A stretch of DNA of 64,000 nucleotides from Tubulanus polymorphus (Eukaryota > Animalia > Nemertea). Below are positions 1 to 64,000 of this stretch, one piece after another (the stretch's first letter is position 1; the number at the start of each line of letters is the position of its first letter). The position numbers and the translations under genes are program-made. Location of the stretch: assembly GCF_964204645.1 (NCBI RefSeq), contig NC_134031.1:1240001-1304000 (forward strand), in the 5' to 3' direction. The notes beneath the pieces were generated by a model. That model worked only from the letters and a program-made list of their open reading frames with translations, was not told the origin of the DNA and searched no databases.

Positions 1-230
1 ATCCAGTATAACCACTCCATTTGTATCCCGCGCAATCCCACAGATATGCCCGTCATTGACATCACTCAGTACACTTTGTAGATAGGTGGGGGCAGTGAGG
101 CCTCGTCATCCTGGTTTTCGTGTTCCGTATGAGGGCGTGTAGAGGGCAGAATTTCCTGACCGACTCTTTGTCTGACATCCTCGACACGTGACCGGCGAAG
201 GAGAGCTGATGCTTTCGGACATTAGTTTTG
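1..230 (-). mobile_element. Degenerate 3' end of an RTE-like non-LTR retrotransposon ORF
   Basis: Minus strand reads VRKHQLSFAGHVSRMSDKESVRKF, then after a 1-nt frameshift ALYTPSYGTRKPG*RGLTAPTYLQ...IARDTNG. This resembles the RTE C-terminal motif (QLRFAGHxxR...G.RxxGRP...RDR); it contains a frameshift and a stop. Confidence 0.65.
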
Positions 231-1074
231 TTCCAGCAAACGTTGAAATTGGACAGAGAAATCGGCCCTGAAAAATAAAACGGGTTAGAACCTGCAAAAA
301 AGAACGGATTAATAAACACGAAACAGTACAGGACAGCACAGAGACAAACAGTAACACATAAAACATATAGACGTCGTTCCTCAGGAAGCAGGAACAGGAG
401 CAGGAGCGGGAGCGCAGCGAAAATCGCCAGGAGAATCCACGGTAGCATGTTCACAGTGTGAGTGTGCAGAGGTGAATGGCCTATGCTGGTTGGTGTACAC
501 CGTGGTCAGCCGGTGACGTATTCAATAGCGCGTATAAATGATATCAACAACTCTGAATAGCCGCAATTGTGTCTCCATTGTTGTTGAATGGATTTAAATT
601 GAGAGCTTATAGAAGGTTCCACTACCGGTTGAACACGCGCCAGTAGCCAGCTGAACAAAATCGTGGAACTTAAGGCCATAAAATAAATTTCTTTGATTGC
701 CCACACTGCTCTACGCACGGCCTCCGAATTTAGCCACCGCGCCTGCCTGGGTTTTTTTCTTTTATTTTGATATAAGGTCTACTGGATTTTACGGTACCTC
801 ATCAATTTCGTTTATGAAAGTCCATATTAAGAATTTCGTTTCTTGTTTATATATTGTTCGAAATATGGTCTGCGAAGTGAACAATCAATTCGCGTCGGTC
901 GGGGTCCCGTCGGTGTGGCGGGTCGGGTCCCGCTGGCCGGTCGGGGGTGCTCCATCAGTCCATTGGACTGTTGTTAAGCGGTTGACGAAAAGCGATTGAC
1001 GATTAGCGAATCGACGATGACGATGGCGGCACCGCGTGGAAATATTAATTAATCATCATTAAATTAAATTGAAA

Positions 1075-4000
1075 ATGGGTTTGTTGTTATTGGTGTATTG
1101 TTTAATGGTTACTGGTGGTATATTTATCGTGAATGTAGCGAGTAGTTCCGCTGAAACGGGTATGTATGTGTGCTGTATTAAACTCGAGCTAATTAATTAG
1201 GTCACTCAAGCGCGTCGAACTCGAAGAAGAGCTGTCCACCGCCACCACGAAACACGTGCCAGCCTCTCTGGACGTTCCGCCGCACCTCCACGTCGTTTAC
1301 GGTTCGTAACGTAATAAAAACAACTCATCATGATTTAGAGTGACAGTTTGATTATTTGTTGCAGGTTATGGATTTTATATAACATCTGGAGAAATTTCAA
1401 ATCAATCGCCAACGAATAAATTATTTTTAACTGGTTCCACAATTGTAAGTAAGCCTACCCCTTTAAATCCACCAAAACCAAACATGAAAAAACCTGCTAT
1501 GCCGAGTTTTGGAAAGAAAATGATTCAAATTTGAAATATTTCTTGAAAAGCTATTGTTAAATCTTAGATTTAAAGTCAAGACTGGATTTTTCATGCTCCC
1601 AGGATTTTATAAACCAGTTTCACAGTTGTGAGTTAAGATTTGACTCAAAGTTGAAAATGAACTGATTTTAACTCAAAGTTAGGCCTAACTCTTAACTCAG
1701 AACTGTGGAACTGGACACAAGTACGTTTCAAAAGCTTAAGTCTGAAATGTTGACTATGAAATTCTCATACGAAAACATAAAGCAACTAAACCAAAAATTT
1801 GAGATGACCTTGGGTGCAACAGGTTTTTAAGTATAAAAATGGACCCAGTTTCACAAGAAAGTTAAACTCAAATTTTTGGTGTAATTGCCATTGGTTACTT
1901 CATGGTTTCAATGAGGACAACAATTCAAACTCAACCGTTTTAGGCTTAAACTTGACCCTGGGCCTATAGTTCAGCAGTTTTTGCAAAAGTTTGGTCTTTC
2001 GTGTGAAGAAGTTCATATTCAATATATTCACCTTAGAGTCAAATCTTAATAAAATAACTGTGTAATCGGGTGTAGGGATGGGGGTTTCCTAGACTGGTAT
2101 TAGCTTCAACCCCCGGGCTATCTCAATTGAATATGAATTGACTTAACCTAATTCCCTCGGGTTAAAGTTAAATAGAAGTCTATAAAACCAGCCCCTGGGT
2201 TTTAATTGAGGTATTTGATTTCTTTTTCTAGACTTTCAAACTGCAACTGTATTCAGTGAACAGCTCGTTATTCGCGAGTCGTCTTCACTTGATTAAATCA
2301 TTCGAATCGCTCGGACACAAACCGAGCATCGCGATCAAAAACACGACTAACAGTAAAACATTCTTCTTCGAAAATGAAATCGTAAGTAAATTGTTCAGTA
2401 TTGGATGCCGCACTAACGATTGTAACAATATAGAATCAAACTATCCACCTGAATTGAAGAATTGATTAAATTTGAAATTATCATCTTTTGCCAAATGTAA
2501 TGAAATTATGATGAGGGGATTGAGACAAAGTCAAGATGAGACCATTTTCTCCCTTTTCATTTATAATTGATTGCTACGTTATGAATTCCCAATTGCGATG
2601 AAATTCTAGCCTAAAAATGAAGCCCAATTTAACTCATACAAATATTTTAAATCATTCAAAGGTTGGAGATGATTTAATAATTTGTAGAATATTGAAGAGG
2701 AAGCTTGGAGTTTAACACTGACTCGTCATAATATCACTGGTAATAGAAATGCTCATGGTGCGTGTGACCGGTATCAAGAGCGACAGAGAGATTTTAAAAC
2801 CTCGACGAAGGTTCAGATAATTTTATTATAGTTTGTTTTGTTTTGCAGTTAGTTTACCGGTTGAACAGTACAGCGTAACTATAGAACTCGGTTATGAATC
2901 TGGAATATTCACTACGTACGCGAGTCTACTCGATTTGGATCAAGGTAAATTATTGAAGAAATTCAACCAATTTAAGAATTCAACATTTTATCAAACTGTG
3001 ATCATATGACTGAGTGTTTGTTGAAATCAGTTTGCAGTCTATGAAGGATATACAAATTTGAAGATTGAGGATGTTGATAATCAAAATTATATCTTTCAAA
3101 TAAATCTCTGAAGATTGGTTGTAAAGCATTTTATCTGAAATGTCAGTTTAACTCATTTTTAGTAATCAATTTTCACTGTTGGGTCTTATAAAGACAGTTA
3201 GTATCTCTGATACATATTCAGAATTTTATTATTCTATTTACTTCAGAACCTCTGCTGCAATGGAAACTCGGAGATGTGATTTCTAGTTTACCAAATGTTA
3301 CAGTTTATAACATTCTCCTCGCCAGAAATCCATGTTCCGCTGATTTAGTCCTCATATTTCCCTCGCTCGATCAAGGCATGTCTTTCGTTTGAAGAAAAAT
3401 AACCAGAAAATGATTTGCTTCTCGTCTGAATCATTTATTCAATAATTATTGATTTATTTGTTAGATACAGCTGTAGTAGGGATCAGTTATACCGGTTTGG
3501 AGAGATCACCTGTCTGGTACATTATGACGAGTCTTCACAATGCGTGTGGTTAGTTATTAGCATAATAAATCAATTTCTCATGTATATATTTGCATTAAAA
3601 AGCCAATTAAAATGTATTAGATGGATAAGATAAACATAGAAATGGATTGAATAGAATAAGTGTATTTTACATATAAATGAAAGATTGCTCTCAACAGCTG
3701 GGTCCACTTAAGGAATAATGGTTAGTTTCACAAAAAAGTTAAACTAACTACTATTGGGTACTTAATTTTTTGAATGAGGACAACAATTCAAACTTAACTG
3801 TTTTAAGTTTGAACTTTTCCATGAAACGGCACACTGTTGAATTTATAGTTTATTTCACTGATATTTCAGGTTGTAATCAGATATCAATAATCGACGCGGT
3901 TATTACTAATCAATATCTGATCGTTTTAACCAATCACGGAGTATTCATCAGTTCTGATCTACTCGATACTGAACCATTCGAAAATAAACAGCTCAACTTC

Positions 4001-7000
4001 ACTCGTGCAAATCTAAATTCGAATCAGGTTTGTGAAAAACCATGAAAGCGGTCGGTCGATTCCATGTTTGATTTGTTTCAAGAAATTGAAAATGTTTTAT
4101 GATTTCAGTTTGATAAAATGATTTTGCGTTACACCAGTCAGTGTCTGAGTAAATCCGATAGTCAATTCACTAGTAAGTTATTCTATAATTTGAGCTAAGA
4201 TCAGTTGAGGATTAATTTCTAACCGTTTGAAATGTGTGTTTTGTTTTTAGGTGAATTTGTTACTTTGGGTCTGAATTCAGCAATTTCACAGGTAAGTGAT
4301 GATGTCAGTAATGTGATGACTTAATCCAGTTTGACTGTAACACTGCATTGTCTCAACAGTCATTAAATTGTTTAATGGATTATTTTCTAAAAGGATTTAG
4401 GTTCTTGGTATTACAGTCGGCCGCCGTATCAGTCGTGGAGCTCGTATCTATCAGTGAATAAGGATATAGTTTGTTTAACTATGAATCGACATACGAATAC
4501 AATGGTTTCAGGCTGGAAGGATATGGTTAGTTGAACTTTTTAAAAAATTCACAAATATCACATTTTATCAGAGTCTTTAAGATAGGGAAATCTGGAAATA
4601 CCAGACTTATTCAGTCGGAGAATTTGAATTTGAGGTATCTTGCTGTTTTTACTGGTGAGGCACAAGGAAACAGCCTCAACTGAGGATATCTTAAATCATG
4701 GAATTTTAGATCCCTTGATCTGTAAGAACTCTCTTTCCGGATCTACGATTCTGGTTGCATGCATGCTGAACAGATTTCTATTTCGTGTATTTCAGACGAC
4801 TGGTTTATATGGAACTAGTATTCATCAACTCAATGAAAGTCTAGCCGTATCAAATGAATTGTTAGTTCCTTCTTTTACGTTTCCGAGCACTTTTACACTG
4901 CACAGCTTGGCTTTTCATCCTATCACTAACGTTCTATACGCTTTTGGCAACCAGGTATTTCTTAATTCTATCGGTATAAGATATATCTCTATAGAGAAAT
5001 AGATGAATTGTAAGAACTAGAATCGAATTCAAACTCTGAATATCGTGTATATTTATAGATTTGGGTGTCGAACGATGGCGGTTCTTCATTCCTTCAAACT
5101 GTCGTTCTGAATAATGATAACGTCACTTCATTTATTTGGAATCTTTGCGATGGAGCAGTCGTCCTGGCGACTGAAAACGGTGCTGTCTATTACGGAAAAG
5201 CGGGTATTGTTTAAAAACTGAAATATCAATCCAGTTTCATTGTTGTCCGTTTTGTTTGAATCTTGAATTAGTTCATTCTCGATCTTCTCGGTGGCTTCAC
5301 GTTCGGATTTTGGTTTCCCATCTACAACCCTTCGATCTTTCCTAAATCTTCGATTTTTCCAAAATGGGACGGTCTTTGAAGTGTTGTCCGCTCACTGTTA
5401 GTGGCCAGCAGGACTCGAACTCACTTGTCACTCGTCACTGACAGTAAATGCAGCGGAGCATCACAACTTATCCTACTTGTGTGCGTTTTTAACTGTTTAA
5501 GTGTAATTGTAATGGAGAACTGTGAAACTGGATCCAGGCCATTGAAATCAGATTTGATGTATGTATTTTCACTGATGTTATGTTTATTATTAGGTGTGAA
5601 TCGTTTAGTTAAAGTAATCAGTTCACTATTGAATCCCTACTCCATCTATATCAATCACATCGGTGAAGTTTATACTGTGAAAATACTAAATACTCTCATC
5701 GTCAAAACTCTGGTTCCTCTTGCTAATAATATCAAGGTAAGTTTGACAAGAATTTACAGAAATGCAGACAAACTCGCTTCAGTAGTCATTGCATAAAACA
5801 TTACTGAAATCATCTATATTCACTAGTTTTAGATTTAGTCGTAATAAGTAGCGGTAATTATGATTTTGATCTGATATCTCGAGATTGTTTGACATATTTC
5901 AGTGAGTCTTTTTAGCTTCCATAATTTCGATATGAAAGTGATACAGACACTCCTAGAAATTGAAATTTGATACTTGAATTCTGGAATGACTGATCTTTAG
6001 GGACCCTGAGTGATATATCTAGATTGTTTGATATTTTTCAGTGATATATCTGTAGATGGTTTGATATTTTTCAGTCTGTTAATCACGCGTTTCCTCGAGA
6101 TCTCGTTGTGCAGTTTTTAACCTCGTCTCTCATTATTATACACGAATACTGCGGCTCTGCGAGAGACTCCACTCAATCATCCGTGTCACTATTCCACCTG
6201 TCTCACGTTGGACTCAAGATTCAACTTCAGTAAATTGATATATCTATTTCCATCAATCCCTAGGTTTCAGCTGAGGCTATGATGGTTTAACCTGTTTAAT
6301 TGTTTGTATTTCAGAAATGGTGGCACAGGAATGATTGAAAGACTGAAATTTCGTCACGATGATTCGGCATTTTTGAGTATGATGCACGTGTTTATTCAGG
6401 AACCATTTCAATTTGAAACCGAGGCAAATTGTTCAGCCATACAATTCAATATAGGTAATATAATTATTATAATCTTTCTGTGAAAACAGATGTTCAGAGC
6501 CAGGGTCCCGTTCCATGAAAAAGTTAGACTCAAACTTGGTTTTATCTCATGAAGCCAACCACTCAAACTTAACCGCTTTAAGCTTAACTTCTTCATGAAA
6601 CAGGGGGCCCTAGTTTCATAAGAATTAGCGATTGCTTATTTGTACTCCTGTAGTGATAAAATCAGTCAGTGGTTTGAATGTCACTCTCAAATTGGATGGA
6701 ATTGGTAAGTACCTCAAATCTACTCGTATCTGTGTTCAATAAGAAAATATGTTACAAATCCATGAAATTCAAACTGCGTCAATGTTGAACATGTTTAATT
6801 ATTCTGTTTCTCTCATGCAGTACCAGTAAATGGAGGCTGGAAAGTTGCAGATATCGGTAAAACAGTTCTGATACCCGGTGATATTTCTGTCCTGATAACC
6901 GAACGAATCAATGATACCGATGTGAACGGTTTAAGCGTAATTCCACTTCTCAGTGATACGTCTGCCTTGACTGGAAAATGGTTCGTTCTCGACATGAGCT

Positions 7001-10000
7001 CAACTAGTGTAAGATTACTTATAGATTCTCCACCATTTCAGTGTACAGTAGACTCCTCCTAACTTCAATCAATTAGAACCAGTGATTTTCGTTTGAGTCA
7101 GGCGATAATTCAAGTTAGAAAATGGAATTTAATTCACATTCTATCGCAATAGTCCCTAGAAATTTGTGTTCAAGTTCAGTGATAATTTGTGATGAAAGCC
7201 TTTGAGTTGAGAGGAGTCTAATGTATTGGTCCAGGGCCCAGTAGTTTCATGATACGTAGATGTGGGTTAAAAATCAACCCCAGAAGACTTAGATTAGTCA
7301 GTTATTAAATATCTCAATATTTCTATTGTAGTTATTATCAAGATTGAGGATTTATCTTGTAGGATTACTTTATAAAACCGGGCACGTGTCAACTATTTGT
7401 TCCTGGGGGTCACTTTGATTCTATAAAACCTGGTCTCGGAGATTATCATAAATGTTCCCTGTGTTTCCGCTGCAGACTGAACCGACCTGGTCGATGTACG
7501 AAGCCTCGTGTCATCATTCATTCATCCCGAACAACGATATCACTAAAAACCGGTTCGCGTTCCTGGATCTCGGTCAGAGCGTCAACCTATCGATGATCGT
7601 CACGCGTGAAAGTCAACAGCCGATATCCGAGGAGAGTTTGTCATATTTCTACGTAACGTTGAGTAATCCGTGGTTGTTTAGAGTTCGTTCTAAACTCTTA
7701 CCCAGCGTACACGGTTACAGTTTACACGCGATGAATTTAGAAGTTGATTCTTATAGACTGGTAAGTACTCTCAGGGGACACTCATGGCTTGGAGGAGAGG
7801 AGGGGGGGTCAAAATTTGTCACTTCTCTCTCTATGTACATGATGAGGAGGGGGGAGGGTTGAGAAGTCAATTCTTTCAGACTCGGGGGCCAGTTGCAGAG
7901 GAGTGACTTAAGTCCAAAAGTGGTCTTAAATCTTAAGACTGGACTTAAGTTGTTAGATTGGCTATAGAACTAAGTTGGTCTTAGATATACCTTTAGTCTA
8001 AGCCATGACTATGCAACCGGCCCCAGGTCCTCTTGTGGACACTCACTATTAAGAGAGTCAAAACATCAGAAATGCAGAAATGCACTGAGTCTTCTAGGTC
8101 TTGATTTTGAAGGCTATAGAATCATTAGCTACCTTTATACTCTGTTTTGAACTATGATTTGTGAAGTTCTAATTGTGCTGTGTATTTCAGGGTAAGTCAG
8201 CTATAAATTATCACTTGCCGTTAGCGTCTCTACTGTGCGCGTTCACTAGTTATACAGTCATAGTGGAAGCCTGCTGTCCTCGAGGCGTTCGACTCAAATA
8301 TAACTATCCCGTTCAAATCACTGACGAACAGTACTTAGCCGGAACAGCGTACAATAAGTACGGAAAAACAGTTTTAGTTCCTCTTGAGGTAAATTAATAA
8401 CAATCCGACTTCATGCTTCCATGGAAATGATTGCCTCGCATAATTGTGACGTGTGACGAGATATTTTAAAATATCTTACTCCAATTCATGTAATGACAGT
8501 CCTAGAATTCACTTGTTGTCTCGGAGGATATCTATTTGTCCCGTTGGAGCTAAAACAAGTGCACCGCGGTCTACTGCATTTACTCATTTAACTCGTGTTT
8601 TCAGTTCAATTATCGACCGCCATCTTTATATGGAATCAATATCCCAACTACGCGTAATATCTACAACGCCGACCCCAGTAAGCCTCGACCGAGAGACTTC
8701 CATCAGAAATCAAAGGTACAAACAACATCTTAATATTGAAATCATCTCTTGTTCTGTGTTATCTGTGTCTCATTCATTACATACATATATTCAGACTTCA
8801 GGAATATTCAAACAATGTTTAGGGAAACTGAATCGACAGGAGTGCGGTTGCCGAGACGATATGATATTATCACCGTATGAAATCTATTCGGATTGTCGTG
8901 AATTCGTAAGTTCTCGTTCCGGGCTCCGACGAGGGTGAGATTCGTTCAGCGTTTGATTAAACCGTGATTTTTTTCAGGTTTATCGATTGCGACATCCGGG
9001 AAAAATCGTCGTAAACATGACGCTTCATCGTCACGGTTACCCAACAATGTCTCTCGGGACGCCCTACGCAGTTATAGTTAAAGAACTGAACAATCGAGTT
9101 GATTATGAATTGACGTGTAAGTATTATTAGTGGGCCTATATACTGACGTCTATTTCAACTCGGTTTGAAAGGAAATTGGGAGCCATAACTCAGACTGTTT
9201 AACAGTTTTGATACAGTATGCCTGATAAAGTTAGGTTTGGTTTTAAAAGGACCAGCACAAATGGGCAGCTGAACTAAAAAATTGATTTTTAATCCATTTA
9301 ACGTTGTACTGAAGGATGTTTCCTTCTACTCAAAGTGAATCATAAAACAGACTCCATTTTTGAGATAAATCAAGTTTAACAATATGTTTCTGTGTCTACA
9401 AACCATGAATTTGTTAAGTGTAAAGTGGGCCTCGATACTAGACGCATGTCAAAACTATTACTGGCTTGAATTGAATGATTTTACTGTATTTCAGCTGTTT
9501 TAACTGATAGTCAAAATCTAATGACGAAAGATGCCAATATTCCTAACCACACTCTACTACACAATCCTTCAGCTTTGACTGTTACAATGATCGTAAGTTT
9601 GGTCTCCGGCGACACAAGTTTTTAAGATGTTTACAGAAAATTAGATTTTAAAAAAGGTTTCGTTATTTCTAGGGGTCCGGTTTATATCATTTCCGAGCGT
9701 CTGTCATACGCGGTTATTCATTCTGTAAATTAGAAGAGGAATTTCAGGTAAGACTCACTCGCTCAAACCCTGACTCCAACCCAAACCATGACTCCAATCC
9801 AAACCCTGACTCTAGTCCAAACCCTGACTCCAATCCAAACACTGACTCTAGTCCAAACCCTGAATCCAATCCAAACCCTGACTCTAGCCCAAACCCTGAC
9901 TCCAATCCAAACCCTGACTCCAAACCAAACCCTGACTCCAATCCAAACCCTGACTCCAATCCAAACCCTGACTCCAATCCAAACCCTGACTCTAGTCCAA

Positions 10001-10777
10001 ACCCTGACTCTAGTCCAAACCCTGACTCCAATCCAAACCCTGACTCCAATCCAAACCCTGACTCTAGTCCAAACCCTGACTCCAATCCAAACCCTGACTC
10101 TAGTCCAAACCCTGACTCCAATCCAAACCCTGACTCTAGTTCAAACTGAGCTAATTAATGTAGACTGTTTGGGAAGTGAGATGAGATAGGAAGTAAATAT
10201 AGACAGATAGGAAGTACTGATAGTGGAAAGACTGATAGAAACTAAATATAGGTGGTTAGGAAGTAAATATAGACAGATAGGTGGTGATATGGACAAATAA
10301 GAATGAAAATAGAAAAGCTAAGTAGTAATGTAGGTAGGAACCAGAGGAAGTAAGTCAATATAAAGAATAGATACATGTAGTTGTAAACAGGAAGTACCAG
10401 TACTGGTATTTAGTCAGGATAGTGTGTTAAGTACCAGTACTGGTATTTAGTAAGGAGAGTGTGTTAAGTACCAGTACTGGTATTTAGTAAGGAGAGTGTG
10501 TTAAGTACCAGTACTGGTATTTAGTAAGGATAGTGTATGTTAAGCGAGTTTTTATTTTTAATTGTAGTTTTTTGTGACTGATCCACCGATTGTTTATCCG
10601 CTACAATACATCATCAATTTCTCCGTAACGATTCTGATTGGTGCGCTCGTATGTGGAGTATATATGTATTATAAACCTCAGCACGCGCTGCTCGACGCGT
10701 GGGATGATCGACCACCGATAGATGAAACGCAACACCCTCTTTCTAAAGTCAACTCAAAACGATCGAAAAGAACTTGA
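1075..10777 (+). CDS. CATSPERB: Cation channel sperm-associated auxiliary subunit beta (multi-exon)
   Basis: Signal-peptide exon 1075-1159. Spliced peptides LLDLDQEPLLQWKLGDVI, ITNQYLIVLTNHGVFISSDL, FHPITNVLYAFGNQIWVSNDGG, NYRPPSLYGINIPTTRNIYNADPSKPRPR, SGIFKQC...ECGC...SDCRE and GSGLYHFR...FCKLEEEFQ, plus a C-terminal TM, follow vertebrate CATSPERB in order. Stop TGA 10775-10777. Confidence 0.93.
7885..8024. mobile_element. PIF/Harbinger-like MITE, family A
   Basis: TIR GGGGCCAGTTGCA.../...TGCAACCGGCCCC. Near-identical copies at 43539-43677 and 57521-57648; degenerate copies near 47164, 49283 and 59483. Confidence 0.75.
9764..10141. repeat. 18-bp minisatellite (CCAAACCCTGACTCCAAT / CCAAACCCTGACTCTAGT), about 21 copies, last CATSPERB intron
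   Basis: Directly visible tandem array; it explains the spurious LESGFG and TLTPIQ ORFs. Confidence 0.95.
10392..10536. repeat. 37-bp tandem repeat x4, each unit containing the palindrome TACCAGTACTGGTA
   Basis: Units start at 10392, 10429, 10466 and 10503. Confidence 0.93.
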
Positions 10778-11356
10778 AATTAGTAAATTCTCTGTTAATC
10801 GTGTGTTATTCGTGAGGTTCATTCCGCTTATTATGTTATATTTTTGTAATGATTGATTTCGATGTTGATTAAAATTAGTTTTTAATGTTTCCTAAAATTT
10901 ATTTTGACAAAGTTTTTCATGGAATTTGAAAATTATGATTACAGTCAATCTCGGTTAGATTCTGCCGGTTTATGAGAAATCCAAATCAAATATCATATTT
11001 CACATACATCAATGATAGAAATCTATACTTAACTGATCTGAATCAAGCCAGTTAGACTATAACCAGGGGTCCAAGGACATCGAGTCTACTTGGGAAGCTC
11101 AACAATCTGCTAACTTCAATATTAACTACCCCTGGCGAACATATACTACAACCAATGACCTTAGAACTCGGTACAATTGTAGAACATGTCATGAGCTACA
11201 AGTTTGTGTTACTCTGGCAAAACAATACTAAACAAAAGATTCTGTTGTTTCTATTAAAAGATTGAATTGGCATTTTATTTGTACATCTTAAAACAAGGTA
11301 GAAAATGTTTTTTAGTTTGATCATCTAGTTTACCGCAGTGTTTACAGAGCTGTATG

Positions 11357-14300
11357 TCACGATCGGATTAGTTTAGTCACATTGTCGGTGAATTCATTCC
11401 TATTTCTACTACCAGCAAACTGAAAATATCAAAATAGACAAAGTGAGAAGTTTGGTCGGCTTTAAAAAGTGATAAACGCTAACAGTTGTTAGAGTTGTTA
11501 TTACCTTAATGAATGGAAACTGCGGATGAGGTGGAGTTAAATCAATAACTACAGCTATATCCATCAATCTCAACCAAACCAACTGTGCTTCTAACTGCTT
11601 CAAATATTCCACTGTATTTACACATGCCTGCATACAAATATACAAACAAACATGATCAGTTCCTTCATGAAATGTCTGCCTTAAATAGTTACCTAAATAT
11701 TTCAGGTTTTATATGTACCTTCTGTAATGCTGTAGGCTGTTGAGCGCTTAAGTAAGGAACGCATGACTCTAAAACATCACTACAAGCTTTACCACGAATA
11801 TCCAACTGTTCACGAATAAAACAATTAAGCAGTTAATTCAAGTAAATTTGCTGTGTTTGTAGATTGATTAGTAAATTTGATGTTTTACCTTTTTACAAAG
11901 TCTTCCTAAACCGGTCAATAACGCCAACTGCAGTTTATAAGCTACTGTGAATTTGTACGTCTGACCAGATTTAAAACTAATCATTGAAAAAAAAGAAATG
12001 AATATCAATCAATTTCGTGTTTGACAGCTGCTGCTCTCTGCCGGACGGAGGAACGATGATCACTTACCTTATCACAGACTGAGATCTCAGGAAACTATTC
12101 ACTTTCGGTAATGCCACTTTTCTTACTCTTTGATTCAGAAAATCACCGCAAACTTCACCCAACTCTTCTAATGTATGAAATGCCTGCAAAAAGACATCCT
12201 CGACAGTCAAACTAGCTTAAGCATTCATCACATTACTGAAGTCGCATCTATTTTTGAGTTCGAATTCAATTTACTGAATGTAAGTTCTTGTTTACATTAG
12301 TTGTAAACATAATTATCGTCCTATCTATAATTACTGAAGTAACTTCACAGCATAACAGTCAAAATCATTTAGATTCTAGAGGTGGAAATTGAGATGATCA
12401 CCGACCTTCAGAACGACTTGAGGATTCTCATCTTTGAGACGTTCAACTAAAGGCGGCCATAGTTTGTGAACGATTGGAAGTAATTCATCTGAAACAAGAA
12501 TAAAACAGTTTATCTTCGTGACGTTTTAAATAATAGAAAATCATGAGTATTTGATGCAGGAGACATGAGTTACCTTGATACAGGTGTAAAACCTGTGAAC
12601 CTATGACAACAGTATCTAATGCTAACAATCGTATCCGTATGATCTCATGAGACATTAAATGAACACAGCGTTCGAGAACTTGTACGACTATTTTCACATG
12701 AGTCGGAGCTTCCTTCTTTCCCTCCTCCTCATCAGCAGTGGCGGTATCTTCATCATCATTCAGTGTATCGTTAGTTTCATCCTCGTTTTCATCGATATCG
12801 CGACATGATGCGATTTCGTGATCTCGTCGACGCGTGATGAAAAACTGTTTCAGATCTTCAGCCGTGAATTCGCGAACCGTCGGATCATCAACCGATTCAT
12901 TCTGTATGATACAATACACAACACGAGTTCAAGGATTACAGCTCTTCACGTGTATGACTGGCAGAGACTGATATTGATCTCAGTATTTCAGAGTTTATGA
13001 GCAAAACCTACAGTTAATAAGATAAAAACCCACTATCTACAGATTAAAAGAATTTAAAAACAAGAATTTATTTATTCAATCTAAAATATATAGAATACTC
13101 GACGTTCTCAAACCTGACGATGATCTCTAGGGTGAGATCGAAACGTCGTGTCTTCTATATATTTTAGATTGAATAAATAAATTCTTGTTTTTAAATTCTT
13201 TTAATCTGTAGATAGTGGGTTTTTATCATATTATCTGTTCACCACGTTTGAGTGTGGTTATCGTTCTAAAGCCTACAGTTGATGATATAACAGTTTATTC
13301 TGAAATTTTCGACAAAACTTCATCATCAGAGAAATGAGAATAACATAGTGAAAACTTCGAAACTGTCAGAATAAACTTTTATATCATCACGTGGGTATTG
13401 TTCATGAACTTTAAGCGTTGTTTTCTTTGGTTTCCTGAAATGGAAGCCAAGTCATTCACGACACATACAGTAGTTTTCTAATTTCTCTCATCGACTTACT
13501 TCATTTCTAGCTTTGTCATCGGCCGGAAACCAGCGTTTGATCGCTAGAACTAAACTGTACAAAACCTGCATGAACAATACACCTTCATTGCCGTAATTAT
13601 CATCTAGACAATCCAATATCTGAAATTAATTACACAATGTATTTGAATTAAACTTTTTGTCCCAGCTACATGTATCTGAGTAGGAGATCACAGACAGGGG
13701 CTTGTCACAATGGTTAATATAATTCAAATTATCTTACGACCTGTAACAACTTGGCCCATGCACCGGTGATTGGTGACAATGAAATAGGCGCTTCATAAAT
13801 GTCGCAGTTTATCTATGATTATTAATGTATGGGTCCGCTCTAATGACCACAATCCCCGTACAGTCAACCCCCCGATATACCGCCCTCCCGATATACCGCC
13901 ACCCCTCCTCTAGCGCCAGGTTTTCTCCATCTCTATAAAAATAAGTAGTAAAACACCCCGATATACCGCCATACTCTCTATACCGCCAAAATCGTTCTGC
14001 ACCGATGAGGGCGGTATATCGGGGGTTGACTGTATATATAAAATAACCGCTGGATAGTGGTTCCACGCTTTATGAATTGTGAAGTTCCTCTGAAAGAGAC
14101 TTACATCGAGTACAATGTGATAGATGTACGGCAGTAACTGAACGTCGCAATGTTCTAACATAGCTTTCAACACGAGAGGTGTTCGTGGATTCCGCGATAG
14201 ATGTCTCAATTTTAGAGATATCAAATTCGCCAAATAGTCGCAATTCTGACAGATCAGATCATTCAACGAGCTACAATAATAAACAATGGATTCAAAGTTA

Positions 14301-17300
14301 GATTGAGATAATGATCAATTGGAAGGGGTGGCTCCACTTTCTGCCCATTTACAAATCTCCTGAGCTTTCCCTGATTTTTCCATGTGTTAACACAAAATTC
14401 CCTGAGTGAATCAGAGAGATTTTTAGGCTTAAAATATTACAATTCAATCATTTTTCATTGAATCTTATGTTGATAAAGAAACGTGTGGTCAACAGCATCA
14501 TCCGAATTCCCTGAGTTTTCCAGGTTTTTGGTAGAATTTTTCAAATTCCCCGAGTTTTCCCTGTTTTTTTCTGATTCCTTCAGTCGGCATATGATGGATT
14601 TGTGAAGGTACCTGTATCGACAAGAGTTGCAGATATCTAACAATGTGTTGTAAGCAGTTTGACTGATTAAACTATAATCATCACCGAGTTTCTCCATCAG
14701 AGGATACAAAACATCGATTAAACTGTTCTTAAAGTCCACACCGAGCACCTACAAATAAATTAACAAAACATTCAGAAAGAAAGCTCATCATTCTACAATA
14801 ACTGATACAGTACAGTAGTGTAAGGTACCTTAGCGAAGTTTCCGAGACCCTCAATGAGCAGACACGTCTGTAAGATACTGTCATGAAGTATCAGCGGTGT
14901 TGTGTTAGTTTGTTGAATTGTCGCTATAGCTAACAGTTCATCGACGCTACACCGCTGCTGCTGCTGCTGCTGCTGCTCCTGCTGCCAGTGATTTTGATCA
15001 CAGTTGCGCTGATAAGTAGAAGAACAAGTTGAATTCCATAAAGTGTCCGACAAATATTCACTAATCACTGCACTGAAAAATACAACAAATATAATTCACA
15101 GCAACATCAAACTAATAAATCCCAGAGATGCATACATATATACACACATACCTGACTACTCGCTGATCAACAGATGTGATCTGTTTCTCAGTAAACAGAG
15201 TATTGTCATTGATGCGTCCAGTTAATCCAAACACAATTTCATTAATCACTAATATCGCTTGTTTTCTGTAAACACTTGATGCGTGAACTTGTTCCAAGAA
15301 ATGATCCAAAAGCACATCGATATCACCTAGAAATCAGAGAGAAATATACACAACCTGACCAGCAGTGACCGGGAGTAGTGACCAATGAATGACTTACCGT
15401 AATATCCCAGACATCTACAAGCCGTTAGTAATTGTTTTTGTATGTTCTTATCCGTGAAATATTTAAAAGATTTCATCGGCAGTTGAATATAGCAGTCCTG
15501 CGCTGTAATATTGATAGCATCGGTTGGAACTGAAACGACGTAATACATACCGGGGTAATACATTAATCAGATACATTTATCAGTGTAGGTAATACATTTA
15601 TCAGTGTGTCATTAGGTACTTTCAGTGCTTTCACATATTACGGTATTACCTGTAGATAGAGTATCAGATAATACTTTGATCTGTGAAGATGGATCCAGTT
15701 CTAGTGATTGTAACAGAGCGATCGACAGACGTTCTAAATGACTGTATGACTGCAGTAGACTGCTTACTCTTGTCCCTACACAAATATACAGAAAACAGTG
15801 AACTTTAAGAGAGAAACTCTTGGTAGAGCAAACTCTGAATGTGGGATATTTGTAAATTACCGAGAAGTTTCAGATATCCTGTTAGTAACTGAAGAGTTGA
15901 TAGTATGACATCATCACCTGAAAAAAAGTCGATTCAAATATTGATTTGAAGTTTGAAACCATTAAATAAACACTCTGTGTTGATGATATAGAAATTCCTT
16001 CCTTTTTTTAAGAAAGGTTAAAAGTTAATGATTTATCTTTCGTTGTTAAGAATTGATAATATAGAAATTTTAACACTTCTTCCTTTCGTCAGTACTTTAT
16101 CTACCATTAACGATTTATCTTTCGATGTCATCTTTATTCCTGCAGAGTGGAATTCTAGCTAACCGAAAAAAGAACCTGGGACCGCAACCCCGAACGGTTA
16201 CCTGCAGTTCTGATAACTCGAGGTAGACTGGTCAGTAAAACGAGCAGATTCTCTTCCAGAATTTCTAGCAACAATTTGTTCGTTTTTTCATCTTGAGCCG
16301 CTTCAAAATTCTTCAATGCATCGTGACTAGCTCGTTTAACACTTGAATATTCATCACCGATAAATGATACAAGAACTTCTAACAGTTTAGGGACACTTTT
16401 CACCAAAATTCTGTAAAATAATCAGTTACATTACAATTACATATACTCCTTATGAATTTTTTCGGTTGACAAGTACAATGTATTAATTAGAATGATAGAG
16501 TGAAACCCGCTTATGCTTGGTCAGTTCGGGTGGATCAAATACAATCAGTTTATGAGGAGATAACCAAATAAAACATCATATTTCAGATATATTGATGTAT
16601 AGATGGATCATACAATCAATACTATCCAGATTGTGGAGCGGTATGGCCGAGCGGTTAGAGCGTTCGACTCTGGGAAGCCAGGTCGTTGGTTCGAACCCCG
16701 TACATTGCTGTAGTGTCCTCGGGCAAGATACTTATCCTCATTGCCTCTCTCCACCCAGGAGTAAAGCGCTCCGAGCAGCCTGGCTGGATTTAGCCCTATA
16801 TAAGACACATATTATTATTATTATATATATAGATTTGATCAAACTCCAAGATGGTTTGACTGTAAACACTTATGTAGAAGTGTAAGATAAAACTGTAGCT
16901 CTGAACTTACTTCGAAGAGTTATTTAAAAGCTGTTTTGCCCACTCTATTGCTGCGAGACGTATTTTCCATTGACTGTGACCGATCACAAATGTAGCAACG
17001 CGAGTTATTAAAACATGTAATTTATCAGCAGTTTCACGCGCCCATTTCTCATCTCTAACTATCACCAAATCTTTAAGCTTTTCATTCATCAGTCCTGCAA
17101 AAGAACAGATTCAATATTCATCTGAATCATTCTACTACAGTTTGATGTAGAGTAAAAAGCAAGGTTTACCACCACTATTATTGTCGCTTGTCTTTAATTC
17201 CAGTTCAGTCATTCGTAGTAATTCATCATTTAATATGAAAGTGACGATCTTCGACCAGGAATGAAGCGCCAACTAGAAATTAGAAGGACATATTAAATGG

Positions 17301-18921
17301 GTCACGTTGGATTATCGAGAATAATGTAGCTTGTACACCATACAAACCTGAATCAATGAAATGCCTTGTTTGGTATCAGTAGTGATAACCTGTACGAGAC
17401 CAATAGCGATTCCTGGTAGAAATGAGGCTGCTATGTTACTAGTATTCCACTCCTCACCTTCAAATAAAACATTTGATTCATCACAACTCAAACAGTCAAC
17501 CTCCTGTGTACCACCTGTCACATTGGTGATTTAAGATTTTGCTGGTATAGAGAGTATGGCGGTAGATCAGGGGTTTGGAAGGACGGGGGATTGATTTAAC
17601 GACAAAAATCTGTACCTGGCAAAAATCTTCAACATGATGAAGTTGGCCAGTAATAAGTAGAAGTAGAAATACCTTGTTGTTTACAGTGTGTGAGTTCTAA
17701 TAAACTCTCAACTGCTGCAGTTCGTAATGATTTCAGTTTTTCATGCTGCGCGAATCCAATCATTAAACTAATCGCGTGACCGATCAACGCCAGATTCTCA
17801 TTACAGAAAAACGCTTTCAAAACACTGGAAAATATTCCATCAAAACCATTAAACCTAATATCAAAATGAGTTCAGAACATGTGCATCTCTAATTACATAG
17901 TCAGGTACTTACTTTTGATCTGAACGATTTAATAAGGTTTTTATGAGACAAACAGAATAGAACTTTTCTTCTTCACTGACTGGAAAAAAGAAAATAAATC
18001 AAATTTGCAATATATTGTTTTTTATATTTAAACATCCAAATTTAGAATTGGTATATGTCTTACGATTTCTAGCTGCAGTTGGCGTGTAATGCGGAGATGG
18101 CCCCTGAGTCGTTGAACGATGTTGAGATGGCCCCAGGATGATCGTATAAGCCGTGAAAACGTCGATGAATAATTTCGGGATTCGGATCATAGTTCGTTCC
18201 ACGACGTATCGAATACATTCAGTCACAGAGCAGAATAATTCCTCAGAGCTGAAAAATGAACAATATCAAATTCAAAATAAGTTTAAAAACCTAATCTTTA
18301 TTCTGGACAGAGTTTCATGAAGGAAATCGACTTAAAGTAAACATGGTGGCTACGAGTTAGTTATCTAATCATTGGTGGTATTAAGCTTTTATAATCAGAC
18401 GGGTTTAAACCATCCTTGTGGCTTGTGAAAATATCTGATCATGAAACTAAACCACTAGTCTGTGGTCGATTAGGTAATTAACTAACCACATAGATGATAG
18501 ACAGGTTACCGCACTGACTAGGTGCTCACTGACCTGGAAACTTAGGGAATCAGAAGAATCAGGGAATTTTGACGAATTTTTTTGAGTTACTAAATCAAAT
18601 TGAAAAGTTAATCATTTACTTTCTAAACTGACTGATAACTTATTTTGTAAAACAAATCAATTATCTATTGTCATTTTGTGAATGTGATATTTATTGATGT
18701 TAATTATTCAGGAAATAAATGAATAAATGTTGTTTATGGGCTACTCACATTTTCAGTTGTTGTTTGAGTATAAGCTGAAGTGGGAATATGATATAAAGTT
18801 GCATGTCTTGTAGTTCGTCATCTTTACATTTTTTCAGCGTTGCTCGCAATTTCTCGACGCTTTCAACTGAAAATGATTTCGTCAACTCGACACAAATCGG
18901 TTTTAACTCGTGAAATGACAT
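11357..18921 (-). CDS. TTI1: TELO2-interacting protein 1 homolog (TTT complex, HEAT repeats; multi-exon)
   Basis: N-term MSFHELKPICVELTKSFSVESVEKLRATL...LYIIFPLQLILK. Internal ASFLPGIAIGL, VLYPLMEKLG, QNCDYLANLISLKLRHL, VLERCVHLMSH, LLPIVHKLWPPLVERL. C-term NEFTDNVTKLIRS*; stop 11357-11359. Confidence 0.92.
13016..13267 (+). mobile_element. Penelope-like element pLTR fragment with inverted 5' duplication and target-site duplication
   Basis: 86-bp inverted arms 13021-13106 / 13142-13227; flanking direct repeat AAA(A/G)CCTACAGTT at 13003-13015 and 13268-13280; hammerhead motif in the centre. Confidence 0.75.
13110..13151 (+). ncRNA. Minimal type-I hammerhead ribozyme motif (Penelope-type)
   Basis: AAAC-CTGACGA-T-GATCTC(TAGGGT)GAGATC-GAAA-CG-TC-GTGT: intact core, 6-bp stem II, palindromic ACGT in place of helix III, imperfect stem I. 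Confidence 0.78.
13861..14032. mobile_element. Tc1/mariner-like MITE (CAGTCAACCCCCGATATACC TIR, TA TSD)
   Basis: TA|CAGTCAACCCCCCGATATACCG ... CGGTATATCGGGGGTTGACTG|TA; second copy at 28294-28671. Confidence 0.8.
16635..16830 (+). mobile_element. tRNA-derived SINE with conserved central domain and (ATT)n tail
   Basis: Box A TGGCCGAGCGG 16644-16654; box B GGTTCGAACCC 16688-16698; central GTGTCCTCGGGCAAGATACTTATCCTCATTGCCTCTCTCCACCCAGG; L2-like tail ...TATATAAGACACATATTATTATTATTAT. Confidence 0.85.
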
Positions 18922-19928
18922 GACTTTCGTTCACCCAGTCCTGGTCGTCTCCACAGGGTACATCAGACACTAAGGACTACAAGGTTATTGGTGAAAACTC
19001 AAAGAACTTCGAACGAAGCTCTCACTCTCAGTTCATTGCGAACTACAAATCGATAATTCAATTATTAATGGGACTCGTTGTGTTGATTATTCTCCTGAGG
19101 TTAACTTGCTTTAATTGCGTCACTAATAACAGAATGACAATTCCTCAAAGATGACCAATCTCCTTATTTCGATCAATTCGTAAAAAAATTAATCGGGGAC
19201 ATATCATTATTGAGGAGTGCTAATCTGGGGACATATGATGAATATAGACGGCTTTGTCAAACTAAAACAAGTCTAAGGATTTATACAGGTTCAGGTATTG
19301 GACTTTAGTTCAGCGGCGAGTAAATATTTTTTCCTAGGTGAGAATATGCCAAGTGCCACTGAACACATGAACACATACGACCGCAATCCGGGGAAAGTGG
19401 AAACTGCAATGAATGGAAACAGCTTAGTTAATGTCTATTTCAACATGACTTGAGAGCACATCACTCATCATCATTAGGACCTGAGAAAGGACTGGCAGGT
19501 GACCTAACATCGACTCTATCCATTCTTCACTGTATTCAAGGATTGCAAAAGTCTGCATTAAAGGGGGTTCATGAGAGAGGATCGACTCTATACGGAGCCC
19601 CTGTGCTAATTATACCTCAAAATCTCTATGGTTTCAATGATTGTCCTACTTATGTATATATTTAGGTCTCCTCGTTTGGGAAAGTGTCCCTGGTATCCTA
19701 AGTGTCCCTGCATCCTAAGAAGAAATTGTGATACTGAATCGATTCACAGTCAATACGTCACCGAAATACGGGTTTCAAATGATAGGTCATTTCAGTTTGC
19801 ACACTACAAATCTTATTCTAGGGCGAATTCTTATTGTATAATTTAATTTAATCATTTGGAATCTCTGGATGCCAATCCGCCCGACCACCGTCGATCATTT
19901 CAAAACATTACATTACTAGGCTTACAAT

Positions 19929-20936
19929 TTACTTGCCACCAAACAGCGTCGTGCGCGCAGTTTTTCTGAAACTTCTACTCGCGATCATATAAATGATAAA
20001 ATTAATCGCTGAATCGATTGGAGTCAAATTGTTTAAAACGACGAACATTTTCCACATCGTCGGTGTGATTTCGTATTTAACAAAATAGTTGAAAATTCTG
20101 GAAATAATTGTCGGTGATTCGCAGACGAGATAAATAACTGTAGCTATGATCACTAGTTGTGTAGCTTTTGTGTTTGCATTCGTTTCCGTTTTCGGCGTCG
20201 ATGACGCCATGGATTTTCTATTTTTTATAGAACGACTGATCGACCACAGCAAAATCGTGTTTGCCAACATGAGAATTATCATCGGCGCGTTAACTGTAAC
20301 TATCAAATAAATCACCGTGGAGCTCAGGTCCATTGATTTATCTTTCTCGAATTTAAGATAAGTCGCGCTCGACGACGACGAATCTTCCGGACATTTAATC
20401 GGGATAATACGACCACCGAAATAACGATCGATATAAATCCCCGCCGATACGATCACAATTATCGCTATACTTAAATTAACAAACTTTCTACCGACGTTTC
20501 GTCTGGACCAGAACGGCAATAAAACGTGCAAGCACCGAACAACTGCCGATAGAACTACCATCCAATTACGAATGTTCACCGTTGACTTGTAGCTGGCGAC
20601 GCTGAGCCAGTTCCAGATTGGAAAGATGCCAAAATCCGGTCGACGAAACACTTCATCTCCATTGATCATTTGGAAAATAAGTCGACGCAATGGTCTATCG
20701 AGAAATATGTTTAAAAGATACACCGTATCGGCTATCGACAGCAGTGTGAGCAGATAAATAGCCTGCCCGCTTTCCGTCATTTTTCGAAGAACAAAAATTC
20801 CAAAAACGTTCAAAAATATACCCAAAATACAGATTGTACCGATACCGTACGATACGGCATAATGATAGTAGACTTGTAATTCATCAATCGGACATCGAGA
20901 ATAATTCATAGCGCGCGAGTGGCTGCGTTTAGACAT
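19929..20936 (-). CDS. Intronless class A (rhodopsin-like) GPCR, FMRFamide-receptor-like group
   Basis: 335 aa with 7 hydrophobic segments: GIFLN (TM1), LSIAD (TM2), VRC at the DRY position, CESP (TM6), DSAINFIIY followed by SRSFRK helix 8. Confidence 0.9.
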   Translation of the reverse strand: MSKRSHSRAMNYSRCPIDELQVYYHYAVSYGIGTICILGIFLNVFGIFVLRKMTESGQAIYLLTLLSIADTVYLLNIFLDRPLRRLIFQMINGDEVFRRPDFGIFPIWNWLSVASYKSTVNIRNWMVVLSAVVRCLHVLLPFWSRRNVGRKFVNLSIAIIVIVSAGIYIDRYFGGRIIPIKCPEDSSSSSATYLKFEKDKSMDLSSTVIYLIVTVNAPMIILMLANTILLWSISRSIKNRKSMASSTPKTETNANTKATQLVIIATVIYLVCESPTIISRIFNYFVKYEITPTMWKMFVVLNNLTPIDSAINFIIYMIASRSFRKTARTTLFGGK

Positions 20937-21769
20937 TGTGCTTTAGAAAATGTGTGGAAAGTTGATAATGAATGATGAAGCGCGTAATACTCTTCATCTG
21001 AAAGGGATATGAATGTTATATGAGATCTTGATATTGTGTTTATAATACAAAAGCATTGATTTACCAATTTATCATTTGTTCATTTTCTCTAAATTGGATT
21101 TGCCGTCGCATTCGACACGACTCTGAAATTCCGATTAAGTTGAATGAAATGAGGGACATGTGAATAGACGGTTTATAAATGAAATTGCCGATGTAAAAGT
21201 TTTCCGTAGAACTTTATGTTGCAAATATAATTTAGCTAGAAATATCGCAGATAAAATTGTTTCAAATACACGACTATATCGCGACAGGAAAGTAAAGAGT
21301 GTAAACTGGATATTTCATCAGAATCAGTCACATTTAGATCGGGTTCGAAACTGGTCCGTTCCTGTTCGTGCTCAGAATCATAGATCGCCATTTATTCAAA
21401 AGTGACTTTATCCGTTTCTCATATTCATAGCCAAGAATAGGAATTAGAAGATGGTGCTCGAATCCCTGACACCGGCGCCTCTAGTCAGAGCCGCGAGGGT
21501 TCGAACCAAATTATCCTCCATTAAGCATCCAATAGCTCTAATTCATATGTATCGATTATCGAAACATCGCACCACTAAATTCTAAAGACTGAACCGCTGT
21601 GACCGATATTTTATTTTAAAAAAAGCGATAAGAACGTCTTACATATAAATTAAACAGTGGAGGAGAAATGAACAATTTCATATTTCAATATATACGTTTA
21701 AATTGTTGCCTCTTTCCCGATTAATGAAACAAAATGTAGTTTTATCTCAAACGTATTGTTTACAAGTTG

Positions 21770-24700
21770 TTAAGATTGTCTATTGGCCATTTCATGTGTA
21801 AGCTGTTGGTCTATTGTTTTATGATCAGTAGTCAGATAAGGTTCTTTCAGCTCATCAGATCGGTGTTGATGGTCGTCGTCGGTGTTTTCGATTTTATTCA
21901 TCATTCTTGCGACTAAGTTTCCTCCTCTCTTCGACGGTGACGGAGTTCGAAGAGCCGCCGCGTGGGTTGTAGGATTTTCAGCGCCAGTAGTAAATCCGCT
22001 CTGTCTAGATGTACTACTAACGGTGTCATCACGAACTGTGACCACGGCGGCGTTGATATTCTCCAAATCATGTCCACCGGCAGCAGTAGCGACATCAGAT
22101 TCGATGTAATCGTTAAGACGTATTTGTGTATCGCTACTGCTCAATCGCTTGCCTCCCGCGCGGTGTTTCAGACCAAATGATTCATTTCTATCGTCGAATC
22201 TCGTGAATGTGGACCCAGTGTTCGCGCGTGTATCTGTTCTATTCGAGGTCGTCGGTTTCCTAATCTCAATCGGTATTTCATACCCGTCATCGTGCATGAA
22301 ATAATCACCTCGTTTATTCATATATCTCCCACTAAACTGATCGATAGTTTCGTATTCATTTTCCTTCGAATTTAAGAATCTCAGTTTCTTTTTGATGCGG
22401 TTTTTGTCCTCGGATTCCGGTGATTTGTGAACGAACGGAAACTTGTTTTTCGGGGTGGAACTTGTGAGAATCTCGGCGTAGATCGGTTCTGTTGCGGCTG
22501 CTGTTTGATTGTGGAATCTGATGAACTCTTGAGCTGAGATCTCTTGAAGGGAATCATCCATCGATACGACCGAACTAGCGACACTTAACAATACATCAGT
22601 GGAAACTATCTTCTTCGTGGGGGTCACAACTGATTCATTGTAATTCTCATTCATCTGAAACAATTAGATGTGTAAAATCAAGACTCAGTTCTACAGTGGT
22701 GAGTAAAACGTGACTAATGCATCACTCTGGAATTGACTTGACCAAAATGTGTAACTGGCACCCAAAATTTAGTTTTTAATATTGGATTTCCTAAAAAAAA
22801 CTAGACCATTTGTACTTTGTTCACGTCTGATATGAATGTAAAACAGGTTGATTACCTGCTGTTGCCCATCATTTATTAAATCTGTCGTTAAGACTTCGTT
22901 TTGGTTTTGAGATTGTTCGTCTGCTTGTCTTTCGTGTAACTTGTCGTCAGACAAATTGGCAGCGTCAATGACTCCCCAAAATTCTAAAATCACAAGATTA
23001 AACATCGTCAAAAACAAGACCCCGGCCGAACCGATCTTTCTAACCATATACCGACATTCACTTACTGTTTTCGCTCAGATCTTTCAAAGGGTTGTCAACA
23101 GTTGCGTAATCACGTAGAAAATCTTTTGATCTTTTGTGTCTAAAAATGAGGACATTATCATGCAAAATTGATATTGAGAACTGTTTTTACGGAGGAGCAA
23201 AATATACCATATATGACCATATGATTTATATCACAGCCATACGATTTGTTTTCTGAGTCGAAACTTCGACTTAAAACTAGAAATTACGACTTCAAACACT
23301 CGAAATTTCGACATATTTAATTTATCTATTAATTTTTAACTTAATTCAGTCGAATTTTACCTGATGTAGCAGCATAAACCAATAGCAGACATCATAGCGA
23401 TGAATCCTCCAATAGCGGCGCCCCAATTTATCACTTCACGCGGAATCACTGCAAGTTGAAATATGTAAATCATCGACCGGGAATCAGGGGACTGAAACGG
23501 CACGATAGATCTTACCTGATTCACAGAAAACTCCCTGGTATCCAGCCTGGCATTTACATTCGAAATGGAAGTATGGTTTATCGACTGTATCCCCGAATTC
23601 AATACACTGTCCATTATTCATACACGGCTGACTATTACAAGTCGAAACCTCTGAAACCAGTTACAATATAAAAATACTTTAACAGAAAAACTTTCAAAAA
23701 CCCTGATGTCATGACGTCATATATGTCACATCATCATGTCGACTCGTCGATTCATACATAGCTCTAATCGTCTGGTCAGCGTGGCTGAATGGATGGGGTG
23801 ACCACAACCGAGGCCAGGGCCACTTGATTGGCCCAGTCCATGAACAACTTTGATTCTATAGTCAATATAACAACGAAACACCAGTCTTAGGATTGAAAAC
23901 CACTTCTGGAGTTAAGCTGCTGGTTCTGGGTTAGGAGATCGACACACGCGTTTTCATACCGCACAAAAGCTTTTCCATTTAAACTGTTTCTGTATCTACT
24001 AACTAATTGATTGTTCTGGTTTGTCTGTATTTCACCACTACACGTACCGATCGGATTGTCAGACGTTTCAATTTCTCCAGCCTTGTCAATAACGATACAA
24101 TGATAACTTCCTTGGTCGAATAATTCGACGTGGTCGACTATCAGGAATTTACCATCGATTCGATATCTATGAATGGAAAATTAATACGTCGTGTGAGTTA
24201 GTCAGTGAATACTGAATCCACGGAGAGGTCGGGGTTTGCGGTGACCGAAAATAAAGCTCACGCTTATGTTTGTTAGATCAGAATCCTCGCCCGAATACAT
24301 CAGCGATACGCCCTCTTTTATCGATTATGGCACCTACCCAGCATCTGTCAAGGTCGCATCAATTTTCTGTCCTTTCGGTGAAATCCAGTACATATCAACA
24401 GGGGTCATATTTACTGGATATTTACATTCTAACCGCACCGCTCCTCCTTCATTCACTAACTTCACACCATCGACAGCACCTTAAAACAAAAATCAAGAAA
24501 CATTTTTAAATTGAGATCAATTTCTTTATGATTTCTAGTATCTATAATATGAAACAACTCGTATATACCGATATTACAAGCTTGAAGTAGACACGATTTC
24601 TGTTCTGTGCTTGAACCCAAACAGTGTATGATGAATTCTCCGGTGACCGGGTGCGTGCAGGTGCGACTTCGAGACATCGTTCCCTTTCCGCAGGTTACAG

Positions 24701-27307
24701 AACATTGTGACCACTGAGACCAACTGGACCAGGTTCCGTTCATGTAAATAACTGTAGTCGATGTTCCTGTAGAAACATTGGAAGATGGAGAAAACATGGC
24801 GCATGAAGAGGTGGTAGACGTTGAGAGCGGTGAGGAGGAGGCAATCGATGCCAACATAGAAAAATGACACTCAAGAGGAGTTTCAGATGAGTCACGTATT
24901 AACCCGGTGTCAAATCAGTAAACGTTAAAGCCCAACGCATACGGCAAAAAATTTGTTTCGCCGAAACAGAAAACATGTTTTTCACAAAACGTTTTTTGCT
25001 CGTGAAAAACGTTTTTCAGTTCGGTGTTTTGTGTTTTGCTTCCAACGCACACGGCACCGAAAAAAACGTTTTTTCAGTGCCGTGTGCGTTGGGCTTAAGA
25101 CAGATAATAGTTTGCAGGTTAACTTGATTAGAAGTACGAGCGTCTCTTTTACTAGTTCATACCGGTAAAGGTACCTGGAGAAGCTAAAAGTCAATCTACA
25201 AATTACTACCAGTTTTCACGTTACTGCGGAATTGATATTCAAGATAATCATCATTGTGATAAAAAGTTCTTACTATTCGCTGGTTTACTGTCGGGGATGA
25301 TGTGACAGGGGTTGAATTGACATATCTGTATTTCCGAAGAGTCGCCGCGACAACCATCATAAATATCGCTACAATTTCGACTTCGCGTTCGTAAACCAGG
25401 TCCGCATGAGGTACTGCAACCCGACCAATCACCCCATGAATTCCAAGAAGGCTGAGCTAAATCGAAATCATCAACACATTTCATATATGATTAGGAAGAT
25501 AAAGGACAGTTTTGAATTGACAATAATCGTAAATACCTCTACACTGAGACAATGGACAGGGTCTTCGCTGAGTGTCGTGTCCATCACAAACATCATCCGC
25601 TAACTTCAAACAGAATCTTCGTCGTGTTTGTTGTCTGTGATATCGACAGTCGCGATCACACTTTCCCCAACTTCCCCACTCAGTCCAAACACTACCCGCG
25701 AACCGGCTTAGTTTAGTGCGTAAAGATATAGAAGTTACCGGACTGTTCGTAGTTCCCAGTGAATCACTGGTATCAGAAACTGATGACGGGTTCCGCGAAT
25801 CAATGATTTGCTCATATTCTGCTCCATAATCAGCTTCTGTAGAAACTGGATGTGTGATAGGCGCCGACCTGATTTCAGTAGGATCAGTGAAAAATGCATT
25901 AACGGGTAGAGTTTTTTCAATGACTACTTCTGCATCCGTCGGTGTCAGAGGAATTCTCTTTTCGGCGACGCATGAAGAATCTCCTTTACTGTCAATCAAT
26001 GAACATTCATTCGGTTTATCTCTATCGTGTTCAGCGTTATCCAAAGGTGGAAAGATAATGTCCGCAGTGAAATTGACGGGGACTATACCAGCAGAACTTG
26101 TTCTAAGTGTATCAGTTGCTTTTTCGTGTCGATTCTCTCCATCACCTGTGAGAAGTATGGAATGTTTTGGCGTGGAATTTGGTCCCATTTGATCAGATTC
26201 AATGTTTTCATCTTCAGATTTAGATCGAGATTTCTCGTGTTTTGACTCTTGTCCAGCTACATGTGTGATATTTGCTTTATTAGTTAAATATGCGGCAGTG
26301 GCGTCAACAAATTCGTCATCGAAAACAACTTCACTTCTATCTACTGACTGTTGGGTATCCACTTCACTACTATCCACCGATTTGTGGTCATCCACTTCAC
26401 TACTATCCACTGACTTGTGGTCACCCACTTCACTACTATCCACTGACTTATGGTCGTCCACTTCACTACTATCCACTGACTTGTGGTCACCCACTTCACT
26501 ACTATCCACTGAGTTATGGTCGTCCACTTCACTACTATCCACTGAGTTATGGTCGTCCACTTCACTACTATCCACTGACTTATGGTCATCCACTTCACTA
26601 CTATCCACTGACTTGTGGTCACCCACTTCACTACTATCCACTGAGTTATGGTCGTCCACTTCACTACTATCCACTGACTTGTGGTCACCCACTTCACTAC
26701 TATCCACTGACTTGTGGTCACCCACTTCACTACTATCCACTGACTTATGGTCATCCACTTCACTACTATCCACTGACTTGTGGTCACCCACTTCGTGGTG
26801 ATCCACTTCACTACTCTCCACCGACTTGTGGTCATCTACGTCATTACTGGTGTGTAATTTTTCTTTCAGTCCTGTCCTCGCTGCGTGTGAACCACCTCCT
26901 CTGTCTTTACTATTTTGTTTTTCCAATAAATCAATTAAATTGTTCATTAAAGCCTTCTCTTCGTTATACCGCTTCGACCATTCGTTATACTGGGTTTTAT
27001 CCCGAGGGACATTGTATATTTCATGGGGTTCTGTAGGTTTAACTGACTCTTTTAAATCATCCTCAAATTCCTCGTCGTCATTGTGTTTGCGAAGTAATCC
27101 CAGTTCAAGTGCGCTGTAATGGTCTGGGGCACTACCGCCGCTCCTCTCCACATCACCCTGGTCGCGATCGCCAACCCTGTGATCGTGCGGATTAGAATTG
27201 GGATTATTGTCGCTGTTATGGCCCAAATGGTAGTTTTTATCCGAATAACAATAACTTCTTGCAACGAATTGGCTGATGAAAAAAAGCATTATGTGGAAAT
27301 GCAGCAT
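21770..27307 (-). CDS. Uncharacterised type-I membrane protein: SP, 11-aa repeats, 3 TSP1, Ig, EGF, TM, Tyr-motif cytoplasmic tail (multi-exon)
   Basis: Phase-compatible exons give three WxxWxxWxxC TSP1 domains, an Ig domain (VRLEC...MYW...DQGSYHC), an EGF domain CNSQPCMNNGQC...ECKCQAGYQGVFCE (23516-23650), TM GAAIGGFIAMMSAIGLCCYI and a long tail ending at 21770. Confidence 0.85.
24926..25099. mobile_element. Palindromic MITE in an intron
   Basis: TTAAAGCCCAACGCATACGGCA ... TGCCGTGTGCGTTGGGCTTAA terminal inverted repeats, with an internal third copy CCAACGCACACGGCA. Confidence 0.7.
26335..26840 (-). repeat. Coding 33-bp tandem repeat (~15 units) encoding SSEV(D/G)DH(K/N)SVD
   Basis: Visible in the DNA and in ORF 25481..27307. 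Confidence 0.95.
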
Positions 27308-28082
27308 TTTAGGGGATTACTTAGATGCAAGGACTCGCTGAGGGGGACACGGACTGTGTATTACAATTAGAACTGGATTTCTGAGTCAATCTTTTAACTA
27401 TTTTAACCTTTTAATCTTTTAACTATCACTTGCGGAATTATCTTCGGGTTGATCCTACCACAGCAAATCGATGCACTTGTGTGTATTGTCCGTGATTTAA
27501 ACGATGGACCCGGATTTAAAACTTCGGCTCGTGTCAATCTTAAACTTCGCGCGTAGCGCCATTACTGATACTGCCATCCTCCTCCTTTGGGTTCGAATCC
27601 TCATTTATTGCAGAATTAAACCATTAATTTTTTTCGGAATACAAGACGAACCAAATAAGATCAACCATTGCTGCATTTTAAGATAATGAAATTCATTTCA
27701 ATTATTTTGATGCGAAATCCAAAGAATCCTCAGAGAATAAATACCGACATCACCCTTAAAACTACAGAAGCCAAAAGCAACAACAAATTAAAACATTTAC
27801 ACATCTTTTATTCATTATAGTCTTTTCTGATAAATTTGTACAAATAAATGCATCTTACTTCGTTGTTCAAGTTGTTCAAGTCTAAATGAAATACCACATT
27901 GAAAACAGTTAGGCCTACACAGCAGGGGAAGACATGAAAACAACTGATTAAATATCTCCACAGGGGCAATACACGGCTAGTCGGTCTGTCGGTCGGTCGT
28001 TCGGCTGATGGATTCCGCTCCGTACAGAAAACATTCACAGTCTAAGCAGTTTTTACAACATTTATCCACGATTACAGTGCGT

Positions 28083-31000
28083 TCAACTATCGGAGGATTT
28101 ACGATGCCAGAATCGAGCTCGGTTATCTTCGCTACACGTTAGGAATGACGGTCCGACTGGAGAATGAACGATACACCGAACTATTCCATTGTGACCTACA
28201 AAATATTCACATCAATACAACAGTCATATTTGAGATAATATGAACTCCCATTTATCCAGTCATAGATAGCATTTAAATCATTAAAATCAAATACAGTCAA
28301 CCCCCGATATACCACGGGCCCACATCGACGCAGACTGATTTTGGCGGTATAGAGAGTATGGTGGTATATCAGAGAACCGGCAGGGTCCGATCTAAGGAAT
28401 GAAAGCCACTTGCCCGGGGGGCAAGCATATCTGAAATTTCGCTTGCCCCCTCCAAAAGCTACTTGCCCTACACAGGCAGTCTGATTGGTGGCACTATCAT
28501 CCGTTGTATCGAGTGGGAAAAAGCTTTGTGACATAAAATTGCACTAGCCTGGGGGACAAGTGATAATGAAAACCTATTTGCCCTGATGAGAATATACTTG
28601 TCCCGGGCAATCGGACAAGTGCTTAGATCGCACACTGGTATATGGGAGGGCGGTATATCGGGGGTTGACTGTAAATGGAGTTTGTCAAGTTTGTATCATA
28701 CCTAAGTTTAGAAGTCTCTGACGCTCAGCGCTTCTCGAATCCCACGAACATAAACTGACAGTCTTTTCATCGGGGAATAATACTGTAAATATAAAATCAA
28801 TTCACATCTTTAAACTTTACACAGATATCAAATTGATGAAAAATGTAGATCTGTGTAGGTCAGCTTTACCAGTTAATGTCACTAGTGCATAGAGTATCTT
28901 CCTAAGTTTACCTGATGAAGCTAATATAATATGCACTTGAAAGGAAAGATTGTAATTTCAAATATAATTGGTTAAGTTAAACGTACCGTAGTCTTCGGTA
29001 TGGTTAAATATAGCGTTAGTTCTGTGTTCCATTTTGCCGGTAGTACCAGCTCCTGTATACGCCATCAGACATCGTGATGTAGATAATTCCCACAGTTTCA
29101 CCAGTGAATCTTTACCACACGATAATACATACTACAAATATATCAGATAACAGCATCAAGTTCCGTAGTTCTCAGTGAAGTTTGATGAAGAGTTAAACAT
29201 CGGAAATTAACTGATTTCAATTGAGGTGAACTGCAAATTCAGGACCAACTTCCAGAGTTTCTTAGCTTATTTTGATTTTGTTAAGTTAAAATCAGTTCAT
29301 TTTCAATCTTTGAAACCTAGAGAAAGAAGTGTAGAACTACAAGGTTCAGATTCTTCATAACTAACCTTAGAATTACGCGAGAAAACGACCGAACAGACCG
29401 GTTTGCCGTCGTGAGCTTTCTCGAAATTCTGAACGACTTTGTTACTGACGCCGTCCCAGATCTTAATATCACCATCTTTAGACGATGAGACGAACAAATT
29501 CGCATTCGGACTCCACTTAACCTGCAACAACACAATCAGTAAGGGGTTAAAGGTGTCTGCATTTATGGAAATGTGATAAAGATTAAGATAATACACAGCA
29601 CAGGTTGAGCCTCCCCCGATACTTACAGCAGTGATCGCTTCTTTATGTTGATCATTAGGATTACTAGCGACAAAACACTGGAATGTATTCACATCATACA
29701 AACGAACTAAAAATAATAACAAATCTTCATTTCATTCCTGGCCATTTTATATTTCAACATGTGTTTATAGGTGAACTGTAGTTGAACTACTTACTCGTAG
29801 GGTTTTCAGTTCCAGCCAGTAAATAATCACCGGAAGGATGAAAACTAACGCAGCGGACCCCGGCTGCTTCCTGGATACTCTTATACGCTTTCTTTACAGA
29901 CGGTTTCGAGAACTCGAAGAATCGAATGCTGTAATCGCGACTTCCTGATACGAGAATCTGATGAACTGGGTGAAAATCTAAAGTCGTTACTTCCTACAAA
30001 ACACAGATATACGATTCCATAAATCATAGATCAGGGAATCCTTAATTCCCTGATATTTCCCTTGAACGAAATCTGTCAGATCAAATTTTTAGATATCCTC
30101 AGTGAGGGCTGTTTCTTATCAAGAGGTTCCTTGTGCCACTCATCACCAGCAAGAAGAAACAAGACACCAAAAATTCTCCAAATTTTCAAGAAGTGGATCA
30201 GAATTCCCCTGATTATCTCTGAGGGGGCTGAAAACTTTGCTGATATTTATTACGGGGTCAAGTGAAGTGAATGAATGCATAGTTAACCTACCCCATTATG
30301 ATCATATAGAGTTCTGATAACTGGATGATTCTCCATGACTTGTTGCGGAGTCTCCTGAGCGATAACCTCGGCCGGTGTCGTACTCTTCGCCAGCATTCGT
30401 TCAACGTCTAGAATCTTGATCGACGAGTCGTCTGAGCCGGTAGCGATTAGCTGACCGGTATAGTGAAACGCCGCCGTACGACACGGCGCTTTATGAGCCG
30501 TTACGTAACACGTCTCGTACAGAGCCGGTTCCGGGGAAAGTGTCGACACTAAAAACAATACAATCATTCATTTATTCAACTACATAGAAATCCCATCTTC
30601 ACCCGTCAACGGATTCGAACCCACTACGCTAAAGCTGTTCCCCGAACCCCTTGACCTCACGAGTCGTTGGAGTCGTTACTAGCCGACCAGAATCCGGTCG
30701 TACCAATCACAGCGCTTGTAACAAACCGACAGTAGACTTCTGTTGGTTTTCCCGTTAAATGGACCAATCAGCAAACGTTTTACCGAACAAGGAGGTATTT
30801 CGCAAATCGATATATGACGTCATGCGCAACAGCGCCAGTAATGAAATCACGCTTCGTGAGGCCAGGGGGCGCTGGTGGAAGCGAGTTCAGGAGTGATACT
30901 GGACCCCTGGCAAGCGAGGATGAGAAATCCTGGATCTGATAAAACCTCAAAGGCTGGTTTTACAGACCTACTTAACTTAAACCCCAAGAGCCGAATTAAC

Positions 31001-31565
31001 CAATAAGGTTTTAATTCTAACACAGGGGAATTCAATTGAATTGGGTTACCCACTAAGACTGAAGTAAATGGCTCGTGCAGTTTGGTATCTACAAAAACCA
31101 AGCTCTTGAGAACAATTTAACAGATTTTGTCATACCTTCAGTTTCATATTCGAGATCAATACCTGATCCGGGAGCAACAATTTCACCTTTGATTTTAGAT
31201 TGATTCTGACCTGAAAAACAAAATCAATCAGTTCATTCTAATGACTATTAAGGTGGGTAAATGTGCAATGAATGGTGTTTATACTGACTAGCTTCTTCAG
31301 CGCGTAATCCTAACTGTAAAACTTTAAATAGCCGATCAGACGGAGGACACGCCGGATGTGCATCAATCACGTTACTCAGATTCACAGCAACTTGTTGATG
31401 TCCGTCATAAAACAGTTGACTATAAATATACAACACAGTCACAACAGTTGAACCAGCAATCTATATAATCTATGCATTGATGAGGTGGGTGGGAGGGGGT
31501 GATACTGACCTGATTATCAGTCTATACATCTGTTCTCTATCTTTTACCTCTAATCGTCGAGACAT
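28083..31565 (-). CDS. CSTF1: Cleavage stimulation factor 50 kDa subunit (WD40; multi-exon)
   Basis: [25 protein letters not shown]; [14 protein letters not shown]; [14 protein letters not shown]; [11 protein letters not shown]; [15 protein letters not shown]; [20 protein letters not shown] (stop 28083-28085). Confidence 0.96.
28294..28671. mobile_element. Tc1/mariner-like MITE carrying a nested CAG-ended element (28381-28637)
   Basis: Outer TIRs and TA TSD as in the 13861 copy; inner CAGGGTCCGATCTAAG ... CTTAGATCGCACACTG inverted ends. Confidence 0.7.
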
Positions 31566-32179
31566 GATTTGATTTGATTTTTGCCTACATTAAAATAAAT
31601 AAATAAATTTTGAATTGAATTGATTGGTCCTTGCAGTCCCTCCTCGATTCTAATCGTGTTTATATCTCAATCACGCAACTGATAAATGATTAACAAGTTC
31701 TTATAGAAGTCCCAACAATTGAGTTTCCTCGAGATTAAAACCGTCCATCAACCCGTATTCAGCTCAGCAGAAAATAATTACCTCTTCCTAGTTTTCTACT
31801 AATACATGAAATTGCGGCCAGTGGCGGGTAACTCCGAGATCATGCAAATCAGGGCATCCATAGCGGGTAGCTCCGAAAATTCAATTCAAGCTTTATTGTT
31901 CCAATAAAATACAACACATCGGAACAAACATCATCAAAAAAAGTCAGGGTATCCAACTCCAATTTTATTGCCAACTTAGGTCACATCCTCGCTTGCTAGG
32001 GTTTAGGCAAGAAGTCACATATTGGATGGCCAGCGAGGGGTGGATCCACATGCAACAGATTGTCTTAGGATCAAAGGGTCCTTAACTGTCTCCAATCCTC
32101 ACCCAACAAAAACAACAAAATATTTAGAATATATCTTATTTTATTTTTCGCATAAAATTTAGGTACAAATTTACAATTG

Positions 32180-34613
32180 TCAACTGTTGGTGTCAGTTTT
32201 TGGAATTTGCTGCTCAATTATAGCTTTCAATGATTCAAATTCTTCGTCTCGAAGTGCTGTCCTTAAACTGTCGAAAAATGCGAAATAATGATGAAAATTG
32301 TGCCTACAAAATAACAAAGCAAAGTATTTTTAGATTTGGTTATCGGTAAAATCTTCAAAGTTTGAACTGATTATGTTCTGTAAGACTTACATCATTAGTA
32401 AAACTCCAGCTAACATTTCTGATGTATTTATGAGATGATGTATGTAAGATCTGGTGTGGGTTCGACAGGTATAGCAATCGCAATCAGAAACCAACGGTGA
32501 AAAATCTGCGAAATACCTACAATAGAATAATATACAACGTGTTAAATCAGGGCGCAGAAAGATTAAAGCGTCATATGAATATTCTTTAAATTTCTTCATC
32601 CCTCAATGAAGCACTTCTCAAGTCAGGAGACTAGAAAATGTGCTAGGATTGATGTAGAACTAATACTAACCGAGAGTCTTTAAGATCTATTTCAAATGGG
32701 TTTATTTGATGCGTTGAACTATCTCCATTCTCGATATCATCGTGTTGTGGTGTATTCGAAATGTTCTTATTCTTATAGTTATGATTGAACACCAGCGCAC
32801 CGCGTCGTTCTGTGACTACGTACGCGTATGAACTATCGAATATATCGACACCGCATTCAACAGCGTTCACGACCTGGTCCGGTCTCCAGATACCGTGCAT
32901 TACTCTCGGCTTCTCATCGGGTAAATATTTCTATAAAACAAATATCATTTTCATGAATTAAATCTGTGATAAACGGAGTCTACTGTAAAACACCAAGTAG
33001 AATTTGAACCTCAATAAATACTTATACTTACCATGAACTCGAGCATTAATTCTTTGACATCAGAAATTTGGAATGATTCACAATCGCCGCCGTAACTGTG
33101 AAAACCTTCTATTACAAAACCTACAGAAATAATTGAACAGAAATACCGTGAAATCACTGCCATTTCCAACAACGGAATATAACATAGATCAAAGGATAGG
33201 GATAGTAACATACCTGATACAGGTCTAGTAGCAGTCTGACGAGCCGATTGAATTCTAGCTTCAGTATCATATCCACCGACTATTACACCTAAAATTCCTA
33301 CACCATCGAGATTCTGAAAATACACACAAAATAAACATCAACATCAAACATGAAATACTTAAAGCAATGACTTAAAGCCACGGCCTGCAGTTGCTCAAAC
33401 GTTGGTTATGAGTGGATGGTTACAAGTCAGTTATTATAACCATGGAAATTATCTGCAGGTTAATTTTGACAGACTTTTGCACAGCCGTGCCCAGCAGTTG
33501 TATGAGATGTTTTCTCTTACCTCTGATTCTTGATGTTTTCTGAGACACATGTCTAAAAAGTTGATCGTTCGTTCGTGTGATTTCTGCAGACGTTTTCGTG
33601 AACTCGATTCGTTTACATCAGAATCGCTCAAACACTGGTAAAAATCTGGTTGAAAAATCTCCTGTACTTTAACATAATCTTCAGGTTCCAACTAGAAAAA
33701 CAAATAAACCAGTAAAATTACATTACAGCTTGGATAACACTGGTTCCATAGCAATATCAAGTTCCACATTAAGAATAAGAAACAAAAAGTCTGAAAATTT
33801 CCTCGAGCTAGTAGTTTATTCAACTGTATCCTTAAAGTCATCCTCAGGAACACTTATGGAATATTAAACTCAGACATAAGGATTCTTGAGACCTTTCCAA
33901 ACTCTTTTTTTCATTCTAAGTTAAGTGTTTCGGTTACAGCATGGATAGATGGGTATGACACAGGTTTCAGTGTTATTACACTTACCCTTACTCGACCACC
34001 TCTTCCCCAAATGCTGACACCATTTTTATCATTATATCCGGGAGCTACAACCGCTGTTGGGTCTTGTAATGAACAATACAATATCCTGTCCTGAAATACA
34101 TATACAATCATTGAATTACATATACAGAAAGAAAATAAACAATCTGATGAAGACACATTTCTTCAGTTCGATACTTACTTTCATACTAATAAATTTACCA
34201 ATTCCTCCACCATTTGCTTCGACTATTTCATTCTGATCTGCCCTAAAAACATGAATAGAGAATTTTCAAATGAATGAATCAACTACAAAACTGTTTATAA
34301 AGTTAGAAAATGATTTGAAACTTACAGTAAAGTCATCGGTAATTGTACAATCGCTGGAACTCTTTCTATTTTCTTCAACATGTCTAAAGTCAAATGAGGA
34401 GCGCTACCTGCCGTGGAAAATAACATCAATAAAACACATGCACTTTTTATGATACTAAATCTGTTCTGATTGTTATCAATGGGAATAATTCTGACCTCCT
34501 CTCGTGTATAATAAACACATCGGTGTCGCTACAACATTCTCCACATTCCGTTTAAATTCAGTCAGGTGACCGAGACGACAGCCATTCTTCACGGTTTGAA
34601 CGTTAAACTTCAT
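32180..34613 (-). CDS. QTRT2: Queuine tRNA-ribosyltransferase accessory subunit 2 (multi-exon)
   Basis: [15 protein letters not shown]...[14 protein letters not shown]; [13 protein letters not shown]; GVDIFDSSY; zinc site [17 protein letters not shown]...LLMMHNFHHYF; stop 32180-32182. Confidence 0.94.
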
Positions 34614-34798
34614 CTCTCGGAGCTCTCCCTCCCACCGGTCAGCAATCACTGATCAGTATTCAATCCTAAATAAACAAACAATAAATTAATGAAACAATAT
34701 TTACAGAATGCCAGATCGAGTTATGAAGTTAAGGAGGGTTATTATTATTACAGCGGGATTTGATGATTCGAAACTTCTTAATTCTTTTTTCGTAATTT

Positions 34799-36964
34799 CT
34801 ACTTGAATGAACTATTATTATCCAGAGGGCTGTCATTCATCAATTCACGTTTATTATTCCGAGCTTTGTTTTTATTATTCGATTTCCTTCGTTTGTTCGA
34901 ATGTCGACGTTTTTTATGTCGACCGTTCGCCGGTTTCTTTTTAGTTTTCGGACTCGAGCACTCGTCGATCGGGATGCACCTGTTTTTATGCAGCACCAGT
35001 CCGGGCAGACAGCGACAGCCGCCGATGCACGGGCGTTTACATTTACGTCGTTTAGCGCCGTGATTAGCGCAGGTCTCCGGACACGCCGAGACGCACGTGT
35101 CGTAAACCGCACCGATCTGACATTTCGGAGCGCCGCATAAATACGGCGTCCTCCAATTCAGAAACGTGTTCAGTTCCTTTTCGCACAAACGCGAATAAGC
35201 GACCATCGCCTCGCACGAACACTGCTGATTCTCCGGACAATCAGTGACGTCCATTACGCAAGCTTTATAATACGCGCGTACGTCGATTTTCTGTCGACAT
35301 CGAGCGAAACTATTTCCGTAAAGCGCCGCGCATTCCTGATGAGCTAACAATCGCTGATTCGGGTTAATCACGCGTATAACGTTACGTTTCGGACCGCGAC
35401 AATTCCGGTCCTTACCGACCAGCCACGTATCGCCGAAATCCTCCTCGGCGAAATATATCTGACCGTCGCTACCGGTTAAATCATCGGCTTCGATACCGTT
35501 ATAATTACCGCACAATCCGCAGAGTTTCTTCTTCAATAACGCCGGCACGCTCACCTCCAGGTAGCTGTCGCCGTCCCAGATTATTTTGATACCGATTTTA
35601 GTGGTAACCACGACGGCCTGACCGTCGCGACGAATATCGAATAATCGTTTGTTGACAAACGGCAACGCGATGCGTCTCCCGTCAACTTTCACTTTCAACA
35701 TCTGATCCAATAGAATTTGAGAACCGTTTATTTTAACGAGAGCGTTTTTCGTCCACGAGTAAAGATTCGACGATCGGATTCTATTCGAGACGATCACGTG
35801 AAACGAGTCGTCCTCACACAGTTTCGTTAACGTATAACGACATTTACCCTGGAAATCGTACAACTTTCCGTCGTATGTTTTATAGTGCGGGTCGCCGAAT
35901 ACGGTACACGTCGCGTCCATCTCGACGCACACCGGGCAGCATTCTCCGCGCACGTTCTGCAGTCGGAAATTCTTCGGACAATCGAGGTTATTATCGCAGC
36001 TTTGTCTCGTACATTCGATCGCTCCGTTGTTACATTCGCAATTATTGCAGACGGATTTCAACCATTTGACTCCGTGAGCGTAGGTATTCCCGTCCGACGC
36101 CGAACATGTTTTCTTCTCTCGACATTTACGACAACAAGCTCCGGTCGAGGGCAGGATTTCCTCGTCGGGGCAGTCTAAAATCGGGCAGGTATCGACTCGA
36201 CAGACGATCGTACCCGCGCGACATTCGCACGTCGTGCATCGGTCCGGTTTGAAGCTTAATCCCGATCGATAAACGTGAGTTTGGTATAAACAGAATCCGG
36301 TGAGTTTAAAAACGCTGCGCGATCCGGTGCAATGAGGACAGCAATCGCCGGCTGACAGCTTCCAGAACTGACGCTGACAGTTTAAAACCGGGCAACCGAT
36401 TTTACCGCATTCCCTCGTACCGTTCGTACATCGACACGTTACGCATTTATCACGACTCGCCGGGAAATAGTCCCCGTCGCGATACGTGAAACCGTCGTCG
36501 CTTTCGCAACCGCTACAAACCGGACAACACGTACCCGGACTCGAAACTGGATTCTTGCATTTGGCGTAACACTTCTTCACGCTGGATGTTACAACTCCGG
36601 CGAGACAGGTGTACGTTCGACACGGATCATCAGGATCGGTCCATTCTTCATCGTTTACGTAATCTCGACCTTTATACGTACAACCCTTACACGGACTACA
36701 GCAAACTCCGGCAGGTTTCGGATAAACAACTTGATGACATCCTTCTAAACTCGGACACTTCTTATCGTAACAGGAGATCTCACCCTCGCGACAATAACAC
36801 ACCGTACAGACCGAACGAATAACACCAGCTGGTGCTGCCACCTGCATACCTTCATTCGAACACGATATTGAATTACTGGTATTATTAAACCCGACGACTG
36901 ATTGTGATCCATCGACGACTAGAAACACTGCGTACAACATTACAATAACTTTAACGATAGACAT
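34799..36964 (-). CDS. BMPER: BMP-binding endothelial regulator / crossveinless-2, single coding exon
   Basis: Signal peptide from ATG 36964 (MSIVKVIVML), five VWC repeats, VWD with CTVFGDPHY autocleavage site and LCGLCGNYNG, C8 and TIL domains, basic tail. The ORF is uninterrupted. Confidence 0.93.
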   Translation of the reverse strand: MSIVKVIVMLYAVFLVVDGSQSVVGFNNTSNSISCSNEGMQVAAPAGVIRSVCTVCYCREGEISCYDKKCPSLEGCHQVVYPKPAGVCCSPCKGCTYKGRDYVNDEEWTDPDDPCRTYTCLAGVVTSSVKKCYAKCKNPVSSPGTCCPVCSGCESDDGFTYRDGDYFPASRDKCVTCRCTNGTRECGKIGCPVLNCQRQFWKLSAGDCCPHCTGSRSVFKLTGFCLYQTHVYRSGLSFKPDRCTTCECRAGTIVCRVDTCPILDCPDEEILPSTGACCRKCREKKTCSASDGNTYAHGVKWLKSVCNNCECNNGAIECTRQSCDNNLDCPKNFRLQNVRGECCPVCVEMDATCTVFGDPHYKTYDGKLYDFQGKCRYTLTKLCEDDSFHVIVSNRIRSSNLYSWTKNALVKINGSQILLDQMLKVKVDGRRIALPFVNKRLFDIRRDGQAVVVTTKIGIKIIWDGDSYLEVSVPALLKKKLCGLCGNYNGIEADDLTGSDGQIYFAEEDFGDTWLVGKDRNCRGPKRNVIRVINPNQRLLAHQECAALYGNSFARCRQKIDVRAYYKACVMDVTDCPENQQCSCEAMVAYSRLCEKELNTFLNWRTPYLCGAPKCQIGAVYDTCVSACPETCANHGAKRRKCKRPCIGGCRCLPGLVLHKNRCIPIDECSSPKTKKKPANGRHKKRRHSNKRRKSNNKNKARNNKRELMNDSPLDNNSSFK

Positions 36965-37800
36965 TTTCACAAATTTCGAGTGCTCTGACTGTATAGCTGT
37001 ATTACACTGAAATGTTTGATCTCTACAAACAGCTATATTGTTATATATATACCTAGAATCCTGTGTGTGTGTGTGACATGATGAGATGATTGACACAGCA
37101 ATTGACTTGATAGATGATTAATTATCACTTGTCTTGTTAATTGGCTTAATTAGCCTGACTGATCAGATATCACCTCTCACTAATTATCTATCAAAATTAA
37201 TAAGTGACATCAATCAATGCCTAACAGCAGCAGGACGGTCCCCCACACAACAGACTGAGAGACGGTCACAACAGACATCAACAAGTAACAGACAGACACA
37301 CGGACACTGACAGACAGATACTAGACCACAACAGATCAACGACTTCTCAATTTCTCAAATCAAAGCTTCACAACCTTCAAATCTCATCACATTATCTCTT
37401 GAAATGGGACCAGGATGTTACTGAATAACGTTCAAATCATGTCAATTACTAAAATATTGAATTAGAAGGCATGAAAATCATAATTACCGTCGAAACAAAA
37501 TTTCTAGTTCTGGATCGCGCAACGACCTTGAGAAAATGCCGGTAACTTGTGCGTTGAATAAAAAGTTAATTGTATTGAATTGTCTCTTCGATACCTAATT
37601 GAAGTTCAAGCTGAAGGTATGTGGAGGCACTTTGGGGAGTAGTGATTAAATCCCAAATAGCAAAAGTCTATTTTCCCTACGTAAGCCTTCAATATTCATT
37701 ATCGAGTAGCGGCTGAAATCTGCTCCTCCCGACTGTCGTTTAATTCTCTACCCCTTAAAAAAGTCAATGTCCATGAGAAACTTAAATCTCTCTTGTAAAA

Positions 37801-38061
37801 ATGTCATTTTTACTGCGCTATTTAAAATCGTCCTCGGATCAAACTAAAAAAAAATTTGTGTTTATCACATCAGGGGTAGCGCTGGGTATATTCTTCAGTA
37901 AACCAATCTACGATATATTCATAGTTCCCGTTCACATTTGGTACACCGGCGCTGAACATCCTATGACTCAAGAAGTTGAAGGTTCGTCGTCTATTTCTAT
38001 TGATTTCGTTATTTATATCATCTCTCGAGGCCCAGTTGATGTTCAGGTTATGTTGTTTTAA
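37801..38061 (+). CDS. Putative single-pass membrane microprotein (72-86 aa depending on splicing)
   Basis: AAAATG context; basic N-term followed by hydrophobic FVFITSGVALGIFFSKPIYDIFIV. A possible donor GAAG|GTTCGT at 37981/37982 could join an acceptor at 38281 (stop 38317-38319). Confidence 0.5.
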   Translation: MSFLLRYLKSSSDQTKKKFVFITSGVALGIFFSKPIYDIFIVPVHIWYTGAEHPMTQEVEGSSSISIDFVIYIISRGPVDVQVMLF

Positions 38062-38213
38062 TTATTTAAGTGGTCAAATCCACAGCGGCTCGTATCAGAG
38101 TTGTAGTAGGTAATGTAAAAACGGTAATCTGTTAATCCTATGTCTATAGGGGCCTAGTTATTTTATATATACTATAGACATAGGATTAACAGTTTATCTG
38201 TGGTCAAATCCAT

Positions 38214-38418
38214 GGTAAAAGTGCAGATCCGCGTAAATAAATAAACGGTTCAATCAGTTACATTAAATATCATTGTTTCAGATTCAAAATGTCATCAGCA
38301 ATTTCATGCCATTGGTTAATTTTAAGATATCTTCACTAGAAAGATTTTAGCCTGGATTCTGTCATTCAGTAGGCCTAGATTGCGTCAATCACGAGAGGTG
38401 CGGATCTGCACTTTTACC
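38214..38418. mobile_element. MITE with 19-bp TIR and 8-bp TSD (possibly Merlin-type)
   Basis: AAATCCAT|GGTAAAAGTGCAGATCCGC ... GCGGATCTGCACTTTTACC|AAATCCAT. Confidence 0.85.
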
Positions 38419-38851
38419 AAATCCATTATGATAAACTGAAAAGTTATCAAGAAATACCGGCTTAGGGCCTACAGGGATTTTTGCTTTTATTTGATGACTA
38501 TTAATCAAAGTTTCATTTTCTTCCCCCCTGTTTTATACGGGCGCTCCAAAAATACTGAATGAATGAAATATCCGTTGTAGCACATTTTCCCAACCGTTGA
38601 AAATGTTTCATTTCGACCTCAAGGATTCTCTGGACCTGTTGATTATAAGAGTTTACTAAGAAAATGTGGTCGCATTTTATTTTCCAGAGTTCAAAGCGAA
38701 AAAATTGCTCGAGTACAAAAAACGCGAAGAAGAGGCTAAACTTCGAATTCAACGGGAAAAGGAACGAAGGGAGGCGGAAATAGCGGCTCAAAAATCCGGA
38801 CTTACTCTACAAAAAAAACAATAAACACTGGCTGAAAATACGGACTGAAAC

Positions 38852-46081
<7,230 letters not shown>

Positions 46082-46618
46082 ATCCTCACTTACCGCAGCT
46101 GGCTCTATCTACTGCTAGTAGCTAGCCACGGTAAAATGATAAATAACAAACAGAGTATCGTAATATATAGAAATAGAGAGGCTTTGAATGTTATGATTTT
46201 GTAAATTAATTGCTCATTTTCTAATTGATTTGGAAATTCGTTACTAGAATAGAATATGACTGGTAGCAATTTTGCTTGGTAATAAATTGATTAACTCTTT
46301 TTGATCATGTTATTCATGGAATTGCATCAAAAATAATCGATGTGCTAAAAGATTTCTATAATTTCTATGTTTGCCATTAAGAGTTAGATAAACAAATTGT
46401 TTTTTTTTTGGATAAATCTGTCTTTTCGTTCGTTTCCTGCGTGCATCCAGCTCTACTACTCAGCAGAATTACTGAGTTCCATCCTCTGTCTAGTATCAGG
46501 ATAGAATCAGTGCCAGTATTTACTGGGTGTGAACCCGACATCATCTAAACAGCATCAGAAAATTACTAGGTTTCGTAGTAGAGGTGCCCAGGTTCCGCCA
46601 CAGAATCACGTTGCAACA

Positions 46619-46695
46619 CTGACACTCCTACGCTCGACTGACCCTCCTGCGCTCGACTGACCCTCCTACGCTCGACTGACCCTCCTACGCTCGAC
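46619..46695. repeat. 19-bp tandem repeat CTGACCCTCCTACGCTCGA x4
   Basis: Directly visible downstream of the FBXO38 stop. Confidence 0.9.
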
Positions 46696-47163
46696 ATAAC
46701 ACTTCCACACCCGACTTTTACCAAGGGAGGCATGAATTATTATAGAATAAATTATTTATTTTTATCAAAAATTATTTCATAAGTATTAACACAACCGTTG
46801 GAAAGTCGACAAGAATCGCAAAATTTTGAAGCAAATATAAATCACTCATACATAACACAAATATCTCGGAAATATCAATTGCACTTGGACGGAAACTAGA
46901 AACACAGGTCAACAACTTCAGCACATCTAAAATCATGAGATTCCCTGCTATCATTATATAAGCTGTTCAAACAACAGAATAGACCATAGTTGAAGATGAT
47001 CTGTTCTGATACAGCGCGCTGTTCATAAGGTACCTAGATACCGTCTAATTAGACATTCATTGCACATGCAGCAGTAGCCTTTCTTTAAAAATGACCTTTA
47101 ATGAGTACCAACTATGACTTGAAGGATGTGAGCAACAATTTGAGAACTTGGAATAAACCCAGT

Positions 47164-47585
47164 GGCCAGTGCCACAGTCGTGGCTCAGACTCAAGACTAG
47201 TCTAAGTCTCTCCTTAGCTCTATAGCCAATCTAACAACTTGAGACCAGTCTAAGCTCATCATAGTTCTATAGCAAATCTAACAACTTAAGACCAGTCTAA
47301 GGTCATCATAGTTCGATAGTCTATTTAACAACTTAAGACTAGTCTAAGCTCATCTTAGTTCTATAGCCAATCTAACAACTTAAGACTAGTCTAAGCTCAT
47401 CTTAGTTCTATAGCCAATCTAACAACTTAAGACTAGTCTAAGCTCATCATAGTTCTATAGCCAATCTAACAGCTTAAGACCAGTCTAAGCTCATCATAGT
47501 TCAATAGTCTATTAAACAACTTAAAACCAGTGTTTATATTTTAAGACCACTGTTGTTGATAGAAGTCACGACTGAGGAACTAGCA
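47164..47585. mobile_element. Family A MITE expanded by an internal 47-bp tandem array (~7 units)
   Basis: Family A termini bracket repeats AGCTCATCTTAGTTCTATAGCCAATCTAACAACTTAAGACTAGTCTA (period 47, e.g. 47347 and 47394). Confidence 0.8.
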
Positions 47586-47636
47586 GCAGGTAATCAGCCG
47601 ATGTTGTGTATTGTATTGAGACTGAGTATTTCAAAT

Positions 47637-48149
47637 CTATCGTAGTTTATAATGTTTTCTAGCTGGAAAAGCCGCGTATGATTTACTGCTGAGATCTTCA
47701 GAAGATTTCCATGATTTTAAATGATTCGTTCTGAGACAGTTTCGATTGTTATTCACCCCGCCGCCAATACCAGATGGCGCTACGAGCTCGACGGGTTTAT
47801 TCTGTCGCCGTTCTTCGGCTAGGTAGAGATCGAATTTTTGATTGGTCGAAAGTTTTGGATCGAAGAGATTTTTAACGATTCCCGAACTGGTGTGATGCAT
47901 CGGGTAGTGACTGGGTGTCGCTGTAACACGACTGTGAGACGGACGAAGACTCGCTAGAATATAAAGTCTATTATCCTGATAGTTGTGTAGATTCAGATGT
48001 GAATCATCGACGCTCTTGGCAGACGGACGAACAGAAAGTCCTAACGTTTTCTGTTTAGATTTTGATTGCATCGGACGCGGCAGGAAACTCAACAGCTCTA
48101 CTTTTTCCCGCCAGGAAAGTTTGCGGATTTCTGATATTTGGTCCGTCAT
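47637..48149 (-). CDS. Uncharacterised basic 170-aa protein (coding exon preceded by an acceptor at ~48155)
   Basis: Open 170-codon ORF directly after TTTCAG|GTTCA-ATG; no recognisable domain. Confidence 0.5.
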   Translation of the reverse strand: MTDQISEIRKLSWREKVELLSFLPRPMQSKSKQKTLGLSVRPSAKSVDDSHLNLHNYQDNRLYILASLRPSHSRVTATPSHYPMHHTSSGIVKNLFDPKLSTNQKFDLYLAEERRQNKPVELVAPSGIGGGVNNNRNCLRTNHLKSWKSSEDLSSKSYAAFPARKHYKLR

Positions 48150-50039
48150 TGAACCTGAAATAAAGAAAGGTCATCGTCTTTTTCATTTCGAGATATCAAG
48201 ACTCTTTGGTGTATTCATTGAAAGTGATTAAAATAGTCGCGTGTTGCCTTCGTTCACCGCGTTATAATCAACAACTAGACTGGAATTATTACTCGCTTCT
48301 GACTTGAACTTTAATCAACCTCAATCAATCGATCAATGAAATTACATTTACTTAAAGCAGCTTGAAATAGATTTGCAATTCATTCATGCAAAATAGCGAT
48401 TAATCATTGAAACTGTTTATAGATTCTGTTTCACTTGAATTTTGTCATATATTGTATGTATTGGGACAGAGAAATGTTACTTCAATTTCCAATTTCAAAA
48501 TCTCATTGTCTCATTCTCGGCAGGTGTAGTGGGTTTGTAAAGGACACACCAAATACCCGGTAATCAAATCAAATAAATAAGAGGGACATTCATCCATATT
48601 TCCGTGTAGATCAACAGAGAAATGTCTGTAAATGATTATGGCTTTGCATATACAATGAAAGTCTTTTATATTGCCACTGTTGGAACTGATGAAAAATATG
48701 GTATTATAATGAATTTGGCAGCATTAATATATATTTTCATTGAATTTGAGTTAGATTGAATAAGATTTGTTCTCTGAGAAATGTTGGAGTTATCCAAGCA
48801 GTGGTTTTAAAAAGGATTGGCAGCGTTGTAATGGACTTTGACTGTGGAGCCAAATTCCTGGCTCCAGCATGATGAAAATTATTCCCAAAAGGACATCAGA
48901 ACTGAAACTTTTTGAATGGAAGCTTACCTTTATAGTGTAGTTATCACTTTTTCACTGGTTCGTATCTGGCAGCTAAACTAACGTACGCCCTTCCACTAGA
49001 ATCAAACCACATCTACAATATAATAATAATAATATATCTCTGAATATATCAATTAAGCTGATATAAACTCTTCACGTTCCTTCTACGCCCGAAATACGCT
49101 GATATTTAACTACGATATTAGTTTCCAGTACAGCATACGTGAACATACATTCTATTTGTCCGGAACTCTGCAGAAATTTGTTTTAAAATACTGTCCTTCA
49201 CATTCGTTGTTCAAGCAGTTAAGTGACCACGATTATCATACATTAACCCTGAACAGATACCGGTCAAGTCTTTTACCGACCAGGGGCCAGTTGCACAGAC
49301 AAGACTTAATCTAAGCCCCATTGATCGAAAAGCCAATCTCACAAATTAAGACTAGTCTTAAAATGTCATAACTGTTCAACTCTGGATAATCTATGTGTGA
49401 CCCTAAATAAAAACCCAAATTTCTGACATTTCATATACTCACAAAATGATGAAAGTGATAAAACCGCAACAGTCCGGTAAGATTAACCATAAACTAACAA
49501 CGTTTATCAATATAAGCTATGAATAATTCAAGAGCGTGTAGAGGACATCCTGCGTCTGCCTCGCTCTTAGTTACGTTCACTTTACGGAAATGTCAATATT
49601 CACCGTGACAACAACAACAATACGTCCTGCGTGTAGTGTTATCAACAACAGTATCATTACAGTAGAGTGCGGTAAACTAACCCCAGGGATGTGATAGAGT
49701 CCTCCCGGGGAGTGCAGGGTACCTCTGAATCTATTGTATATTACCGCAATAAGCCATCAGAGAAACACATGTTACATATCACACAGAAAACAATCACTGT
49801 ATTAGTTCATTTATTTAGAGACACAAAACATGATACAATTTTACACCAGTTACAATGAAGCACAACAAATTCACTTAAACATCAAGTAATCAGTAAACAT
49901 GAAGACAGCTAGCACTTTATAGGTTAACTTGATTCTGTTAGAAATTACAAGCTTTCGTCCCCTAGTGCAGCTTCAGAGAGTACTGAGTAGCTTCAGGTAA
50001 ATCAGTAGTCTGTTAATTCTTCTACGACCAAACTACCTG

Positions 50040-50145
50040 GACCCAGTTCCACAGTCGTGAGTTAAGATATGACTGAGTTAAAACATTGGAAATGAACTAA
50101 TTTTAACTCAGAGTTAACTCTAACTCACAACTGTGGAACTGGGTC
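50040..50145. mobile_element. Harbinger-like MITE family C (related copy ~1613-1716)
   Basis: CTG|GACCCAGTTCCACAG ... CTGTGGAACTGGGTC|CTG. Confidence 0.75.
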
Positions 50146-50507
50146 CTGATTTTACTATCCACTAGTAAAGACAGCTTGTAATTTCTAAATGGCCTTTACA
50201 ACCAGTCTTTGCGTTTACTGATTTAACATCAGGTTATCACAGCTCTTTTACAAGTCCTTGCATCAAAGAATAGAATCCCAGAAATCTAATTGTAAAAAGA
50301 CACAGATTTTTTCAAACACTGAAAGCAAGATATTCTGTTAGAACGCACACACTTATGAAACTCTTAGCAAACCATTATATCCTTTTAGATTGAATGATTA
50401 TGTTATTGAGGTTTCACGGTTCCCTCAGTTAGTAATTGACACTCTGTTCGGGTTAAATTAACCGATTATTTAATTCATTCAATCTTTCAGTGGTTTTTAT
50501 TATTCTC

Positions 50508-51362
50508 TCACTCACAGTAAAACCTGATTACGATAGTTAGATATAGATAGTAGTGAAGTACCGCAGATTTCGATGGCGCTCCTGGAATCAGCGAACTCGA
50601 CGACCCCGTGACAGACGACACCGTACGAGGAGTTATACGTCTGCTACCCATGCCAGCGACGCCATCTATATTCGTCCGCGTACGAGGTCCTAATTTCAGC
50701 CCGGAGATGGCGCTGCTTCTCCAGAACTGCTGCAGCGGGTTTGACAATGATCGATACCCAGCTATCGTCGATGTCTCGTGTTGCTGCGGTTGGTGTTTTT
50801 TCTTGGCGGTTGTTTTTGAAGACGATGACGACTGGACGACGGTCACCGGTTGATGAACCGCGCCCACGTTACGAGACAACAAATATTTACAGTTCAATTC
50901 AAACTGGTTTCTATCCGAGTCTGATTTCAATGAAAATCCCGAAGATGATTTCGAAAAAACGTCCGAAGCAGAATTGATTGTATTGTCATTATAAACGTTG
51001 TGAATGGAGTTAGAAACTGTAGGTGACAATGTTCGGTTTCCTCCGGCGACACTAGGTGAATCGACCTCGTCTAATTTAGGTACAACAGTCGGCGGTTGAC
51101 AATATTCTTTACGGATTGAATTCTCTTTGTTCTCGTCAGAAACTCGTTCGATTTCTTTAATCGATGCTTCGAGGAAATCAGCGAGTGATAATTGTTGGTT
51201 GAGTCGTAACGACGACGACGACGTGGGCTGCGGTGACCGTGACGACGACGCGGGCTGCGGCTCTGTGCTGCTGAACGATATGACGTGTTTCGGATCGTGA
51301 GATGTTTTACTAATTACCGATGTTTCCGATGAGGAATCGCTCGCGCTGTCATTAACAACAAC
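50508..51362 (-). CDS. Ser-rich low-complexity coding exon, possibly an alternative last exon of the gene starting at 54470
   Basis: 287-codon open frame starting at acceptor TGTCAG|GTTGTT (phase 0); AATAAA follows near 50495. Confidence 0.55.
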   Translation of the reverse strand, partial: VVVNDSASDSSSETSVISKTSHDPKHVISFSSTEPQPASSSRSPQPTSSSSLRLNQQLSLADFLEASIKEIERVSDENKENSIRKEYCQPPTVVPKLDEVDSPSVAGGNRTLSPTVSNSIHNVYNDNTINSASDVFSKSSSGFSLKSDSDRNQFELNCKYLLSRNVGAVHQPVTVVQSSSSSKTTAKKKHQPQQHETSTIAGYRSLSNPLQQFWRSSAISGLKLGPRTRTNIDGVAGMGSRRITPRTVSSVTGSSSSLIPGAPSKSAVLHYYLYLTIVIRFYCE

Positions 51363-51817
51363 CTGACACAAGATTAATTAAATCAAATACACAGAATTCA
51401 ATAACACAGTTTTATGAAGAAAAGGTAGAAATTTGGAAAAAGCTTGAATAACTAAACCAAATTCTACAGGTTTCAATCTATACTTTAGACCTGGTTTTTT
51501 TTACAGATCAGGGAATCCAAAGTTCCATGATATTTCCCAGACCTTTGACCAAATATTCCCTGATTGACAGTGGGTGCTATTTCTTCCAAAAAGGTTCCTT
51601 GTGCAACTTGTTACCAGCAAGAAGAACAAGATACCAAAAATTCGAATTCCTTGACTTTCTCCTGGTTTTCAAGAAAAGAATCAGACTACACTGATTTTCC
51701 CCGATCAGTAAAAACCCGTAGAAACATTTAAATTGAGTTCACACTTGAAAATATTTCAGGATCAATAGTTAAAACTTATTCTAATTCAAATTTTAATTGT
51801 GAAGCTATAACCAGCTG

Positions 51818-51946
51818 GGCCCGGTTTCACGAAAAAGTTAAACTCAAATTTTTGGTGTAATTGCTATTGGTTACTTCATGTTTTCAATGAGGACAACAAT
51901 TCAAACTCAACCGTTTTAGGCTTAAACTTTTTCGTGAAACTGGACC
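51818..51946. mobile_element. Harbinger-like MITE family B
   Basis: CTG|GGCCCGGTTTCACGAAAAAG ... TTTTTCGTGAAACTGGACC|CAG. Reverse copy at 60343-60471 (CTG TSD); partial copies near 1841, 3720 and 6503. Confidence 0.8.
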
Positions 51947-52241
51947 CAGGAGTCCAGATCACAGTTCAATTGATTCTACCATTAGAATTAGCGCCCATTC
52001 AGATTTCCCCGGTGTAACTCAGGTTTATGGATCTCACTCGTGTTTAATCAGTTAATCGCAGTGAAACTGTTTTGAAAGGTTTAATCGATGTCGCTGCTGT
52101 ATCCATGGATGCGTTTGTTGACAGACCGATGATATTTTCCGGATGATTAAATAGCGAGATTCATCGAGACAAATTGATCGTTTCTATAACGACATTTAAC
52201 AATCAGTAATATTTTATGTGAAATCCAACAGTCGCGCTGAA

Positions 52242-54470
52242 CTACGCTTCAACGCTGAATATCTGTAAAACTAACAGAACATTCTCAACAACATCAAAAC
52301 AATACCATCTTAAATACCTTACCTTATTGTATTGTTGATTTGAGATTAATTTCGTTAAAGTTTGTAAAGTTGACATTTTTGACGGATGAAGAACGAAATC
52401 CTGATTCAGTGGTTTCCCCTGACTGCAATTCAAATTAAAATATCATTCTTAGTAACGAATCAAACAAGCCTGATGGGGGTGAGTGGTTCGTCTCAAATCT
52501 CATAAATTTTTTTTGTCTAATGACTTTATTCACAGAACTAGGAAGAGAACAGATTATCATTTGACAAAAAATTTGAGTTTCCTATCAGAGATATCTGTTG
52601 CTGTCTGATTCAATGAATACAAGACTACAAGAATTTGACTTCAAACTGTGCTTCTATAGGAATGAGATACTGGTTTTATGGTTGAGGGGGGGGGGGGGGT
52701 GGCTAGACACACGAGTTTCTTTTCAGAGATATCTGTTGCTGTGATTCAATGAGTTTTACAAGAAGTCGACTTCAAAAGAAGTTTAAACAGTAGTTGAATG
52801 CGATACCGGTATTCGATTATGACTTGAAGTCTTTGCTTGTTTTACAATGAAGGCAGCAGTAGGGCTCAGGGAGTCATTGTTAGATCGCGTGCTTCAAACA
52901 AACATTGCTTAAATATCTGAGTAATGAATATTGAATGAAGGCACGTATGAAGCACCGAGGGGGGTTAGTGGTGGGTGGTACCGGGTTAGGCAGGTACGAT
53001 TTAAATAACAGTTGAACCAACGTCACGCGAACAATAAATAATAAATCATTATCCGTTTAAATCGCCTTTCAACGTTTAAAGCCGTCGATTTTACGCACAA
53101 TTGTGTTTTACTTCACAGAGAAAAACACAATTCACTCGTAACAATGAAGACTTTAGAATTAGAAATTTATTAATAGCCCGTATTGTGCTTGTAGTAAGAA
53201 ATATTTGACAAAACTGAACTCATATAGGCCTATGAGGGGAAACATTTTGGAATTACCCTAACAATTACTCATTAAGAAATTTCAGCTTTACTAAATCAGA
53301 AAATAAAGTTTCACTGAATTAGACCTAATTAAGGTTCAAGTAGTTCAACATTTATACATTTACCTTGTTAAATAAGATTTTCTTAATTGGAAATTTCAGA
53401 TTTTACTCAAGATTTAGAAAAGGAAATTAGACTTACGCCGAGTATTTGTCCACTTGTTGTCGGTGTGAAAGGGTTAAACAGTTGTTCGTTGATTGTTGAT
53501 TGTTTTTGATTGGTTTACAGCCCTGAAACACCGAGTAACTGGGCACCTGCTGCTGCTGGGCGACTGTCTGTTTAATCAGTTCATTATTTTGGCTATAGGT
53601 GGCGACTGCGGGCTGCGGATACTCGGGGAACGTTCTCTGATGATGTCTCCAGCCAGCAGATGGCGTCGACGGTGGTTTAAGTTTTTTCCTCCGTTTCGCC
53701 GAGTTGAGTCGACTGGCCGATTTACTGCCAGACGGACTGTTTACGACGTGTCCCGACGCCGGGCGATCGCGCGTCGAAAAATTATAATAATCTCGCGGAG
53801 AGTCGAACTTTGAGGCGTTCGATGTGGGAACCTTGAACAACCCGGAGTACATACTAAAATTAAAATCGCCTCGATTCGTTAAAACTGGCGACGGTGACGC
53901 TCGATTATACAACTGTTCCACCGATATCAGCCGGTTTTTAGTGTTATCGTAAACCGGGTCTAATTTCACGGCTACAGTCGTCGAACTCCTCTGATGAAGC
54001 GAAGATGGTGCCACTGTCTCTGCATCTGTTCGATGATGATGAAATGATGATTGTGAACTAGTCGCTGCTATATCTCTAGACGCGTGCTCGCGACGATACT
54101 GTACGATATACCCTCGTGAATCGCTGTAATATTTAAACTCAAATTCAATCGGTTTTTCCTTCTGTTGGTATCCGTGATACGTCGATTCTCGTGGCGCCAC
54201 CTTCGACCCGGTTTCGTGACGGCGAATTCTTGTACCCGGTTTTTTCGAAGGCACGCTCACCCACCCGGTTACGAATAATTCCTTACCCTCAGGATCGCGA
54301 GCGCCGCCCCCACCACTTTTTAACGCCGAATCGAGCAAATCTTTAGATTCCTCGCTTGCCACAGCACCACCGGTATCAATATCCAGTAATCTCTCCACGA
54401 CATCCCGGTCGAATTTCTGGTCGAAATTCTCTCGAACTTCAGCAGCGCCTGCGGACGCCATACACATCAT
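52242..54470 (-). CDS. Uncharacterised Ser/Pro/Arg-rich protein, divergent from INPP5E
   Basis: 345-codon first exon ending GC|GTAAGT splices in frame to a short exon QGKPLNQDFVLHPSK...QQYNK (~52323-52422). The 3' end is uncertain. Confidence 0.65.
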
Positions 54471-55145
54471 GACATTTTATAAATCAATGTTTCATTTTGT
54501 CTAAAATCTGGTAATCGATGGTAAAATACTTCACTTGTTATTGCTGTTCTTTTCTCGGCGGAGATGCGCAGCGCGATCAGTTTGACAGTTTACACTCGAG
54601 TGCACATGGCTAATGCATAGTGATAAACAACATTAGGCTGATCAATCAGTGGATACTCCACCCTCTGAACTAACTCAAGATGAACTAAACAGCGCCGGGA
54701 GGAAACCCTAAACCTAACCAGCCAGATCAGCCATCCGCCCCGAATAAACTCCGGTTCACAGGATTCCACCGGTATATTTCTCCGGTTCGGGGATTCCGGT
54801 AGTGGTTCGGTAATTCCGGAAGTACTGTAGACGGTAGTGACGCACGTAATAAATCGGGGATTACGGAAATGATTACGCGAACCACTAGCAACAAGTTGTA
54901 AACAAATTATTTTGATAGTAACTCAACGAAATGGAGAAACACGATTAGTGAAGTAAGATTCATTAGAACAGTAATTAACACTCTAGGGCTAATTAGTAAT
55001 TAAACTGCTTGTTGAAACACAGCATTCGAGAGTGGTCCAAAAATAATTAATCGCATTCTTCCTCGCTTAGCATTTATGTTCACTACTAACTACGACAATT
55101 CCATGTCTGTTCCATTCTGTTAACTGTTTAATTTTTTGTTATCAG

Positions 55146-58100
55146 ATGGAGATTGAAGTTGTGGGCGCCATGGGTACAGAGGAGGAAGGCACGACGTCGA
55201 CGCCGCGCAGCGGGCGCAAGAAGAAATCAGCGCTGCTCTCGAGATTAGCGATGAAAAAGAAAGAGAATTTATCGGACGATAGTGATTTCGGTTCGCACGT
55301 CAGTTTACAGGACGACCAGAAAACAGATAGTATCAGTATTAATAACAGCTCTACCGGGGAACACCGGGTGGGAAACCATCCCGGTACTGGAGGGGGAATC
55401 CCCGTTACTACAGCGGGAATCCCCGGTAGTACAGGGCGACCTTCTATAACCCCTCGACAGCTCAAACGTGAACCAGCCCTGACTGATGAGAAATCATCTA
55501 ACATTGATGAATCGTTAAAAAATGAATCCGAAATTGTCTCTTCGGTGAATCGAGTCCCTTCCGATTCGACATTACAGAAAATACGTTCCTACAACGTAGC
55601 TAGCGATTTACCGGAGGTCGCCGTCGAGAGTCAATTTAAACCGCAACCTCCGCGACGACCTTCGGATACTAAAGACAGCAGTGAAAAGCGCTCAAATGGA
55701 ATTCACAGCGAGAATTCCGGATTAAGACGACCTCGGAATGTCAGCGGTGGAAATGACAGCTCAGACGGACCATCGGCTCCGCAACGACCTTCAGAATATA
55801 ATACGAATAAACAATTGAATTCAACCGATGACGAATACAATCGAATAAAACACGGAGAACGTCCAAATTTTAAACTCGATTTATCTTCGCGAGATAGCGC
55901 CGAATCGACGAAGGAATCGGACGATGCCGATTCTGATTTAAATAACACGAAAAGCGAACTTCAGGCGGAGTACGAGAGTATTCTAACGAGTACCCCTCGC
56001 GCCGAGTTACCCCTCCCTCCGTCTGGTCGACCCCCGAAACGACTATCACCCGTAATCGGAGCTTCGACTCCTCCTCCGATGGATGCAGATATCTCGTCTA
56101 CGGGTTTGCGGACTTCCTATAAATCGGATATGAGTAAAACGCGGGCGGAAAGGGCGTCGCGAGCTACGTTTTCGAGTTTCGGACAAACAGGAACGAGTAG
56201 CGATTTGGGGTCGTTGCGATCGTTACAAACTCAATCTTCATTACCTTTAATTACAACCAAACAAGCAAGAGAAAGGTAACAACTTCATGTGTGTGATTAA
56301 CATAGTTGTTCCAGGGGCTGCTGTTGCTCGAAAGCTGGTTAAAGATAACCAGTGGATAGTTGACATAGTGACAATTTAAACTGCTTTGTGTTTCAATCTA
56401 CCATTGTAAATATCAGAGGCTGCTGTTGCTCAATAGTCAGTTAGAGTTAACTGGTGGAAAAACACCATGGTAACAATGCTTTAAATGTCACTATGTCAAC
56501 TATCCACTGGTTAACTTAAACTGGTTAACTTTCGAGCGAACTGTCTCTTGATGGTCAGAACTCTATCCAACTTTTCAGCAACTTGACTTCACAGCTATTC
56601 AAACTATACAGTAAACTGTTTCTTACTCAGTCGTGTTTGGGGAGGGGGGCTGCTGCTGTAAATATTCTACTCAGTTGAGAATCAGGGAAATAGAAAAGTT
56701 TTTCCAAATGAATTGAGTAAAATATTCACTTGAGAATCAGAGAACTCGGTGGCGTTGGGGGCATATTTTGCTGGGGCATATTTCGCCGAGTTGATTATCA
56801 AGGAACTCTGTAGTATTGGGGGCATATTTCATTGAGTTGACAACAGGGAACTCGGTAGCGTTGAGAATGCCGTAAATATTTCACCGAGTTGACAATCAGG
56901 GAAATAAAACCTTTTTCCAAATACATTTGAGCAAAATTCACGTCCTAGAAGTCTATTGATCTATAATGGTTCGAGTAAGGAGGAGTTTACTGTATATTCA
57001 AGAATTACCAATATTACAATTATATTTACTTTGTTTAAGGTATATAAACATCGCTTGATTAATTGCATTATCGTTGATAAATGTTCACATGGATTAAATC
57101 GGTTATTTGTAGAAGTTTCCTCGTCGGAAGTGTAAATAAAAGTCTCCTCGGATCGGAGGAATTAGAACGATGTTTTCCCGATCGTAAAATTCGAGTGTTT
57201 TCCGCTACGTGGAATATGTGCGGAATTCAACCGAAAGATCTTCCGAATACGTTAAACGATTTCCTATTGCCGGAGACTATTGATTATATGCCTGATGTAG
57301 TGACAGTCGGTAGTCAGGAAACTTGTACTGATAGGTAAGATTTTAGGCTAACGAAAAATGATACCTTGTTTCTCCTAATCGGCTGAGTCTCTTTGTAAAT
57401 AGCAATAAGATTAAGATTTATACGTAATCAATTCATTTCTATAACTGCTGGGTCTGTTAATATGGTTAGCTAAAAATTAATGCACAGGGTAGATAGGTGG
57501 CCAGGTTAACTAAAGCTCTGGGGCCGGTTCCATATTCAAGACTTAAAACAAAAAGTGGTCTTAAATCTTAAGACTGGTCTTAAGTTGTTAGATTGGCTCT
57601 CGAACTTAGAACGGTCTTATGTCTAAGCCATGACTATGAAACCGGCCCCTGCAGACAGAGAAACAAGGGATTTTTTTAGCCTGAGACAGATGACTTTTTT
57701 GAACTTTCATTCTGAGATATAATTCAAGGTTTTACATGTTATTTATTGTATTGTTTATCATTGATACAGACACGAATGGGAAGTTCGAATACAAGAAACA
57801 CTAGGTCCGACGCATGTGATGGTTCACTCGTGTCAACACGGTACCTTACATTTATGCGTATTCATCAAAAGAGATTTAGTTTGGTATTGTTCAGGTTAGT
57901 GCGAATGTATCAGGATTAATTAATACAGATGTATTTCATCCACTGCAAATATCAGTAGGGGGCTGTTTTACACAGTACTTACTCAAAATCTTGCTGATAT
58001 TCATCAACATGCAGTTTAAGTGTGAATTTACCAATTTTGACCCCTCCCTTTAATGTAAAATGCCACCTGATGAACTTACAACCCCCCCCCCCCCTGATAA

Positions 58101-61100
58101 ACACCAACTCTGCCTAACACAACAGAACTAGTGAACAATGATATGATGAGGTAAAACTTTGCAATGAAGATTTAAGTCTCACAATCATGTGGCAGCTGAA
58201 AAGTTAGAACATCGAAACGTTAAGATTTATTTCTTCTGGTTCTTTCTACCATATAAACTGCATGACATGTTGTATCTTGGGTCATTCATTGATAACGGTT
58301 TTTAGTGAAGAAGTAGAAATTCGGATTATTAAAGAAAAATTTTAACATTTCGGCTTCGTGATTATTGTGGGTCTTATATATGTCACACTGCTGCACTTGT
58401 TTGTTCTTCTCTTAGTTCATTATTGATGAATAATGTTCTATTTCAGTTCCGGAAGACGCTTGTTTAACTACGAGAAAAGCTATCCGTACGAAAGGTTGCG
58501 TCGGTATTAGTTTAACTATATTCGGAACGTCTTTTCTATTTCTTACTTCACATTTTAAACGTAAGTATATAATTCAGTATAAAATTACGCGTATTACGTT
58601 CATATTTAAAGCTCTCATATCGTTGTGTGTCGGCATATCATATTTATTTTCGGTGGAAATTAAAGGTTTATTTGCTTTTTTCCCAGATGAAAAACATAAA
58701 CCGCGCTATGCTGTTGCAAGTATGTAGGCCAAACAATCCATTATATTTATGCAAATAAACGCAATATCTTTATTTAAGGCTCTAATTTTTGCAGCAGGCA
58801 TTTATCACAATTCACCGACTAGAGGACTAAATAGAAAAATTGAAATAGAAATTTGTTAGATACATGTAACTCCCCCAGCCCCCTGCACGCCCATCATAGC
58901 TTTGCCATGTACATGTACAAACATGTACAATGATTGAACAGTAACTTGAAATTCACAATAGCAAGCAGCGAGCTTTTTTACAATTCACTCAACCAGCTTC
59001 AGTGATAGAACATCATTAAAAATTGTTCTTCAAATTCGTAGAAACTTAATTCTCGAGTGAATACTGATAGGTTTAAGGTACGGCAGTCTAAATTACAGCT
59101 AGTCATTAAAACAGGCCCCAAATGGAAACGTGATTTCCGTCTCAATGAGTATTGTAGCATCAATTTCTACCAACTAGCTAGCGTTTGTTGAAATACATGA
59201 AATAGAAAAGGTGAAATAGTTTTTGATGATCCCCAAATGAAGCTTTTTGGCATCGCTGCCTCTTATTTAACGTGATCATGAAAGTAATAATGATAACATT
59301 CTCATTCATTTTTAACGATCGAATATTTTCACGCAATAAAAGGTATATCTCCATGTGCGATTGTTTACCTAATACAAACTGACATACTAACGTCATTCTC
59401 TTATCAAGGATTTTGTGCGGGCTATAAACATAATCCTTGATAGGGTTTTTTAATGCTACCTTCTCTTGGAAACATCACCCAGGCCAAGTTGCACCGTCGT
59501 GAGGGCTTTAATTGTAAGATTAGTTATAGAAGAAAGATGATTTAAGACTGGTCTTTAGTTTAAGCCTTCACTGTGCAACTGACGCTGAAGAAATGGAGTC
59601 GCTTTCGTTAAAAGTATTCCCAGAAAACTACCGATACTGTGAATAATCAAAACTTTACGGTGAACTCACTCAGAGTTCTGTATCAGTATCTGTAAGCTTT
59701 CTTAATTGAAACTCAGTTGCGTTGGAACTGCAGCGACTGCACCGGCGAAAGCCGCGGCAATAATTTACTGAATGACGTTTTTTTTTCTTTGAATCTGTCC
59801 AAAATTGGCATTTGGCCGCAGCAATACAACATTGCTTCCTGAAACTTCAGTTTTTTGTGCTCCATTTTCTAGTGTGTACCGGGTATGTAAACAATTTAAG
59901 GTAGCATGTTTAGAAGCTGTGGAATTGTTTTTCTTATTTTCTATTTTCCAGCAGCAGACGGCCGTTTGAAAGAACGCGTTGAAGACTACAATAAAACAAT
60001 CAAAAACCTTGACCTTCCAAAACGTGTCGTAGTCAATGAGTTTACGGCTAAAGGTAAATTAGGAAGATAAACTAATCACAGTCGACCAACAATTATTCGC
60101 CACCCTTCGTTTTCCACCCTTATTTTGAATGCTTGATTGCAAGAATTTAAGTTCATTTCAATAGTTATGATGTTAAGTTATCTGCCAGCCTTGATCATCA
60201 GTCAGCACTACAGCAGTGTGAAAGATAACTGAAAGTTGTCTGTATTACAGTAAACCGCACCTAACTCAAACAAGTTGGGACTGAAAAAAAATTAGTATGA
60301 GTTAAGGATCCGAAAAATTAGTGATATACTGTAGTAATTCTGGGCCCAGTTTCGAGAAAAAGTTTAAGCCTAAAACGATTAAGTTTGAATTGTTGTCCTC
60401 ATTGAAAACATGAAGTAACCAATGGCAATTACACCAAAAATTTGAGTTTAACTTTTTTGTGAAACTGTGCCCTGGTGTTGATATGTTCAGAAATGAATTT
60501 GTTATTGCGAATTGTAATTATGCAGCTGATGACGTAACAGCTCGATTTGACTGCGTTTTCTGGGGAGGTGATATGAATTTTCGAATCGAACGCCCGAGGC
60601 ATATTGTCGACACCGTCATGAACGCCATCGCTCAGAAAGAACATCCTAATTTCGAGGATCTGTTGATGGGTGATGAGTTATACAAAGCTAGAATGGAAGG
60701 TCGGTATTTAATCAATGATCATTTAATCACCATTTATTTTCTCCTCGAGAATAAAATGGGACTAAAATGAAATCATGTCTCTGCAGGAACCGCGTTTCAG
60801 GAGTTTCAAGAAGGACGTATTAATTTTGCTCCCACCTATAAATTTGATATCGGCACGGATAATTATGACACATCACCTACTCTTAGAATTCCATCCTATT
60901 GCGTAAGTCATTATTCAGTAGAATTTTATCCTCTAATTCAGAAAGAGATGGAAAATATATTACTTTTCAATTCGTGAATTATTTATCTATCTTAAGCATT
61001 ATATGGAATACAGTACTTCTTATGTTTAACATCTATAAGCATTTAAAAAAACATGTAAAATACTGGACCTGGTTCTACAGGTTAAATTTGACTTTGTTAT

Positions 61101-61918
61101 GAACTGCTTGTAATTTTAAATCAGAGTTAACTCAAACCACTTGATAATTACCTCCAAGCCTAGTCCTTAACCTGTCTGTGGTTTAGTTTCACGATCGGAT
61201 ATTTTCACAAACGTTGGTATAAGCCTATCCGATTATAAAAAGCTAACCACCAACGATTAGGTAACTAACTACTCCAAGCCCTTACTCACAATTATGGAGG
61301 TGGATCCTGGTAACTTAGTCTCTTTATATTTTCACAAATTGTCGTGGAAAATTCACGTTTTTCCTTTTCATCTGATTATAGGATCGAGTATTATTTCGTT
61401 GCCGTAAGAAACACGGAATCGTCTGTCATTTCTACGATAGCGTCGACTCGATCAAAATATCAGATCATCGTCCTGTTTACGGTCTTTATGAGGTCGATAT
61501 CAAACCAGGAAGAGACAAGTAAGTAACCATTTTAAAACTCAATAACTCAAAGTTTCTTAATCCAATTTGTATCATGGAATTATCAAACGTTTTTTTTACA
61601 GTATTCCGTTATCAGGAGGCATGTTTGACCGAAATGTTTTCATGGAAGGTATGTAAATCTAAAATGCCGTAAGAAATCTTTGAAAGTCAGTAATTTGTTA
61701 ACATACTTCATAAACAGCCCCTTATCAAGTCCATTTCACAGTTGCGGATCTGAATTATGGAAATACACCACGTGTTTTTCTTTTTTTCGGATTTTATGAA
61801 CTAAAAATATAATGAAAAATTTGATGTTTGTTTTTTTTTAGCCACGGCGAGACGCGTGAAGCTTCAAGACAGCCATAAGAATTCCGAGAAATCCAGTTCA
61901 ATATGCAGCATACAGTAA
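55146..61918 (+). CDS. INPP5E: Phosphoinositide 5-phosphatase INPP5E (72-kDa type IV; multi-exon)
   Basis: Disordered N-term; ATWNM; [12 protein letters not shown]; [23 protein letters not shown]; [11 protein letters not shown]; FAPTYKFD; RIPSYCDRVLF; SDHRPV; FDRNVF; C-terminal CaaX CSIQ*. Confidence 0.96.
57521..57648. mobile_element. PIF/Harbinger-like MITE family A with perfect CTG TSD
   Basis: CTG|GGGCCGGTTCCAT ... ATGAAACCGGCCC|CTG. Confidence 0.8.
60343..60471. mobile_element. Harbinger-like MITE family B (reverse orientation)
   Basis: Reverse complement of the 51818 copy, with CTG on both flanks. Confidence 0.8.
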
Positions 61919-62075
61919 ACCTGAGCATTTGAAAATATTATCAAAACTAATAGAAATACAATGACCGATACATGTGTGCTCATCAACTGATTATCTATTA
62001 ATTGCCTGTCATTATTTGCTGTTCAACTGTTTTTTACATTATTGAATAGTGTTACAGTCTCTTCTCCTTTTTAGA

Positions 62076-62220
62076 TATTTTCACAGGGGCTTGTCATAAT
62101 TTGATGGAGGATGGATGACACCAGTATCCCTATATAAAAAAGAATCTTATCATTTTTATCTAAAAATCTTTTTTATATAGGGATACCTCTATCAAATTGT
62201 GACAAGCCCCTGTGGATATT
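62076..62220. repeat. Long imperfect inverted repeat (MITE-like) in the INPP5E 3' UTR
   Basis: CACAGGGGCTTGTCATAATTTGAT pairs with ATCAAATTGTGACAAGCCCCTGTG; GTATCCCTATATAAAAAAGA pairs with TCTTTTTTATATAGGGATAC. Confidence 0.85.
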
Positions 62221-63028
62221 TTTACCAAGTTTTATTGTCAAATTATAGAATTCTAGACATTTACTGTTTTAAACAAAGTAAGTTTGTATGTATTTTACCA
62301 CAACCGAATCCGTGACAAAATTATAGAAGCTTTAAAGACAAATTATGTAAAATTGCCTCATTTTGTTTTAACTGTTATCATCGTTATGTATGAATCGTTG
62401 TTATAAAGTTCTTCATTGACGTCACACCTATTGCGTCATATTGGCCGTTTAATTGTTAGGGCCAGGTGCTCTTGGCGTCAATATGACGAGCTGTGACGTC
62501 ACTCGAGGATTTACGTATCTAGTAGTATATTGTGTAGTTGCCAAATGAATGTATTTCGTAATCGTGTATGAATAAAATATGTTGACCTATTATCAAAAAA
62601 CATCGTGGTGGACGTGTTCAATCTAATTTGTATTTTATAGGGGAATTGTCTGATTGGTCATCATTATCGTCATCGTTATCCCCGTTAATCTGGGGATGTG
62701 ACCGCGTGATGCGGCGTTCATAAACATGACGTTGAAGATTGCAACAACAGTTTAAACTCCGCAGAGGGTTGGACTTTGAAAACTGGACACTAGAAGATTA
62801 TGTTGTCCGGTAATCGAACTGGCCATAGTACCCATGGAGTAAGGGAGACTACTGAGAGTAATGAACAATCCCGAATCAGGAACTGCAGAATCCTGAAGAA
62901 CAAGATGTTTCGATATTTGTTTGGAATTTTGTGGTTTCTACGGTACCCCTAGCTGTTTTTATTGCAAGTTCTGTTCTCTGATACTCGGCTCCTGTGGGTT
63001 CGTCTGTTACTTCTGATCTGGTCACATT

Positions 63029-63073
63029 CCACCTTACGACGGCTATAGTTCGTCAACAGTCGAAACGTTGTGG
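63029..63073 (+). ncRNA. Second minimal hammerhead motif (core variant CUUACGA, probably inactive) in a Penelope-like remnant
   Basis: CCAC-CTTACGA-C-GGCT...AGTC-GAAA-CG-TT-GTGG; stem I CCAC/GTGG is perfect; G5 is replaced by U. Confidence 0.6.
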
Positions 63074-63522
63074 TCTCATATTGATAAAATTTCATCATAT
63101 ACATGTATAGAATTCTATTTTGGGATTTCTGCATTCAAGATCTACAGTTTACACGGATTAGAGTGTTTTATTCGACTTCTAAATTGAAGCTGTTTCGAGG
63201 CGCGTGAATTTATGCTGCATTCTTCCTGATGAATGAAAGCTTTGAATGAATCGCAAAGAAAATATATCGACAGTAAAATTTTGAATTCAATTTCAAAGTT
63301 AAGAAAAGAATCTACATTAAAATTGAATCCAATTTGAAAGTGAATGTCAAACTAAAAGCCGATTGTATAGACATTGACACCTAATTCAATGCTCGGATTC
63401 TCAAACGCAAAAGCTAATACAATTTACTTCACTAAAGCTCAATATTCATCAGCTCATCAAGTTGTATCACACAGCATTTGATTTGATATCGCGGCTTCTG
63501 AAGAGAGAGATGCAACTCGGAC

Positions 63523-64000
63523 ATGAATCTTAACTCATCCCGACCGGTTTTCCTTTATTATACCGGTCTTATCCAGTCATTGCCTCGTTACGGTACGAAA
63601 CAACTGCGTGACATACAAACTGTAACTTTACCGATCATCGCCTTTTTCGGGATAATCGGAAATGTTTGTAGTTTTCTAGTGATGACAAGTAAGAAATTCC
63701 GTGTGTTTTCATACGCTCAATATTTAGCAGCGCTTTCTGTTTTTGATACTTTAACTCTGATAGGTTACACTTTACCTTGCATTAATTACGCATCGTATCC
63801 AAATATTTTAGTTCAATTTTACAATCCGGAAATGTGTAAAATATATGAATATATTCTCGCAGTTTTGGATGCGATAAGTTCATGGTTAGTGATCGTTATC
63901 AGCGCAGAGCGTTTGTCTATTGTCGTTTGGCCATTTGCGGCGAGGAGAATTGCGACACCGTCATTTTCACGTAAAGTTATGTTCGTCCTATTCATATTGA
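63523..64000 (+). CDS. Class A GPCR, 5' part (runs off the window; absent from the ORF track)
   Basis: Open frame MNLNSS...LPIIAFFGIIGNVCSFLVM...YLAALSVFD...MCKIYEY...SSWLVIVISAERLSIVVWP, covering TM1 to the start of TM4. Confidence 0.88.
   Translation, partial: MNLNSSRPVFLYYTGLIQSLPRYGTKQLRDIQTVTLPIIAFFGIIGNVCSFLVMTSKKFRVFSYAQYLAALSVFDTLTLIGYTLPCINYASYPNILVQFYNPEMCKIYEYILAVLDAISSWLVIVISAERLSIVVWPFAARRIATPSFSRKVMFVLFIL

Follow-up and report, generated by a model that had tools for sequence, protein, structure and literature searches.

Whether an intronless copy of BMPER/crossveinless-2 and the gene QTRT2 are expressed from one transcription unit or from two is the question raised by a locus of Tubulanus polymorphus, a ribbon worm with a 268-Mb genome, in which the BMPER stop codon lies 186 nt from the QTRT2 start codon and both genes are encoded on the minus strand of the window (the whole 64-kb stretch of DNA analysed here). 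The original prediction was that BMPER is a retro-copy nested in the 5'-UTR intron of QTRT2, sharing its first exon, or that the two genes form a dicistronic or trans-spliced message. Our analysis favours, at about even odds (probability roughly 0.5), a different arrangement, in which the two genes would be tight tandem and possibly overlapping neighbours with separate promoters and without a shared first exon. The transcript starts, ends and splices discussed below are all those that we infer from the genomic sequence.

BMPER/crossveinless-2 is a BMP-binding modulator, and the upstream gene (34799..36964, minus strand; equal to database protein P0001) has the architecture of this family. As predicted, its coding sequence is free of introns, running from an ATG at 36964 through 721 unbroken codons to a TAG at 34801-34799. 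The N-terminus is signal-peptide-like, and Pfam matches comprise VWC in five stretches (E 1e-29) and VWD (E 1.7e-36), then C8 and TIL, with the GDPH autocleavage motif of the VWD read as FGDPHYKTYDG in the translation; the five VWC, the VWD with GDPH, the C8 and the TIL are the same as in BMPER/crossveinless-2. In a tree with kielin/chordin-like protein (KCP) as the outgroup, the window copy is placed inside the spiralian BMPER clade and not with KCP, and it is 43-48% identical to BMPER of molluscs, annelids and brachiopods. It differs from the known family in being intronless, in being one of three lineage-specific paralogues, and in carrying an extra basic tail of 51 residues, rich in K, R and N (coding region 34802..34954, minus strand), that has no counterpart in other BMPERs. 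This tail region contains 46% A, compared with 25% in the remaining coding sequence, and includes two AATAAA hexamers (34876-34871 and 34855-34850); an A-rich run is also present just 3' of the stop codon, in a copy too old for a firm call of a poly(A) remnant. The tail may be a one-time 3'UTR or poly(A) remnant that came to be read into the open reading frame. With frame, domains and GDPH all intact, the gene appears fully functional as far as its sequence can tell. The CpG observed/expected ratio is about 1.9 in BMPER and 1.3-2.2 across all coding exons of the window; CpG content was dropped as a proxy for germline transcription, because every coding exon here is CpG-rich and the measure is thus uninformative on transcription units.

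The retro-copy part of the original prediction is borne out by intron-bearing paralogues, nested tree position and intron loss, all of which agree, and an ancient processed (retro) origin of the window gene is well supported by these comparisons. A search of the genome for intron-containing BMPER paralogues found two, on C1 (4.698-4.704 Mb) and C4 (24.811-24.815 Mb), so that both multi-exon copies are on other chromosomes than the window copy, which is on C7. The three T. polymorphus copies form one clade with the topology C1,(C7 intronless,C4) and SH-aLRT values of 96/93 and 96/95, and because the C7 copy nests among intron-bearing paralogues, its intronless state is derived. At least eight intron positions common to the BMPER genes of the annelid Owenia and of C1, three of them also present in C4, are all missing from the window copy. 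The Owenia gene extends over 16 kb, and no TGT gene adjoins it. Divergence of the C7 copy from its paralogues is about 50%, and its branch since the duplication is about 0.75 changes per site long. Among the matches listed, none was a nemertean orthologue of the intronless BMPER; a single-ORF match, P0017, groups with an annelid and was set aside. An intronless ORF of this kind could also be an unexpressed processed pseudogene that by chance is still open, in which case no coupling question would arise, and a search of the protein collection for transcript-derived BMPER C-terminal fragments found none, a weak point given that the collection may omit this genome. We consider this the least probable of all readings, since 721 codons, every domain and the GDPH motif have stayed intact over about 0.75 changes per site, whereas neutral sequence would long have lost its frame; the TATA/initiator pair described below also speaks against a relic.

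The downstream gene, QTRT2, is single-copy and begins with a coding exon at 34496..34613 (minus strand), with its ATG at 34613 and a donor GAG/GTCAGA at 34495. Exon 2 (34326..34383, minus strand; acceptor AG at 34385-34384, donor GTAAGT at 34325) and exon 3 (34179..34242, minus strand; acceptor AG at 34244-34243) follow, their frames having been checked by hand exon by exon, and the last exon (32180..32303, minus strand) ends with a TGA at 32182-32180. Its poly(A) site consists of an AATAAA at 32145-32140 and, further downstream at about 32118-32100, a T/G-rich element. The identity of the gene was assessed per exon and is given by a TGT family match (PF01702) on the exon at 33452-33691 and by a CxCxxC...H motif in the ORF at 32387-32599. 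Residues 1-40 of human QTRT2 (PDB 7nq4_B) align with the first 40 residues of the window protein (E 9e-6), indicating that the ATG is the conserved start and that an upstream coding exon is therefore unnecessary. Between the candidate acceptor AG and this ATG lies a leader of 52 nt (34614..34665, minus strand), which is free of upstream ATGs and in which an initiator-like TCAGTG occupies 34652-34647. The next gene, CSTF1, whose ATG exon (31563..31610, minus strand; ATG at 31565-31563) serves as a comparator, has a T-rich tract followed by an acceptor-like TAG/G 19 nt before its ATG. The statement that most neighbours of BMPER are intron-rich holds for QTRT2 and CSTF1 but not for a divergent F-box gene at 38852-39883, which is a single ORF of 343 codons.

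Much of the argument turns on the 131 nt that separate the BMPER stop from the AG (34668..34798, minus strand), a G-poor spacer (11% G) that contains AATAAT twice (34749-34741), TGTAAATATT (34705-34696) and two UGUA motifs. An acceptor-like site had been predicted about 130 bp past the BMPER stop, and there is one: a T/G-rich tract ending in TAG/G (34666..34685, minus strand), with the AG at 34667-34666, which we treat as a candidate 3' splice site. Sites with at least 14 of 18 pyrimidines, a YAG and no upstream AG occur about once in every 1,500 nt of a strand, which gives an expectation of about 0.12 for a 186-nt interval, and the AG-free stretch upstream of 34667 measures 108 nt, whereas just 0.7% of AG-AG intervals reach 100 nt. 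The other such sites within QTRT2 are real acceptors in 4/4 cases. On these figures the acceptor-like site at 34667 is better than chance and a serious candidate. The same gap had also been said to lack AATAAA and ATTAAA, and neither is found on the minus strand from 34850 to 33820, leaving BMPER with no canonical poly(A) signal for 980 nt. However, AWTAAA occurs once per about 530 nt per strand, and a 131-nt gap without one is expected about 78% of the time, so the missing AATAAA in the spacer is uninformative. The C4 paralogue likewise lacks AWTAAA in the 400 nt after its stop and carries GTAAATATT about 105 nt past it; the identical 9-mer lies about 95 nt past the stop of the window BMPER. 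The T/G tract of the spacer is similar to the element that follows AATAAA in the QTRT2 poly(A) site, and the stretch 34685-34666 can be read as a 3' splice site, as a poly(A) downstream element of BMPER or as an AT-rich core-promoter element.

At its 5' end, BMPER has a TATA box (TATATATATAA; 37041..37051, minus strand) and, 30 nt downstream of the TATATAA core, an initiator-like TCA (37017..37019, minus strand). This pair sits 53-87 nt upstream of the BMPER ATG, and transcription is predicted to start at the TCA, giving a 53-nt leader without an ATG. Such TATA and initiator-like combinations number 13 on the minus strand in 64 kb, equivalent to a chance of about 3% per 150-nt interval. By the pyrimidine and YAG rule above, no acceptor was found upstream of the BMPER ATG. 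Its own TATA/initiator pair and the lack of a strong acceptor before the ATG argue against BMPER borrowing a QTRT2 exon. In the arrangement that we favour, a BMPER retrogene would have inserted on C7 directly upstream of QTRT2 in the same orientation, and would most likely be driven by its own regulated promoter from the TATA at 37051-37041 and the initiator-like site near 37017. Its message would most likely end in or just beyond the spacer, probably by way of a non-canonical poly(A) signal, AAUAAU or UGUAAAUAUU, aided by the T/G-rich tract at 34685-34668. QTRT2 would then most likely start downstream of the BMPER start codon, either in the spacer near TCAGTG or from a short non-coding exon that overlaps the BMPER 3' end and is spliced to 34667. 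This is comparable with the tandem overlapping genes of compact animal genomes, with which the locus shares the short distance from stop to ATG, a T/G-rich element beyond non-canonical candidates for the poly(A) signal and, ahead of the downstream ATG, an initiator-like motif, although here the poly(A) and start sites are predicted from sequence. Against separate promoters stand the quality of the 34667 site together with the reality of the comparable QTRT2 sites, the little room left for a promoter by a preceding gene whose stop is less than 130 nt away, and the distance over which no canonical poly(A) signal follows BMPER.

Alternatively, and partly in line with the first option of the original prediction, QTRT2 may begin with a non-coding exon upstream of BMPER, ending for example at 37488, so that a 5'-UTR intron of about 2.8 kb (37487-34666) would hold the whole of BMPER; we regard this as less likely than separate promoters but quite possible. 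Within that QTRT2 intron, BMPER would then use a TATA promoter of its own, and a weak poly(A) signal after it would let the QTRT2 transcript through. The strong 34667 acceptor and the AG-free zone before it fit such nesting, and selection on the host would be expected to favour the missing canonical poly(A) signal after a sense intronic gene. There is also a precedent in the same genome, where a PTAR1 retrogene lies within the first intron of the housekeeping gene MRPS18B; the PTAR1 ATG is preceded at 40 nt by a strong acceptor, however, whereas BMPER has a TATA promoter instead. Like nested or hitchhiking retrogenes in general, BMPER is an intronless sense copy with a multi-exon parent family on another chromosome and lies immediately 5' of a housekeeping ATG exon; unlike them, it is upstream of the host's first coding exon, and nesting hinges on a putative non-coding exon. 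The putative exon-1 donor, ACG/GTAATTAT (37482..37490, minus strand), has flanks that are unique in the genome. The "good" donor predicted at 37487 (ACG/GTAATT) is present, but its quality does not hold up, as it matches 5 of 7 consensus positions, which is chance level: donors of this grade occur once per about 480 nt, three of them in the 1.75-kb intergenic region upstream of BMPER. The weaker donor predicted in the gap at 34751 (CT/GTAATA; 34746..34753, minus strand) is likewise present and matches 2 of 7 positions, below a typical GT. The sequence on the 5' side of the 37487 donor and that preceding the CSTF1 ATG exon have three short collinear motifs in common (chain test p about 0.005, post hoc), and the donor-like GGTAATTAT, which lies at 31782 near CSTF1, is part of this resemblance. 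Local alignment of 37440-37660 with the CSTF1 upstream region gave no significance, and the CSTF1-like motifs near 37487 lend the nested arrangement weak, post hoc support. The combined motif pattern was rejected as a general promoter signature, its four other genomic matches being a coding exon, a minisatellite and two uncharacterised sites. Nothing at 37488-37600 points independently to a promoter or exon. The other early QTRT2 introns are 80-110 nt, and the T/G tract would serve equally well as a poly(A) downstream element.

Transcripts started at the BMPER promoter might instead read through a weak BMPER 3' end into QTRT2, with 34667 then joined either in cis, to a donor in the 5' leader or the 3' part of BMPER, or in trans, to a spliced leader; we consider such co-transcription quite improbable. 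The spacing is operon-like, with about 131-132 nt from stop to acceptor and the acceptor 52 nt before the ATG; BMPER has no canonical poly(A) signal downstream, and CSTF1 also has an acceptor-like site shortly before its ATG. The same-strand genes, the strong acceptor about 130 nt past a stop and its position near the downstream ATG are shared with the spliced-leader operons of nematodes, tunicates, chaetognaths and flatworms. The locus differs from them in that no Rfam match came from a cursory search of the 5S rDNA spacers, where SL RNA genes often reside, and in that the literature searched contained no report of spliced-leader trans-splicing in Nemertea. One conserved block in these spacers, carrying a CRE and a CCAAT box and followed by an Sm-like site, was considered as an SL RNA and dropped, as the leader that it would encode differs among copies of one array as well as from array to array; the block had no Rfam match, and all its genomic copies among the matches listed are inside the array, with none dispersed. 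Under scanning initiation a long upstream ORF prevents downstream translation, and 721 codons would block translation of QTRT2 on an unprocessed dicistronic RNA; a housekeeping gene would also be unlikely to depend solely on a tissue-restricted TATA promoter. That BMPER, QTRT2 and perhaps CSTF1 form one polycistronic precursor, with SL trans-splicing 52 nt before the ATG of QTRT2 and 19 nt before that of CSTF1, is very improbable; if true, it would be the first operon and the first SL system in Nemertea.

The biological meaning of the locus depends on where QTRT2 starts. Should it start upstream of BMPER, competition between splicing and polyadenylation would determine which of two products arises, a developmental signalling protein or a housekeeping enzyme. 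If instead the promoters are separate, as we favour, the BMPER copy would be an ordinary old retrogene, providing a third BMPER paralogue in a ribbon worm and an example of tight gene abutment in a genome of this size.

The BMPER gene is a single uninterrupted minus-strand ORF of 721 codons (ATG at 36964, TAG at 34801-34799), as the original prediction of an intronless CDS had stated. Its translation (P0001) has a hydrophobic N-terminus followed by five VWC stretches and VWD, C8 and TIL domains (Pfam), the VWD domain carrying a GDPH motif, and its closest named relatives are mollusc, annelid and brachiopod BMPER proteins (43-48% identity). A six-frame genome search for an intron-containing paralogue, as had been proposed, returned two multi-exon BMPER genes of ~50% identity on other chromosome pieces, one on C1 (G000:C1:4.698-4.704 Mb; at least nine exons and the full domain set) and one on C4 (G000:C4:24.811-24.815 Mb), the latter being the NCBI entry "BMPER-like [Tubulanus polymorphus]" (P0088; 100% match exon by exon). 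In two maximum-likelihood trees, both paralogues and the window copy, on piece C7, form one clade within spiralian BMPER with the topology C1,(C7 intronless, C4) (SH-aLRT 96/93 and 96/95). BMPER of the annelid Owenia has at least 10 exons over 16 kb, and its introns at positions equivalent to P0001 residues ~121, 153, 181, 250, 295, 566 and 612 are also found in C1, the last three in C4 too, and none in the window copy. Lack of introns in a gene that nests among intron-bearing paralogues and lies on a different chromosome is the signature of retroposition, and the suggestion that BMPER is a retro-copy is thereby upheld. The end branches of ~0.75 changes per site indicate that the event is old, and the intact 721-codon frame indicates that the copy was retained by selection. 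No transcript-derived fragments of window BMPER were present in the protein collection, a search set that may leave out same-genome entries; that the gene is a relic without expression is highly improbable. The final 51 residues of P0001 are K/R/N-rich and without homologue, and their DNA (46% A, with two AATAAA) could be a remnant of a 3'UTR or poly(A) tail taken into the ORF. A second, independent intronless BMPER was observed on a 613-kb contig of ENA assembly ERZ25072999 (P0017; 610 residues in one uninterrupted 1,833-nt ORF), which groups with the annelid Ridgeia. Piece C4 also has genes, at least 14 in number, that combine VWC and VWD in one unit and are ~32% identical to BMPER; they stand in tandem arrays (C4:19.93-20.93 Mb and C4:8.72-8.74 Mb).

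Downstream on the same strand lies QTRT2, whose exons were placed by hand, exon by exon, in a consistent frame (34613-34496, 34383-34326, 34242-34179 and from 34090, minus strand). The exon opening with the ATG at 34613 encodes 40 residues that align to human QTRT2 residues 1-40 (PDB 7nq4_B), and further exons carry the TGT family signature and a CxCxxC...H motif; the exon tested against the genome matched only the window's own. The gene ends at TGA 32182-32180, with AATAAA downstream at 32145-32140 and then a T/G-rich element; a CSTF1-like gene comes next on the same strand. Owenia BMPER has no TGT gene nearer than 10 kb, and the BMPER-QTRT2 gene order is not conserved with this annelid. Upstream of BMPER and divergent to it, an F-box/LRR gene (38852-39883, plus strand; a 343-codon single ORF; CpG observed/expected ~1.9) may be another intronless gene. 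Coding sequence of T. polymorphus is markedly CpG-rich, the ratio being 1.3-2.2 in coding exons of QTRT2, CSTF1 and BMPER and 0.5-1.0 in introns and intergenic DNA. Two small MITE-like inverted-repeat elements lie between BMPER and the F-box gene (38213-38421, with at least 40 genome copies at 84-94% identity, and 38081-38198), and each unit of a ~43-bp tandem repeat at 40278-40420 combines AATAAA with an acceptor-like site on the opposite strand.

An acceptor-like AG had been reported ~130 bp beyond the BMPER stop, and a T/G-rich tract ending in TAG|G does occur there, 131 nt past the stop; its AG occupies 34667-34666, and the QTRT2 ATG lies 52 nt beyond it. When an acceptor-like site is defined by YAG, a pyrimidine count of at least 14 in 18 and the absence of an upstream AG, each strand has one per ~1,500 nt, and ~0.12 would be expected in the 186-nt interval between stop and ATG. 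The AG-free zone before 34667 measures 108 nt, a length of 100 nt or more being found in just 0.7% of intervals. QTRT2 contains four further sites of this definition (34385, 34244, 33693 and 32305), and all of them are acceptors by frame and homology; window-wide, only about one-third look exon-linked by a crude test. The odds that 34667 is a functional acceptor are roughly even; a functional site would not require a donor upstream of BMPER.

Judged from sequence, BMPER and QTRT2 would have separate promoters, with a probability of about 0.5. Upstream of BMPER, TATATATATAA at 37051-37041 has a TATATAA core, and an initiator-like TCA 30 nt below this core gives a predicted leader of 53 nt free of ATG; such pairs number 13 per 64 kb on the minus strand. 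No site of the acceptor type defined here precedes the BMPER ATG, whereas in PTAR1 of the same genome a strong acceptor lies 40 nt upstream of the ATG. The lack of AATAAA in the 131-nt spacer between stop and AG means little because AWTAAA is sparse (one per ~530 nt per strand) and is likewise absent within 400 nt after the stop of the C4 paralogue. The spacer contains AATAAT twice and TGTAAATATT, and its 9-mer GTAAATATT recurs ~105 nt past the C4 stop. The T/G-rich element after the QTRT2 poly(A) site closely resembles the "acceptor" tract at 34667, and an initiator-like TCAGTG lies 37 nt upstream of the QTRT2 ATG.

It is possible, but doubtful, that BMPER is instead nested inside a 5'-UTR intron of QTRT2. 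Both proposed partner donors exist, but the one described as good (37487) matches five of seven consensus positions, as does one site per ~480 nt, and the other (34751) only two of seven; 37487 is one of three 5/7 sites in the 1.75-kb upstream region, and its 9-mer GGTAATTAT is found within the BMPER CDS too. Post hoc, the 200 nt above 37487 and the 180 nt above the CSTF1 ATG exon were seen to share three collinear exact blocks at similar spacing (AGCTTGAA, AGTTACC and GGTAATTAT), a chain matched by ~0.5% of random segment pairs; on the other hand, local alignment of the two regions is not significant, and the combined motif pattern has four other genome matches, none promoter-like. A T-rich tract and TAG|G also precede the CSTF1 ATG exon, 19 nt upstream of its start codon. 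With a GGTAATTAT donor-like site ~197 nt upstream, CSTF1 (31563-31930, minus strand) has the layout proposed for QTRT2, which may mark a 5'-UTR-intron architecture common in the genome. Downstream of the putative exon 1 and upstream of the BMPER TATA box is a GT-rich low-complexity stretch (37220-37340, minus strand; TCTG/TGTC repeats, CpG observed/expected 0.3). Transcription of QTRT2 from the BMPER promoter appears unlikely, and spliced-leader trans-splicing, as a part of it, very unlikely. Our literature search returned nothing on nemertean spliced leaders. SL RNA genes occur in 5S rDNA arrays in some phyla; the spacers of the two arrays here, one at G000:C11:7.72-7.88 Mb and one at C3:19.00-19.03 Mb (units of 555 and 627 nt), gave no Rfam match, and a candidate with an Sm-like motif in the spacer was rejected, as it differs both inside an array and from one array to the other, and none of its listed copies in the genome is dispersed. 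Both 5S spacers share a conserved block of, in order, a 30-nt element, TGACGTCA and CCAAT, after which come AAA|GTA and the Sm-like AAATTTTGA on the opposite strand.

Old retrogenes are known to occur next to housekeeping genes or within them, and the BMPER copy of T. polymorphus is a further case.
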